Source of the DNA: an uncultured Phascolarctobacterium sp.
GTDB taxonomy: Bacteria; Bacillota; Negativicutes; Acidaminococcales; Acidaminococcaceae
DNA length: 64,000 bases
NCBI RefSeq assembly: GCF_934190775.1
Contig: NZ_CAKPTG010000008.1
Location: forward strand, 26,337 to 90,336
Direction: 5' to 3'
A program made the position numbers and the translations under genes. Shown here one piece after another: positions 1 to 64,000 of this stretch (position 1 is its first letter; each line of letters starts with the position of its first letter). The notes under the pieces are model-generated. The model had not been told where the DNA came from and did no database searches. It saw nothing but the letters and a program-made list of their open reading frames with translations.

Positions 1-452
1 GTTCCGGATATGTACTTGTAGGTAGTCCATATAATTCTGTAAAATTTCTTTGCAGTTCACGGAAATAAAACATATTCAATTTTTTATCATCTTCAGTGCG
101 AACAACAGCTTGCCCCAAACATACAATTACGCTATATAATCTATCTTTATAAAAATTAGCATATAATACCTTAAAAGGCACTCCGTGTAAGCTTTGTGTT
201 GGTTCATCTAAATCAAAATAATACTCATCTAAACGTACACTATATTCATTACTTAAATCTAAATCAAGGTCATAGGCGTCTACTTCTTTTTCGTCTCCTG
301 CGTAATATTTATCACACAGAAGCTCCGTTGATTTAACTTCCTCAAACGACGAATTTAATTTAAGTCCTTGAAAACCATCCGGTTCATTTTGAAAAGCAAA
401 ACCTGTTGAACAACTAAACAGTAATAATAAGACCATTGCTAAAAAACGCATA
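1..452 (-). CDS. Putative lipoprotein (partial; 3' end lies beyond window start)
   Basis: ATG at 452 preceded by AAGGAGG 8 nt upstream; minus-strand frame stays open to position 1; N-terminus MRFLAMVLLLLFSCSTG has signal peptide with lipobox-like LFSC. Confidence 0.45.
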
Positions 453-794
453 ACTTACAACCTCCTTTGTGATATGTTAATGAATATTTTTATGAACCTT
501 ATCAGTTGATGTTATAAGATTCGCTTTGCCGGCGTAAACGACGCTGCTGCATAGTTTTTCCGTTCGCGAAGCATTCTTTTGTCCTTGCCTACAGTCAAAA
601 AATGCTCTCTCACTACTCTTCTATATTTATATTATACACATACCGCAATTAAAAAATCAATACTGGTAAGTATATATAAGTCAAATAATATCTTATGATT
701 TTATATGAATTTAATATAATATTCAATAGTGTGTAAAGCGCCTGCACTTTTGAAAGTATATTTCATAATTCAAAGAATATATAAGCATAAAAAA

Positions 795-843
795 ATCCTG
801 TTGCAGATTAAATTACTCAATCCACAACAGGACTTTTAAACGT
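795..843. terminator. Hairpin TCCTGTTG..CAACAGGA (8-bp stem) flanked by A-run and T-run; likely terminator for nfnAB on minus strand, bidirectional
   Basis: Perfect 8-bp inverted repeat with flanking poly-A (plus) / poly-T (minus) directly downstream of nfnB stop. Confidence 0.5.
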
Positions 844-902
844 GTCCGTATTAAATTACGCTTGTTACAAGTTAAATTACACTTTTACAAGCTCTCAGCA
901 GT

Positions 903-2297
903 TTACTTGCTCAGGTACTCGTCAATAGCAGCTGCAGCCTTCTTGCCTGCGCCCATAGCGCTGATTACGGTTGCAGCACCGGTTACGATGTCGCCACCGG
1001 CGAACACGCCCGGAATAGAGGTAGCACCTGCCTCGTCGGCAACGATGTTACCGCGCTTGTTGATCTCCAGATCAGGGGTAGTCTGCTTAATCAGCGGGTT
1101 AGGACCCTGGCCGATAGCCATAACTACCATGTCAACGTCGAGCACATATTCGCTGCCTGCGATAGCTACAGGAGAGCGACGGCCGCTGGCATCCGCTTCG
1201 CCCAGCTCCATCTTAATGCACTTCAGGCCGTTAACCCAGCCCTTTTCATCGCCCATGATTGCAACCGGATTGTTCAGCAGGCGCAGCTCAATGCCTTCTT
1301 CCTTAGCATGGCCGATTTCTTCCTTACGCGCAGGCATTTCTTCCTCGCTGCGGCGGTACACGATATATACCTGCTCCGCGCCAAGGCGCTTCGCGGTACG
1401 CGCTGCGTCCATTGCTACGTTGCCTGCGCCAACGATAGCAGCCTTCTTACCAACGTATACAGGTGTAGCGTAGTTTGGGAATTCGTAAGCCTTCATCAGG
1501 TTTACACGCGTCAAAAATTCGTTGGCGGAATATACGCCGTTGAGGTTTTCGCCGTCAATATGCATAAAGTGCGGCAGACCGGCGCCGGTACCCACATAAA
1601 CAGCGCTGAAGCCTTCCTCTTCCATCAGCTCCTTGATGGTGAAGGTGCGGCCGATAACAGCGTCAACTACAATCTTTACGCCCAGCTTTTTCAGTGCGGA
1701 GATTTCATGCTGTACGATTTCCTTTGGCAGACGGAACTGCGGAATGCCGTACATCAGCACGCCGCCGGCAGCATGCAGTGCTTCGTACATGGTTACATCA
1801 TAGCCCATTTTTGCCAAATCGCCGGCGCAGGTCAGACCGCTGGGGCCGCTGCCTACAACGGCAACCTTCTTGCCTTTGCGTTCTGCTGGAGCTTCTACAT
1901 CGTTATCCAAACCATGTTCACGCGCATAGTCGGCAACAAAGCGCTCTAGGCGGCCGATAGCTACAGGCTCGCCCTTAATGCCCAGCACGCATTTGCCTTC
2001 GCACTGGTTTTCCTGCGGGCAGACACGGCCGCAGACAGCAGGCAGGGTGCTCTTTTGCTTAAGGATTTTATAAGCATCGGCAAAGTTTTCCTGTGCAACC
2101 TCATGGATAAACTTAGGAATATCAATATTAACCGGGCAGCTGCCTACACAACGCGGTTTGGGGCAGTTTAGGCAGCGCTGTGCCTCGTCTACCGCCATTT
2201 CCTTAGTGTAGCCAAGTGCTACCTCCTGAAAGTTTTTGTTACGCACATCAGCCGGCTGTTCCGGCATAGCATTTCTCATTCCTCCACGCATTTGCAA
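903..2297 (-). CDS. nfnB: NADH-dependent reduced ferredoxin:NADP+ oxidoreductase subunit B / glutamate synthase small-subunit homolog (GltD-like, FAD/NAD(P) + 2x[4Fe-4S])
   Basis: 464 aa; N-terminal Cys clusters (CLNCPKPRC..CPV, CGRVCP..CEGKC), two Rossmann GxGxxG motifs (VAVVGSGPSG, AAIVGAGNVAMD), C-terminal GGDIVTGAATV; overlaps partner gene by 22 nt. Confidence 0.85.
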   Translation of the reverse strand: MQMRGGMRNAMPEQPADVRNKNFQEVALGYTKEMAVDEAQRCLNCPKPRCVGSCPVNIDIPKFIHEVAQENFADAYKILKQKSTLPAVCGRVCPQENQCEGKCVLGIKGEPVAIGRLERFVADYAREHGLDNDVEAPAERKGKKVAVVGSGPSGLTCAGDLAKMGYDVTMYEALHAAGGVLMYGIPQFRLPKEIVQHEISALKKLGVKIVVDAVIGRTFTIKELMEEEGFSAVYVGTGAGLPHFMHIDGENLNGVYSANEFLTRVNLMKAYEFPNYATPVYVGKKAAIVGAGNVAMDAARTAKRLGAEQVYIVYRRSEEEMPARKEEIGHAKEEGIELRLLNNPVAIMGDEKGWVNGLKCIKMELGEADASGRRSPVAIAGSEYVLDVDMVVMAIGQGPNPLIKQTTPDLEINKRGNIVADEAGATSIPGVFAGGDIVTGAATVISAMGAGKKAAAAIDEYLSK

Positions 2298-3118
2298 TGA
2301 CCTCCACAGCTATATTCCAGTGCTTCCTGGTCCTTGTACATCTGCTGACGCATTACCAGGTTTGCAAAATCTACCTCGTGAGCATCAAACTCCGGTCCGT
2401 CTACACAGGCAAATTTGTTCTCGCCGCCAACCATTACACGGCAGCCGCCGCACATGCCGGTGCCGTCTACCATGATGGTGTTGAGGCTGGCCGTAGTTTT
2501 TACGCCGAAGGGTTTAGTGGTTGCTGCCACGTTTTTCATCATGATAACAGGGCCGATGGCCAATACCAGGTCAATCTTCTCGCCTGCTTCCAGCATTTCA
2601 CGCAGCGGGTCAGTTACAAAGCCCTTGCGGCCTGCACTGCCGTTATCTGTGGTCAAAATCAGCTCATCGCTGATAGCAGCCATTTTATCCTGCCAGATTA
2701 CCAGATCCTTGTCGCGTGCACCGATGATGGAGATAACCTTGTTGCCCAGCTCGTGATATGCACGTGCGATAGGATAAACAGGCGCAACGCCGATGCCGCC
2801 GCCAACTACTACAACAGTACCGAACTTGCCCATCTCGGAAGGATGTCCCAAAGGACCTACTACGTCGAGAATATCATCACCCTCGTTAAAGGTGTCGCAC
2901 AGATGCTTGGTGGTGTTGCCCACAGCCTGCACGATTAAGGTGATATAGCCTTTTTCACGGTCAAAATCCGCAATAGTCAGAGGAATACGTTCGCTGTATT
3001 CGTCTGTGCGGATGATTACAAACTGTCCCGGATGGCATTTGTGTGCCACCAGCGGCGCGTCTACGACGAACTCGTAAACTGCAGGTGCTAAATTTGCTTT
3101 GGTAATGATTTTAGCCAT
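2276..3118 (-). CDS. nfnA: NfnA (sulfide dehydrogenase beta-subunit-like; FAD/[2Fe-2S] ferredoxin-NADP reductase-family subunit)
   Basis: 280 aa; FNR-like fold motifs (RIPLTIADFD, VVVVGGGIGVAPVYPIA) and C-terminal Cys cluster GMCGGCRV..CVDGP; translationally coupled with nfnB. Confidence 0.85.
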   Translation of the reverse strand: MAKIITKANLAPAVYEFVVDAPLVAHKCHPGQFVIIRTDEYSERIPLTIADFDREKGYITLIVQAVGNTTKHLCDTFNEGDDILDVVGPLGHPSEMGKFGTVVVVGGGIGVAPVYPIARAYHELGNKVISIIGARDKDLVIWQDKMAAISDELILTTDNGSAGRKGFVTDPLREMLEAGEKIDLVLAIGPVIMMKNVAATTKPFGVKTTASLNTIMVDGTGMCGGCRVMVGGENKFACVDGPEFDAHEVDFANLVMRQQMYKDQEALEYSCGGHCKCVEE

Positions 3119-3149
3119 TTTCTTGCATTTCTCCTTTTGCTGCTAATTG

Positions 3150-4430
3150 CTATTCATTCAAGAGCTTTCTGGTGCAAGCCTCAGCTTCCGCATAAATCTT
3201 TTCTTCGTCAAAGGTCAGCAGTTTTCCTGCTTCCACAACCTTTTTGCCTGCTACGAAAACAGTGTCGGCGTCAGTGCTGCTTGCTGCATAAACCAGCTGG
3301 GACAGCTTATTGTGACGCGGATACCAGTAAGGCTTGTGCATATCCCACAGTACGATATCTGCCTGCTGACCTGCTTCCAGAAGTCCAGTATCGGCAAAGC
3401 CCAAAGTCTTGGCGCCGTCAACAGTTGCCATCTCCCACGCCTTTTTAGCAGGAACAACGAGAGGATCAAAGGTGGTTGCCTTATGCAGCATTGCGGCAGC
3501 GCGGCATTCCTCCAGCATATCCAGATTGTTGTTGCTGGATGCGCCGTCCGTGCCCAGGCCAACGCAAATGCCCTTGTTCAGCATTGCCGCTACCGGTGCG
3601 ATACCGCTTGCCAGCTTCAGGTTGCTCTGCGGGTTGTGGGCTACACGCACGTTTTTGGCAGCCATGATATCCATATCCTCGTCGGTCAAGTGTACGCAGT
3701 GCGCAGCAATGGTTCCCAGATCAAACATGCCCAGCTTATCCATCAGCTGAATCGGCGTCATGCCATGCTCTTTAACAACGGTATCAACCTCAAATTTAGT
3801 TTCGCACAGATGCATCTGGATTTCTGCCTTGTTGGCAGCAGCCTCGGCAATGACCTTTTCCAGATAATCAACAGGACAAGTATAAGGAGCGTGCGGACCG
3901 TAGGTGATGCGGATACGGCCGTTGTCATAGCCCTGCCAGTTCTTCGCCAGCACAGTGTTTTCTGCCAGCTTTACATCCTTGTCCGGCGCTACGCCGATCA
4001 GACCGCGGCTGAGGTTAGCGCGGATACCAGTTTCAGCGCAGGCACGCGCAACATCCTCCATGAAGGCGTACATATCGGCAAAGCAGGTAGTACCGCCCTT
4101 CAGCATTTCTACGATGCCCAGCATTGCGCCCCAATAGATGTCGTTGGCATCCATCTTGTCCTCAATCGGCCAGATTTTGTTTTGCAGCCAGTCCATGAGC
4201 GCCATATCATCGGCATAGCTGCGCAGCAGCGTCATAGAAACGTGGCCGTGAGTGTTAACCATGCCGGCGGTAGCCAGCTTGCCCTTGCCGTCAACGATTT
4301 CGTCGGCAGCAAAGTCTGCAGGCACGTCCTTGCCTACATAGACAATCTTATTATCTTCAACGGCGATGTTCTGCATTTCACCGTTCGGAGTATGCAGAAG
4401 CTCGATATTTTTAATCAGTAGCTTAGCCAA
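3150..4430 (-). CDS. mtaD: 5-methylthioadenosine/S-adenosylhomocysteine deaminase (amidohydrolase superfamily)
   Basis: 426 aa; metal-binding HxH (MVNTHGHVSMT), HLCET and GLGTDG motifs typical of MtaD/TRZ-ATZ; probable TTG start at 4430. Confidence 0.85.
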   Translation of the reverse strand: MAKLLIKNIELLHTPNGEMQNIAVEDNKIVYVGKDVPADFAADEIVDGKGKLATAGMVNTHGHVSMTLLRSYADDMALMDWLQNKIWPIEDKMDANDIYWGAMLGIVEMLKGGTTCFADMYAFMEDVARACAETGIRANLSRGLIGVAPDKDVKLAENTVLAKNWQGYDNGRIRITYGPHAPYTCPVDYLEKVIAEAAANKAEIQMHLCETKFEVDTVVKEHGMTPIQLMDKLGMFDLGTIAAHCVHLTDEDMDIMAAKNVRVAHNPQSNLKLASGIAPVAAMLNKGICVGLGTDGASSNNNLDMLEECRAAAMLHKATTFDPLVVPAKKAWEMATVDGAKTLGFADTGLLEAGQQADIVLWDMHKPYWYPRHNKLSQLVYAASSTDADTVFVAGKKVVEAGKLLTFDEEKIYAEAEACTRKLLNE

Positions 4431-4458
4431 AAGATTTCACTTCCTTGGTACAAATTAA

Positions 4459-4485
4459 GTCCTGCCTCCCTGTTTAATGCTTAGG
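4459..4485 (-). promoter_or_regulatory. Intra-operon stem-loop (GCCTCCCT-N11-AGGGAGGC) between aldolase and mtaD genes
   Basis: Perfect 8-bp G/C-rich inverted repeat in an 84-bp intergenic gap; no clear U-tract on minus strand, so processing/attenuation element rather than terminator. Confidence 0.3.
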
Positions 4486-4514
4486 GAGGCAGATGACAGT
4501 GATATTATTGTTTT

Positions 4515-5192
4515 CTACTCCTCGCCCTGCTGACGTTTGGAGTAATGCTTTTCATAAAAATCATGCATCACGTCCACGTCCTCACAGCTCAGCTCGTACA
4601 CCTTGTTGCCGGTGCCTGCACAGATTACGGCAATCTGCGCCGCTTTTTCCAGAATTTCGGCAGCAAGCAGTGCCTCCGCCAGGTTCTTGCCCCAGCAGAC
4701 AGCGCCATGGTTGGCCAGCAGCACAGCCTTTTTGCCGTTCAGCGCACGCACGGTGTTCTCCGCCAGCTCCTGCGTACCGCAGAGAGCGTACTGAGCGCAC
4801 TCCACCCTGCCGCCGATAATCTGCACGATATCCTCGATAATCGCCGGCACTCCCTGATGCATAGCCGCAAGCGCACTGGCATAAATGCTGTGCGTATGGA
4901 TTACGGCACCTGCCTCTGGATAGGCGTTGTAAATGGCGGTATGCACCTTCAGTTCGGAAGAAGGAATGCGCTTGCCTTCGACAACTTCGCCATCACGGTT
5001 GATAATGACAACGTCCTCAGGCGTCAGTGTTTCATAACCGTGACCGGAGGGTGTGATAGCAATATTCTGCGCGTCAATGCGGCAGCTGATGTTGCCCCAG
5101 GAGCCTGCAACGAGCTTTTTTTCAATCAGCGCATGGCCTGTTTCCACAATGGCAGCACACGCACTTTCTTTAGCAAATAACTGCGTTTCCAT
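4515..5192 (-). CDS. Class II aldolase/adducin-family protein (methylthioribulose-1-phosphate aldolase Ald2- or MtnB-like)
   Basis: 225 aa; class II aldolase Zn/His signature (AVIHTHS...ANHG); embedded in MTA salvage operon. Confidence 0.75.
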   Translation of the reverse strand: METQLFAKESACAAIVETGHALIEKKLVAGSWGNISCRIDAQNIAITPSGHGYETLTPEDVVIINRDGEVVEGKRIPSSELKVHTAIYNAYPEAGAVIHTHSIYASALAAMHQGVPAIIEDIVQIIGGRVECAQYALCGTQELAENTVRALNGKKAVLLANHGAVCWGKNLAEALLAAEILEKAAQIAVICAGTGNKVYELSCEDVDVMHDFYEKHYSKRQQGEE

Positions 5193-5194
5193 GA

Positions 5195-6439
5195 TTATTC
5201 GGCAGCCAGATATGCCTTCTGCTCATCGCTCAGGGTGTCGATGCCTGCGCCCATAGCCTGCAGCTTCAGAGCAGCAATTTCGGTGTTCAGCTCTTCCGGC
5301 AGTACATACAGTTTGTTTTCCATTGCTCCCTTATGGTCGAGCAGGTATTTCATAGCCAGGAACTGCATAGCGAAGGACAGGTCCATGATTTCAATCGGGT
5401 GACCGTCGCCGCATGCCAGGTTAACCAGACGGCCTTCGCCCAGCAGGTTCAGCTTACGTCCGTCAGCCATGGTGTAGGTCATAATATTTTTGCGTACTTC
5501 ATACGGAGCAACTACGGAAAGCTCCTCCAGATGATGTTTGTTGATTTCTACGTCGAAGTGGCCTGCGTTGCACATAACAGCGCCGTTCTTCATAACCTCC
5601 ATATGCGGTTTGGTGATTACGTCCTTGCAGCCGGTTACGGTTACAAAGATATCGCCGTGCTTAGCAGCCTCCTGCATCGGCATAACGCGGAAGCCGTCAA
5701 ATACTGCTTCAATACCCTTAATAGGATCAACCTCGGTAACGATAACGTTAGCGCCCAAGCCTTTGGCACGCATTGCAACGCCCTTACCGCACCAGCCATA
5801 GCCTGCAACAACAACGGTTCTGCCTGCTACGGACATGTTGGTGGTACGCATGATGCCATCCCAGGAGGATTGGCCGGTACCGTAACGGTTATCAAACAGA
5901 TACTTGCAGTAAGCATCATTAACGGCAATCATCGGGAATGCCAGATGACCTGCCGCAGCCAAAGCCTTCAGACGATGTACGCCGGTGGTGGTTTCTTCGC
6001 TGCCGCCCATCAGGTTAGGAATCAGGTCACGACGTTCGCCGTGCAGCATATTAACCAAATCGCCGCCGTCATCAATAATCAGCTGCGGTTCGCTCTTCAA
6101 AGCTTCGCGCAAATACATATCATATTCTTCGTTGGTGCAGCCATGGGTTGCGAAAACAGTTACGCCGCTGTCAACCAGTGCTGCGGCAATTTCGTCCTGA
6201 GTGGAAAGCGGGTTGCTGCCGGTAACAACAACATTAGCGCCTGCGTTCTTCAGCACGAGTGCCAGATAAGCAGTTTTTGCTTCCAGGTGAATGGTTACAA
6301 CCATGTTGATGCCCTGGAAAGGCTTAGTTTTGCTGTATTCATCGTTCAGATGGTTCAGCAAGGGCATATATTCCTTTGCCCACGCGATACGTTGATGACC
6401 TAACGGTGCCAATTTGATGTCTTTAATAATGCTTTGCAT
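5195..6439 (-). CDS. ahcY: Adenosylhomocysteinase
   Basis: 414 aa; NAD-binding VVVAGYGWCGKG, conserved SAHH blocks (HLEAKTA, GGDLVN, NLACGDGHP). Confidence 0.9.
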   Translation of the reverse strand: MQSIIKDIKLAPLGHQRIAWAKEYMPLLNHLNDEYSKTKPFQGINMVVTIHLEAKTAYLALVLKNAGANVVVTGSNPLSTQDEIAAALVDSGVTVFATHGCTNEEYDMYLREALKSEPQLIIDDGGDLVNMLHGERRDLIPNLMGGSEETTTGVHRLKALAAAGHLAFPMIAVNDAYCKYLFDNRYGTGQSSWDGIMRTTNMSVAGRTVVVAGYGWCGKGVAMRAKGLGANVIVTEVDPIKGIEAVFDGFRVMPMQEAAKHGDIFVTVTGCKDVITKPHMEVMKNGAVMCNAGHFDVEINKHHLEELSVVAPYEVRKNIMTYTMADGRKLNLLGEGRLVNLACGDGHPIEIMDLSFAMQFLAMKYLLDHKGAMENKLYVLPEELNTEIAALKLQAMGAGIDTLSDEQKAYLAAE

Positions 6440-6470
6440 AAATCTGAAAATCCTCCTTAAAATAAGCTCT

Positions 6471-7517
6471 TTAATCTTGTAAAAGAGCCTGCAATTTCAT
6501 AATGCTTTCTGTATACGGCGCTTTAAGTACGCCATGCTCGGTAATAATACCGGTAATAAGCTCTGCCGGTGTCACGTCAAACGCAGGGTTAAACACTGCT
6601 ACGCCCTCAGGTGCAGTCTGCTCGCTGCGGAAATGACGTACCTCGTCGGCCTTGCGCTCCTCAATAGGAATCTGCGCACCTGTGGCAATGGAAAAATCAA
6701 AGGTGCTCGTCGGCGCGGCGATATAAAACGGAATCCCGTGTGCCTTCGCCGCCAGTGCCACGCCATAGGTGCCGATTTTGTTCGCCGTATCGCCGTTGGC
6801 CGCAATTCTGTCGGCACCGACAACAACAGCGTTAACGCCTTGCGTGCGCATGGTCCACGCTGCCATATTATCGGTAATCAGCGTCACCGGAATGCCGTCC
6901 TCAAACAGCTCAAACGCCGTCAGTCGTGCACCCTGCAGCAGCGGACGCGTTTCGTCTGCATAAACCATCTTCAGCTTGCCCTGCGCATAGGCACTGCGGA
7001 TAACGCCCAGCGCCGTGCCCCAACCGCAGGTTGCCAATGCGCCTGCGTTGCAGTGCGTCAGCACTACGGCAGCGTCAGGCAGCACAGCAGCGCCGTATTC
7101 GCCCATACGCTTATTCATAGTGATATCGTCCGCATAAATCTGCTTGGCCTTCTCCTCCAGCGCCTTGATAATTGCCGCAGGTGACTTGTCCCCGCCGTTT
7201 AGGCGCACAGCCAGCGCGTACTGCAGATTTGCCGCCCACGCCAGGTTGACCGCCGTCGGACGCGCAGTAATCAGATCCGCACGCACAACATCCAGCGCAC
7301 CCAAAAAGTCAGGCTTATTCTCAACCTCGCGCGCACCCAGCACCATAGCGAAGGCAGCGGCAGCGCCGATTGCCGGAGCACCGCGCACCTCCAAGCGTTC
7401 AATCGCCACTTTCACGCGCTTGTAATCTACGCAGGTAATCCATTCTATCTTTTGCGGCAGCAGAGTCTGGTCCAACAGCACCAGGCTCCCCTGCTCCCAA
7501 CGCATAGTTTCTACCAT
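6471..7517 (-). CDS. mtnA: S-methyl-5-thioribose-1-phosphate isomerase
   Basis: 348 aa; eIF-2B/MtnA family motifs (VRGAPAIGAAAA, VGADRIAANGDTANKIGTY). Confidence 0.9.
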   Translation of the reverse strand: MVETMRWEQGSLVLLDQTLLPQKIEWITCVDYKRVKVAIERLEVRGAPAIGAAAAFAMVLGAREVENKPDFLGALDVVRADLITARPTAVNLAWAANLQYALAVRLNGGDKSPAAIIKALEEKAKQIYADDITMNKRMGEYGAAVLPDAAVVLTHCNAGALATCGWGTALGVIRSAYAQGKLKMVYADETRPLLQGARLTAFELFEDGIPVTLITDNMAAWTMRTQGVNAVVVGADRIAANGDTANKIGTYGVALAAKAHGIPFYIAAPTSTFDFSIATGAQIPIEERKADEVRHFRSEQTAPEGVAVFNPAFDVTPAELITGIITEHGVLKAPYTESIMKLQALLQD

Positions 7518-7526
7518 AACAACCTC

Positions 7527-8324
7527 TTACAGCTTAAAGCCGCCGAACTCCTGCATAGCGTGATGGCAGTTGCATTTCGCCTCAGTCGGCTCTTCATAAG
7601 CGATAAAGGACAGAATCAGCTTTTCCATATTCTTAATGCTCAGTGCCATTGCGTCGCAAACCTCTTTATGAGAAAGCGGTGTCGGGGAAATGCCGGCAGC
7701 CATATTGGTAACAATGGAGCAGTTGGTGTAGCACATCTCTGCCTCACGCGCCAGAATAGACTCAGGCATATTGGTCATGCCAACCAGGTCACCGCCCAGC
7801 ATAGCGAACATCTTGATTTCGGCAGCACTTTCAAAGCGCGGGCCTTCGGTGCAAACATAAACACCGTGCTTATGGAAGGTAATATCCGTTTTCTCAAGGC
7901 ATTTGATAACCTTCTCGCGCAGAGTCGGGCAATACGGATAGGTAAAATCGCAGTGTGCTACACCACGCTCAGGTGAATCATAGAAGGTGTTGATGCGGCT
8001 CTTGGTGAAGTCCAGCACGTTGTCGCAAACTACGAAGTGACCTGCCTTCATCTCCGGGTTGAGGGAACCAACTGCGGTAGTAGCAAAAATCTCCTCCGTT
8101 CCCAGGCTCTTCATCGCCCAGATGTTGGCGCGATAGTTTACCTTGTGGGGCGGTACGGAATGGTCAACGCCGTGACGGCTCACGAAAACCACCTGATTAC
8201 CGCTCATTGTGCCGATGTTGCACAATGCCTTACCAAACGGTGTTTCTATAATCTTTTTTTCAAATCCCTTCAGGGTATCGGGATTATCAATACCGGTTCC
8301 GCCAATGATAGCAATTTTACGCAT
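7527..8324 (-). CDS. mtnP: S-methyl-5'-thioadenosine (or methylthioinosine) phosphorylase, PNP/MTAP family
   Basis: 265 aa; N-terminal IAIIGGTG and phosphate-binding blocks of MTAP family; first gene of salvage operon. Confidence 0.85.
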   Translation of the reverse strand: MRKIAIIGGTGIDNPDTLKGFEKKIIETPFGKALCNIGTMSGNQVVFVSRHGVDHSVPPHKVNYRANIWAMKSLGTEEIFATTAVGSLNPEMKAGHFVVCDNVLDFTKSRINTFYDSPERGVAHCDFTYPYCPTLREKVIKCLEKTDITFHKHGVYVCTEGPRFESAAEIKMFAMLGGDLVGMTNMPESILAREAEMCYTNCSIVTNMAAGISPTPLSHKEVCDAMALSIKNMEKLILSFIAYEEPTEAKCNCHHAMQEFGGFKL

Positions 8325-8419
8325 ATGCTTTGCCTCCTTTATGGGTAAATGTGATAATGAAAACTGTTTACCAAAGTATGTTATTACGCATAATATCTAT
8401 GCAGATTCTCCACACTTTT

Positions 8420-8450
8420 TCTATTATATAATACCATAAATAAGGCATAA
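8420..8450 (-). promoter_or_regulatory. Candidate sigma-A promoter for mtnP operon (extended -10 TGGTATTATATAAT on minus strand)
   Basis: Read on minus strand just downstream of terminator and ~90 nt upstream of mtnP ATG. Confidence 0.35.
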
Positions 8451-8460
8451 TTTAAAGAGC

Positions 8461-8494
8461 AAAGAAAAAGCACTCTCAGCAGGTGTGAGAGTGC
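8461..8494 (-). terminator. Rho-independent terminator (GCACTCTCA-N7-TGAGAGTGC followed by U-run on minus strand)
   Basis: Perfect 9-bp stem, loop 7, TTTTTCTTT on minus strand; closes the transcript containing the HAD gene and the 13-mer repeat array. Confidence 0.6.
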
Positions 8495-8506
8495 GAAGTG
8501 GGTGTG

Positions 8507-8624
8507 GAGTATCCGGCACTGTTTTCTGAGTATCTGGCACTATCGGCCTAGTATCCGGCACTTTTGCAGATTATCCGGCACTATATCCTTAGTATCTGGC
8601 ACTACTTGCTCAGTATCCGGCACT
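8507..8624. repeat. Six tandem copies of 13-mer AGTATC(C/T)GGCACT with 7-9 bp variable spacers, ~21-bp period
   Basis: Copies begin at 8508, 8529, 8550, 8570, 8591, 8612; lies between HAD hydrolase stop codon and its terminator (3'UTR) and upstream of mtnP promoter. Confidence 0.85.
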
Positions 8625-8677
8625 GTCGACTCATTTAAAAGGACATTAGAACCTTCATTAGTATTTTTATTAGGACA

Positions 8678-9331
8678 CTAACAAATCTTCCCCACAATCT
8701 CCAACAACTCCTGCGGCCTTGCAATCACAAAATCCGGCCTGCCCTCCTCCAGCAGCTTCTCCCAACCAAAGGCCGTATAGCGCACGGCAACGGTTTTCGC
8801 CCCCGCACTACGTCCGCTCTGCAAATCGAAGGGACTGTCGCCGACGCACAGGCACTCATCCGGCTTCACTCCCAGCTTGGCACACGCCGCCAGCATCGGC
8901 GCAGGATGCGGTTTGCTCTCCTTCGTATCGCCCAAGGCAACAGTCGCATCAAAATACTGCGTCAGCTGCAGGCAGTCAAGCCCGCGGCGCAGCATCGGCG
9001 GCTTTTTGGAGGTGACCACCGCCAGCTTAATGCCCTGTGCCTTCAGCTGCTCCAGCGTTTCCTGCACGCCGGGGATAGGACGGATCATATCATCGTGATG
9101 TGCGTTATTATATTCTCTGTAAGCGTCGCGCATTGTTTCCACCAGCTCCGGCTTACCGGAAAGCGCAATCATCGCCTCCGGCAGCGGCAGGCCGAAGGTA
9201 GCGACAATCTTCTCGCGCTCCGGCGTAAAGCCCAGCACCTCCTGACAGGTGTGCTCAAAGGTGGCAATAATCAAATCTATGGTATTGGCAATAGTGCCGT
9301 CAAAATCAAAAAGTATTCCCTTAATCTGCAT
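8678..9331 (-). CDS. HAD-superfamily hydrolase (PpaX/phosphoglycolate phosphatase-like, subfamily IA)
   Basis: Motif I ILFDFDGT near N-terminus, motif VVTSK, C-terminal GDSPFD; start chosen at MQIKG (GGAGAGG 8 nt upstream) rather than upstream Met. Confidence 0.8.
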   Translation of the reverse strand: MQIKGILFDFDGTIANTIDLIIATFEHTCQEVLGFTPEREKIVATFGLPLPEAMIALSGKPELVETMRDAYREYNNAHHDDMIRPIPGVQETLEQLKAQGIKLAVVTSKKPPMLRRGLDCLQLTQYFDATVALGDTKESKPHPAPMLAACAKLGVKPDECLCVGDSPFDLQSGRSAGAKTVAVRYTAFGWEKLLEEGRPDFVIARPQELLEIVGKIC

Positions 9332-9463
9332 CTTCATATCCTCTCCGCTCTTTTTGCTCATCTTCATAACATTTGCATAAGCACAATAAATTTATTATAT
9401 CATGTTTACCTGCCTTTGCGCACTAAAAAAGCACTCCCGCTTACGCAGAAGTGCTTATAAACG

Positions 9464-10759
9464 TTATTTTTCGTCTTTTTTCGCAAAGACTACTTCCTTA
9501 GGACCATCATTTACTGCATCCTCAGGAATAATTACATCGTCGAAGCTGATGCCACGGGTGTGCAGCGTGTGGCTCCACTCATGATCATGGCGGTGCCACC
9601 AGCCAAGGGCTGTAATAGGAATCCAGCTGTAAATAAACAGCGGATACAGCAACAGATACATCCAGGACTTGAAGGAAGCACGGATTTTCCACAGTACAGC
9701 TACCGGGAAAATATACTGGCCGATACCAACCAAGGTCCAAACCTCTACCGGAATAATAGTATACAGGATATTGGTGTAGAACGGATAGAAGTTATAAACA
9801 TAGCTGCAAAGCACGAAGAACGTGGAAATCATCAGGAAGTACGGCTGAATGAGGTTCACAGAGCAGTCCAGCATGACGATATTACGTGTCTTGATTGCTT
9901 TTTTGATCATCGGAATGAGATAGCGGTCCGCTACATCAAAGTGACCCTGTGACCAACGCTTACGCTGGTTCCAGGTCTGCTTGAAGGTCAGCGGCTTTTC
10001 ATCGTAAATGATTGCGTCATGCGCCCAGGTTGTAGGAATGCCTTCCATCATCGCCTGAATGGTGAACTCCATATCCTCGGTCAGGCAGGTTGCACGCCAA
10101 CCGTAACGCTTCAGCACCTCGGTATCAAAGCACATGCCGGTGCCACCAAGACAGCAGGACAGGCCCATGTTGTACTTTGCCAGGCTCCATACATGGTTAA
10201 CAATCCAGAAGGAAATTGCAAATACGCCGCTTACCCAGGTATCAGTCGGGTTTTTTGCATCCATATAGCCTTGGATAATGCGTTCGCCGTTGCACAGACG
10301 GCTGTTCATCTCCTGCAGGAAGTTGGGATGCACCAGGTTATCGGCATCGAAAACGCAAACTGCATCATATTTCTTATCCAGCTTGAACAGTCTGTCAAAC
10401 ATCCATGCGAGAGCAAAGCCCTTGCCCTTACCGGTTTCGCTGAAGCGCTCATGCACCAGCGCGCCGGCCTTGCGTGCAACCTCCGCAGTTTTATCCGAGC
10501 AGTTGTCCGCAACAACATAGATATCATATAAAGCGTCATTGTAATTCAGACGGCGCAGGTTATCTACTAATTGAGCAATAACACGTTCCTCGTTATGCGC
10601 ACAGGCAATCAAGGCAAAGGTTTTGCTTTCATTATATATCTTAACTTCCTTCTTCTTGCCGAACAGGCCGAACCAAGAAACAAAAAAGTAGTAGAGCGTA
10701 AAAAATATAATCAATAGCTGCAAAGGTATCATGATTATATCAAAAGCTGTATACATCAA
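9464..10759 (-). CDS. Integral-membrane family 2 glycosyltransferase, processive type (D, DxD, TED, QxxRW motifs)
   Basis: 431 aa; VVADNCSD, VFDADN, TEDMEF, QRKRWSQG motifs as in cellulose/chitin/hyaluronan-synthase-like GT2; N- and C-terminal TM segments. Confidence 0.8.
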   Translation of the reverse strand: MMYTAFDIIMIPLQLLIIFFTLYYFFVSWFGLFGKKKEVKIYNESKTFALIACAHNEERVIAQLVDNLRRLNYNDALYDIYVVADNCSDKTAEVARKAGALVHERFSETGKGKGFALAWMFDRLFKLDKKYDAVCVFDADNLVHPNFLQEMNSRLCNGERIIQGYMDAKNPTDTWVSGVFAISFWIVNHVWSLAKYNMGLSCCLGGTGMCFDTEVLKRYGWRATCLTEDMEFTIQAMMEGIPTTWAHDAIIYDEKPLTFKQTWNQRKRWSQGHFDVADRYLIPMIKKAIKTRNIVMLDCSVNLIQPYFLMISTFFVLCSYVYNFYPFYTNILYTIIPVEVWTLVGIGQYIFPVAVLWKIRASFKSWMYLLLYPLFIYSWIPITALGWWHRHDHEWSHTLHTRGISFDDVIIPEDAVNDGPKEVVFAKKDEK

Positions 10760-10787
10760 AAATCTCCTTTACTCCCCTAACGGCAAA

Positions 10788-11471
10788 TTATTTGTTCTTA
10801 CCTGTAAGAGCACGGTAAACATGGTTTACAATGCCTGCCAGCGTATAGGTGAACATTGCTACAAACGGCCACGCACCGGGACGCTCGTACAACATTACGG
10901 CACCGACGATTACGGCAATAATTACAGGCAGACGGTACATAGGATTGCCCTTGCCCTTGAAATCCGGGAACTTAACCTCGCTGTACATGATGCAGGCAAT
11001 TACCAGAGTAACTGCTGCCAGCACAGCCGGAGCGAATTGATAGCCGGAAACAACATAGGTTGCCAAGAAGCAGGCACCAGCCGGAATAGGCATGCCCTGG
11101 AAATAACCATGTACAACACCGGTGTTGCAGTTGAAGCGTGCCAGACGCAGGCAGCCGCCCACAGCGAAGAGTGCAGCGATAACCTGACCTGCAAGGCCCA
11201 AATCCTGCAGACCATACATATAAATCATGATGGCAGGCGCAACGCCGAAGGAGCACATATCACAAAGAGAATCCATCTCCTTGCCAAAGTCACCGCCGCC
11301 AACGCCGAGAGCGCGGGCAGCACGGCCATCCATAGAGTCAAAAAGTACAGCGATTACGATGAAAACGGGGGCAAGGAAGAAATCCCCCTCGATAGTTTTA
11401 AAGATAGACAGCACACCGAAAATAAGGCTCGCAGAGCTGATGCTGTTCGGAATCAGACGACGCCAGTTCAT
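10788..11471 (-). CDS. pssA: CDP-diacylglycerol--serine O-phosphatidyltransferase (CDP-alcohol phosphatidyltransferase family)
   Basis: 227 aa; CDP-OH P-transferase signature DSMDGRAARALG...GKEMDSLCD; multi-TM. Confidence 0.85.
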   Translation of the reverse strand: MNWRRLIPNSISSASLIFGVLSIFKTIEGDFFLAPVFIVIAVLFDSMDGRAARALGVGGGDFGKEMDSLCDMCSFGVAPAIMIYMYGLQDLGLAGQVIAALFAVGGCLRLARFNCNTGVVHGYFQGMPIPAGACFLATYVVSGYQFAPAVLAAVTLVIACIMYSEVKFPDFKGKGNPMYRLPVIIAVIVGAVMLYERPGAWPFVAMFTYTLAGIVNHVYRALTGKNK

Positions 11472-12100
11472 TGTTCTTTAACCCTCCCCACTACGGTAAT
11501 ACCGCCAACAACCTTATCACCCTTCTTAACGGTGATTTCAACATTTCTGGGCACAACCAGCTCCGTGCTGGAGCCGAATTTAATCATGCCGTAGGTTTCG
11601 CCCTGTTGGAGCTTGGAGCCTACAGTTACCCAGGAAACGATGCGGCGTGCCAGCAGACCGGCAATCTGTATTACTAGGAAGCGCATACGGCCGTTATCCA
11701 TACCGATAGCATGACGCTCGTTTTCAAAAGAAGCGTTTTTCTCATACGCAGGTACGAACTGACCGCAGGTATAGCGCTGATATTTGATTTCGCCATCGAG
11801 CGGCGCACGGTTGGTGTGCACGTTGAAGACAGAAAGGAAAATAGTCACCTTAATTGCAGGCTCGTTGAGATATTCATCATCAAAAATTTCATCTACGCCC
11901 ATTACCGTACCGTCTGCAGGCGAATACAGGATGTTGGGATCATAAGGCGTAACGCGGTGAAAATCGCGGAAGAAGTAGGCAAAGTATAACGCCAGCACTA
12001 CAGGGATTACGGCCCACACAGCGCCGAAGATATAATATACTATTGCAGCCAACAACAGAGAAACACCAACATAAATATAACCATCTTTTACAATAAACAT
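11468..12100 (-). CDS. psd: Phosphatidylserine decarboxylase proenzyme (short archaeal/Firmicute type)
   Basis: 210 aa; C-terminal KFGSSTELV-type GS(S/T) self-cleavage motif; 4-nt overlap with pssA. Confidence 0.85.
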   Translation of the reverse strand: MFIVKDGYIYVGVSLLLAAIVYYIFGAVWAVIPVVLALYFAYFFRDFHRVTPYDPNILYSPADGTVMGVDEIFDDEYLNEPAIKVTIFLSVFNVHTNRAPLDGEIKYQRYTCGQFVPAYEKNASFENERHAIGMDNGRMRFLVIQIAGLLARRIVSWVTVGSKLQQGETYGMIKFGSSTELVVPRNVEITVKKGDKVVGGITVVGRVKEQ

Positions 12101-12313
12101 ATAAAGCCTCGCTTTCCTGCGAATATTTCTTTTAATCTAAAATTTCATATCAGCAAACAACCTTGAACTGACTGTGCAGTCTGTTTTTTTGCAGACATAA
12201 AAAGTGATGGAATGCTACTTCCATCACTTTATTATAATACACCAACCTGCTTTTGTCTATATAAGTGTAAAATTCTTAGCACTTTTGACAAGCACAGTAT
12301 TTTTCAGTCTATA

Positions 12314-13042
12314 TCAGAACTTAGATGCCATTACCTTGATTACAAACTTAGGCAGCGCCATCATGCGCATAAAACGGCTGGGCTGCTTGTACAGGCGGAA
12401 CGCCCATTCCAAAGAAGCGTCCTGCATCCATTTCGGTGCGCGCTCCATTTTGCCAGCAAGCACATCAAAGCTGCCGCCGATGCCCATCAGAATTTTTGCG
12501 TTCAGCTCCGCGCGATGTGCTACAAGCCATTTCTCCTGCTTCGGTGCGCCCAAAGCAACGAAAAGCATGTCTGCACCGCTGGCGTTGATATCCGCAATAA
12601 TCTGCGGCACATCCTCATCCTTAAAGTAACCGTTATGGCAGCCAACTACCTTTACTCCCGGATAAAGCTCCTCAGCCTTCGCCTTCGCAGCTTCAGCCAC
12701 GCCGGGGCTGCCGCCGAAGAAGTACGCCTTGTAGCCCTTGTCCGCCGATAAATCCAACAGCTCGTTGTACAGGTCAAAGCCTGCTACACGCTCCGGCACC
12801 TTGTAGCCCAGGTGCCTGCCTGCCCACACGGCACCGGCGCCGTCGGGCAGCACCAGCTCCGCATCCTCGCAGATGATTTTCTTGTATTCTGCGTTCTCCT
12901 GGCACATCATTATGATTTCGGCATTCGCGGTAACAACGAAGGTCTGCTCCTTGGCGAGCATTCTTTCTTCAAGCGTTTTCACTGCCTCCTGCATCGTCAT
13001 AGCATGTACAGGCACGCCTAATATTTTAATCGGGTCTTGCAT
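12314..13042 (-). CDS. tagA: WecB/TagA/CpsF-family glycosyltransferase (N-acetylmannosaminyltransferase-like)
   Basis: 242 aa; family-typical blocks (ILGVPV, FFGG, DMLFVALGAPKQEKW). Confidence 0.8.
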   Translation of the reverse strand: MQDPIKILGVPVHAMTMQEAVKTLEERMLAKEQTFVVTANAEIIMMCQENAEYKKIICEDAELVLPDGAGAVWAGRHLGYKVPERVAGFDLYNELLDLSADKGYKAYFFGGSPGVAEAAKAKAEELYPGVKVVGCHNGYFKDEDVPQIIADINASGADMLFVALGAPKQEKWLVAHRAELNAKILMGIGGSFDVLAGKMERAPKWMQDASLEWAFRLYKQPSRFMRMMALPKFVIKVMASKF

Positions 13043-13115
13043 ATGTTTTGCCCCCTCTTTTCTGCATAATAATACTACTATTGTACACTACTCTGACAAT
13101 TATTTCAAATCCGTA

Positions 13116-13152
13116 TACAAGAAAAAGTGAACCCTGCGGCATTTGCTGCCGA
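13116..13152 (-). terminator. Terminator hairpin (GTGAACCCT..AGGGTTCAC) after response-regulator gene
   Basis: 9-bp stem followed by TTTTTCTTG on minus strand immediately downstream of stop at 13171. Confidence 0.55.
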
Positions 13153-13170
13153 GGGTTCACCCGAATTGCT

Positions 13171-13875
13171 TTACTGTATATATGCCTTCAGCACATCGCT
13201 CTGCTTGTCAAGGCACAGATACTTATATACCGGTCTGCCCACGCTGCCGCGGTGCAGATCCAGCTTCAGCAGGTGCAGGGATTTCAAAAACTCCAGATAT
13301 TTACGGATAGAAACGCGGGAGATTCCCACCATGCCTGCCACTTCTTCGGTAGTAAACATGCCGTCAATACTGCAAATGCAATCCCAAACAGTGCCTAAGG
13401 TGTTTTTATCAAGGCCCTTGGGCAGAGTTACCGCAACCTGATTTTCCTGACGCATAATAGTAGTGTCAAGGTCAGCCTGCTTAATGATGCCCTGCTCCTC
13501 AACAATCTGATAACGCTTCAGATAATTGTTCAGCGCAAGGTTAAAGCGTTCAAACTCAAAAGGCTTGATAATATAATCGACAGCGCCCAAACGCAGCGCC
13601 AGCTTAATTTTATCCTTATCGTTTGCTGCCGAAACGATGATGACATCTACATCATAACCACTCTCGCGTATTTTAGCCAAAAGCTGCAAACCATCCATAG
13701 TAGGCATAAAGACATCAAGAATGATTAAGTCATATTTGTTCTGACGCAGCAGCTTCAGTGCAGTATCTCCGTTACCGGCGATATCACACAACTGAAACCC
13801 CTTGATCTGGCTAAGATAGTGCTCATGCAATTGGGCAACCATCGGGTCATCTTCTACAACTAACACGTTAATCAT
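13171..13875 (-). CDS. Two-component response regulator, CitB/DcuR (CitT) family
   Basis: 234 aa; receiver domain (VLVVEDD, phospho-Asp in LIILDVFMP, K in IIKP) plus C-terminal HTH. Confidence 0.85.
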   Translation of the reverse strand: MINVLVVEDDPMVAQLHEHYLSQIKGFQLCDIAGNGDTALKLLRQNKYDLIILDVFMPTMDGLQLLAKIRESGYDVDVIIVSAANDKDKIKLALRLGAVDYIIKPFEFERFNLALNNYLKRYQIVEEQGIIKQADLDTTIMRQENQVAVTLPKGLDKNTLGTVWDCICSIDGMFTTEEVAGMVGISRVSIRKYLEFLKSLHLLKLDLHRGSVGRPVYKYLCLDKQSDVLKAYIQ

Positions 13876-13876
13876 C

Positions 13877-15532
13877 TTAATCCCCCTCTTTCCTGGTCGG
13901 AAGCCTTACGGTAAAGGTAGTGCCTTCACCCGGAGCAGACTCCACGGTAATGGTGCCATTAAGGTTATTGATGCTTTGCTTAACCAGATATAAGCCAAAG
14001 CCATGACCGCTTTCGCATTTGCTGCTGAAGCCACGCTGGAAGATACGCTCGCGTATCTCGTCACTCATACCGGGTCCGGAATCCTCCACGACGATAACAA
14101 TCTCACGGTCAAAGTCCAGAATGGAAAGATTTACAATGCGTTCACCGTCAAAATTTTTCAACGCATCAAAGGCGTTTTCGATAATATTGCCGGCAATCAG
14201 TACAATATCATGTACCGAAGGCACATCCAGCTCGCTGTGCAGCTCGCTTTCCTCTGTCAAAGAAAAGTCGATATCAAGTTCACGGCTACGGCTTATTTTA
14301 CCGAGGATAAAGCCTGATAAAGTTATATCCTTCAGGCGGGTTACTACATAAGAAACCTCAGATTGTCTGTTATAGGCAATTTCCTGCGTAAAATTCTTCA
14401 GCTCGTCATAGGCCTTCATATCTATCAGGCCCATAATCACATGCATTTTGTTCATAAACTCATGTGTCTGCGCTCTTAAAGCAGTAGCATAATTTTTGAA
14501 GCCTGTCAGCTGGTTAGCCATCTCTTCTACTACAGATTTTTTGCGGAAGGTAATCACGGCACCGATAATGTTCTTGCCATCCAGCAGCGGTACTGCAGTA
14601 ATAATAAAGACGGTATTGCCCATCTTGACACTGGCATCAACTAAAGTTTTACCTTCTTTTATAATATCATCCCACGGCACACGTTTCAAGACATCTTTTG
14701 CAGATTTTCCAAATAGTTCATTAACTCCTTCAATACCTGCTTGCTTTAAAAGCAATTGGGCCTCGGAATTAACAAGCGTAATGCAGCCGTTGCTGTTGAT
14801 ATTGATAATACCTTCACGTACAGAGTTAAGAATAACATCGCGCTCCTGCAGCATTCTGGCGATTTCTTCCGGCTCATAGCCGAAAAGAACACGTTTAATC
14901 CTCTGCGCCAGATAAATTGCGCCCCAGATGCCGACAATCAGACCAAGCAGCGTCATAGACAGCAAGAATAAAACAGCATCGATTGTTGAGTTATTGACAA
15001 TTTCGTCGGAATAACCGGTAACAACATAACCGATGGTTTTTTTATTGTCATCTTTGACAAAGCCTATGGCCTTATTGGGAATCGCATAGTTTTCCTTATA
15101 GGAAATATTGTTGCGTCCAGCATATTTGTCTACCAGATTTCGTGCGCTATGCTCGAAGTCCGGTAGCTTGCCGGGATTATACAACACGCGCAGATGGCGG
15201 TTCTTGTCGTAAATCGCTACGCCCGCTTCATCCGAATGGTCAACATCGTTAACGAAGGCAGCCATAAAGCTGTCTACGGAATCCTCCGGCCTCTTGTTCT
15301 GCTTCTCCAGGCTCTCCCTTATTTCCGGAGAGTTACAGAGAATGTTGTTGATGCTTACGGCATTGATACTGACGCGGTCATAAATTACCCGTGCCACCTT
15401 CTGCGTCGTAAACAAGGATGTCGGCAACAGTGCAATACCCACTACGAGCGTAATAAGTACTACTATTTTCTGTAAAAGTGAAAGCGTTTTTCCTGATTTG
15501 TAATTGTAATTATCTTTAGATTTTCTCCACAT
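13877..15532 (-). CDS. Sensor histidine kinase, CitA/DcuS family
   Basis: 551 aa; two TM segments flanking a periplasmic sensor, PAS, HATPase_c G-boxes (DSGPGM, GFGLYLV); 2-nt gap to regulator gene. Confidence 0.85.
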   Translation of the reverse strand: MWRKSKDNYNYKSGKTLSLLQKIVVLITLVVGIALLPTSLFTTQKVARVIYDRVSINAVSINNILCNSPEIRESLEKQNKRPEDSVDSFMAAFVNDVDHSDEAGVAIYDKNRHLRVLYNPGKLPDFEHSARNLVDKYAGRNNISYKENYAIPNKAIGFVKDDNKKTIGYVVTGYSDEIVNNSTIDAVLFLLSMTLLGLIVGIWGAIYLAQRIKRVLFGYEPEEIARMLQERDVILNSVREGIININSNGCITLVNSEAQLLLKQAGIEGVNELFGKSAKDVLKRVPWDDIIKEGKTLVDASVKMGNTVFIITAVPLLDGKNIIGAVITFRKKSVVEEMANQLTGFKNYATALRAQTHEFMNKMHVIMGLIDMKAYDELKNFTQEIAYNRQSEVSYVVTRLKDITLSGFILGKISRSRELDIDFSLTEESELHSELDVPSVHDIVLIAGNIIENAFDALKNFDGERIVNLSILDFDREIVIVVEDSGPGMSDEIRERIFQRGFSSKCESGHGFGLYLVKQSINNLNGTITVESAPGEGTTFTVRLPTRKEGD

Positions 15533-17126
15533 CAGCAGGTACCGTCAGGAACTGAATACCAGGATTTCGTTCCAGAATCCAATTCAGGGACCACTCGTTA
15601 TTTACAAGAATAACAGGTCTGTCCTTTTTATCATAAACAAGCATTCCGTTATCCAAGCCTTTAATGTTCTCAATCAGCTTCTTATCCTCTGCATATACCC
15701 AACGTGCAACGGAGTACGGCAGCTGGTTCATCAGCAGCTTAGAGCTGTACTCGTTAAGCAGACGGTATTCCAGAACCTCCAGCTGCAGTACACCGACTAC
15801 GCCGACGATGTAGCTTTCAAGACCTACGCCCTCCTGACGGAATACCTGAATAGCACCCTCCTGCGACAGCTGGATGATGCCCTTTTCAAACTGCTTGCGT
15901 TTGAGGGAGTCCTTAGGCTGTACGCGGGCAAAAATTTCCGGTGGGAATACGGGGAAGTCTTCAAATTGCAGCTTCAGGCTGCTGTCGCTCAGGGAATCAC
16001 CGATACCGAAGATACCCGGATCAAAAACGCCGATAATGTCACCTGGATATGCTTTTTCCACTATTGTGCGCTCCTGAGCCAGGAACTGCTGCGGCTGTGC
16101 CAGCTTAACCATCTTACCGGATTGCTTATGGTAAACGCTCATTCCCTTGTCAAAGACGCCGGAACAAATACGCATGAAGGAAATTCTGTCACGGTGAGCA
16201 GGATTCATATTAGCCTGGATTTTAAAAACAAAAGCAGAGAATTTTTCGTTCTCCGGTGACAATATTGTACCATCCTGCAGCATTCTCGGCTGTGGCATGG
16301 GAGACATTTCCAGGAATTTTTCCAGGAAGCTCTGTACGCCGAAGTTGGTCATAGCACTGCCGAAGAACATCGGAGTCAGCTCGCCGGTGTTAACCTTTTC
16401 CATGTCAAACTCATCGCCTGCCATATCCAGCAGCTCGATGTCGTTGCACAGGTTTTCGTAGAGGTCATCGCCCAGCAGCTCTCTGATTTTGGGATCGTCC
16501 AAAGAACCGGTAGTAGATTTCAGCTTGTTGGCACCGTGGCTGGTGTCGTCCTCAAACAGCTCGATAGTGTTTTCCAGACGATTGTATACGCCCTTATAAT
16601 GGCCGTCGATACCGATAGGCCAGTTAATCGGATATGCGCGGATATTCAGCACCTTTTCCAGCTCGTCCATCAGGTCGAAGGGATTACGGCCGTAGCGGTC
16701 CAGCTTGTTGATAAAGGTAAAGATAGGCAGACGGCGGCGGTGGCAAACCCAGAACAGCTTTTTGGTCTGCGGCTCTACGCCTTTAGCAGCGTCAATCAGC
16801 ATGACAGCGCTGTCAGCAGCCATCAAAGTACGGTAGGTATCCTCGGAGAAATCCTGGTGACCGGGGGTATCCAGAATGTTTACGCGGAAGCCGTCGTAAT
16901 CAAATTGCAGTACGGAAGAAGTAACGGAAATACCACGCTGCTTTTCAATCTCCATCCAATCGGATACAGCGTGCTTATTGCTCTTTCTAGCCTTTACAGA
17001 GCCTGCCAGGTGAATAGCTCCGCCGTAAAGCAGCAGCTTTTCGGTAAGGGTTGTTTTACCTGCGTCAGGGTGAGAAATAATAGCGAAGGTACGGCGTTTC
17101 TTAATTTTATCCATCAATTCTGTCAT
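15516..17126 (-). CDS. prfC: Peptide chain release factor 3 (GTPase)
   Basis: 536 aa; G1 AIISHPDAGKTT, G3 DTPGH, G4 NKLD; RF3 domain order. Confidence 0.9.
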   Translation of the reverse strand: MTELMDKIKKRRTFAIISHPDAGKTTLTEKLLLYGGAIHLAGSVKARKSNKHAVSDWMEIEKQRGISVTSSVLQFDYDGFRVNILDTPGHQDFSEDTYRTLMAADSAVMLIDAAKGVEPQTKKLFWVCHRRRLPIFTFINKLDRYGRNPFDLMDELEKVLNIRAYPINWPIGIDGHYKGVYNRLENTIELFEDDTSHGANKLKSTTGSLDDPKIRELLGDDLYENLCNDIELLDMAGDEFDMEKVNTGELTPMFFGSAMTNFGVQSFLEKFLEMSPMPQPRMLQDGTILSPENEKFSAFVFKIQANMNPAHRDRISFMRICSGVFDKGMSVYHKQSGKMVKLAQPQQFLAQERTIVEKAYPGDIIGVFDPGIFGIGDSLSDSSLKLQFEDFPVFPPEIFARVQPKDSLKRKQFEKGIIQLSQEGAIQVFRQEGVGLESYIVGVVGVLQLEVLEYRLLNEYSSKLLMNQLPYSVARWVYAEDKKLIENIKGLDNGMLVYDKKDRPVILVNNEWSLNWILERNPGIQFLTVPADVEKI

Positions 17127-17141
17127 TATGTATATGCTCTC

Positions 17142-17768
17142 CTATTTCTTTAAATTTTTGGTAATCCTGGCAATTTCGTCCTCATCGGAAACCAGCTCGT
17201 CTACTGCCGGATAATCGGCGTTCTGCTCCTCGTACAGCTTGTAGGCATCAAGAATCTGCATTTTGATGTAGTCGGGAACAGGGATTTCCGTCTGCAGCTC
17301 ACCGCGCATGGTTACACGGAAGGCAACGTTCTCATAGCGTTCACCGCTGTAGGTTTCGCAGGTGAAGGAAGTACGCATGAATTCATCCTTGAAGGTGCAG
17401 TCCTTAAGGATATGCGCCTTGCGCTCCTTATCCCAGGCTGCATAGATTTTATACAGCTCTTGCTGTGCCTCCACCGGCACGTCCTCGCCCAGGACAACGG
17501 TTTCGGTTTCATCTATCGGCGTGCAGTCCATGTTATTGTAGACTGTGCCGTCCTCCAGCTCCAGATCAACTGTCAGCACATAGTCAACCTCATGAAAACT
17601 GGCTGTTTTAATCTGCCATTTCTGCTGCCAGCGGGCAATGCAGTCTGGGCAGATAAATTTGGTATCGCGAATGCTGTTGTTCATGTAATTATCACGATAA
17701 TACAATTTTTCTCCGGGCACAAAATGTTCGCCGCATTCACTGCAGACGAATTCCAATGTACGAATCAT
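17142..17768 (-). CDS. Hypothetical protein with N-terminal CxxC...CxxC zinc-ribbon
   Basis: 208 aa; CSEC...CPDC pairs; acidic C-terminal half; good codon usage; preceded by GGGAGG RBS. Confidence 0.6.
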   Translation of the reverse strand: MIRTLEFVCSECGEHFVPGEKLYYRDNYMNNSIRDTKFICPDCIARWQQKWQIKTASFHEVDYVLTVDLELEDGTVYNNMDCTPIDETETVVLGEDVPVEAQQELYKIYAAWDKERKAHILKDCTFKDEFMRTSFTCETYSGERYENVAFRVTMRGELQTEIPVPDYIKMQILDAYKLYEEQNADYPAVDELVSDEDEIARITKNLKK

Positions 17769-18045
17769 CGGTCAAAACCTCCCAATATAATATGAAAAAG
17801 CCCTTACTTCGAATGCAAGGCGCTCTGCTATAACAGTAATCAGTAATGCCGTGGCTGTCGGGAAGCTATATTCCCAAGCTGTGAGCCTTCGGCCTGATGT
17901 TTTGCAGCTTTTGCTGTCAATTACTGTTCAAATTGCTTTATTATGCCGTCAGCGGCAGTTTGATTTCAGCTCTGCTACCCGACAGCTGCGTAAAATATAT
18001 TTACACGTTCTATATTATAACATATCAGATTGTTTTTCCCTAACA
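17769..18045 (-). promoter_or_regulatory. Long structured 5' leader (~280 nt) with extended -10 promoter and terminator/anti-terminator-like expression platform; candidate cis-regulatory RNA of unknown class
   Basis: Minus strand: TGTTATAAT promoter near 18030; long-range complementary CUGUCGGG/CCCGACAG; GCCUU..AAGGGC hairpin + UUUUUC immediately before GGGAGG RBS. Confidence 0.35.
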
Positions 18046-18109
18046 ATTTTTCTTTAAAATGAGGGTTGTTTGGGACGTAATAATATTTTCCCGCGTGTCC
18101 CAACTTCCT

Positions 18110-18148
18110 TTTAAACATGAAAAAAGCCTTTACGTTAAAACGTAAAGG
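18110..18148 (-). terminator. Rho-independent terminator downstream of tRNA-Pro (GCCTTTACG-N6-CGTAAAGGC + T-run)
   Basis: Perfect 9-bp stem followed by TTTTTTCATG on minus strand. Confidence 0.55.
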
Positions 18149-18162
18149 CTATAAGTCCGACA

Positions 18163-18239
18163 TTGGTCGGAGCGGCGGGATTCGAACCCACGACCTCTTC
18201 CACCCCAAGGAAGCGCTCTACCAAGCTGAGCCACGCCCC
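18163..18239 (-). tRNA. tRNA-Pro (anticodon GGG)
   Basis: Minus-strand sequence CGGGGCGTGGCTCAGCTTGGTAGAGCGCTTCCTTGGGGTGGAAG..GGTTCGAATCCCGCCGCTCCGACCA folds as cloverleaf; anticodon loop TTGGGGT; encoded CCA. Confidence 0.85.
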
Positions 18240-18301
18240 GAATCACAAGGAGTATTATACAGGTTTATTTGGATTTTGTCAACACTATTTTATAAATTAT
18301 T

Positions 18302-19213
18302 TTAAACTTTTTTTACCCCGTCTGTATCCAGGTCCAGAATATGGTAGCAGGCATGCTCATTATTGGCCGCAAACACGTCTACCATAGCCTTGGCAATGCG
18401 CTCACAGTCTGCCTCAGGCGAAGCGTAGGCCATCACCGTAGAGCCTGCACCGCTGATAATAGCGTTATATGCGCTTGCCTCTTTGGCAGCCGCAAAAACA
18501 TCTGGCAAGCCAGGAATCAGATGCGCACGGTACGGCTGATGCAGCTTGTCCTCCAGCGCCATGCCCAGATACTCATAATTGCCGCTCAGCAGCGCACCGA
18601 CCAAAAGCGAAGCTCTGGAGGTGTTATATACTGCGTCCTTGTGCGGTACAGTCTTGGGAATAGCCTGACGTGCAAGCGACGTTGGCAGCTTGCTGTCGGG
18701 AACGACGGCGATGAACTTCAATGGCTTGGCAGGCAACAGACGCAGGGAATGTGCCTTCTCCTGCTCCATATAGCTGATGGTGAAGCCGCCGTACAGCGCC
18801 GGCGCCACATTATCGGGATGGCCTTCGATTTCCGTAGCGATACCGAGAAGCTCGTCCTTTGTATAATGGTCATCACACAAAGCGTTAGCTGCGAACAGAC
18901 CGGCAACAATCGCACTGGAGCTGCTGCCCAGACCGCGGGACATAGGAATGCGGTTGAGCATCTTCACCTTCAGACCGATGCGCTGGCCGTCGGTTACGGC
19001 GTTCCACACGCGCAGAAAGCTGGCGAAAGCCAAATTACGGCCAAACGGCTTCAGATAATCTGCGCCCTCGCCTTCTACCTCCAGCTGGAAGCCCTTCTTA
19101 TCGGTTATTTCATAGCTTACTTCGTTATACAGATTGCAGGCCAGGCCGAGGGTATCAAAGCCGGGGCCGCAGTTAGCTGAGGTTGCGGGAACCTGAATAA
19201 ATACTTTTTTCAT
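18302..19213 (-). CDS. thrB: Homoserine kinase (GHMP kinase)
   Basis: 303 aa; GHMP motif PMSRGLGSSSSAIVAG. Confidence 0.9.
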   Translation of the reverse strand: MKKVFIQVPATSANCGPGFDTLGLACNLYNEVSYEITDKKGFQLEVEGEGADYLKPFGRNLAFASFLRVWNAVTDGQRIGLKVKMLNRIPMSRGLGSSSSAIVAGLFAANALCDDHYTKDELLGIATEIEGHPDNVAPALYGGFTISYMEQEKAHSLRLLPAKPLKFIAVVPDSKLPTSLARQAIPKTVPHKDAVYNTSRASLLVGALLSGNYEYLGMALEDKLHQPYRAHLIPGLPDVFAAAKEASAYNAIISGAGSTVMAYASPEADCERIAKAMVDVFAANNEHACYHILDLDTDGVKKV

Positions 19214-19225
19214 GCTGCCGCCTCT

Positions 19226-20530
19226 TTATGCCAAATGGCTGTCTTCTACACGAATCACACAGCTGATTGCTTCTACTACCGGCAGTACGCGCAAAATTTG
19301 CAGCGCCATCTGCAGATTAGCCTCCGAAACACTGTGAGTAATTACAACAATTTCCGCCTTGTTGCTCTTAACATCATTAGTCTGTACAACATTGCGCAGG
19401 CTCACGTTCTGTGCGCCGAAGGCCGCAGCGATGGCTGCGAGTGCGCCCGGTTTATCTGCTACCTGCAGGCGGATATATGCCGGTGCGGACATCTTATCAG
19501 GCGGGCAGAGGCGTTTTTCCTCAAAGCAGGTGCAGCTGATGCGTCCGGTAGACTGATGCTGCATATTGCGGGCAACATCAATAATATCGCCGCAGACAGA
19601 GCTTGCAGTCGGCAGACGGCCTGCACCGAGGCCCAGGAACATGGCCTCACCGATAGCGTCACCGTTGACGAATACAGCGTTATAAACGCCGTTTACGCCT
19701 GCCAGCGGATGGGAAAGCGGAATCATCGTCGGGTTAACACGCAGGCTTACACCGTTTTCCGGATCGTTCTTGGCGATTGCCAGAAGCTTTACTGCGTAAC
19801 CCAGATTAGTTGCATATTTGATATCGCAGGCCTCAATGCTTTCAATGCCTTCAACCTGTACATCGTCCAGATTGAAGCGTGTATTGAAGGCAATAGATGC
19901 CAGAATAACGATTTTACGCGCAGCATCCAGACCGCCTACATCGGCAGTAGGATCGGACTCTGCATAGCCCTTGGCCTGCGCTTCTTTCAGCACCTCATCG
20001 TAATCAAGGTGTTCGTTAGCCATCTTGGACAGCATATAGTTGGTGGTGCCGTTCACGATACCCATGATAGAGGTAATCTGATTGGCTGCCATACTGGTTT
20101 TCAAAGGTCCGATGATAGGAATACCGCCGCAAACGCTGGCTTCAAACATAAAGTCACAGTTGTGCTCATGTGCCAGTGGGAACAGCTCGGAGCCGAATTT
20201 AGCCAGAACGTCCTTGTTGGCAGTAACAACATGCTTGCCGTTGGCAAAGGCTCTGGCGATAAATTCCTTGGCAGGATGCTCGCGGCCCAGCAGCTCAACG
20301 ATGATATCAATATCCTTATCCTCAAGCACCTCATCGGCGTTATCGGTGAAAATATATTTATCACCGTATTCCTGTTTCAAGCGGTCTACATGGCGGTCAA
20401 GCACCTTGGTAATTCTTACAGGCTTGCCTACCTCTTTGGCTATTTTCTCAGCATTTTTCTCTAAAACCTTCAGCACGCCGCCACCGACAGTGCCGGCGCC
20501 CAACAGACCAACATTTACAAAATCCTTCAT
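19226..20530 (-). CDS. hom: Homoserine dehydrogenase with C-terminal ACT domain
   Basis: 434 aa; NAD-binding VGLLGAGTVGGGV, catalytic domain, C-terminal ACT. Confidence 0.9.
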   Translation of the reverse strand: MKDFVNVGLLGAGTVGGGVLKVLEKNAEKIAKEVGKPVRITKVLDRHVDRLKQEYGDKYIFTDNADEVLEDKDIDIIVELLGREHPAKEFIARAFANGKHVVTANKDVLAKFGSELFPLAHEHNCDFMFEASVCGGIPIIGPLKTSMAANQITSIMGIVNGTTNYMLSKMANEHLDYDEVLKEAQAKGYAESDPTADVGGLDAARKIVILASIAFNTRFNLDDVQVEGIESIEACDIKYATNLGYAVKLLAIAKNDPENGVSLRVNPTMIPLSHPLAGVNGVYNAVFVNGDAIGEAMFLGLGAGRLPTASSVCGDIIDVARNMQHQSTGRISCTCFEEKRLCPPDKMSAPAYIRLQVADKPGALAAIAAAFGAQNVSLRNVVQTNDVKSNKAEIVVITHSVSEANLQMALQILRVLPVVEAISCVIRVEDSHLA

Positions 20531-20564
20531 TTAGTACCCCTCCAATACCTAAATAAGTAATCGG

Positions 20565-21008
20565 TTATACCTGACCTAAAACTTCCAGACGTTTTACGCC
20601 GTCAATCATGCGCAGCTTGTCCAGCAAAGCCTCCAGATCTACCGTCAGATGCTTGGTTTCGATAGAAATAGTGGTGTTGGCAACGCCCTGCAAAGGAATG
20701 CCCTGGTTGATGGTCATGATGCTGCCGGAATCGTCGGCAACAGTATTCAAAACCTTGGACAGCACGCCGGATTTGTGCTCCAGCAGTAAGGACAGAGTAA
20801 TGATTTTTTCCTTGCTTGCTTCATAGAACGGAAAAACGAAATCCTTGTATTTGTAATAAGCACTGCGGCTCAGACCCATTTTTTCAACTGCTTCGTTGAT
20901 AGTTTTGATTTCGCCGCGTTTGAGGATTTCTTTAACCTTTATAGTTTTTTTAATTGCTTCCGGAAGAATTTCTTCGCGAACCAAATAGAATGTGGATTTT
21001 TCAGACAT
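20565..21008 (-). CDS. ACT-domain protein, UPF0735/PheB-like
   Basis: Start taken at MSEKSTFYL (AAAGGGG RBS 9 nt upstream) giving ~147 aa; the longer 208-aa ORF lacks an RBS. Confidence 0.7.
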   Translation of the reverse strand: MSEKSTFYLVREEILPEAIKKTIKVKEILKRGEIKTINEAVEKMGLSRSAYYKYKDFVFPFYEASKEKIITLSLLLEHKSGVLSKVLNTVADDSGSIMTINQGIPLQGVANTTISIETKHLTVDLEALLDKLRMIDGVKRLEVLGQV

Positions 21009-21114
21009 ACTAGTGTCCCCTTTCTTCATACAAAGTTCTTTTAATATTATACCACTGTTCTCTTGAAAAGTACACTTGTTATTTTTGTAAATTCTGAACA
21101 AATTCAGTGCACAA

Positions 21115-21425
21115 TACACGCATGCAAATATACAAAAAAGCTTCCGTTCCTGTAAAAATACAGGGACGAAAGCGTTGCTTCGTGATACCACCCTAATTCA
21201 TCCATATGTCACCACACGGACCTCATCAAGTACGCAGGGATTGTTTACCCTTTAATACTCCAGCACTGTAACGGGTGCACCCGGACGGCCTAAATGCATG
21301 CATCTCAGCCCATCGGCTCCAAGACCATCTTCAATGTCACCACCTGCTCCCTCTCGCACCAGAATGAAGGCTCTCTTCGCCAGGCTCGTACATTTACTCT
21401 TCTCGCCCGTTATTAAGTTATGTGC
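21115..21425 (-). promoter_or_regulatory. T-box riboswitch leader of the ACT-hom-thrB operon
   Basis: Minus strand: promoter TTGACA-N17-TATCAT (~21457..21430); F-box-like CCGTTA; AGTA box; T-box sequence AATTAGGGTGGTATCACG (plus 21181..21198) followed by terminator hairpin + UUUUUU (21125..21175). Confidence 0.6.
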
Positions 21426-21557
21426 AAAATGATACAACATACATACTCAGTTGTCAACAAAAATTGTTATATTTCTCGTGGGAAAAGAAAGTACCAAGAT
21501 TTTTGTAAATGATATTACAAAAATACGGAAAGCAGCAGCGTGCTTTCCGTAGAAAAA

Positions 21558-21812
21558 TTAATCGCCATAGGCTAGAATTGGATTTTCTTTTTTTATATCT
21601 AATGTCGCCACTACCATGAGCACTACGCCGTCTAATTTAGCATAATACTCATGCAACACGTTGCCAAACAAATCGCGGATTTTGCCCAGCTTCTGCCCCT
21701 TATGCACTTTGTCCTCACGCGACACAAAGGCATACCATCGCCAGGAAGCATCTGCATCAAGATATTCACCCTTAGTAATGCGCTTAATTGGTGCAGTTCT
21801 TTTCACTATCAT
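21558..21812 (-). CDS. Small hypothetical protein (84 aa), possibly a gene fragment
   Basis: ORF only; no recognisable motif; sits between T-box promoter and SBP gene. Confidence 0.25.
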   Translation of the reverse strand: MIVKRTAPIKRITKGEYLDADASWRWYAFVSREDKVHKGQKLGKIRDLFGNVLHEYYAKLDGVVLMVVATLDIKKENPILAYGD

Positions 21813-21865
21813 AAAATCGACATGGAGAACATAGCCTGTTGCTTCCTAAAAATCTGCACTTCATA

Positions 21866-23446
21866 TTAATTTGCAGGCTGCCAGTCTTTCGTGAGCCAAT
21901 AGAAATCGCAAGCCTGAATGTTGGCATTAGCAACCTTGCTAGAGCTTACAATATTAGTCTGCGGATGTCCATAGATAATCGTTGCCGCATCATCGAGCAA
22001 AATCTTTTGCATATCAATGATATACTGGCGGCGCTTGCTTTCATCAAATTCACTAATATATTGATCACCCAAGGCATCATATTTAGCATTACTATAGCCA
22101 GAGCCATTTTGTGGATTGGAACCATTCACATTAGTACGCCAATACATATTCATAAAGTTTATGGGTGAGCCAGCCTGCTCAGACAAAATATTAGAAATAA
22201 GCAAATCATATTTGCCACTTGTACCAATGCTATCAAGCACATTATAGTCTACAGCCTTAATATTGATTTTAATACCAACCTTCTTCGCATCAGCCTGAGT
22301 TGCCTCTGCAAAAATAGGCAATTCGGCACGGCTGGTATAGATAACATACTCAAGCTCTAAGTTTTTGCCATCCTTATCTACAAAACCATCTCCATCACTA
22401 TCTTTCCAACCAGCCTCAGCAAGCAACTGTTTTGCACGCTCAACATTATAAGTGTTCGGATCTTTTAGTTCATTATAACCAAAATCCAAAGTCGGCGGCA
22501 TAGCAGGCCCACCAGGAACAAAGGTATTATGCAGCAAAGTCTTGCAGTAAGTAGGGCGGTCCAGTGCAGATAACAGAGCTTGTCTTACACGCAGATCTGC
22601 TAAAGGCCTGCCCTCATTAACATTCATTCTAGCCAAGCAATCACGAATAGACGCCATTTCACTTACATGATAACCTTTTTTATCTCTAAAGAGCGGCATA
22701 TCACCATAAGCTACATTAACAGCAACATCTATCTCTCCCTTTTGCAGCGCCATAGCCCTGGTATTGGGATCATTAACAGAAGGAATCTCCACAGTATCAT
22801 AGGGTACCTTGCCATCCCAGTAATTAGGATTAGCCTTCATGACAGCCTTATTCTGGTTGAAAGATTCCACTATATATGGACCTGTGCAGATAGGTCCCAT
22901 GCGCAAAATGTCTCTATCCTTAACGCTCGTATCAACGATAACAAAATAAGGATCACCTAAAACTCCAGGCAGACCAGGAGTCGGCTTCGTGGTTTTAATA
23001 ATCAGATTCTGTCCTTCTGCCTTCATAGAAGCAATCTGCGCCCAGGTTTTTGCTTCTAAAGATTTATCAATAGTTCTTTGAATGGAAGACATGCAGGCTT
23101 CAGCAGTAACCTTGTTACCATTCGAAAATTTTGCTTTATCATTAATTTTGAAGGTCCAGGTAAGCTTGTCGTCGGCAACCGACCAGCTTTCGGCAATCCA
23201 AGGCTTCACATTCATTTTTTCATCAAATTTAATCAAAGTCTCGCCTAAGCCATAACGCGTCAGCGCCCAGCCAACAGCATGGTTCGTAGGCTCAAGATTA
23301 TCGGCAAAGTTTACCACACCAAATTTTAAAACCTTATTACCAGACGCCTTAGCATCATCAGACTTACTGCCTCCGCAACCAGCTAAAGACAACGCCATAA
23401 CAGCAGCAAGAGCCGTTGCTGAAAAATTTTTCCAAGTTAACTTCAT
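21866..23446 (-). CDS. ABC transporter substrate-binding lipoprotein, family 5 (oligopeptide/nickel OppA/NikA-like), orphan
   Basis: Start at MKLTWKNF (AAAGGAG 8 nt upstream); signal peptide with lipobox LAGC; SBP_bac_5-like length (~527 aa). Confidence 0.8.
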   Translation of the reverse strand: MKLTWKNFSATALAAVMALSLAGCGGSKSDDAKASGNKVLKFGVVNFADNLEPTNHAVGWALTRYGLGETLIKFDEKMNVKPWIAESWSVADDKLTWTFKINDKAKFSNGNKVTAEACMSSIQRTIDKSLEAKTWAQIASMKAEGQNLIIKTTKPTPGLPGVLGDPYFVIVDTSVKDRDILRMGPICTGPYIVESFNQNKAVMKANPNYWDGKVPYDTVEIPSVNDPNTRAMALQKGEIDVAVNVAYGDMPLFRDKKGYHVSEMASIRDCLARMNVNEGRPLADLRVRQALLSALDRPTYCKTLLHNTFVPGGPAMPPTLDFGYNELKDPNTYNVERAKQLLAEAGWKDSDGDGFVDKDGKNLELEYVIYTSRAELPIFAEATQADAKKVGIKINIKAVDYNVLDSIGTSGKYDLLISNILSEQAGSPINFMNMYWRTNVNGSNPQNGSGYSNAKYDALGDQYISEFDESKRRQYIIDMQKILLDDAATIIYGHPQTNIVSSSKVANANIQACDFYWLTKDWQPAN

Positions 23447-23574
23447 ACACATACTCCTTTCAAACATTCATTCTAAGATAGATATAAAAATAACAATCTA
23501 TGCTATTAGAACTTTTATTGCACTAACATTATAGCACTTGCGATTCTAAATTTCAAGGTGTAATTTAGATTTTT

Positions 23575-23609
23575 GCCAAAAAAATATAGCAGCTGAAGAA
23601 TGCTGCTAT
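23575..23609 (-). terminator. Terminator (ATAGCAGC-N8-GCTGCTAT + T-run on minus strand) after TetR gene
   Basis: 8-bp perfect stem, ATTTTTTTGG on minus strand. Confidence 0.55.
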
Positions 23610-23617
23610 AAAATCTT

Positions 23618-24256
23618 TCAAGTCAAAAGACCTGCCAAAACAACCTTGAGATAGGCAACAAACTGCGGTATAAATTCTCTTGTACCATAGCCAATTTCAT
23701 AGAAAATAGTTATGTTATTAGCTTTTTTATATTCACAACTTGCAGGATAGAGTACCAAAGCAAAGCTGTTCTCTAAATTTATAAAGAGAATGGCTTGCTC
23801 TGCATCAAGCTGTGGTAAAGCAACCCTTGCTACAGCCGCCAAGCGACAATAATCAACATGCATTTGCTGCCTAAATTCCTTATGCTGTTCATCGCTCGCT
23901 CCTGCTAAAATTATCGTATTCGTAATAGAAAAAATAGACAGCAGGCGCTCATGCCTTAGCAGCATAGCCGCCCATTTTTGACAAAAAGCATCCAGATCAT
24001 CAATAGGAGCTGTAAAGCTTACCTCTGCATCTGCCACCATCTGCCTGATTTCCTGCATGAGAATCAGTAAAAAAATATCCTCTTTACAAGAAAAGTAATT
24101 ATATAAATTTATTCTGCTGAAATTGAGATTTAAGGCAATTTTACTAAAAGTAATCTTATCATAGCCAATCTCATCATACAGTTTTATCGTGGCATCTATT
24201 ATCTGCTGCACTCTTTCCTGTTTCTCTTTTTCTCCATGCGCTCTTAAAAAACTCAT
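23618..24256 (-). CDS. TetR/AcrR-family transcriptional regulator
   Basis: 212 aa; N-terminal HTH (ITFSKIALNLNFSRINLYNYF). Confidence 0.85.
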   Translation of the reverse strand: MSFLRAHGEKEKQERVQQIIDATIKLYDEIGYDKITFSKIALNLNFSRINLYNYFSCKEDIFLLILMQEIRQMVADAEVSFTAPIDDLDAFCQKWAAMLLRHERLLSIFSITNTIILAGASDEQHKEFRQQMHVDYCRLAAVARVALPQLDAEQAILFINLENSFALVLYPASCEYKKANNITIFYEIGYGTREFIPQFVAYLKVVLAGLLT

Positions 24257-24287
24257 CTTTCTCCTCTAAATTCTTTAATCATATTCT

Positions 24288-24660
24288 TCATTCAGCTTTT
24301 TGCATAGCATCGTCAGTCCGCCCAGCGTCCAGAAGCACAAGCCCATCTGCGTATTAAAATACACGTGGTCAGTCAGGCCGCCGACGATAATGCCCACCGT
24401 CGCCAGCACATAGCCGCGTCCCATCGCCTTCAGCCAAAGGCTGCGACCGTGATAAGCAAGCCTCCAGGCGGCAGGCAGGAAAATTCCCCACCAGACAACA
24501 AGAAACGCCAGCAGACCATGCGCACCCGTAACATGTACGGTTTTGATTTTTTGCTTAGGATTGCCCAGCTAGCGCAAAAGACCTTCAATGCGCTCCATAC
24601 CTAATTTAATAGCAAACTTGCCCGGCTGTCTAAATACGCCAGGCTCTCTGTATAATTCAT
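24288..24660 (-). pseudogene. Gene remnants: 5' fragment of folylpolyglutamate synthase (folC) with frameshift and in-frame TAG, fused to the 3' end of an unrelated polytopic membrane protein
   Basis: Minus strand from 24660: MNYTESLAYLDSR, then +1 frame FAIKLGMERIEGLLR*LGNPKQKIKTVHVTGA (FolC N-terminal signature up to the P-loop); downstream frame continues as hydrophobic LLAFLVVWWGIFLPAAW...YFNTQMGLCFWTLGGL C-terminus. Confidence 0.45.
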
Positions 24661-24710
24661 TGTGCTTACGTCTCCATAATTTTTCTTGACACTATATTAT
24701 AACATATTAT

Positions 24711-25004
24711 CTAATTCTTGCCAGCAAACGTTTCCGCAGCTTTATAAACTCTGCCAGCTTCTATATCAGCATAACCCTTTGCCAACTTGTCATGTAGCTG
24801 CGCATTAGTCATCATATCAGCATTAACTGCCACAGGTGCTTTAGGCAGCGTAACAGAAAACGGTATTCCGCCCGTAAGAACAATCTGATTCAAGTACATC
24901 GTTATAGCAGTCGACATTGGTACGCCAAGTTTGCTTAATACTTCTTCAGCCTTTTCCTTAACATCAGGATTAACGCGTAAATTTAAAGTTGCAGTTTTTT
25001 CCAT
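24711..25004 (-). CDS. RelB/DinJ-family type II antitoxin (solitary)
   Basis: Start at MEKTATLNLR (GGGAGG 8 nt upstream); ribbon-helix-helix N-terminus LNLRVNPDVKEKAEEVL; no toxin ORF downstream. Confidence 0.7.
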   Translation of the reverse strand: MEKTATLNLRVNPDVKEKAEEVLSKLGVPMSTAITMYLNQIVLTGGIPFSVTLPKAPVAVNADMMTNAQLHDKLAKGYADIEAGRVYKAAETFAGKN

Positions 25005-25202
25005 TATTATCGCCTCCCAAGATAATTGTAACGCTTTTAACGTCACAATTCAAACAAAAAAATAAGTGCCAGAAACCTTGTCCTTGATTAGGTCAAGACC
25101 CCAACACTTATTATAGAACCAAAAAAGCTGCCGCAGGCAGGTTCCGTCACCATAAGTAACAGAACAAGCCTGCAGCAGCTGCTGCGTAATTCTTAATTAA
25201 AA

Positions 25203-25760
25203 TTAAGCGCGGGAAATGTAGTCGCCGGTTCTGGTATCGATAGCCAGAACGTCGCCCTCGTTGATGAACAGAGGAACCTTAACAACATAGCCGGTATCCA
25301 TGGTAGCATTCTTGCTGCCGCCGGTAGCGGTATCGCCTTTGATGCCGGGTTCGGTTTCAACTACGGTCAGTTCTACAGTGTTCGGCAGGTCAACGCCCAG
25401 TACACGGTTGTCATAAATCATGATTTTAACATCCATGTTCTCTTTCAGGAAGTTCAGTGCGCTGCCCAGAGTTTCTTTGCTCAGCTCGGTTTGTTCGTAG
25501 GTTTCATTGTCCATGAATACATACATGCCGTCGGATTCATACAGATATTGCATTTCGCGACGGTCGATGTGAGCCTTCGGCAGACGCTCGCCTGCGTTGA
25601 AGGTACGCTCAACTACAGCACCGGTGCACAGGTTACGCATTTTTGCACGTACGAAAGCAGCACCCTTACCAGGTTTTACGTGTTGGAATTCAACAACCTG
25701 CCAAGCGTCGCCATCGATGGTAACAGTTACGTTGGTTTTAAATTCGTTTGTGGAAATCAT
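25203..25760 (-). CDS. efp: Elongation factor P
   Basis: 185 aa; conserved KPGKG loop (site of Lys modification). Confidence 0.95.
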
Positions 25761-25786
25761 TGGAAGCCCTCCTATAAATTTAAATA

Positions 25787-26860
25787 TTAGACAATTTCAA
25801 TAAGCTGCTTTTTGACACCGTTCAAGGCTCTTGCCCCATCCTCTGTCAAAACAACAGTATCTTCTATACGTACCCCGCCTTTACCGGGAATGTATATACC
25901 GGGTTCAATAGTGAAGATCATGCCTGTCTGCAGCACCGTAGCGCCACGCTTGTTGATCATAGGCATTTCGTGGATTTCCAGGCCTACACCGTGACCTGTT
26001 CCATGCACATAATAATCGCCGTAGCCGCAGGCGGTAATGCTGTCACGCACGATAGCGTCAAGCTCTCTGCCGGTCATGCCTGCTTCGGCAGCCTTCAGGC
26101 CCTTGCGCTGTGCTTCTTCAACTATAGTATAAATTTCCTGCTGCCAGGAATTTGCCAGGCCAACTACTAATGTACGCGTCATATCGGAATGATATCCCTT
26201 ATAGACGGCGCCGAAGTCAAATGTAATAAAATCACCGACCTCGATAACCTTGTCGGATGCCATGCCATGCGGCAAAGCACTGCGTACGCCGGAAGCTACA
26301 ATCGTATCAAAGGAAGTCTTTTCGCTTCCCAAGGCACGCATATAGTATTCCAAGCGGCCTGCCAGACTGCGCTCGGTACAGCCGGGCTTGATATCCTCCA
26401 GCAGATGGATAAAGGCTTCGTCAGCAATGCTGGCAGCCTTCAGCAGGATGTCCAGCTCTTTCTTATCCTTAATCATGCGGATATCGCTGAAATCAATGCT
26501 CTGCATATATGTTTCGCCCAAAAGCTCGTGCAGCACAGTATAATCATCATAGCTGTAATACGCTCCGTCAAAGCCTACTACCTGCGCTTGGGCATTCTTT
26601 GCCAAATCTGCGGCGGCAGCCCAGATGCTGTGCGCACCTGTCGGAGTATACTCCAACACCTTGAAGAACTTCATTTCGTTTCTGGCCTGCTCTGTATAAC
26701 GGCCATCCGTAATCAGCACGCCCTGTTGTCTGTCCAGATACAGCAGACTGGAATCTCCTGTAAAGCCGGTCAGATAACGGATTGTGGTAACATCCTTAAT
26801 AATGACACTGTCTACCTGCAGCTTGGCCATATGCTCCAAAACTCTATTGATACGCGTCAT
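25787..26860 (-). CDS. Xaa-Pro aminopeptidase / M24-family metallopeptidase
   Basis: 357 aa; pita-bread fold metal ligands ([31 protein letters not shown]); conserved efp-adjacent position. Confidence 0.85.
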
Positions 26861-26988
26861 GATATTACCCTCTTTCCATAAAACTGATGATAGCTATGAA
26901 TCACCTAAATATTTTACCACTCATTTGCAAAACTTTCAACTATTATCTTTGCTAAGGCACTTTTTTTGTTAACTTTGTAGCATAACCA

Positions 26989-27040
26989 GCAAAAAAGCAG
27001 GCCGTTAACACCGCCCCCAGCGTTGTCGGCCTGCCCTTTC
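26989..27040 (-). terminator. Terminator (GCAGGCCG..CGGCCTGC + TTTTTTG on minus strand) after ldh
   Basis: 8-bp GC stem with U-tract on minus strand. Confidence 0.55.
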
Positions 27041-27057
27041 AAAGACATACGTTAAAA

Positions 27058-28020
27058 TTATTTACATTCTGCAGCAGCAATGCCTTCTGCGGTTTTGATG
27101 TTCTTGCGTACATCGTCGCAGCATTTGTGGAAGTTTGCCAGCTCCTCGGCAGTCAGAGGCAGCTCCAGCACACGCTCTGCGCCGTTTTTGCCCAGCAGTA
27201 CAGGAACGCCTACAAAGACATCCTTTTCGCCGTATTCGCCGTCAAGCAGCATGGAAGCAGGCATAATGCGTTGCTCGTCGTTGAAAATGCAGCGTACCAT
27301 ACGTGCTGCGGTAGAACAGATGCCGTATTCGGTGCAGTGCTTGCCGCTGTAGGTTACCCAGCCGCCGCCGATAGCGCGTTTTTGCAGCTCCGGTTTGTCA
27401 AAAGCGAATTTAGGATCCTCGTGCTCCAGAGAGCTTAAGGGAATGCCGTTGAAGTTTACGCAGGACCATGCAGCCATTTGGGAAGCACCGTGCTCGCCAA
27501 TCATGTAAGCGCTGATGGATTGCGGAGAAATGCCGGTCTGCAGGGATAAAGCAGATACCAGACGGGAGGTATCCAGACCGGTACCGGTGCCGATTACATG
27601 GCCTTTCGGCAGGCCGCTTTCGCGATAAAGGATGTTGGTGATAACATCGCAAGGATTGGTGATGTTAACAATGAAGCCGTTGAAGCCGCTGGCCATAACC
27701 TTGTGGATATAACCTTTAACCTGTGCTGCGGTAAAGGTAAGCTCGTCCAAACGGTCACCGCTGGCAACCAGGTCGATATCGCCGATGCAGTTTACGATAG
27801 CGTCGCAGTCGCCCAAGTCAGCGTAGGTACCGCCGTTGATTTTTACATCATGCGGGCAATACAGAATTGCGTCGCGCAGGTCCTGTACCTCGGCAGCCAG
27901 CTTGGATTCTTTCGGGTCCACCAGTACCAGCTCGGCAGCAATGCCCTGAATAGCCAGGCTGTACGCAACGTGAGCACCAACGTGACCTAAACCGATAATA
28001 CCAACTTTTCTTGTTTTCAT
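27058..28020 (-). CDS. ldh: L-lactate dehydrogenase (LDH/MDH family)
   Basis: 320 aa; NAD-binding KVGIIGLGHVG, substrate loop, catalytic MIGEHG. Confidence 0.85.
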   Translation of the reverse strand: MKTRKVGIIGLGHVGAHVAYSLAIQGIAAELVLVDPKESKLAAEVQDLRDAILYCPHDVKINGGTYADLGDCDAIVNCIGDIDLVASGDRLDELTFTAAQVKGYIHKVMASGFNGFIVNITNPCDVITNILYRESGLPKGHVIGTGTGLDTSRLVSALSLQTGISPQSISAYMIGEHGASQMAAWSCVNFNGIPLSSLEHEDPKFAFDKPELQKRAIGGGWVTYSGKHCTEYGICSTAARMVRCIFNDEQRIMPASMLLDGEYGEKDVFVGVPVLLGKNGAERVLELPLTAEELANFHKCCDDVRKNIKTAEGIAAAECK

Positions 28021-28053
28021 AATTAAGTTCCCCCCAAATTTTTCTTTAATATT

Positions 28054-29352
28054 TTATTTGTCCAAAATAGGCAGCGTAGCCGAAGCATGGCCCATAATGG
28101 TAATATTGTAATCCTTTTTGCCCTGCTCTGCAAGTTTTTCCTGAGCCAGATCCCAGGCCTCCTGCAAGGATGCGCAGGGAATATGACCGGTCTTGCGGAC
28201 AAAATCGAAGTTCTCCGGACGTGTTACCAGATAAGCGGTTACATCGTTGACAATGCAGCGCGCCTTGAAGGCAACAAAGGCCGGAATAGTGAAATTGGCA
28301 CGAATATCCTTTTCAAACTGCTCCATATCGTTACGGCTGAAGCAGTCCGTAAAAATAGCAGGCTCCTTAATATCCGGGCAGTCCAAAGTGAAAATCATGA
28401 TGCCGCCGTGCTTAACCGCAAACTGTGCGTTCATGTGGCACTTGGTAGCCTGATACAGATTAAGGTCCTTGGGATAACCGCCGGCGGAAGCAATTACTAC
28501 ATCAGCAAGCTGTTTGATGTGTACGCCTGCCATAGCCAGCAAATCCTTGCAGCCCTTCTGCCATGCCTCGTACCAATGGCCTGCAACAACCTCGCTAATT
28601 TCTCCGTCCGGAGTAAACACAGTGTTCACCAGAAAATCCGGCTCCAGCAGCTTGCAGGATTCATACATATCCTGATGAATAGGATTGCCCTCGAGCAGAC
28701 TTGCATCACAGGACTTGTTGCAGCCTGCGCCTTCTACCGGAGACATAGTCATGCAATGGTTCTTCATAATGCTGTCATATGCCGCTACGCCCGGCATAAC
28801 AGCCTTGCGTCCGCCGCCGAAGCCGGCAAAAGGATGCAGTGTTACGGCACCGGTCAGAATAACTCTGTCAGCGTTGGCAACATATTTGCTGATAGCAACA
28901 TCGTTGCCGAAGGAGGTTTTGCCCAGCAGCACCATATCCTCGCTCTTGCGGGAGTCATGCTGAACAATTTTCAGACGGCGCACCATCTCCTCGCCGCAAA
29001 CGGTGATATCCTCTTCATGTGTATGACCGCGGTGGGTACCGGTAGCAACAATAACAGTGATGTCCTCGTCCTTTACGCCCACACTGTTCAGCTCGGCCAC
29101 AATAACCGGCAGAAATTCGGACGTGCCGCACAGACGGGTGATATCGCTGATGACAATGGTTACAGTTTCGCCTGCATGCACAATTTCGCGCAGAGGCTTG
29201 GTACCGATCGGGTTACGGATTGCTTCGGTAGTAGCGGCAACAACGTCCTCGCAGACGCTGGATTCATTGCCGTGTATATCATATATAACGCGCTCCTCGG
29301 GGAGCAGTACCTCTTCCTGTCGTTTGCCTATAGGCAGAAAGTATTTTTTCAT
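28054..29352 (-). CDS. larA: Nickel-dependent lactate racemase
   Basis: 432 aa; LarA-family length and blocks (GTHRGHT, HPFAGFGGGRK). Confidence 0.8.
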   Translation of the reverse strand: MKKYFLPIGKRQEEVLLPEERVIYDIHGNESSVCEDVVAATTEAIRNPIGTKPLREIVHAGETVTIVISDITRLCGTSEFLPVIVAELNSVGVKDEDITVIVATGTHRGHTHEEDITVCGEEMVRRLKIVQHDSRKSEDMVLLGKTSFGNDVAISKYVANADRVILTGAVTLHPFAGFGGGRKAVMPGVAAYDSIMKNHCMTMSPVEGAGCNKSCDASLLEGNPIHQDMYESCKLLEPDFLVNTVFTPDGEISEVVAGHWYEAWQKGCKDLLAMAGVHIKQLADVVIASAGGYPKDLNLYQATKCHMNAQFAVKHGGIMIFTLDCPDIKEPAIFTDCFSRNDMEQFEKDIRANFTIPAFVAFKARCIVNDVTAYLVTRPENFDFVRKTGHIPCASLQEAWDLAQEKLAEQGKKDYNITIMGHASATLPILDK

Positions 29353-29495
29353 CGATATCCCTCCATTTGAAAAAACTAACTCTATTATACATGAAATCAG
29401 CTAAATATACAAGCTAAGAGTAAAACTGTAAAGAAAATTCAGCCTTTGTCCAAAATTGTGTTATAATATTACTATATGAAAGCGAGGTTCCCATT

Positions 29496-29963
29496 ATGAA
29501 GAAAACTCTCATCGCCTATTTTACACGCACAGGCATCACCAAAAAGCTGGCTGAAGACACCGCTAAGCACACCGGTGCCGACCTTTTCGCCATCGAGCCG
29601 GTAAAAGAATATTCCTCCTCTTATCTTATCTGCGTAGGCCAGGCTAAAATCGAAAACCTGCAGAACGCCCGTCCTGCGATTAAGGCTAAGCCGCAGAACC
29701 TGCAGGACTATGACACCATTGTTGTGATGTTCCCTATCTGGTGGTTCACCTGCCCCAATATCATCCTCACCTTCCTGGGGGAAAACGATCTGAGCGACAA
29801 AACGGTTATCCCTGTCTGCACCTACGGCAGCAGCGGCAAGGGCAGCAGCGAAAAGGCTATGACTAAAGTTTGCAAAAACGCAACCTTCAAGCCTTGCATC
29901 GAAGCAACCGGCCTTAAAGACAAGGCTGTTGCAGCCATTGCCGCAGCAATCGAAGAAGCATAA
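29496..29963 (+). CDS. Flavodoxin-like protein
   Basis: 155 aa; N-terminal FMN-binding LIAYFTRTGITKK; extended -10 TGTGTTATAAT upstream; only confident plus-strand gene. Confidence 0.8.
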   Translation: MKKTLIAYFTRTGITKKLAEDTAKHTGADLFAIEPVKEYSSSYLICVGQAKIENLQNARPAIKAKPQNLQDYDTIVVMFPIWWFTCPNIILTFLGENDLSDKTVIPVCTYGSSGKGSSEKAMTKVCKNATFKPCIEATGLKDKAVAAIAAAIEEA

Positions 29964-29985
29964 AAAGAATCATAAGCGTAAAATT

Positions 29986-30034
29986 AAGGCTTCCGCAGTT
30001 TGGCAACACCTTACTGCAGAAGCCTTTTGCTTTA
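29986..30034 (+). terminator. Terminator hairpin (AAGGCTTC..GAAGCCTT + TTTGCTTT)
   Basis: 8-bp stem after flavodoxin stop; complementary strand may serve the convergent M20 gene. Confidence 0.55.
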
Positions 30035-30052
30035 TTATTTTTCAGGATATGC

Positions 30053-31174
30053 TTACGGTTTTTCGCGTAAAATACGCTGCGTCAGATTGGTCAGCACGTT
30101 GATAGCATTAGCCAGCGCGCTGTGGTCAAAGTGCATATCGCGGTCATGCAGACGCGGCTCCAGATCGCAGCCTATGCCCAGACTGGCAGTTTTCAGCTGC
30201 GGACGCTCCTGCTTGAAGAAGTTGAAGTCCTCGCCTACCGTAATATTGGCAGCGGGAATCAGTCCCCCCGCTCCCAGCTCTGCGGAAATTACCTCCTGCG
30301 TCAGCGCCAACAGTGACGGGTCAGCCTCTGCCGCCGGGCAGGTACCGACGATATGACAGTCCGCCTCCGCGCCGTACACCTTCGCCGTATTCACGACGAT
30401 ATCCTCTACCTTGCGGCGCAGCTCCAGCATCTCGGCGTTCGACGTACTGCGCAGGTCAAAGCCGATGCTTACCTTGTCGCAGATAGCGTTGAGCGAGCCT
30501 GCACCACCCATGAAGCGGGTAGTTTTGATACTGCCGCCCAAAAGCGGGTTGCTGTGCAGTGCGTTGATGGCATTGACGATAGCGGCACCGGCATCAATAG
30601 CGTTCACGCCCAGATGCGGCTGGGAGCCATGCGCTGCCAACCCACGGATTTCGCCCTCCATCAGGGTGCAGGCCGTCCAATTGATCTGCGCGATAATCTG
30701 ACCGGTGCGTGCCATATCCTTCGGCATTACATGGTATCCTAAGGCGTACTGCACATCATCCAGCGCTCCTGCCTCCAGCATTGCCAGCGCGCCTCTGCCG
30801 ATTTCCTCCGCAGGCTGGCAAAGAAGCTTCACGCGGCCGCAGGCAAGGCCCTGCTCTTGCAGCAGCTTTGCTACGCCCAAAGCGATAGTCATATGCGCAT
30901 CATGGCCGCAGGCGTGAATAGGCTCCAGCGAGCCATCCTCGTTCTTAAACAGCAGGCAGTCCATATCGGTGCGCACTGCTACCGTAGGTCCCGGCTTGCC
31001 GCTGTCGAGCACAGCGGTAAGTGCGGTAGTATTGCCAACGTTTTCTGTCACATCGTAACCAAGCTTACGCAAAAAATCTGCCAGAAAGGCTGCCGTCTTA
31101 ACTTCCTTGAAGGCAGGCTCCGCCAGAGCGTGCAGCTTGGGCCATACCTCATTAATATGTGCTTGAATATCCAT
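30053..31174 (-). CDS. M20D-family amidohydrolase (N-acyl-L-amino acid amidohydrolase / hippurate hydrolase-like)
   Basis: 373 aa; metal ligands in HACGHD..., dimerisation domain, C-terminal blocks. Confidence 0.85.
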   Translation of the reverse strand: MDIQAHINEVWPKLHALAEPAFKEVKTAAFLADFLRKLGYDVTENVGNTTALTAVLDSGKPGPTVAVRTDMDCLLFKNEDGSLEPIHACGHDAHMTIALGVAKLLQEQGLACGRVKLLCQPAEEIGRGALAMLEAGALDDVQYALGYHVMPKDMARTGQIIAQINWTACTLMEGEIRGLAAHGSQPHLGVNAIDAGAAIVNAINALHSNPLLGGSIKTTRFMGGAGSLNAICDKVSIGFDLRSTSNAEMLELRRKVEDIVVNTAKVYGAEADCHIVGTCPAAEADPSLLALTQEVISAELGAGGLIPAANITVGEDFNFFKQERPQLKTASLGIGCDLEPRLHDRDMHFDHSALANAINVLTNLTQRILREKP

Positions 31175-31254
31175 GATTTAATTACCACCTTTGCATAGAG
31201 AAAAGGCCAACGGCAAAGCTCCCGCAGGAGTTTTGCACGTTGACCATAAGCTCA

Positions 31255-32088
31255 TTATTTATTATCCCAGCCTAAGTATACAGAACCGGGGAATTTCTTC
31301 TCGATGAATTCTGCATTTTCCTTAGATTGATATGCTTCCTGGAAAATCTTCAGACGCGGATCGTTTAGGTCCTTTTCCTGTACGGCAACAATGTTTACAT
31401 ACAGAGAATCTTTGGTTTCACGCAGGATAGGATCCTTGGCGGGGTCCAGGCCGGCGCTGATAGCGTAGGTAGTGTTGATTGCTGCGCAGGTCAGGTCATC
31501 CAGGCTGCGGGGAATTGCTGCAGCTTCCAGCTCGATAATTTCGAAATGATGCGGATTTTCGGTAATATCCTTAACGCTGGTAGTAACATCCTTCGGGTCT
31601 TTAACCTTAATCAGGTTGTTGGCAGCGAGCAGCAGGATAGCACGGCCGCCGTTGGTCGGATCGTTAGGAATACCGATTTTTGCACCGTCGGGAATGGTGT
31701 CACCAGGTTTCAATTTTTTAGAATAGATGTTAATCGGGAACAGTGCAGTGTTGAAGGCTTTAGCCAGCTTGAAGGAAGGCTCCTTCTTCATGGTTGCCTT
31801 CAGGAAGGGCTCGTGCTGGAAGCAGTTAGCCCAGATTTCACCGGAAGCCAGTGCGGAGTTAGGAGTTACGAAATCGCTGAACTCTTTAACTTCAATCTTC
31901 AGACCTTTTTTCTCGGCAATCTTCTTTACGTTATCCATAATGATAGCATGAGGACCGGGGTTTACGCCTACGATAACAGGCTTATTCATATCTACCTTGC
32001 CGTCATCCTTAGAACCGCCGCAGCCTGCAGCTACGATAGCAAACATTGTCAGTACGCCCACAAGAGCGTATTTTAAAAACTTATTCAT
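31255..32088 (-). CDS. metQ: MetQ/NlpA-family methionine-binding lipoprotein (no cognate metNI adjacent)
   Basis: 277 aa; lipobox AAGCGG; NlpA family blocks. Confidence 0.85.
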   Translation of the reverse strand: MNKFLKYALVGVLTMFAIVAAGCGGSKDDGKVDMNKPVIVGVNPGPHAIIMDNVKKIAEKKGLKIEVKEFSDFVTPNSALASGEIWANCFQHEPFLKATMKKEPSFKLAKAFNTALFPINIYSKKLKPGDTIPDGAKIGIPNDPTNGGRAILLLAANNLIKVKDPKDVTTSVKDITENPHHFEIIELEAAAIPRSLDDLTCAAINTTYAISAGLDPAKDPILRETKDSLYVNIVAVQEKDLNDPRLKIFQEAYQSKENAEFIEKKFPGSVYLGWDNK

Positions 32089-32216
32089 TATACATTAACC
32101 TCCCCAAGCAGTTCCTAGACTGCTAAAACAAAATACATTGCTATTATATGCTTTTGCCATAGCATAGTCAAGAAAGAAAAATGTATACTATTTTACACTT
32201 TTTAAAAGTTTTGCAG

Positions 32217-32251
32217 TGCAAAAAAGGCTACCACAATTACTTGTGATAGCC
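32217..32251 (-). terminator. Terminator hairpin after tsf
   Basis: AGGCTA(T/C)CAC..GTGGTAGCCT stem with TTTTTTG on minus strand. Confidence 0.5.
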
Positions 32252-32280
32252 TTAAATGTTCAGTTGCAGTCCAAACTGGA

Positions 32281-33159
32281 TTATTTAATTTGAGACATAA
32301 CCTCTGCAGCGAAGTCCTCTTGTTTCTTTTCGATGCCTTCACCCAGTTGGAAACGGGAGAATGCCAGAACTTCAGCGCCTGCAGCTTTTACCAGCTTGCC
32401 AACGGTTTGGTCCGGATCTTTAACGAACTCTTGGTCAACCAGGCATACTTCTTTGTAGTATTTGTTGATACGGCCCATAACCATCTTCTCGATGATTTTT
32501 TCCGGTTTGCCTTCGTTTTTAGCTTGCTCGGACAGAACTTCTTTCTCGTGCTCCAGCTCAGCAGCCGGTACTTGAGAGCGTTCCAGGTAGCTCGGGTTAG
32601 CAGCAGCAACATGCATTGCAACGTCTTTACCCAGTTCAGCATTGCCGCCTTTTAATTCAACAACAACGCCGATTTTGCCGCCGCCATGGATGTAAGCAGC
32701 AACAACGCCTTCCGGAGCTTCGTACAGAGCGAAACGACGAACGGAAATCTTTTCGCCGATCTTAGCAACGCTAGCGGTTACCAGAGCTTCAACGGTTTGG
32801 CCGTCCAGCTCGGAAGCCAGCAGAGCTTCTACGTCAGCCGGTTTGGTAGCTACGATATGAGCAGCAATTTTTTCAACGAGTTCTTTGAAGCCGTCGGTTT
32901 TAGCAACAAAGTCGGTTTCGCAGTTAACTTCTACGATTGCACCGATCTTGCCGTCAGCGCTTACGAAAGAGCCAACAACGCCTTCGGCAGCAATGCGGCC
33001 AGCTTTTTTAGCAGCAGCAGCCAGACCTTTTTCACGCAGGAAGTCGATTGCTTTGTCCATATCGCCTTCTACAGCGGTCAGTGCTTTTTTGCAGTCCATC
33101 ATGCCTGCGCCAGTACGCTCGCGCAGTTCTTTAACTAATGCAGCAGTAATTTGAGCCAT
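32281..33159 (-). CDS. tsf: Elongation factor Ts
   Basis: 292 aa; N-terminal UBA-like [24 protein letters not shown]. Confidence 0.95.
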
Positions 33160-33199
33160 CAGTTATTCCTCCTCAAAATGTAATATATTAACGTTAGGA

Positions 33200-33937
33200 T
33201 TATTCAGCTTCTTCGGTTGCCGGAGCTTCTTCAGCAGCAGCTTCTTCAGTTTGCATACCTTGACGGCCTTCCAGAACAGCGTCAGCCATTTTAGCGGTCA
33301 GCAGTTTTACAGCGCGGATAGCGTCGTCGTTTGCAGGGATTACATGATCGATTTCGTCCGGATCGCAGTTGGTGTCAACGGTTGCAACGATAGGAATGTT
33401 CAGTTTGTGAGCTTCCAGAACAGCGATGTGCTCTTTGCGGGGGTCAACGATGAACATAGCGCCCGGCAGTTTTTTCATGTCTTTGATACCGCCCAAGTAT
33501 TTGGTCAGTTTTTCCATTTCATGTTTCAGGCCGATAACTTCTTTCTTCGGCAGCAGGTCGAAGGTGCCGTCAGCTTCCATAGCTTCCAGTTTGCGCAGAC
33601 GTGCAATACGGGTTTGGATGGTTTTGAAGTTGGTCAGCATGCCGCCCAGCCAACGCTCGTTAACGAAGAACATGTTGCAGCGGGTAGCTTCTTCTTTCAT
33701 AGCTTCTTGAGCTTGTTTTTTGGTACCAACGAACAGAATGTTTTCGCCAGCAGCAGCAACCTCACGGATGAAGTTGTAAGCTTCGTCAACCTTTTTTACG
33801 GTTTTTTGCAGGTCGATGATGTAGATACCATTACGCTCGGTGAAGATGTACGGAGCCATTTTAGGGTTCCAACGACGGGTTTGGTGACCAAAGTGTACAC
33901 CAGCTTCAAGTAATTGTTTCATAGAGATAATAGCCAT
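33200..33937 (-). CDS. rpsB: 30S ribosomal protein S2
   Basis: 245 aa; S2 signature blocks; classic rpsB-tsf pair. Confidence 0.95.
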
Positions 33938-34136
33938 TTTTTGTTTCCTCCTGTTTTTTCCTCCGCAGGAATGGGTTATAATTCTTCTCTACGCGGCAAA
34001 ACGTAGCAACAGATGAATTTTCCTGCGTGTGTTATTTTTACACCAAAATATTTTACCATAAATTCCGCAAGCAGGCAAGAGATTTTTACTGCTTGCGGAG
34101 GGTAAATGTTAAATTTTTTACATTATAATGCTGTGC

Positions 34137-35063
34137 TTACAGAATATACCCCAGATATGCCGCATAGCACACCAGCATCAGCGCACCTGCCCAGCGCTGC
34201 AGGCGTTGAGTACGCAACACGCACAACCACAGAAGCACTGCCGCACCAAGCGCTACATAGGTATCAAAGTTGAAGGCAGATGCAAAGGGAATGTCGATAA
34301 TCAGCGAGGACAAGCCTACTACGAAAAGGATATTGAAAATGTTGCTGCCGACGATATTGCCGATGGCAATATCCGCATTGCCGCGGCGTGCTGCCGCCAC
34401 AGAGGTAAACAGCTCCGGCAGCGAGGTGCCCAAAGCCACAATCGTCAGGCCGATAAAACGCTCGCTGAGTCCCGCATAGGTAGCAATAGAAGTTGCTGCG
34501 CCTACGGTTACATTACTGCCCGCAATAATCAGCGCCAAACCGCCCACTGCACCCAAAAGGCAGCGTCCCAGCGGCAGGCCGGGTTCTTCAAGGTCACTGT
34601 CGACATTGCTTTTCATCGCCATGGTGTACAGATACATCATATATGCGGCAAAGGCTACCATAAGCACACCGCCGTCCGCCAGACTGATGCTACCGTCGCG
34701 TCCCTGATAAAACAGCAGTGCGGTAACACCAATCATGAAGGGGATTTCGATGCGTACGGTAGAACGCGCTACCGCAATCGGCACAATAGAAGCCGCAAGG
34801 CCGAGAATCACCAGGATATTAAGAATATTACTGCCGACGATATTACCGATGGTAATATCTGCATTACCCTTAACTGCAGCAGCGATACTTACCGCCGCCT
34901 CCGGTGCGCTCGTACCCATCGCCACGATAGTAAGGCCGATTACCAGCTGCGGAATGCCGAAGCGCATGGCAATGCCTGCTGCACCTTCAACAAACCAATC
35001 CGCCCCCTTACCGAGCATCACAAAGCCTAAAGCCAATAAAACAAACTGTAAAGCTATTTCCAT
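34137..35063 (-). CDS. CaCA-family cation (Na+/Ca2+) antiporter, YrbG-like
   Basis: Start at MEIALQFV (AAGGAGGAAG RBS); two alpha-repeats (GTSAPE ... GTSLPE, GNIVGSNI x2). Confidence 0.8.
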   Translation of the reverse strand: MEIALQFVLLALGFVMLGKGADWFVEGAAGIAMRFGIPQLVIGLTIVAMGTSAPEAAVSIAAAVKGNADITIGNIVGSNILNILVILGLAASIVPIAVARSTVRIEIPFMIGVTALLFYQGRDGSISLADGGVLMVAFAAYMMYLYTMAMKSNVDSDLEEPGLPLGRCLLGAVGGLALIIAGSNVTVGAATSIATYAGLSERFIGLTIVALGTSLPELFTSVAAARRGNADIAIGNIVGSNIFNILFVVGLSSLIIDIPFASAFNFDTYVALGAAVLLWLCVLRTQRLQRWAGALMLVCYAAYLGYIL

Positions 35064-35269
35064 TTTCTTCCTCCTTGATTTGCAGCCGTCCCTAAAAACA
35101 AAAAAGCGAGACATTGCTGCAATAAAATTACAACAAAGTCTCGCTACTTAGTCACAAAGCCGGATTGCCAAAGCAATCGTACTGACGACAGAGTGAACAC
35201 GCCATGCGTGCAAGCTACTCCCTTTATATGCTTAGTTTAGCCAAACGCAGGGAGTTTGTCAAGTAAAAT

Positions 35270-36751
35270 TTAACTTCTTTTGAACAGCTTGCCGAAAAGC
35301 GGTGAAAGCAGTGATAAAAGAGCTGCCACCAGGAAGAACAGGCACAGCGGACGCTGGAAGAAAATAGCAAAGCTGCCGTCACTCATAATCAGCGAGCCGA
35401 CAAAGTTCTGCTCCGCCATACCGCCGAGGATAATGCCGATGATAATCGCCGACATAGAAAAGCCCAGCTTGTTCATAAAGTAACCTAAGAAACCGCTTGC
35501 CACCATCAGATAAACATCGTTCAGGGAATTATTGTAGGAATAAGTGCCCACGAAGGTCATCATCACGATAATCGGCAGCAGAATATGCACAGGCACGTTA
35601 ACAACCTTCATAAAAAGTCTGATTAACGAAAAGCCCATGATACCCATAATCACGTTGGCCAACAGCAGACCGATGAAGATAGCATAAACATCAGGCGCCT
35701 TTTCCACAAACAGCAAGGGACCGGGCTGCAGGCCCTGAACCATCAGCGCACCCATCATAATTGCCGTTGCGCCATCACCGGGGATACCCAACGTAAGCAC
35801 CGGAATAAAAGCACCGCCGGATACAGCGTTGTTGCCTGCCTCGGAGGCTACAATGCCCTCAGGCTCGCCGTTGCCGAAGTTCTTGCTGTGCTTAGACCAG
35901 CGTTTAGCCTGGTCATAGGAAACAAAGGATGCGATATCGCCGCCGGTACCGGGCACACAGCCGATGAAGGTGCCGATGAAGGAGGAACGCAAAAGCGTGG
36001 TAAACACTCTCTTGATATCCTCAAACGAAGGCAGCAGACGGTCCAGCATCATGTGCTGCTCCTGACGTTCATTATGATAATAATCCTCAATACTGCTCAA
36101 CACCTGCGCAAAAGCGAATACGCCGATCAGCACAGGGATAAAGGATACACCTCCCATAAAATAGTTGGTGTCCAAAGTAAAGCGGATTGCACCGCTCATA
36201 CCGTCAATGCCGACTGTTGCCAGGAACAGGCCGATAAGACCGCCCATAATACCCTTGATAACACTGCCGGAGGAAACGCTCGTAATAATGCTGAGGCCGA
36301 AAATAGCCAGAGCAAAATATTCCGGTTTGGAAAACTGCAGTGCAACCTTTGCCAGCTGCGGTGCCAGCAAAATCAGGCAGACGGTACTGAAAATACCGCC
36401 GAAGGTGCTGGCCAAGGTGGAAAGTCCGAGAGCACGTCCAGGCTGCCCCATCTTCGTCGCCATCGGGTAACCGTCCAGAGTAGTCGCTACGGAAGCAGGC
36501 GTACCCGGAGTTTTCAACAGGATTGCCGAAATACTGCCGCCGTAAATCGCACCGCAGTAAATGCCCAGCAGCATCAGAATGCCGCCGATACCGTGAAAGG
36601 TAAAGGCCAGCGGAAACAGCAGCGCCAAGCCCATGTTAACACTCAGGCCCGGCATACAGCCGAAGGCAATGCCAACCAGCACGCCAAAGAAAAGTCCCAG
36701 CAGATTCATGGGGACGAAAATCATATTTAATGCGCTCATTATATCAACCAT
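35270..36751 (-). CDS. tctA: Tripartite tricarboxylate transporter large permease subunit
   Basis: 493 aa polytopic membrane protein with TctA-family length/topology. Confidence 0.8.
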   Translation of the reverse strand: MVDIMSALNMIFVPMNLLGLFFGVLVGIAFGCMPGLSVNMGLALLFPLAFTFHGIGGILMLLGIYCGAIYGGSISAILLKTPGTPASVATTLDGYPMATKMGQPGRALGLSTLASTFGGIFSTVCLILLAPQLAKVALQFSKPEYFALAIFGLSIITSVSSGSVIKGIMGGLIGLFLATVGIDGMSGAIRFTLDTNYFMGGVSFIPVLIGVFAFAQVLSSIEDYYHNERQEQHMMLDRLLPSFEDIKRVFTTLLRSSFIGTFIGCVPGTGGDIASFVSYDQAKRWSKHSKNFGNGEPEGIVASEAGNNAVSGGAFIPVLTLGIPGDGATAIMMGALMVQGLQPGPLLFVEKAPDVYAIFIGLLLANVIMGIMGFSLIRLFMKVVNVPVHILLPIIVMMTFVGTYSYNNSLNDVYLMVASGFLGYFMNKLGFSMSAIIIGIILGGMAEQNFVGSLIMSDGSFAIFFQRPLCLFFLVAALLSLLSPLFGKLFKRS

Positions 36752-36763
36752 CAGTATGACCCC

Positions 36764-37243
36764 CTACTCCATGAATACAGATTGCGGCATCTGCGTATGC
36801 AGCAACATGCCGAAAACAAGATAAATAAACAGCAGACACAGTACCGTTGTCAGGCCTATCACCTTATAATTGCGATAATCCATAAGACGCATAACAGCCG
36901 GAATCAAAAGTGCCGCTGCCGGATAAAAGCCGAGAATGCTGATGAGCACGCAGAACACAACAACAATTCCCATCATTAAATAAACGCGCTTGTTGCCTGT
37001 CGAAGAAAGCTGCACCTTCACGCCATGTAAATCAGTTTTATTGATAAAGGTATAAAGCAGCAGCAAAACCGAAACAGCGCCCAGCACCGCACCCAGCGCA
37101 AAAGGCCAAAAGCCGGGACCGGGGCCGTTCTCCGTAAACTCCAGCGGAAAGGCTGCCGCCGCCTGCATAATCAGACCACCGATAACCGCGCCCAGCACGC
37201 CCACTATATAATTACATACTGCCATGTTATTCATATAAATCAT
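36764..37243 (-). CDS. tctB: Tripartite tricarboxylate transporter small subunit
   Basis: 159 aa, 4 predicted TM helices, immediately upstream of tctA. Confidence 0.65.
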   Translation of the reverse strand: MIYMNNMAVCNYIVGVLGAVIGGLIMQAAAAFPLEFTENGPGPGFWPFALGAVLGAVSVLLLLYTFINKTDLHGVKVQLSSTGNKRVYLMMGIVVVFCVLISILGFYPAAALLIPAVMRLMDYRNYKVIGLTTVLCLLFIYLVFGMLLHTQMPQSVFME

Positions 37244-37265
37244 CCTTAAACAACTCCGCCATCAA

Positions 37266-37389
37266 AATTGACGTCAATTCGATGCCAGACTAAATTGAGT
37301 AACCGAAACTTTATTGCATCATTAAAAGCAACATAAATTGAGTAACTTTACTCTTATTATAAAGTTAAGAGTAAACTAAATTGAGTAAT
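37266..37389. promoter_or_regulatory. tctBA upstream region: 14-bp perfect palindrome AATTGACGTCAATT, three direct repeats TAAATTGAGTAA(C/T) at exact 43-bp spacing, and a 10-bp perfect inverted repeat TTTACTCTTA-N9-TAAGAGTAAA
   Basis: Repeats at 37291, 37334, 37377; palindrome 37266..37279; IR 37347..37375. Confidence 0.4.
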
Positions 37390-37598
37390 TAAATTCTCAT
37401 GCAGAGAAATAACAATTGCAGCGAGTAAGTGTCTGGAACCACCGAAGGGCCGAAACTGTCTGAGCGCTATGCAAGCTAATATTGCATAATTTTTTAGCTC
37501 AGCGCGAGTTTTTCGGCACTTCGTCTTGGTTCCACACGAAACGAGTGCCCGCAATTCTTTTGAACGGAATGAGATTTAATTACGAATTTTTAACTTTC

Positions 37599-38849
37599 TT
37601 ACCCCTCTTTAGGCCCCACGCGCTTAGCCGCCGCCATAATCGCCAGACGACCATGCTCAAAAGTCAAACCGCCCTGGAAGAAAACATTAAACGGCTCACG
37701 GCACGGACCATCGGCACTCAGCTCAATAGAAGCGCCCTGTACAAAGGTACCCGCAGCCATAATAATCTCATCCTGATAACCCGGCAGCGGACTCGGAACT
37801 GGCTCAACGTGCGCATCAACAGGAGAATTGCCCTGAATAGCAACGCAGAAATCGCACAGACGCTGCTTGCTCTCCAAGGTAATAGCCTGAATAATATCGC
37901 TGCGGCGTTCCTCCGGCAGCGGCTTAACAGCATAGCCCAGGCCTTTGAAAACAGCAGCCGCAAAAACAGCAGTCTTAACAGCCTGCACCACAATATGCGG
38001 AGCCAGGAAAAGTCCCTGATAGAACTCACGCGCGGTATCGCCCAGAGTTGCGCCCATCTCGCCGCCCAGACCGGGAGCGGTAAGACGGTAGGAAGCATTC
38101 TCAACCAAATCCGCACGGCCGACAATATAACCGCCTGTAGGAGCCAGACCGCCGCCCAGATTCTTAATCAGAGAGCCTGCCATCAGATCAGCGCCAACCT
38201 CGGTAGGCTCCTGCTTCTCGATAAACTCGCCGTAGCAGTTATCAACAAAGCAGATAACATTCGGGTTAGCTTCCTTCGCTGCACTGCAGATACGGCCGAT
38301 TTCAGCAACGTCAATAGTCTTACGTTCGCTGCTGTAGCCGCAGGAGCGCTGAATATGAATCATCGTAGTCTTGGAGGTAACAGCGTTTTTTACAGCCTCC
38401 AAATCAACATGGTCGCCCTTCATCGGCAGCTCCTTGTAGGTTACGCCCAAGTCAACCAAGGAGCCGGGAGTTTTAACCGGAGAGCCGATAATAGTCTGCA
38501 TAGTGTCATAAGGAGCACCTGTTACGGCAATCAGCTCATCGCCTGCGCGCAGGTTGCCCAGCAGAGCAACTGCCAGCGCATGGGTACCGCTGACGAACTG
38601 AGAACGCACCAACGCTGCCTCGGTTTTGAACAGCTCCGCGTAAATCAGATCCAGAGTATCGCGGCCCACATCACTGTAGCCGTAGCCAGTAGTAGGCTTC
38701 AAGTAGTAGTCGGAAACCATGTTATTACGGAAAGCCGCAATAACCTTTTCAGTATTGTACAAAGCTGCTGCTTCTAGCTCTGCGGTATGTTTAGCAACCT
38801 CAGCTAAGGCTGCCTGCTCTAATGCATTGTAATCAACCAAAATTCTCAC
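37599..38849 (-). CDS. YnbB-family PLP-dependent protein (methionine gamma-lyase-like / aluminium-resistance family)
   Basis: 416 aa; Cys/Met-metabolism PLP enzyme fold; conserved position downstream of hflX as in Firmicute hflX-ynbB operons. Confidence 0.75.
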   Translation of the reverse strand: MRILVDYNALEQAALAEVAKHTAELEAAALYNTEKVIAAFRNNMVSDYYLKPTTGYGYSDVGRDTLDLIYAELFKTEAALVRSQFVSGTHALAVALLGNLRAGDELIAVTGAPYDTMQTIIGSPVKTPGSLVDLGVTYKELPMKGDHVDLEAVKNAVTSKTTMIHIQRSCGYSSERKTIDVAEIGRICSAAKEANPNVICFVDNCYGEFIEKQEPTEVGADLMAGSLIKNLGGGLAPTGGYIVGRADLVENASYRLTAPGLGGEMGATLGDTAREFYQGLFLAPHIVVQAVKTAVFAAAVFKGLGYAVKPLPEERRSDIIQAITLESKQRLCDFCVAIQGNSPVDAHVEPVPSPLPGYQDEIIMAAGTFVQGASIELSADGPCREPFNVFFQGGLTFEHGRLAIMAAAKRVGPKEG

Positions 38850-38888
38850 CTGATATTTTTATATTTTTCGGCATAACGCCAATTCATC

Positions 38889-40721
38889 CTAAGCCTTGGC
38901 ATCTGCAGCAAGATACTTGGCAAACTGCTGCACCTGCTCTGCGTCCAGGCGCACCTTCAGCAGTGTGCCCTGCGCCAGATATTCCTGCTCCAGTACAGTG
39001 CCTGCATCATGCAAGCGTCCTACCGCAGCAGAATCGCTGTAAGGCACGAGGAAGCTCTCCTCTACCGCCTTCAGCTTCAGGTTTTCTGCAATCAGCGCCA
39101 ACAGGCCGTCAAGATTATAACGTGCCTTAGCGGAAATGCAGATGCTGTTTTCTTCCTTGCTCAAACGCTCTGCCAGACCGGAATCCGGCGGCAGCTTATC
39201 GATTTTATTATAAACCGTGATAATCGTCTTATCCTTGGCACCAAGCTCATCCAGAACCTGATAAACAGCAGCAGCCTGCTCCTTATACAGCTCGTGGCTG
39301 ACATCAATAACGTGCAGCAGCACGTCGGACTGCACAACCTCCTCCAGTGTAGACTGGAAGGCCGCAACCAGCTGATGCGGCAAGCGTTGGATAAAGCCGA
39401 CAGTATCGGTCAAAATAGCCTGCTGCTTATTCGGCAGATCTAACTGGCGCGTAGTCGGGTCCAGCGTTGCGAAAAGCTGGTCCTGCGCGTAGATATCCGA
39501 ATTAGTCAGCGTATTCAAAAGCGTGGATTTGCCGGCGTTGGTGTAGCCCACAAGGCTTACCATAGGTACACTCGCCTTCGTGCGTCCTGCACGGTGCAGA
39601 GTGCGCACACTCTTAACCTTGCCGATGCATTCCTTAATATAGGCAATGCGGTCACGGATGCGACGGCGGTCAACCTCCAGCTTAGTTTCGCCGGGACCGC
39701 GGGTACCGATGCCACCGCCAAGACGCGACAGCGCCAGGCCCTTGCCCATAATACGCGGCAGCGTATATTGCAGCTGCGCCAGCTCAACCTGCAGCTTACC
39801 TTCATTAGTATGCGCACGTTGGGCAAAAATATCGAGGATAAGCGCCGTGCGGTCAAGCACACGCACACCCATTGACTGCTCAATATTACGCTGCTGTGCC
39901 GGTGAAAGCTCATCGTCAAAAATGCACAGGTCTACGTTCTCCTGCTGCACATAAAGCGCCAGCTCCTGCACCTTGCCGCGGCCGATAAAGAACGCCGGGT
40001 CCGGCTTGGGGCGCTTCTGCAGGAATCTTGCCACAACCTCCGCACCGGCAGTATCTGCCAGCTGCTTCAGCTCCTCCAACGAATCCTCGGCCGTCCAGCC
40101 GCTGCTGTTGGGAGCACCGTATTCCATGCCCACAATAATCGCACGCTCGGTTCCCTGCGCCAGACTAGCACTGCCTGTCTGCTTATCAAGGATTCGCTCC
40201 ACCATCGCCGCCAGATTCGGGAAGAACACTCCCTCCGCCTCCTGCAGCGTCAGCGGTCCGTAGCATTCCACCTGATATTGCTCGTTATCGTCAATCCCGG
40301 TAATCATGCCGAAGCTCATCTGCGACTGGCTGATATCCGGCGAAGTAACGTCGACAGCAATCATCGCATCAAAACGGTTATTCTTCAGCGCGGAAATATC
40401 CACACCGCTGAGCAGCGGATTGCCGTTGGGATGAGTATGCACACAGCGCACGCCGCTCAAACGGCTGGCACCGCGTCTGCCCTCAACCGGAGGCAGCTCC
40501 ACACTCTGATTATTGCCCACCGATACGGCAAGCACCTGACCATTGCGCGCAACATAAACGCTCACCTCGCGGTTAATAAAATCAGTAACATCCGCCATAC
40601 GCAAAGCCAGCTCGCTTGTCAGCAGCTGACCGCCCTCCAGACGGATATCATAAAAAGTTTTTAATTCTTCAATAACGGAATTACGGATACCCTTCAGGTT
40701 GCCGTAAATTTCATTAGCCAT
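38889..40721 (-). CDS. hflX: GTPase HflX with ~190-aa N-terminal extension
   Basis: 610 aa; G1 GYTNAGKST, G3 DTVGF, G4 NKID in C-terminal two-thirds; HflX-N glycine-rich segment; extra N-terminal domain. Confidence 0.85.
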   Translation of the reverse strand: MANEIYGNLKGIRNSVIEELKTFYDIRLEGGQLLTSELALRMADVTDFINREVSVYVARNGQVLAVSVGNNQSVELPPVEGRRGASRLSGVRCVHTHPNGNPLLSGVDISALKNNRFDAMIAVDVTSPDISQSQMSFGMITGIDDNEQYQVECYGPLTLQEAEGVFFPNLAAMVERILDKQTGSASLAQGTERAIIVGMEYGAPNSSGWTAEDSLEELKQLADTAGAEVVARFLQKRPKPDPAFFIGRGKVQELALYVQQENVDLCIFDDELSPAQQRNIEQSMGVRVLDRTALILDIFAQRAHTNEGKLQVELAQLQYTLPRIMGKGLALSRLGGGIGTRGPGETKLEVDRRRIRDRIAYIKECIGKVKSVRTLHRAGRTKASVPMVSLVGYTNAGKSTLLNTLTNSDIYAQDQLFATLDPTTRQLDLPNKQQAILTDTVGFIQRLPHQLVAAFQSTLEEVVQSDVLLHVIDVSHELYKEQAAAVYQVLDELGAKDKTIITVYNKIDKLPPDSGLAERLSKEENSICISAKARYNLDGLLALIAENLKLKAVEESFLVPYSDSAAVGRLHDAGTVLEQEYLAQGTLLKVRLDAEQVQQFAKYLAADAKA

Positions 40722-40747
40722 GGGTATTCACCTCCAATTGGGGGTTA

Positions 40748-40829
40748 ACTTAGCAATTTGCTTATCGAAAGGCTCCCCTTGGGGGGATAGCTTAGCAATT
40801 TGCTTATTGAAAGGCTCCCCTCGGGGGGA
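40748..40829. repeat. Tandem duplication of a 43-bp module (CTTAGCAATTTGCTTAT(C/T)GAAAGGCTCCCCT(T/C)GGGGGGA) in hflX leader
   Basis: Two copies (40748..40786, 40791..40829), 2 mismatches; each has an AGCAAtTTGCT palindrome plus a CTCCCC/GGGGAG hairpin; embedded in 245-bp GC-rich hairpin-dense intergenic region. Confidence 0.6.
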
Positions 40830-40984
40830 GCTGGCGCCCGCCAGGGCGACTGAGAGGGGCTTGACAGAAACGTTGCTTTAGGCAGAACCCCTCTCCGCCT
40901 CGACAAGCTCGGCACCCGCCCCAGGGTGCCTTCTCTTGCCCTACGGGCAATTCACCTTGTCTCCCCAAGGAGAGGCTATTTTTA

Positions 40985-42574
40985 TTATCTTCTTGCCTTA
41001 GCAGGCTCAATATTAACCTTATACCCCTTGATAAAGTTCTTGTTCATCGCACCGATAACCTTTTCGGCTACATCCTCCGGTACCTCAACAAAGGTGAACT
41101 TATCATAGATATTGATCAGGCCGATATCACGTGCCGGAATGTCTGCTTCGATAGCAATGGTGCTGACAATATCTTTAACCATAATCTTCTGGCTGCGGCC
41201 GATGTTGATGAACAGGCGCACCATGCCCGGACGGCCGCCGGTGTTGCGCAGGTCCTTGGACAGGATATCCTCCTGCGGAGCCTCCAGAGCCTTAATACCC
41301 TCCTGCATCAGCTTCAGAGCTGCGGCAGCAACCTCTTCGGCGCTGTAATCATCCAGCAGGCTTTCGGCAATAGGCATATAATCATGGTATGCGTTCAGCT
41401 CCAGCACAGTCTGCATCTTGCTGATAATCTGGTCGCGTTGACGCTCGATAACGTTAGCAGCGGTCGGCAGCTGACGGCGTTGGATTTTAGTCTTGACGGT
41501 ACGCTCAATCAGCTTCAGCTGACGGAACTCACGCGGAGTGATGAAGGTCATAGCTACGCCGGTGTTGCCTGCACGACCGGTACGGCCGATGCGGTGAACG
41601 TAGCTTTCCGGATCCTGCGGAATATCAAAGTTGATAACGTGGGTAATGTTGTCAACGTCGATGCCGCGGGCAGCAACGTCGGTAGCAATCAGCACATCAA
41701 CAGCGCCCTCGCGGAATTTCTTCATTACGCGGTCACGCTGGTTCTGGCTCAGGTCGCCATGCAGGCCCTCAGCCATGTAGCCACGGCTGGAAAGTGCGAT
41801 AGACAGGTCGTCAACACCCTTTTTGGTACGGCAGAAGATAATCAGCTTGCCATCGATTTCTGCGTCCAGCAGACGGCACAGGCCTTCAATCTTATCCTTG
41901 GTTTCGAAATAATATTGCTCAATCAGAGGTACAGTCAGCTCTTCCTTGGAAATGGTTACATTCTTCGGCGCCTTCATGTACTTCTTGGTCAGGCTCAGAA
42001 TCGGACGAGGCATAGTTGCGGAGAAAAGCAAAGTCTGGCGTTCAACCGGCAGGCTACGCATAATTTCTTCGATATCATCAACAAAGCCCATATCCAGCAT
42101 TTCGTCGGCCTCGTCCAGTACCAGGAATTTGATATGGTCCAGACGGATAGTACCGCGGTTGATATGGTCAATCAAACGGCCCGGAGTACCGATAACAATC
42201 TGCACATTGTTGCGCAGCGCACGGATCTGGCGTTCAATCGGCTGGCCGCCGTAAACAGGCAGCGCACGCACGCGGCGAGTACGGCCGATTTTGCCAACCT
42301 CTTCCGCAACCTGGATAGCCAGCTCACGGGTCGGAGTCATAATCAGCGCCTGAATATGCTTGAAGTCGGTAATTGCCTGCACCAGAGGAATACCGAAGGC
42401 AGCGGTCTTGCCGGTACCGGTCTGTGCCTGGCCGATAACGTCGTTACCCTCGAGCACCAGGGGAATAGTAGCGGCCTGAATCGGAGAAGGCTCTTCGAAG
42501 CCCATGTCAGTCAGGGCAGTTACAATTTTTTTGTCCAGCTCTAAGCTGCCGAACATCTCTTTTTGAATGGTCAT
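40985..42574 (-). CDS. cshA: DEAD-box ATP-dependent RNA helicase with C-terminal DbpA-type RNA-binding domain
   Basis: 529 aa; Q motif, AQTGTGKT, PTRELA, DEAD, SAT, HRIGRTGRAG. Confidence 0.9.
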   Translation of the reverse strand: MTIQKEMFGSLELDKKIVTALTDMGFEEPSPIQAATIPLVLEGNDVIGQAQTGTGKTAAFGIPLVQAITDFKHIQALIMTPTRELAIQVAEEVGKIGRTRRVRALPVYGGQPIERQIRALRNNVQIVIGTPGRLIDHINRGTIRLDHIKFLVLDEADEMLDMGFVDDIEEIMRSLPVERQTLLFSATMPRPILSLTKKYMKAPKNVTISKEELTVPLIEQYYFETKDKIEGLCRLLDAEIDGKLIIFCRTKKGVDDLSIALSSRGYMAEGLHGDLSQNQRDRVMKKFREGAVDVLIATDVAARGIDVDNITHVINFDIPQDPESYVHRIGRTGRAGNTGVAMTFITPREFRQLKLIERTVKTKIQRRQLPTAANVIERQRDQIISKMQTVLELNAYHDYMPIAESLLDDYSAEEVAAAALKLMQEGIKALEAPQEDILSKDLRNTGGRPGMVRLFINIGRSQKIMVKDIVSTIAIEADIPARDIGLINIYDKFTFVEVPEDVAEKVIGAMNKNFIKGYKVNIEPAKARR

Positions 42575-43836
42575 TAATGTTTATCCTCCATATTGTTTTT
42601 TTCTTCTAATAATTTATCAATAGCCATGGAAATAGCTGTCTGAGCTATTCTCAGCTTATTTTCTGTTCTTGTCGACATAAAATGGTGCTCCTGGCAATAT
42701 ACCACGTCGTCAGTGGCAACGGCAATATATACCAGGCCTACCGGTTTGCCCTCACTGGCTCCCGGTCCGGCGTTGCCGGTAATGCTCACACCATAATCGC
42801 TGCCCAGCTGCTTGCGCACGCCCAGTGCCATTTCGCAGGCGGTTTCGCGGCTGACAGCGCCGTATTTGGCCAGCGTATCTGCCTGCACATTAAGCAGCTT
42901 CTGCTTAGCCATGTTAGTGTAGCTGACGATGCTTCCCAGCAGATATTCGCTGCTGCCCGGCACATCCGTAACTAGGCTGCTGGCAAGACCGCCGCTGCAG
43001 GATTCCGCAAAGGCAATAGTTTTGCCCTGCTTCAGCAGCTCCTGCCCTAAGCAGGCCGCCAGAGTGGCATCATCCACACCGTATATATAATTATCAACGC
43101 TCTTGCGTACCTTGACTTCCATAGCGTCGAGCAGCTTGACTGCCTCCTTGTCATTGGCAGCCTTCGCCGTAAGCCTGATGAGAATTTCACCGTAGCGGGC
43201 ATAAAGTGCAATCGTCGGATTGGTCTGCGCCATAATCAGCTCGTCGAGCTTGGACGCTACCATGGATTCGCCGATACCGCGCAGATGCAAGGTGCGCGAC
43301 ATGATAATGCCGTGCTCGCTGAAGCGCTGCAGCATACGCGGCAGCAGCTGCTTTTCGCACACATCCGTAAGCTCGCTCGGAGGTCCGGGCAGCATAATGA
43401 AGATTTTGTCCTTATATTCCAGCCACAGTCCGGGAGCGGTACCCACATCGTTCTGCAGTACCTCGGCCCCGATGGGAACATATGCCTGCTTTTCGTTATT
43501 TTGCGATGGGCAAAGTCCCTTCTTGGCAAAATAAGCATCTATGCGTCCCCACGTATCCAAATCGAGATAGCCTTCGGTATGACATACCTCCATTACCATC
43601 TCCTTGGTAATATCACCGCGCGTCGGTCCCAGACCGCCGCTGGTAATGATGATATCGGCGCGCTGCATGGCCTGCTCCAACACTGCGCGCATACGCTCCG
43701 GATTATCTCCGACCGTAGTGTGATATAAAACATCAAAGCCTATATTATTCAGCTTGCGGGATAAATACTGCACATTGGTGTTCAAAATTTCACCCAGCAG
43801 CAGCTCCGTCCCGGTAGTAATGATTTCAACCTTCAT
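42574..43836 (-). CDS. cinA: CinA-family competence/damage-inducible protein (NMN deamidase C-terminal domain)
   Basis: 420 aa; MoCF-biosynthesis-like N-domain + CinA C-domain. Confidence 0.9.
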   Translation of the reverse strand: MKVEIITTGTELLLGEILNTNVQYLSRKLNNIGFDVLYHTTVGDNPERMRAVLEQAMQRADIIITSGGLGPTRGDITKEMVMEVCHTEGYLDLDTWGRIDAYFAKKGLCPSQNNEKQAYVPIGAEVLQNDVGTAPGLWLEYKDKIFIMLPGPPSELTDVCEKQLLPRMLQRFSEHGIIMSRTLHLRGIGESMVASKLDELIMAQTNPTIALYARYGEILIRLTAKAANDKEAVKLLDAMEVKVRKSVDNYIYGVDDATLAACLGQELLKQGKTIAFAESCSGGLASSLVTDVPGSSEYLLGSIVSYTNMAKQKLLNVQADTLAKYGAVSRETACEMALGVRKQLGSDYGVSITGNAGPGASEGKPVGLVYIAVATDDVVYCQEHHFMSTRTENKLRIAQTAISMAIDKLLEEKNNMEDKH

Positions 43837-43883
43837 CTGCTGTCACCCTCTCACCGGTTATTTTGACTCTTACAGCAACGCTC

Positions 43884-45209
43884 TTAAACCAGCTCTGCTA
43901 CCATTTCATAGGTAAAGCCTTGCAGAATACGCACTCTTACCATCTGGCCAACCTCAAGCTCAGCGGCATTTTCAATAAAGATGTTGCCGTCAATATCAGG
44001 TGCCTCGTGGTAGGAACGTCCTACCGCAAGAGCGGGATTTTCTTCATCAAAGCCTTCGACGATAACGTCCAGCTCCTCATCCTCGCGCTCCTGATGGATT
44101 TCTTCGGAAATACCTGCCTGCAGCGCCATCAGCTCATGATAGCGGTTTTCCTTAACCTCAGGCTCAATCTGGTTTTCCATAGCGCCGGCCACAGTGCCCT
44201 CCTCCTGAGAATACTGGAACACGCCTGCGTTTTCAAAACGCTGCTTTTCAACAAAGTCCATCAGCTCCGCAAAATCCTCATCGGTTTCACCAGGGAAACC
44301 AACAATGAAAGTAGTGCGGATAGTAATTCCAGGAATGCGCTCACGCAGCTTTGCCAGAAGCTCCTCCACCTGTGCGCGTGTGTCATAACGGTTCATGCTG
44401 TCCAGCAGTCTGTCGCTGGCATGCTGCAGAGGAATATCAATATACTTGCATACTTTGTCACATTCAGCAAAGGCTGCAATCAATTCATCCGTAAAGTTGT
44501 TGGGATATAGATACATAACGCGAATCCACTCAATACCATCAAGCTCGTTCAGGTCACGCAGCAGCTGCGGTAAAAGCAGCTTACCGGTGAGATCCTCACC
44601 ATAACGTGTGGTATCCTGCGCTACTACAATCAGCTCCTTGACACCATGAGTAGCCAGGCTTCTTGCCTCTGCCATAACTTCATCATAGGGACGACTGGTG
44701 TAGGGACCACGCAGCTGCGGAATAATGCAGTAGGAACAACAATTGTCACAGCCCTCGGCAATTTTCAGGTACGCCATATAATTCGGCGTAGTCAGCATAC
44801 GCGGCGGTGCCTGTACATTCTTGCTTTCCAGCTTTTGCAAATGCTTAACGCGCTTGCCTGCCATCACCTGGTCAATAACCCAGCCAATATCAGTAAAGCT
44901 GTCAGTACCGACGATAGCGTCTACCTCAGGCATGCTTTCAAAAAGCTCGTCTGCATAACGCTGACCAAGACAGCCTGTCATAATCAGATACTTGCAGCTT
45001 CCCTGCTCCTTATATTGCGCCATTTGTAAAATTGTGCTGATGGATTCTTCCTTCGCACTTTCAATAAAACCGCAGGTATTAACAATAATCAGATCAGCAT
45101 CTGCAGGATTATTGGTAACCTCCAGTTGCTTATCCTTGATAATACCCAGCATAATCTCGGAATCTATCAAATTTTTGGGACAGCCAAGGCTGACCATACC
45201 TATTTTCAT
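43884..45209 (-). CDS. rimO: Ribosomal protein S12 methylthiotransferase
   Basis: 441 aa; MTTase N-domain cysteines, radical SAM CDNCCSYC, TRAM domain. Confidence 0.9.
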   Translation of the reverse strand: MKIGMVSLGCPKNLIDSEIMLGIIKDKQLEVTNNPADADLIIVNTCGFIESAKEESISTILQMAQYKEQGSCKYLIMTGCLGQRYADELFESMPEVDAIVGTDSFTDIGWVIDQVMAGKRVKHLQKLESKNVQAPPRMLTTPNYMAYLKIAEGCDNCCSYCIIPQLRGPYTSRPYDEVMAEARSLATHGVKELIVVAQDTTRYGEDLTGKLLLPQLLRDLNELDGIEWIRVMYLYPNNFTDELIAAFAECDKVCKYIDIPLQHASDRLLDSMNRYDTRAQVEELLAKLRERIPGITIRTTFIVGFPGETDEDFAELMDFVEKQRFENAGVFQYSQEEGTVAGAMENQIEPEVKENRYHELMALQAGISEEIHQEREDEELDVIVEGFDEENPALAVGRSYHEAPDIDGNIFIENAAELEVGQMVRVRILQGFTYEMVAELV

Positions 45210-45309
45210 TCTTTACCTCCAAAACTTGCTGCCCTCACTCAAGCTGTCGGGACAGCAAGCAAGAGCATAATTCACTATAATCTAATCACTATTTACTAAT
45301 GACTAGCCA

Positions 45310-46296
45310 CTATTTACTAAATCTAACCTTACTCAGCCACTTATTCGTCAAAGCATCCTGCTTGGCAGGCTCCAGATAGCTGCTGTTGAGCCAGATTTTG
45401 TCGCTGTCTACAGCTGCTGCCTCAAAGCCTCGCGGGAAGATAAACAAATAACCGGTGGCGTTTTCCTGCGCTATCGTCTGTACCTGCGGACTCGTCAGCA
45501 GCCATTCCATCACAGTCAGTGCCTGCACATCATCAGCTTTTTTAAACATGCCTATACAGAAAAGATTTACCGGTGTTCCTTCCTTGGGATAGACAACATA
45601 GGCAGGAAATTTATTTTCCAGATATTTAAAGACATAGCTTTGTCTGGTAATAGCAACATCTGCATCCCCTACTGCCGTCATACGAATCGGCGTAAAGGGA
45701 AACTTGGAATATTGCCCGATAAAGCGGTTGATATCACTTAAATAATCCAGCGAAGCTTCTTCGCCAAAATTGTCCGCCATGGACGCCAGAAAGTTTTGCG
45801 TGCTGTTGCTGTCAGACAAATTTTCGATAGCAATGCGCAGCTGCTGCTTCTTTGCCAAATCCTGCCAGCTGCAGATATTGGCCTGGCCGACAGTACGTGC
45901 ATACTGCTGGTTGACCAGAAAAACTGTCGGATCATAAAAGATACCGTACCAGCTTAAATCAGCATCACGAAGCTTCTGCGGCAGGCGATCGCCTTCAGCA
46001 AAGGCCACCGGCTTCAGCTGCTCCTGGCGCTTCAGGCCGGCAAGCGTACGCTGCTCGGCCAGCACCACATCAGGCTGTTCGCCGCCTGGCTTCAGCTCAT
46101 AAATCGCCTTCATCTGCAGCTTGGCCTTATTCTCCTTATTAAACTCATCTACCAGATTTTGCGTAAATTTATTATCCAGCTCGGAGTACAGGACAACGGT
46201 CTGCGCTCCTGCGTTCTGTGCAGGAGCAGGCTGCTCACCACAGCCTCCCGTCAGCATTCCAGCCAAAATTAACACTAAAAAGATACAACGGATCAT
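45310..46296 (-). CDS. Extracellular solute-binding lipoprotein (ABC-type, PBP2 family; iron/thiamine-type), orphan
   Basis: 328 aa; signal peptide with lipobox LTGGCG; no permease/ATPase genes adjacent. Confidence 0.6.
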   Translation of the reverse strand: MIRCIFLVLILAGMLTGGCGEQPAPAQNAGAQTVVLYSELDNKFTQNLVDEFNKENKAKLQMKAIYELKPGGEQPDVVLAEQRTLAGLKRQEQLKPVAFAEGDRLPQKLRDADLSWYGIFYDPTVFLVNQQYARTVGQANICSWQDLAKKQQLRIAIENLSDSNSTQNFLASMADNFGEEASLDYLSDINRFIGQYSKFPFTPIRMTAVGDADVAITRQSYVFKYLENKFPAYVVYPKEGTPVNLFCIGMFKKADDVQALTVMEWLLTSPQVQTIAQENATGYLFIFPRGFEAAAVDSDKIWLNSSYLEPAKQDALTNKWLSKVRFSK

Positions 46297-46311
46297 TTTA
46301 TCCCTCCGTTA

Positions 46312-48261
46312 CTATCTGCGGCGCTTATCCTCGCGCCTTTTTCCACCGGTACTGTTTGAACCGGTACTACGCATTGCATCACGCGCTCCACTGCCTGCAG
46401 CACTACGCGCTGCATTACGCTTCGCTCCGCGGGATGCATCACGCTTCGCGCCTCGCGCTCCGCCGCGCTGCTCCTGCTCTGTATACAGCAGGCATTTAGG
46501 TCCGCTGCCGACAAGATCCATGCGGTCAGCCTTTTGCAGCGCCTCCAGCACCAGCTTACGGTTGCGGGGAGCGCGGTACTGCATCAGTGCACGCTGCATC
46601 GCCTTATCATGCGGATTGCGGGCAACAAACACATCCTGTCCGCTTTCCGGATCAACGCCTGAATAATACATCGCCGTCGCCGCACTGCCGGGAGTAGGAA
46701 TAAAGTCCTGCACCTGCTCCGGATTGTGCTTGATATCACGCAAAAACTCCGCTAATTCAATAGCATTGTTCAGCGTACAGCCAGGGTGGCTGGAAATAAA
46801 ATACGGCACAAGATATTGCGGCAGGTTAATCTCTTTATTTTTTTGCGCAAACATGCGCATAAACTTCAGATAAACATCCTTACCGGGCTTACCCATACGC
46901 GCCAGAACCTGCGGTGCGATATGCTCCGGTGCAATCTTCAGCAGACCGCTGATATGGTAACGGCACAGCTCGTCCAGGAATTCCTGCTTTTTATCTGCCA
47001 GCAGATAATCGTAACGGATACCGCTGCGGATAAAGACCTTCTTAACGCCCGGTAAAGCACGCAGCTTACGCAAAAGCGCTATATAATCGCTGTGGTCAGC
47101 ATCGATATTGGGGCACGGCTTGGGGAACAGGCACTGCCTGTCCTTGCAGACACCGTATTTAAGCTGCTTGGCGCAGGACGGATGACGGAAGTTAGCTGTA
47201 GGACCGCCAACGTCATGGATATAACCCTTAAAGCCGTCAAGCTGCGTCAGAATTTTTGCTTCACGCAAAATTGATTCATGACTGCGCGCCTGGATAATAC
47301 GTCCCTGATGCGCATGAATAGCGCAGAAGGAACAGCTGCCGAAGCAGCCTCTGCTGCTTACCAGGCTGAACTGAACCTCCTCCAGAGCTGCTACGCCGCC
47401 CTTGGCGTCGTAGCTCGGGTGCCACTGGCGCATATACGGCAAATCATAGATAGCGTCCATCTCTTCCATCGTTAAGGGGAAGATGTTCTGGTTCTGCACG
47501 ATATATTTCTTCTGTCCCTTTTGGACTACCAGCTTGCCATAGAACGGATCCTGCTCCTTGCTCTGCAGCTTAAAGGCTCTGGCAAATTCCTTGCGGTCAT
47601 CCTTGATTTGCTTCCAGCCCGGAAGCTCCACATATTCATCATCGGGCAAACTGTCAGACAGATACGCCGTACCGCGGATATAATGCAAATCCTCGGCACT
47701 GGCACCGCCTGCCAGATAGTCGGCAATTTCCATAATCTGTTTTTCGCCCATGCCGTAAACCAAAAGGTCCGCACCGCTGGCCTCCAGAATAGAAGGCATC
47801 AGCTTGTTTTCCCAGTAGTCAAAATGCACAAAACGGCGCAGGCTGGCTTCAATACCGCCGATAATTACAGGCATATCCGGCCACAGCTTTTTGACGAGTT
47901 GCGCATAAACGGCCGTAGCATGGTCGGGACGCTGTCCCACCGCACCGCCTGCGGTATATTTGTCGACAGAACGCTCGTTCTTGGCTGCCGTATAACGGCA
48001 CAGCATGGAGTCAAGGTTGCCGCCGGAAATAAGCACGCCCAGACGCGGCTTGCCCAGCTCTGCCATATATTCTGCTTTATCCCAACGCGGCTGGCACAGC
48101 ATAGCTACCTTGTAGCCCTGCGCCTCCAGCACACGGCAGATTACTGCCGGACCAAAGGAGGGATGGTCTACATAAGCATCGCCGCTGATAAACAGAAAGT
48201 CAATCTGCTCCCAGCCACGCTCGGCAATTTCTTGAGCGGAAATCGGTAAAAACTGTTTCAT
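46312..48261 (-). CDS. ygiQ: YgiQ-family radical SAM protein (UPF0313) with Arg/Gly/Ala-rich C-terminal tail
   Basis: 649 aa; CxxxCxxC-type cluster CFGSCSFC; family N-domain; C-terminal ~70 aa low-complexity basic repeat (RGGARGAKRDASRGAKRNAARSAAGSGARD...). Confidence 0.85.
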   Translation of the reverse strand: MKQFLPISAQEIAERGWEQIDFLFISGDAYVDHPSFGPAVICRVLEAQGYKVAMLCQPRWDKAEYMAELGKPRLGVLISGGNLDSMLCRYTAAKNERSVDKYTAGGAVGQRPDHATAVYAQLVKKLWPDMPVIIGGIEASLRRFVHFDYWENKLMPSILEASGADLLVYGMGEKQIMEIADYLAGGASAEDLHYIRGTAYLSDSLPDDEYVELPGWKQIKDDRKEFARAFKLQSKEQDPFYGKLVVQKGQKKYIVQNQNIFPLTMEEMDAIYDLPYMRQWHPSYDAKGGVAALEEVQFSLVSSRGCFGSCSFCAIHAHQGRIIQARSHESILREAKILTQLDGFKGYIHDVGGPTANFRHPSCAKQLKYGVCKDRQCLFPKPCPNIDADHSDYIALLRKLRALPGVKKVFIRSGIRYDYLLADKKQEFLDELCRYHISGLLKIAPEHIAPQVLARMGKPGKDVYLKFMRMFAQKNKEINLPQYLVPYFISSHPGCTLNNAIELAEFLRDIKHNPEQVQDFIPTPGSAATAMYYSGVDPESGQDVFVARNPHDKAMQRALMQYRAPRNRKLVLEALQKADRMDLVGSGPKCLLYTEQEQRGGARGAKRDASRGAKRNAARSAAGSGARDAMRSTGSNSTGGKRREDKRRR

Positions 48262-48282
48262 TAAAAACTCCTGAACAAATTA

Positions 48283-49269
48283 TTATTTCTTCTTATCGGC
48301 CTTCACTTCGCCGGCAGCCTGCGGCTGCTCCGGCTCAGCCTGCTTAACCTCAGCCTGCGGCTTCGGTTCTTCTGCCTTCGGCGCAGGTGCGGCTACAGCC
48401 GGCTGCGGTGCCGCTTCCTGCACCTGCGGTGCGGGTGCAGCCTTTTCTTCGGCAACAGACTGCTGTACAGCCTCCTCTGCCTTAGACGCAGCTACAGGCT
48501 GCGTGGGCGCATTACGCAAGTACGTCTTCACTGCGACGCCATGCTCGCCCTTCAGGTCAACCGGTTGTCCATTCACTTTAATGCGGACAACGCCGATATT
48601 GCCATATTTAACAATCAGCTTGTCCTTAGCCTCGAAATGCTTGCTTTCCTTAGCATGCAGAATGCCCGCGAAAAGCTCCTTGCTGTCGGCACTGGCCTCC
48701 AGCCAGCAATCGCCTTCAGCCTCCAGGTCAACAGTAACCTTGTCCAGCACTGCGGGTGCTTTAGCTTCAGGTTTAACCTGCTCGGTCTGCTTAGCTTCTT
48801 CCTTCGGCATATTTTTAAAATAATTAATCGTAGCGGGAATAGCAAAATAACCTGTTGCAAGCACCGCTACTGCAGCCAGACCAGCAAGACATTGCTTCAT
48901 CGGCAGCTTAGGCATTTCCAAACGACCTGTGCCACTGCCAATATCACGCTTCTCCTTCAGCTGGATATTGAGGCGAACCTTATCCACCTCGCGAATCCCC
49001 TGACTGCGTACAGCCTCTGCTGCCATACCGGCAGCGCTGGCCTTGTATTCATTAACAAGCTCCGGACCATTCAAGCCCAGGAAATTACCGTAGTTGCGGA
49101 TGATTCCCTTGAGAAAAACCTCACCCGGAGTCTTGTCATATTCATCATTTTCTACAGCCTGCAGATAACGGCTGCGGATACTAGTACCTTTTTCAGCATC
49201 GGCCAGGGAAATACCCTTAGCCAGTCTTGCTTCCTTCAAAATTGCGCCGACAGTCTTTTCATTGTCCAT
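48283..49269 (-). CDS. RodZ-like helix-turn-helix domain protein with single TM and DUF4115-like C-domain
   Basis: 328 aa; N-terminal HTH (TVGAILKEARLAKGISLADAEKGTSIRSRYLQAVE), TM segment, Pro/Ala/Glu-rich tail. Confidence 0.75.
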   Translation of the reverse strand: MDNEKTVGAILKEARLAKGISLADAEKGTSIRSRYLQAVENDEYDKTPGEVFLKGIIRNYGNFLGLNGPELVNEYKASAAGMAAEAVRSQGIREVDKVRLNIQLKEKRDIGSGTGRLEMPKLPMKQCLAGLAAVAVLATGYFAIPATINYFKNMPKEEAKQTEQVKPEAKAPAVLDKVTVDLEAEGDCWLEASADSKELFAGILHAKESKHFEAKDKLIVKYGNIGVVRIKVNGQPVDLKGEHGVAVKTYLRNAPTQPVAASKAEEAVQQSVAEEKAAPAPQVQEAAPQPAVAAPAPKAEEPKPQAEVKQAEPEQPQAAGEVKADKKK

Positions 49270-49286
49270 TTTGCCTGCACCTCCGC

Positions 49287-51959
49287 TTATTCACGGCGCA
49301 GAAAGCGTTCCTCTGCTTCCTTACGCGACATTATAACCTCTCGGGGCTTGCTGCCCACAGATTGACCAACTATGCCCAGCTCCTCCATGGTATCTACCAA
49401 GCGTGCTGCACGCGTATAACCAATGCGGAAACGTCGCTGCAGCATAGAGCTTGAAGCCTGCCCCATATCCAGAACCAGGCTCAGAGCATCCTCAAAAAGC
49501 TCATCCTCCGCAGGCGCATTAGAGCCTGCATCCTCGGCATTATGGCCTTTATTATCACATTCCAGCTCCTGCTCCGTTACTTCCTCGCTGTAATTTACAG
49601 GAATGGATTGCTTAATAATGAAATCAACTATTTTATTCAGCTCATCATCACTAACGAAGGCACCCTGCACACGTACAGGCTTATTATAGCCTATGGGATA
49701 GAAGAGCATGTCGCCCTTACCCAAAAGCTTTTCAGCACCGCCCATATCAAGAATCGTGCGGGAGTCAGTCTGCGACGATACGGCGAAAGCAATACGTGAA
49801 GGAATATTGGCCTTAACGATGCCTGTAATAACATCTACAGACGGGCGCTGCGTTGCAATAATCAGGTGAATACCGGCAGCGCGGGCCTTCTGTGCCAGAC
49901 GCAGGATGGCATCCTCCACATCCACCTTGGCCACCATCATCAGGTCAGACAACTCGTCGATGATGATTACGATATAAGGCATCTTTTCTTCCGCCTGCGC
50001 GTTAAAGGTTTTGATATCACGCACGCGGCTTTCAGCAAACGCCTTATAACGGCGTTCCATTTCTGCTACCGCCCAATGCAGCGCGCTGGCTGCCTTTTTC
50101 GGCTCGGTAACAACAGGTGTTAAAAGATGCGGAATACCGTTGTAATTAGACAGTTCCACAACCTTAGGATCTACCAGAATCAGCTTAACCTCATCCGGAG
50201 TAGCGCGGTACAAAATACCGGCGATAATCGTATTAATGCATACAGATTTACCGGAGCCGGTAGAGCCTGCTACCAGAAGGTGCGGCATTTTGGCAAGGTC
50301 TGCCGAAATAATATCACCACTGATATCCTTGCCCAAGCCAATGCACAGATGCTCCTTCGCATTACGTACATTGCTTGCTTCGACTACCTCACGAAAGCAC
50401 ACCGGATCATTCTTCGTGTTCGGCGCCTCAATACCAATCGCAGACTTGCCGGGAATGGGCGCTTCAATACGCACGCCTGGAGCAGCCAGACGCAGAGCAA
50501 TGTCGTCCGCCAGGTTCACAACCGAGCTTACCTTTACACCAGCCGCAGGCTGCAGCTCGAAGCGGGTAACTGACGGTCCACGTGTTGCGGCAATAACATT
50601 AGCACGCACCTTAAAGTCTGCCAACGTCTGCTCCAATATAGCACGCTGGTCCATAATATCCTTCTGGAAGGTAGAACGGTCGCTCGCCTTTGGCTTATCA
50701 AGCAGCTCCAGCGGCGGCAGCTTGTAGCTGCTGGCATCAGTAGGCTCAGCACCTGCAGGCTGCTCAGCAATGTCTGCAACAGTAATTTTATCCGCACTAT
50801 CATAAATCGTCATCGCCGGTGCCTGCTCAGGCATCGGTTCCGGCTCAACAGTCGCCTCATAATATACAGACTCAGCAGGAGAATCTGGACTTTTCTCCAG
50901 ATGCAAATCTTGAATTATAGACGCAGGATGCTCCGGTTCCGGCTGCATTTCGAACTCAGGCTCAACCTCAGGTGGTTCAGCAACAGGCTCTTGCTTTGGC
51001 TCAACCAACGGCGGCTCTGCATCATCCAGAAAACGGCTGTCCGGTTCGTAACCAGCGTCATCATCATAATTGATAACCGGTGTAAACACCACCTCATGAC
51101 TGCTTTTTTCCCAATCAGGCAACTGCACCGGATCACGCTCAAGCTCCTCTTTCAAAGGCGATTGCTCATAAACACTCTTATTTTTCTTAAAGCTCAGGAT
51201 ACTCCTAAAGCCACTTTTCTTTTGTACACCCTCATTGAAGGCATCAAACTCGGGACTGGTATAGGTGTTGATGACATTATCCGCAGGCTCATTTACAGCT
51301 TTGTGTGATTTACGTTTGAAGACAGGCTGCGCTGCCTCCTCCACCGGACGCTTGCGCTCTTCCTGCACCTTGTCATCCGGGCGCACCAGCGTCAGATCAT
51401 CGGAGGTCAGATAATCCTGCCACAGCTCCCACCACTTACGCAGCGGCAGCACCAGGCCCAATAGCCACAGCCAGCCAAGAGCCAGGATAATATAAACCGT
51501 AATATCGCCGACCAACCCATGCAACAGCTTCATCAGCAAACCACCGACAAGACCGCCGCCCTTTGCTATCAGCGAAGGCTCCAGCTCCGAGCCAACAGGT
51601 ACAAAAACATGATGAGCTGTGCCAGTAAGGCACAGCGTCACCAAAGTAAAAATTAATGTTCTCTTGTTAAAAACACCAAATTGTCCTCTAAGCAGCTGCC
51701 AGGACATAGCAAAGAAAGCAAAAGGCAACAAAAAGATACCCTTACCCAACAGATTCAATTCCACCAGGTAAGTATAATGCAATACGCCATCCTCAGGCGT
51801 CAAAAGAAGCGCAACTGTAAACAGCAGGCCTAAAAGAAGGCATATGATGCCAACCAGACGCGAATAGCTTATATTCTTCTGTTGCTTCCTTCTTCTTCTT
51901 TCCTTGCGCAAGTTAAGACAACTCCTAATTGGCAGCTGCCAGCAGTCATCTGTTATCAA
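49287..51959 (-). CDS. ftsK: DNA translocase FtsK/SpoIIIE
   Basis: 890 aa; N-terminal TM segments, Pro/Glu-rich linker, Walker [10 protein letters not shown]-terminal gamma winged helix; true start may be internal. Confidence 0.9.
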
Positions 51960-52025
51960 TAGGCCACTGACAGCCGCTCATTAATCACTAAAAAATATTC
52001 ACTAGTCACTAATCACTGAAATCTA

Positions 52026-53690
52026 TCAGATTTCCATGATAATCGGCAAAATCATCGGACGACGACGGGTTCTTTCAAACAGGAAGCGTCCCAGGGAATC
52101 ACGTACCGTAGACTTGATTGCGGACCATTCGGAAACATTGTTTTCCTCACAGCGATCCAGTGCAGCCTGCACCTTATCGCGAGCTTCATCCATCAGGTCC
52201 TCGGCCTCACGTACATAAACAAAGCCGCGGGAAACGATATCCGGACCGGAAACTACATGACAGGATTCCTTATCAATGGTTACAACTACAATCATAATAC
52301 CATCCTGAGAAAGCTGACGGCGGTCGCGCAGTACGATGTTGCCTACGTCGCCGACACCCAGGCCGTCAACCAGCACCTTGCCTGCAGGCACCTTGCCGTT
52401 AATGGTAATGCTACTCTTGGTCAGCTCGATAACGCTGCCGTTTTCACCGATAACAATGTGGTCTGCCGGCATGCCGAGGGATTTCGCCAGATTAGCATGC
52501 TTAACCAGGTGACGGTATTCACCATGCACAGGCATGAAGAAACGCGGACGCACCAGATTGTGCATCATCTTGATTTCCTCCTGGCTGGCGTGGCCGGAAA
52601 CGTGGACGCCGTTGCTCTTTTCATAAATAACGTCCGCACCCAGCTTGTACAGATGGTCGATAGTACGGGAAACGAGCTTTTCGTTGCCAGGAATCGGTGT
52701 AGCAGAAATAATTACTGTATCGCCGGGCATAATGTCAACCTTTTTATGGTCATTCATAGCCATACGGGTGAGCGCACTCATCGGTTCGCCCTGGCTGCCG
52801 GTAGTAATGATGACAACCTTTTCCGGTGTATAGTTATGAGTTTCGTCGATATCAATCAAAACGCCTTCAGGAATCTTCAGATAACCCAATTCCTTGGCAA
52901 TATTAACTACGTTTACCATGCTGCGGCCAATAACTGCTACCTTACGCTCGTACTTCACAGCAGTATCAACAACCTGTTGGATACGATGTACGTTAGAGGA
53001 GAAGGTTGCTACGATAATGCGATGCTTAGCATAGCGGAATTCTTCATCAAAGGTCTGGCCTACCATGCGTTCGCTGGGAGTAAAGCCGGGGCGCTCAGCG
53101 TTGGTGCTGTCTGCCAGCAGGCACAGTACACCGCGGTCGCCGTATTCGGCAAATTTATTGAATTCCATAACCTGTCCGTCAACAGGAGTGTGGTCGATTT
53201 TGAAGTCACCGGTGTGGATAATAACACCGATAGGAGTAGTAATCGCGATTGCAACAGCGTCGGGAATGCTGTGGTTTACGCGGATGAAATCGAGCTTAAA
53301 GGCACCGGCGTTAATCTTGTCACCGGGTTTTACTACGTGCAGGTTTTCGTTGCCTACACCGTTTTCCTTCAAGCGGCCTTGTAAAATACCCAGAGTAAGT
53401 GCGGTACCATAAACGGGACAATCAATTTGTTTCATAACATAGGGCAGCGCACCGATATGGTCCTCGTGACCATGTGTCAGAAAGATACCCTTAATTTTAT
53501 CTTTATTCTCAACCAAATATGTAATATCGGGAATAACCAAGTCAATGCCGAGCATATCGTCTTCAGGGAACATCAGGCCTGCATCAATCAGGATCATGTC
53601 GTCCCCGTAACGGAATACCGTCATATTTTTACCAATTTCGCCCAAACCACCAAGCGGGATAATCTGGACCTTATGTTGAAATTTACCCAA
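52026..53690 (-). CDS. rnj: Ribonuclease J
   Basis: Start assigned to TTG (MGKFQHKVQIIPLGG) with GGAGGTG RBS; metallo-beta-lactamase HxHxDH (HGHEDH) + beta-CASP + C-terminal domain. Confidence 0.9.
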   Translation of the reverse strand: MGKFQHKVQIIPLGGLGEIGKNMTVFRYGDDMILIDAGLMFPEDDMLGIDLVIPDITYLVENKDKIKGIFLTHGHEDHIGALPYVMKQIDCPVYGTALTLGILQGRLKENGVGNENLHVVKPGDKINAGAFKLDFIRVNHSIPDAVAIAITTPIGVIIHTGDFKIDHTPVDGQVMEFNKFAEYGDRGVLCLLADSTNAERPGFTPSERMVGQTFDEEFRYAKHRIIVATFSSNVHRIQQVVDTAVKYERKVAVIGRSMVNVVNIAKELGYLKIPEGVLIDIDETHNYTPEKVVIITTGSQGEPMSALTRMAMNDHKKVDIMPGDTVIISATPIPGNEKLVSRTIDHLYKLGADVIYEKSNGVHVSGHASQEEIKMMHNLVRPRFFMPVHGEYRHLVKHANLAKSLGMPADHIVIGENGSVIELTKSSITINGKVPAGKVLVDGLGVGDVGNIVLRDRRQLSQDGIMIVVVTIDKESCHVVSGPDIVSRGFVYVREAEDLMDEARDKVQAALDRCEENNVSEWSAIKSTVRDSLGRFLFERTRRRPMILPIIMEI

Positions 53691-53782
53691 AAAAAATACA
53701 CCTCCATTTTTTATTTTACATTCTTCCGTACAAATGTAGAAATTGAATTTGATACTGTGTCCGCACACATACTCTCTACTTT

Positions 53783-53811
53783 ATTATACACTAAATATGG
53801 GCTATTGACAA
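53783..53811 (-). promoter_or_regulatory. Candidate sigma-A promoter of rnj (TTGTCA-N17-TATAAT on minus strand)
   Basis: Near-consensus hexamers with 17-nt spacer ~90 nt upstream of rnj start. Confidence 0.5.
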
Positions 53812-54295
53812 ATAGTGATACATATTTTTTGTGAAAAGTTTGTTGCCAAACGGATGATTTTTGGCAGACGCAAGGATTGCATACAAAAAGTCCTGCAGAT
53901 GACATGCTCCCCCATCTCCTGCTTGACTTTCCCCATATTTCAAGTAAACTTAAATTAAGTTCTTGAAAACCGCAAGTAAGCTTACGCATCTGGCTCATTT
54001 ACCTGCGGACAATTAAATAAGCAGTATATCCTGCAGATACATCTTTTCTGCAGAAGCTTAAGCAAGGCCATTTATATTTATCTGGTACATTCTAAGAGTA
54101 GTACGAACTTACGATTTTCTAATCGCAAAGGTACTGCTCTTTTTTGTTTTTAGGCACTTTGATAACTGCTGATGTATTTTTTACTTTATCCGTGTTAAAA
54201 TGTTATCGCTGAGCTTATAAATTTATCTCTCGCTTATGTAGAGAAACTGAAGGAAGATCAAGCTGAGCAGTCCTGCAAATAATCTTTTCGCTGTT

Positions 54296-54345
54296 ATGAA
54301 AAAGGCGTTCTACCGTACTTAGTGTAGAACGCCTTTATTCTTTTA
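54296..54345. terminator. Bidirectional terminator (AAAGGCGTTCTAC-N10-GTAGAACGCCTTT with U-runs on both strands)
   Basis: 13-bp perfect stem; closes the island-border small gene on the minus strand. Confidence 0.6.
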
Positions 54346-54360
54346 TGTTCGCCGTGAGCT

Positions 54361-54591
54361 TCACTTCTTCTTGCGGTCAAAATTAAAAAGCCCATATAAT
54401 CCGCCGGTGATTAAATTAAGAAAGCTATTAGATAGAGGCCAATTAGTGTCTTTCTCTCGCTTCCACGTAATTATACAAAAGAACGGACCTATAATGTAGC
54501 TGCTTTTTTGCCAGTATGGATCAAAAAACATGACAACAAACATAAAGAGGTAGATACATCCTAAAAATTTAGCATATTTTTTACGCGTCAT
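54361..54591 (-). CDS. Small hypothetical membrane protein (76 aa, 2 TM)
   Basis: ORF with two hydrophobic helices; followed by strong terminator; no recognisable family. Confidence 0.4.
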   Translation of the reverse strand: MTRKKYAKFLGCIYLFMFVVMFFDPYWQKSSYIIGPFFCIITWKREKDTNWPLSNSFLNLITGGLYGLFNFDRKKK

Positions 54592-54651
54592 AAAACTACT
54601 CCTTCAAATCGTCAATTTCTTCCTTACTTTCAGGATCCAGCTGGCGGTATT

Positions 54652-55641
54652 TTATTTCTTGATGTTTTTGGTTTCCTGCTCCAAATCTAACAGGTCAAAC
54701 TCATCGGCTTGCGCTGCATCGAATGCTTTGCGACGTGCGTCAAATTCTTCGTAAATTTTACGGGCGTGTATCTGAGCTTGTTCCATGGTAATTTTCCCGT
54801 GGGATTGCAGCACGGGGACGCCATGATCTAAAAGCAGTTTATCTACACTGGCGCGCCAGAAGTCAAGCGTTAAGTCTTTACGCATTTTTACATGCAATTC
54901 AGCACTTTCAAGGAAGATAGTTACTAAACGATTAAGAACATCTATTTCGTCAGATGTTAAGTAATTTTTGGCAACTATAACATCAGCTTTGCGTACGATT
55001 GAACCACTCCATGAGGTCAAGGCCATATTCGGAGTATCTGCATTTGCACGTGTAGCTATAATTTCAGCAGCAGTTTTTCTTGTGACGCCAAAAAGCAGTT
55101 TGTTTTGCGTGTCTGCAAAGAATAAGTTCGTTGCTTTTTCGGTAACCTTGTAGTCGCTGGAGAGCGCAAACAAGTCACGCAACTTTTGATAAAAACGTTT
55201 TTCGCTGGCGCGAATATCGCGAATCTGTTCCAGCAATTCGTCGAAATAATCCGGACGGCCATCCGGGTTTTTCAAGCGGTCTTTGTCAAGGATAAAGCCT
55301 TTCTGCAGGTATTCTTTCAATGTATTGTTTGCCCACTGGCGGAACTGTGTGCCACGTGGGGAGCGAACGCGGAAACCAACGGCAAGAATGACATCAAGAC
55401 TATAGTATGAAACAAGATAATTTTTCCCATCTGCTGCAGTTGTTCGGATTTTCCGAACAACTGACTTTGCATCTAATTCGTCTTCAGAAAAGATATTTTT
55501 TATATGCTCGCTAATACTAGATTTACTGCTGTTAAATAAATCAACCATCTGCGCCTGCGTTAACCATACAGTGCCGTTATCGGCGTAAAGTTTAATTTCA
55601 GCTTTGCCATCTGCAGTGTTGTAAATAATAATGTCTGCCAT
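54652..55641 (-). CDS. RhuM-family virulence/DinD-like protein
   Basis: Start at MADIIIYNTADGKAEIKLYADNGTVWLTQAQMVDLF, the characteristic RhuM N-terminus; ~329 aa. Confidence 0.8.
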   Translation of the reverse strand: MADIIIYNTADGKAEIKLYADNGTVWLTQAQMVDLFNSSKSSISEHIKNIFSEDELDAKSVVRKIRTTAADGKNYLVSYYSLDVILAVGFRVRSPRGTQFRQWANNTLKEYLQKGFILDKDRLKNPDGRPDYFDELLEQIRDIRASEKRFYQKLRDLFALSSDYKVTEKATNLFFADTQNKLLFGVTRKTAAEIIATRANADTPNMALTSWSGSIVRKADVIVAKNYLTSDEIDVLNRLVTIFLESAELHVKMRKDLTLDFWRASVDKLLLDHGVPVLQSHGKITMEQAQIHARKIYEEFDARRKAFDAAQADEFDLLDLEQETKNIKK

Positions 55642-55668
55642 GTATTCATTCCTCACTTTCAAAATCTA

Positions 55669-56034
55669 TTATCCTAAACTCTCCACGTCTTCTTCCGCCT
55701 TGCGTTGGAGCTTGGCCAGCTTAACATCAATCAAATCGTCAATTTTTTTCTTGCCGTCAGCATCCAGCTGGCGGTATTTTTTTATGTGTGTTTCTTCTTG
55801 CTGGGTGAGGGAGAGAGATGGTGGCGTGGGAGCGTCTTCCAAGCCCATAAGGTAAGCAGGTTTTACTCCTAAAGCTTTAGCAAAAGCAACTATTTTTGAT
55901 TGGGTTATATCGTTTTCACCAGATTCTATCTTTGCTATTGTAGAACGTGATTTATAACCTAATCTTTTTGCGAGCTCTTCTTGAGACATATTTAAATCTT
56001 CTCGCCTTGCTTTGATTCTATCGTACAATGTCAT
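55669..56034 (-). CDS. XRE-family (CI-like) transcriptional regulator
   Basis: Start at MTLYDRIKARRE (AGGAGAG RBS); HTH MSQEELAKRLGYKSRSTIAKIESG; extended C-terminus. Confidence 0.8.
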   Translation of the reverse strand: MTLYDRIKARREDLNMSQEELAKRLGYKSRSTIAKIESGENDITQSKIVAFAKALGVKPAYLMGLEDAPTPPSLSLTQQEETHIKKYRQLDADGKKKIDDLIDVKLAKLQRKAEEDVESLG

Positions 56035-56190
56035 GAGCAACACTCTCCTGTCTTTAATATAAGGTTATAGCAGCATAATTGTTCCATATGATCAACAAAA
56101 AATTGCCTAGTAAGCAAAAATGTTGATAAAAAGGAACGAAGAGAGCATAACGAATCTGTGATTAAAAATCAACAAAAGAGGTGACAAATA

Positions 56191-56385
56191 ATGACGGACA
56201 GTATTACATGTGAATTAGCCGTCACTAAAGCGAGAATATCGAAAGGAGCTATAGCGAATGCTCTTGGGATATCTCGCATGAGTTTAACGCGAAAAATCAA
56301 CAATGTTACTGAATTTAAAGCCAGCGAAATTTCGCTGCTTAAAACTATTTTGCATCTTGATGACAAAGAGCGCGGTTTGAGTACC
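56191..56385 (+). CDS. Small Cro-like HTH protein, divergent from the XRE gene; reading frame runs into the CRISPR array
   Basis: N-terminus MTDSITCELAVTKARISKGAIANALGISRMSLTRKIN has HTH; no stop before first CRISPR repeat, so true 3' end is unclear. Confidence 0.35.
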
Positions 56386-57926
56386 ATCAGAAATTACGTC
56401 ACTCTCAAACAGTGGGAACAGTTACATCAAGAGGGCAACTGTTTGGGTACCATCAGAAATTACATCACTCTCAAACCATCGTTCCTCCTCTCTACAACTG
56501 TGTGGGGTTTGAGTACCATCAGAAATTACATCATCTCAAACAACGAGAAAAGTCAAAATAGCAGTTGTTTTGTTTGAGTACCATCAGAAATTACATCACT
56601 CTCAAACTCGAAGAAAGCATCGATGAATCCAACGTAAGTTTGAGTACCATCAGAAATTACATCACTCTCAAACTGTAATTGTACCTCTTACACAGGATAA
56701 AGAGTTTGAGTACCATCAGAAATTACATCACTCTCAAACTGCAATCAATGATTTAAGTCAGGTTATTCAGTTTGAGTACCATCAGAAATTACATCACTCT
56801 CAAACTTTGCCCCAGATATATACAGATAAATTCAAGTTTGAGTACCATCAGAAATTACATCACTCTCAAACTTAAGCTGCTGGGAGATTATGCGCAGGCC
56901 GGTTTGAGTACCATCAGAAATTACATCACTCTCAAACTATCTAGTTCTATGGCTTCTGCCGTTACGGGTTTGAGTACCATCAGAAATTACATCACTCTCA
57001 AACGAACGTACTGCACACGGTAAAAACGAAGTAGTTTGAGTACCATCAGAAATTACATCACTCTCAAACTGCAATCAATGATTTAAGTCAGGTTATTCAG
57101 TTTGAGTACCATCAGAAATTACATCACTCTCAAACTTTGCCCCAGATATATACAGATAAATTCAAGTTTGAGTACCATCAGAAATTACATCACTCTCAAA
57201 CTTAAGCTGCTGGGAGATTATGCGCAGGCCGGTTTGAGTACCATCAGAAATTACATCACTCTCAAACTATCTAGTTCTATGGCTTCTGCCGTTACGGGTT
57301 TGAGTACCATCAGAAATTACATCACTCTCAAACGAACGTACTGCACACGGTAAAAACGAAGTAGTTTGAGTACCATCAGAAATTACATCACTCTCAAACA
57401 GGAAACAAAAGGAAAAATTCCCAAGAAAAGTTTGAGTACCATCAGAAATTACATCACTCTCAAACCCGCTTGCGTGGCAGGATATTATAAAGCATGTTTG
57501 AGTACCATCAGAAATTACATCACTCTCAAACAATAAGGCCGCTATATCCTGCTTCCTTCAAGTTTGAGTACCATCAGAAATTACATCACTCTCAAACCTA
57601 TATTTTGAACGCTGCGCAATTACTTCTGTTTGAGTACCATCAGAAATTACATCACTCTCAAACTTCCGTTTGATGCGATATACGTCGGTCTTGGTTTGAG
57701 TACCATCAGAAATTACATCACTCTCAAACTAAAAGATAATGACTACCGCAACGAAGAGGTTTGAGTACCATCAGAAATTACATCACTCTCAAACGCAAAT
57801 GGCGCAGACAAAAAGAAGAAGTATGTTTGAGTACCATCAGAAATTACATCACTCTCAAACGCAGAACGTTTAACATTGATAAAAACTATTGTTTGAGTAC
57901 CATCAGAAATTACATCACTCTCAAAC
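56375..57926 (-). CRISPR. Type II-A CRISPR array: 24 x 36-bp repeats, 23 spacers (30 nt; one of 29 nt); repeat on transcribed (minus) strand GTTTGAGAGTGATGTAATTTCTGATGGTACTCAAAC
   Basis: Regular 66-bp period; the three leader-distal repeats (56375, 56441, 56507) are degenerate (A>G, A>G, 1-nt deletion); spacer units 6-10 repeated exactly as 11-15; leader-proximal end abuts csn2. Confidence 0.95.
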
Positions 57927-58030
57927 CTCAAATTAAGAGATTATCCACGAATGAAACTATCATCACCATAGCGTAATTTCCTCAGGTCCCTATAAAGACA
58001 TTATAAATCACTCAAAATTCTTTGTCAAAA
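57927..58030 (-). promoter_or_regulatory. CRISPR leader (AT-rich, between csn2 stop and first repeat)
   Basis: 104-bp AT-rich segment adjacent to the conserved-repeat end of the array; contains a degenerate repeat-like stretch (57994..58014). Confidence 0.5.
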
Positions 58031-58702
58031 TCATTTCACAACACATAAATCATCATCAACTATACAAACAACTTCTTCTGCAAGCTCCTGCTCAACACTG
58101 TTTTCCAAAAGAAGCAGATGCATTTTCCTATAAAACGCTTCTTTATAAAAATTCTGTAGCTCATCATTCGTCAAGTAAGTCTTCAAATTTACGAAAGCCA
58201 AAATCTTTACTTTTTGAAACTTGCTGCAGACATCCATAAAATATACTAATCCTTCTAAAAAATTCTCCTCCCCGGCTTCAAATTCCACCTCTAATGCTTT
58301 AAATAAGCTCTGCAGATTAAAATCGTCTTGAAACTTCAAGGCATAATCAACCTGATTAAGCAAGCCATAAGTATACTTTGCTATCTGACCTTTCACTCTA
58401 CAGGTATTCAAATAATTTTCTTCATTCATTCCCAGCTTACCAAGCTCATTATATAAGCCGGTTAATGCTTTGCGTGAATTTATCTCTAAAGCAAACGGAT
58501 TTACAACAAGGCAGACATCCTTATCTATCTTTAAAATTTTATCATTGTCAGATAAAACAAATCTACCTTCTCCACCGTCAATCTGCTTGGCAAGCTCTTG
58601 AATCATTCTTCGAAAAAGCTCCTTATGCTCCATCACTAAAACATTAACTCTGTTTTCTTGAAAAATAAGCTGCTGCTCCAGCTCTGTATAAACCAACTTC
58701 AT
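58031..58702 (-). CDS. csn2: Csn2 (type II-A CRISPR adaptation protein)
   Basis: 223 aa; position downstream of cas2 and length typical of short Csn2; overlaps cas2 by 4 nt. Confidence 0.8.
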   Translation of the reverse strand: MKLVYTELEQQLIFQENRVNVLVMEHKELFRRMIQELAKQIDGGEGRFVLSDNDKILKIDKDVCLVVNPFALEINSRKALTGLYNELGKLGMNEENYLNTCRVKGQIAKYTYGLLNQVDYALKFQDDFNLQSLFKALEVEFEAGEENFLEGLVYFMDVCSKFQKVKILAFVNLKTYLTNDELQNFYKEAFYRKMHLLLLENSVEQELAEEVVCIVDDDLCVVK

Positions 58703-59025
58703 AATATTACCAGTCTTTCATCACTGTTCAAAACATCCTTATGCGCTTCTCCGACCAAAACCTCCATACGCGAAAACTGTCGTTCCGTAACTGTAAGCAA
58801 CTGCACCAATCCTTCTTGCGGCAAATTCAGCTTGACCTTCTTGATGATAGCATCTGCCGCTATTGCATTAAGCGCAATTTTGCAATACACAGATTCCTGC
58901 ATCATCATAAACCCATTCTTTAACAGATACTTACGAAAAATCCTATAAGAACGCTTATTCTCAAGCGTGGTGATTGGCAAATCGAACAGAACTAATATTC
59001 TCATAAATCTATAACTCATAATCAC
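58699..59025 (-). CDS. cas2: Cas2
   Basis: 108 aa; Cas2 N-terminal beta-strand with conserved Asp (ILVLFDLP). Confidence 0.9.
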   Translation of the reverse strand: MIMSYRFMRILVLFDLPITTLENKRSYRIFRKYLLKNGFMMMQESVYCKIALNAIAADAIIKKVKLNLPQEGLVQLLTVTERQFSRMEVLVGEAHKDVLNSDERLVIL

Positions 59026-59907
59026 TTACACAAAACTGCTCCACTTGATTATGCTTACATCATTATTGTTAAGTGCATCAAAAACACTCTTACAATACAG
59101 CTTAATAGCATAATTAAGAGTAACCTGCTTTTCATTGTTTATAACATTTTTATTTAGTACTTCTAAAATCTCATGCTTCTGTTCTTTATCAAAGCAATGC
59201 AGCTTTTCTTTTACCAGCATATCATATACCTTATAATCAACAAAAGGCCGCAACGGCTCCATAATATCCGAGCCTAAATTGAAAGCATTGAAAATATTAT
59301 CATGAATCAGTCCAAGCTGTGTAATGTAACCATTGGCAGTTATCTCCCTGTTGCATGCAGCCAATAAAACCATATAACCATAATTCAATGCTGCATTAAC
59401 AGCAATATCATCCGCTCTAGTAAATCCTAGTCCAAAAATGGAGTTAAAATAAACTTTGGCCGCATGACCTTCCCGATTACTAGCATCCAGATACTGCAAC
59501 TGTGTGGCATATTCGTCCAACATAGAAGCTGTATCAAACCCCAGCTTTTTCAACAATGCAGATTGCATCTTTATTTTGGTATATATAATCGCCGTACCAA
59601 CATCGCCTTTTGTGCTTTCGTTCCAGGATATCTGCTGCTTTATTTTTGCACTGACATCATGCGCTCCATAATACGGAATAAGCTCAGCTGAAGGATTTCT
59701 TTTGCTGTCACAAAAAATAACCTTTATTTTTCTGTCCATCATTTCCGCAAGCAAAGCTGCTGTCAATGAAACCTGCGTTGTTTCAATAAGCAGTACTGAA
59801 ATTTCATCAAGATGGACCTTGGTGGTCCGCTCTCCGCGAACCACCATATAGCCCAATTGTAAATCTAGCTTTGCCCGTGTACTTATAACAATTACACGCC
59901 AGCTCAT
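59026..59907 (-). CDS. cas1: Cas1 (type II)
   Basis: 293 aa; Cas1 metal-site residues (E...H...E) and overall architecture; overlaps cas9 stop by 4 nt. Confidence 0.9.
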   Translation of the reverse strand: MSWRVIVISTRAKLDLQLGYMVVRGERTTKVHLDEISVLLIETTQVSLTAALLAEMMDRKIKVIFCDSKRNPSAELIPYYGAHDVSAKIKQQISWNESTKGDVGTAIIYTKIKMQSALLKKLGFDTASMLDEYATQLQYLDASNREGHAAKVYFNSIFGLGFTRADDIAVNAALNYGYMVLLAACNREITANGYITQLGLIHDNIFNAFNLGSDIMEPLRPFVDYKVYDMLVKEKLHCFDKEQKHEILEVLNKNVINNEKQVTLNYAIKLYCKSVFDALNNNDVSIIKWSSFV

Positions 59908-62900
59908 AGCTTCATCAGATCCACTTCCTGTTCAAAAATTCCTGTCGGAGATTGATTAATCAAAATGCATTGCTTACACTTTGTAATATTATTTGTTGTT
60001 TTGATTACTCCACAAGAATTGCCTTTACCAAGCAATTTGAAATCTGCTGAAGCACTGGCACATTTAAAGAGGTTCAAAAACTCCCCTATCACATGTATCT
60101 GTTTTGATAAAGATAACTTTTCAAATGCTCCCCTTTGCTCTTGCAAATTTTCTGTTTGTGATGCAGGCCTGTTTTTATACAAATTATTAGCTGATTTAGC
60201 AAGCAACATGTCATAAATCTGCATATTGGCTTCGTTGCTGATTCCCCACTTTTGCTTAAAATAATCCAAGCGTTGCTGTGCTTTTTGTTTTTGCGTATCA
60301 TCCGCATTTTTATCAGATATAATTCCCTCATTTGATGCTATATCGGATTCATACTTTAACGCCTTTTTCAGATAATCAGCAACATCATCAGCTACACACA
60401 ACTGTCCGGCAGCATAAAACACAAGTTGTTTTCCAGTTCTGCCGGAGATATGCATAGGAAAGCCATTAATCTTAAACAGGCTGTATTTTTTGATTTTTGG
60501 AATCTTTATTTCAGGCTTGCAAAGCTGTACAACGTCAGTAAGATACTTTTGTACCGCATTTTCTCCTTGTTTAGCATAAACTAAAGGAATAGCTTCTATA
60601 GACAGCTGCACTGCTCCCTTTTTTCCTTCTGATTTGACTAAAGCGAAATATGCTGTGGTCAAGGAATCATAGCCGCCATACTTCTCTACGGATAAACCTG
60701 CTTTCAAAGGCAGTTGACCACTATTTGCTTTCAAAGGATTCTGTTTAAATAATTCTCCCTTGCCTTCAACCGGCTGTCTGGTAAAGAGAATATTATTCTT
60801 ATGCATGGTCTTGGTAACAGTTGTAATCGTACCGTCTTTGCCGCCAATCCAGGCAATCTCATTATCACGTTTAATGCTAAATTTATAAAAAATCTCCGGC
60901 TTCAGGCTATAACGTCTGTTATCTTGATTTTTGGTAATAAAACTTAAAGGGTTAGCGGTAAATTTCACATGATAGCAATTACCGACCACAATATTCAGAT
61001 AAGCATCCTTCGCATGATGTAAATCGTTAACATCTCTACATTTTACAAATTCAAACTTTTGACGGAAATCGGATACATTACCGGCCTTAACATATACAAT
61101 CTCACTATGCTTATACGCTGTCTTTAAAATCGTAGCAACAGCTTTTGTCGACTGTCTTGTCTCCACAAGCTGTCTGCTGATAAAGCCGGCAAGCTCTTCA
61201 TCTCTCAGCTGTGTACTGCGTGTCAGACGTTCATATTTTCTTTCATCAATGAATCCCTTATCATATAGCAGCTTCCAGAAGCTATGCATTTTGGTGCGAA
61301 TTGCTGCATCAAGCGGATAAATATCTGTTTTGGCGGCATTAACCTCCTTTTTAACAAGTACCCTGTTGCTAAGGCTGTCATCCTTTGTTTTGGAACGCGG
61401 ATAGATATGATCAATGTCATACAGATTATCATCATACAAAGAAGCCAGTTCTATTCTTTCGCCCGTATACATGCAGCGTCCCATCTGTGTATAGTAAAGA
61501 TAGAGCTTATCACTGCGCAAATCATCTTCTTTTTTGGAACTCAGTTGAATTTTAAATGCGTTGAGCTCATCTGTATGAGGCATAAAATCAATATTTTCTT
61601 CCCTGCATTGTTTATATAAGTCCTGCAACTTCTTCAGACGACTGTCAGTACGCTTGCTTTCTTCTTTACTCCTAGCCATCTCAATAAAAATACGCTTAGG
61701 CTCGTGGCCCATAATTTTCTTGATTTCTTCCAATATCGTCAGCGTCTGCCAAATAGAACGTTTAACCGAAGGAGAAACATAAAGTTCTTCCACGTCTTTG
61801 TAAGTAAGCTTACCATTACTGCTTTGTCTGCTACCATTAAAATCTTTAATCTTGCCAATAAAGTCATAAGAACAATAGTTGCTCAAAAGCTCCATGAAAT
61901 TCTTATTTGTATGACGCAAAGCGCTGATAATAGTGACAAGTTCACCAAAAGCCTTATCCTCATAAGCAATAGCACTGCTATTCAATAAAGTTGCAGACAG
62001 ACTCCCCCAATCTTTATATTTCAGTTTTTTGATAGCTTTGATTTTATCATCAGAAATATGCGGATAAGTGTTTTTTATTTTAGTGACCAGCATCTTTTTC
62101 TCGTCGCAGAATAAGGTTATCCATCTGATAATATTTTCGATTTCTTCTCTATATAATTGAATGTAATCTTCGCCGAAAATTCTTTTAAAGTCATTATAGG
62201 ACTTCATCGAAGCATTTATCTTGTCATCAATGCCTCCGATATTTTGGAAAGAAATATTTTCCTGCCTAAAAAATCTTTCTAATGTTTTCTTGGTAACCTT
62301 TGATGTCTTAGTAAGAAAAAGCTGTTTAAAGATTTTTTCCAGCACATCGACTGGTAAGCGTTCGCCGTCAACAGTAATATTGTTAATAGCATTACGCACC
62401 ATAAACTCCGAATACAGTAATGATTCCTTAGGAAGTACGTCTTCACCGAAAAGATACGTGCATTTTGCTGTCATATTGGTTATAAACTTTTCTGCACTTT
62501 CTTCCAGATTAACAATTTCAGTGAAATTCCAAGGATAAATTTTTTCATTCTTACGTACAACCCAACATCTGCCCTGTTCTCTGGACATACGTGTACCCGC
62601 AAGCGGACCTACATAATACGGTATTCTGAACTTAACAATCTGTTCAATTTTTTCACGCACAGAAAGACCGTTATTATCAGTCTCACCTAAAAATGGTAAA
62701 TATCTCTCAGCATTATCAAGAATGCATTTTAATTCCGCTAAATGCACCTGGATAGGAATGATGCCATTATCCTTAGTTGTTTGTTTAGGAAAAGCAAATC
62801 CATTGGCAACACGAAACAGCAAACGCTCCTCCTCTGTTTTGGCATCATCAATACTCGTAATGTCCTGCATTATCTTTTTGTATTCTGCAATACCGTCAAG

Positions 62901-64000
62901 CTGCTTCTTTAGATCCTTACAAAAATCAAGCTGATTACGTCCTTTGATTCCTTTAGCATATTTCTCATAAGAAATATCTCCATCCTGCCTGAAAATCTTA
63001 TTATATAAAGGCTTACCTTTAAGCATGGATTTCAAAACAGCCAAATCACGTTTATGATCTTCATAAACCTGCACCTTGCACTCAGAAAGCAGATGTTGTT
63101 CACCTTCATCTTTTTTGCCTACATCAAGATGCAATATTTTTGCCAGCAAACTCCAATCATAAATAGCTTTGAAACGGAGTAACCCTTCGTAACGCTCTCC
63201 TAATGCTGCTGTAAACACAGGTTCAAGTTCATCCAAATCATCATCCTGAAAGCTTACTGATTTCTTTTCACATTCATCTAATTCTTTATCAGCAAATAAC
63301 TCAGCTAACTTAGCTTTACCGCCGCTAAAAAGCTGTATAATAGCTTTCTGCTGTTTTGTCTGTGCCGGTAATAAACTCTGCATTGCTTTCTGCTTAGTGG
63401 TACGTCCTAAGTTTACATCGCACAAAACTTTAGCCAATTCATCTATATTTTGACATGACCAATCTTCAATTCCCATCTCGTCACGGACATAATTCTCAAC
63501 CTCACTGAAAACCGCATTAAAATCGTTAACTTTGGAGGCATCAAGATTATCAAACAAAAAATGTCCACGATGCTTAGCAATGTGCTGTACAGCGAGATAA
63601 AGCAAGCGTACATCAAAAGGTCCTTTCTGGGTTGCCAGAGCATAACGCAAATGGTACATAGTAGGATATTGTTGATAAAACTCCTTATCTGTATAATTTT
63701 TATCAACAAATAAATTATATACTGCCTTCTCGCGCTTATCATCTAATTGCAAACGGCTATCCTCTAAACGCATAAAGAAACCGGGATCAACCTTAGCAAT
63801 CTCATCCGCAAATAATTCCTGCAACATTTTAAGGCGCCAGGTAGTTCTGTCAATTCTGCGTCTGCCAGAGCGAAAAACTCTTGTAGAGGCTGCAGTATTT
63901 GCTGAATCAAAAAGTCTGATTCCCCATAACGCTTTGCCATTAAATTTTAAAATATTATAATTTGTATCCGTAACAGCCCAGCCAACAGATGCATCACCCA
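59904..64000 (-). CDS. cas9: Cas9 (type II-A), partial: N-terminus lies beyond window end
   Basis: More than 1365 aa in window; frame open to 64000 and upstream residues read ...GDASVGWAVTD (RuvC-I); HNH motif DIDHIYPRS...N; RuvC-II/III and PAM-interacting C-terminal region. Confidence 0.9.
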   Translation of the reverse strand, partial: GDASVGWAVTDTNYNILKFNGKALWGIRLFDSANTAASTRVFRSGRRRIDRTTWRLKMLQELFADEIAKVDPGFFMRLEDSRLQLDDKREKAVYNLFVDKNYTDKEFYQQYPTMYHLRYALATQKGPFDVRLLYLAVQHIAKHRGHFLFDNLDASKVNDFNAVFSEVENYVRDEMGIEDWSCQNIDELAKVLCDVNLGRTTKQKAMQSLLPAQTKQQKAIIQLFSGGKAKLAELFADKELDECEKKSVSFQDDDLDELEPVFTAALGERYEGLLRFKAIYDWSLLAKILHLDVGKKDEGEQHLLSECKVQVYEDHKRDLAVLKSMLKGKPLYNKIFRQDGDISYEKYAKGIKGRNQLDFCKDLKKQLDGIAEYKKIMQDITSIDDAKTEEERLLFRVANGFAFPKQTTKDNGIIPIQVHLAELKCILDNAERYLPFLGETDNNGLSVREKIEQIVKFRIPYYVGPLAGTRMSREQGRCWVVRKNEKIYPWNFTEIVNLEESAEKFITNMTAKCTYLFGEDVLPKESLLYSEFMVRNAINNITVDGERLPVDVLEKIFKQLFLTKTSKVTKKTLERFFRQENISFQNIGGIDDKINASMKSYNDFKRIFGEDYIQLYREEIENIIRWITLFCDEKKMLVTKIKNTYPHISDDKIKAIKKLKYKDWGSLSATLLNSSAIAYEDKAFGELVTIISALRHTNKNFMELLSNYCSYDFIGKIKDFNGSRQSSNGKLTYKDVEELYVSPSVKRSIWQTLTILEEIKKIMGHEPKRIFIEMARSKEESKRTDSRLKKLQDLYKQCREENIDFMPHTDELNAFKIQLSSKKEDDLRSDKLYLYYTQMGRCMYTGERIELASLYDDNLYDIDHIYPRSKTKDDSLSNRVLVKKEVNAAKTDIYPLDAAIRTKMHSFWKLLYDKGFIDERKYERLTRSTQLRDEELAGFISRQLVETRQSTKAVATILKTAYKHSEIVYVKAGNVSDFRQKFEFVKCRDVNDLHHAKDAYLNIVVGNCYHVKFTANPLSFITKNQDNRRYSLKPEIFYKFSIKRDNEIAWIGGKDGTITTVTKTMHKNNILFTRQPVEGKGELFKQNPLKANSGQLPLKAGLSVEKYGGYDSLTTAYFALVKSEGKKGAVQLSIEAIPLVYAKQGENAVQKYLTDVVQLCKPEIKIPKIKKYSLFKINGFPMHISGRTGKQLVFYAAGQLCVADDVADYLKKALKYESDIASNEGIISDKNADDTQKQKAQQRLDYFKQKWGISNEANMQIYDMLLAKSANNLYKNRPASQTENLQEQRGAFEKLSLSKQIHVIGEFLNLFKCASASADFKLLGKGNSCGVIKTTNNITKCKQCILINQSPTGIFEQEVDLMKL

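Follow-up and report, generated by a model that had tools for sequence, protein, structure and literature searches.

A five-unit tandem duplication in the type II-A CRISPR array of a gut Phascolarctobacterium, probably produced by misalignment of the array's own repeats

The window, a stretch of 64,000 nucleotides from an uncultured Phascolarctobacterium sp., carries an ordinary and intact type II-A locus in whose CRISPR array five spacer-repeat units have very probably been copied in tandem through misalignment of the array's own repeats. Direct string comparison showed that the two blocks (Table 1) are exactly equal, the unit being exactly 5 x 66 nt, and TRF reported a period of 330 nt; the verbatim recurrence of units 6-10 as units 11-15, claimed in the preliminary description, is thereby confirmed. 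The exact match reaches 37 nt further to the left, so that 56703-57069 equals 57033-57399 over 367 nt. This extension consists of repeat 6/11 and one chance base, and the match ends exactly at the start of spacer 16. Both breakpoints are located inside identical 36-nt repeats, and the copies lie in tandem, alike in order and orientation. At the novel junction the repeat is followed by T, the first base of spacer 6, against an A on the normal path into spacer 16. The identical 83-aa translations described earlier at 56772 and 57102 are both present, and these ORFs are nothing but translations of array sequence. That five successive spacers of 30 nt should recur in the same order by chance is out of the question.

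Table 1. Position and character of the features in and around the CRISPR array (coordinates of the window)
Feature	Position	Strand	Remarks
CRISPR array	56375..57926	-	24 repeats (36 nt) and 23 spacers, 18 of them unique
Trailer (leader-distal) end	56375..56541	-	R1-R3, all degenerate, with the oldest spacers 1-2 in between
R1	56375-56410	-	A>G at repeat position 24
R2	56441-56476	-	A>G at repeat position 6
Repeat 6	56704..56739	-	trailer-side bound of the block; putatively one of the two misaligned repeats
Block copy 1	56740..57069	-	spacers 6-10, each with the following repeat (+ strand order)
Repeat 11	57034..57069	-	sits at the novel spacer10-repeat-spacer6 junction, the diagnostic sequence of the duplication
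Block copy 2	57070..57399	-	spacers 11-15; no difference from copy 1
Leader	57927..58030	-	104 nt between csn2 and array; perfect TTGACA-17-TATAAT sigma-70 promoter, 58028->58000
csn2 (type II-A signature)	58031..58702	-	TIGR01866, 3.8e-54; profile positions 1-221 of 222
cas2	58699..59025	-	TIGR01573, 1.2e-19
cas1 (type II)	59026..59907	-	TIGR03639, 8.4e-86
cas9	59904..64000 (gene cut by window end)	-	TIGR01865, 3.3e-246; match from profile position 60
128-aa ORF	56191..56577	+	first ~61 aa a small Cro-like HTH; reads on through repeats 1-3
RhuM-family gene and XRE/RstR-like repressor	54652-56043	-	RhuM Pfam match 6.9e-103; divergent from the HTH ORF

Repeats 6 and 11, two identical 36-nt direct repeats, would have misaligned, and the 330 bp between them would have been copied in tandem, either through slippage during replication or through an unequal exchange between sisters. 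Such a process would not need Cas1 or Cas2; it would create one new junction, spacer10-repeat-spacer6, and leave the spacers themselves unchanged, and its reciprocal product would be the familiar block deletions. Slippage or unequal exchange is suggested by the position of both breakpoints within repeats and by the literature, and sequence alone cannot separate slippage from unequal crossover. Once the duplication had been formed, the 367-nt identity could also serve its RecA-dependent loss. The only expected effect would be the availability of two templates for crRNAs 6-10, and we infer that the duplication is neutral. A renewed acquisition of the same five spacers by Cas1-Cas2, through ectopic or repeated adaptation, could be thought of, as type II-A systems are known to integrate spacers ectopically (cited in PMC8047081). 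However, nothing specific in the present array speaks for it. [quoted passage not shown]

The array itself was described before as a CRISPR array with 18 unique spacers, and both the call and the count hold, the call being supported by the repeat count, the neighbouring cas genes, the promoter, the anti-repeat and the PAM. The 36-nt repeat, which on the plus strand reads GTTTGAGTACCATCAGAAATTACATCACTCTCAAAC, occurs in 23 copies at no more than one mismatch, against a chance expectation of 0 in 100 shuffles. Transcription of the array proceeds along the minus strand, where the repeat in the crRNA sense is GTTTGAGAGTGATGTAATTTCTGATGGTACTCAAAC. Spacers are numbered here from the trailer, in plus-strand order, with spacer 1 the oldest. 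All but one of the 23 are 30 nt long, and the single 29-nt spacer noted earlier at 57730-57758 was found there as spacer 21. The earlier account of the degenerate repeats, with one A>G in each of the first two and a 1-nt deletion in the third, was equally correct; repeat 3 is a 35-nt copy (56507-56541) that misses one C. Since the crRNA is a minus-strand transcript, the degenerate repeats (56375-56541) stand at the end away from the leader, as had been stated, and the promoter direction, the minus-strand cas genes, the anti-repeat and the 3' PAM agree with this orientation. The A>G terminal variant of R1 is also found in a related locus (L017) in which all the spacers differ, and the degenerate terminal repeat therefore appears to be an old anchor. 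A comparison with Rfam gave no family in the array or the leader, the sole match being a tRNA at 18167-18240.

The array belongs to a complete, canonical type II-A CRISPR-Cas9 locus on the minus strand. The matches of cas9, cas1, cas2 and csn2 are all to NCBIfam equivalogs and far over the cut-offs. The start of cas9 should lie about 43 nt past position 64000, as 1379 aa are called for the protein in sister contigs, which would place the first ~14 codons outside the window; the Cas9 copies in these contigs contain the Pfam domains Cas9_RuvC, HNH_4, Cas9_REC and Cas9_PI. The leader promoter agrees with the consensus at 12 of 12 positions and is directed into the array. A tracrRNA was predicted in the near-identical contig L016 (505-616, minus strand), corresponding to ~64087-64198 in window-equivalent coordinates and hence outside the window. 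It consists of a 25/26-nt anti-repeat, which is complementary to the minus-strand transcript of the array, followed by hairpins and a T-run as terminator, and it is situated 43 nt upstream of cas9 on the opposite strand. With its genes intact and its promoter present, the system is apparently functional. The exact Csn2 is recorded as WP_293829183.1 from 'uncultured Phascolarctobacterium sp.' and is found on 212 contigs, and Cas9 shares 91-93% identity with proteins from MAGs of Phascolarctobacterium, P. succinatutens included. The host belongs to the succinatutens group of Phascolarctobacterium and lives in the human gut. The loci of five Phascolarctobacterium species representatives share the same repeat and have no spacer in common with the window.

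Two causes of the duplication had been offered in the preliminary description, namely recombination between repeats and an assembly artefact, and the array was to be compared with those of sister strains. The alternatives were soundly chosen. The comparison revealed the junction in two other samples and the single-copy form in a near-identical strain, and the recurring junction together with the single-copy strain favours a repeat-mediated duplication. Sister contigs were found by exact-protein look-ups. One of them, L020 (ERZ4567674 NODE_417, 86 kb), contains an identical 23-spacer array with both copies of the block. A second, L021 (ERZ4561865 NODE_267, 83 kb), crosses spacer10-repeat-spacer6 and stops 10 nt into the next repeat, which is the point where an unresolved loop of the assembly graph would break. 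Each of the two has a single SNP relative to the window, at 54076 (T versus A). Because of this one-base difference the window is regarded as a separate assembly of a very close strain, and because L020 and L021 have the same SNP they appear to represent one strain lineage, that is, independent assemblies but not independent duplication events. In a third contig, L019/L016 (ERZ27287381 k141_287486, 52 kb), the 18 unique spacers are all present, their order unchanged, and the block occurs only once. Aligned globally with the window minus one block copy, it showed 1 difference in ~12.4 kb, and this third contig with its single block carries the same base at 54076 as both junction contigs. A near-clonal strain having the same 18 spacers and the block once suggests either that the duplication event was very recent or that the copy number is an unstable polymorphism.

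The duplication might still have been produced by assembly, if the genome contained the block once and the loop was written twice, or if reads from a mixed population were wrongly joined. We consider this unlikely. The existence of a near-identical strain assembled with one copy and the break of L021 exactly at the loop, which indicates that assemblers struggle there, would fit an artefact, but three separate assemblies, those of the window, L020 and L021, all contain the spacer10-repeat-spacer6 sequence. Moreover, the T following the repeat at the junction stands against an A on the normal path, and if the k-mers of the assemblies were longer than 36 nt, beyond the length of the repeat, the junction would demand reads that contain it. 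Any genome bearing the junction must contain part of the block at least twice. The names of the contigs are divided by style, that of the single-copy contig being MEGAHIT-style and those of both junction contigs SPAdes-style, and some influence of the assembler on the number of copies written is conceivable. A simple loop is often traversed once by assemblers. Judged from these sequences, the duplication is probably real, meaning that the junction and at least two copies of the block exist in the lineage of the window. When sister arrays were sought through Csn2, Cas2, the ORF of 62 aa at the leader end and the trailer ORF of 128 aa, 2-4 distinct places were obtained for each, those of the 164-212 contigs that share neighbouring genes being collapsed. 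Neither the 45-aa ORF over the junction (56937-57074, minus strand) nor the 83-aa array ORF was on record by exact look-up.

At its leader end the array looks static in the lineage of the window. The ORF covering the leader-end spacers (57743-57931, minus strand; spacer 23, spacer 22 and part of 21) is indexed as an exact copy in 75 blocks of the collection, and 23 contigs from these 75 blocks were read. Near-clonal strains from different samples had gained no new leader-end spacers, despite intact cas genes and a perfect leader promoter. This exact recurrence suggests that there has been little recent acquisition in a widespread lineage.

A comparison of the spacers with phages and plasmids, and a check for self-targeting, had also been proposed. 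Phage targets were found for spacers 1, 3, 10 and 16. When the whole array was compared with phages, convincing matches were obtained for spacers 1 and 3 only, both to gokushoviruses; a match to a crAss-like phage (E 0.5) was dropped, as it overlaps repeat sequence. Spacer 1 (56411-56440) matches gokushoviruses (Microviridae) at 30 of 30 positions, its protospacer being located in a conserved intergenic hairpin (GTGGGAACAGTT...AACTGTTCCCAC) common to many gokushovirus genomes from pig, monkey and human. Spacer 3 (56542-56571, just past R3) matches another gokushovirus at 27/30. These are the two oldest of the matched spacers, and they suggest that Phascolarctobacterium once served these ssDNA phages as a host. 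Spacer 10, which lies in the duplicated block and is the same as spacer 15, has exact protospacers in 9 contigs from metagenomes as well as in 11 viral contigs (39-48 kb) of IMG/VR; its target is a gut phage that is common and measures roughly 40-48 kb. A ParB-like gene of this phage family (L032 3371-4729, minus strand, and L010) is matched by spacer 16 with 1-2 mismatches. Since the protospacers of both occur on the same 39-48 kb viral contigs, spacers 10 and 16, two adjacent spacers, appear to target one family of phages or possibly phage-plasmids. In the scan of metagenomes with spacer 10, protospacers were found on phage-like contigs only and no arrays were hit. The whole array gave no match to plasmids, and no spacer matched elsewhere in the window at up to five mismatches, so that neither plasmid targets nor, within the window, self-targeting was seen.

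The 3' flanks of the protospacers, in crRNA orientation, are gacAC for spacer 1, tctAC for spacer 3, cgtAC or cgcAC for spacer 10 and cgtAC or catAC for spacer 16. The dinucleotide AC is found at +4/+5 of the 3' flank in all four independent protospacers, and the 5' flanks are without a motif. These flanks, from only four protospacers, imply a putative PAM of approximately NNYAC on the 3' side.

Given a phage this prevalent, it could be argued that selection keeps the duplicated form, the doubled crRNAs 6-10 giving a better defence. The numerous exact protospacers of spacer 10 and the occurrence of the duplicated form in more than one sample would be in line with such an adaptive amplification. 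[quoted passage not shown] An adaptive amplification is therefore regarded as very unlikely. The same low probability is given to a selected copy-number polymorphism, by which near-clonal gut Phascolarctobacterium would alternate between a single copy and two (or more), with the expanded form favoured when the ~40-48 kb phage targeted by spacer 10 is abundant. If this was true, arrays would tune crRNA dosage through reversible tandem amplification.

The trailer of the array adjoins a short gene on the opposite strand. Its 128-aa ORF is preceded by a ribosome-binding site, shows a weak match to DUF739 (E 0.005, below the cut-off) and has no stop before the array. The exact product is encoded on 164 public contigs. 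The junction between this HTH gene and the terminal repeat was also found in relatives with other spacers (L002, L015 and L017), the ATG being changed to ATC in two of them. The 128-aa ORF marks the trailer boundary and is outside CRISPR function. The HTH gene seems to have lost its 3' end to the array trailer, through truncation or replacement. Together with the divergent RhuM-family gene and the repressor, the HTH ORF looks like the remnant of a lysogeny-type switch of a mobile element, with the array on one side and the RNase J and FtsK genes on the other. The array trailer adjoins a tRNA gene instead in L001 and L003.

Block duplications within arrays had been called uncommon in the preliminary description. 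They are indeed a minority event, but they are well documented in surveys and reviews. Repeated spacer blocks have been noted in many arrays and read as duplications, for which misalignment during replication is the likely cause (review, PMC8047081). In CRISPRCasdb about 3% of the spacers are duplication candidates, 86% of these being simple duplications, and at least one candidate was found in 162 of 333 array groups, leaving 171 without (PMC11472070). In group B Streptococcus, a duplication was present in the type II-A CRISPR1 of 35.6% of the isolates (PMC5641575). Misalignment of short direct repeats during replication, independently of RecA, has been described (Lovett 2004, as cited in PMC8047081 and PMC11472070). 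Of eight further arrays from Phascolarctobacterium, one contains a duplicated spacer: L015 (array at ~4804-5896, in the window's plus orientation, with flanks of ~92-93% nucleotide identity) carries a single one, AATACTCTTCGCCTTCTGCATCCTCCAACA.

Repeat-mediated block duplication is thus a known phenomenon, and the system described here is ordinary and already annotated. What the window adds is a clean case, in which a recent block duplication is seen beside the single-copy form in near-identical strains. The duplication could be used as a strain marker for this Phascolarctobacterium lineage, and it is a reminder that short-read assemblies can give such arrays differing copy numbers. The spacer matches tie the bacterium to gokushoviruses and to gut phages of ~40-48 kb, which helps in assigning hosts to viral contigs.

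The locus resembles the type II-A systems of Streptococcus pyogenes SF370, S. thermophilus CRISPR3 and S. agalactiae CRISPR1 in the order cas9-cas1-cas2-csn2-leader-array, in the 36-nt repeats, 30-nt spacers, degenerate terminal repeat and 3' PAM, and in a tracrRNA upstream of cas9 on the opposite strand, predicted here in L016. It is unlike the streptococcal systems in that its host is a Negativicute, that its NNYAC PAM was inferred from only four protospacers, and that the trailer in the window adjoins a truncated Cro-like HTH gene. The duplication is of the same kind as those in S. agalactiae CRISPR1, S. thermophilus, Sulfolobus and CRISPRCasdb (PMC5641575, PMC8860593, PMC8047081, PMC11472070), being tandem, in the same orientation, mid-array and with breakpoints within repeats, and like these internal duplications it is polymorphic among close strains. 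The block of five units is larger than the one- and two-spacer duplications of the study on group B Streptococcus, whereas repeated blocks are explicit in the review. As in RecA-independent misalignment, the direct repeats concerned are short (36 nt), identical and closely spaced (330 nt), an arrangement that leads to tandem duplication.
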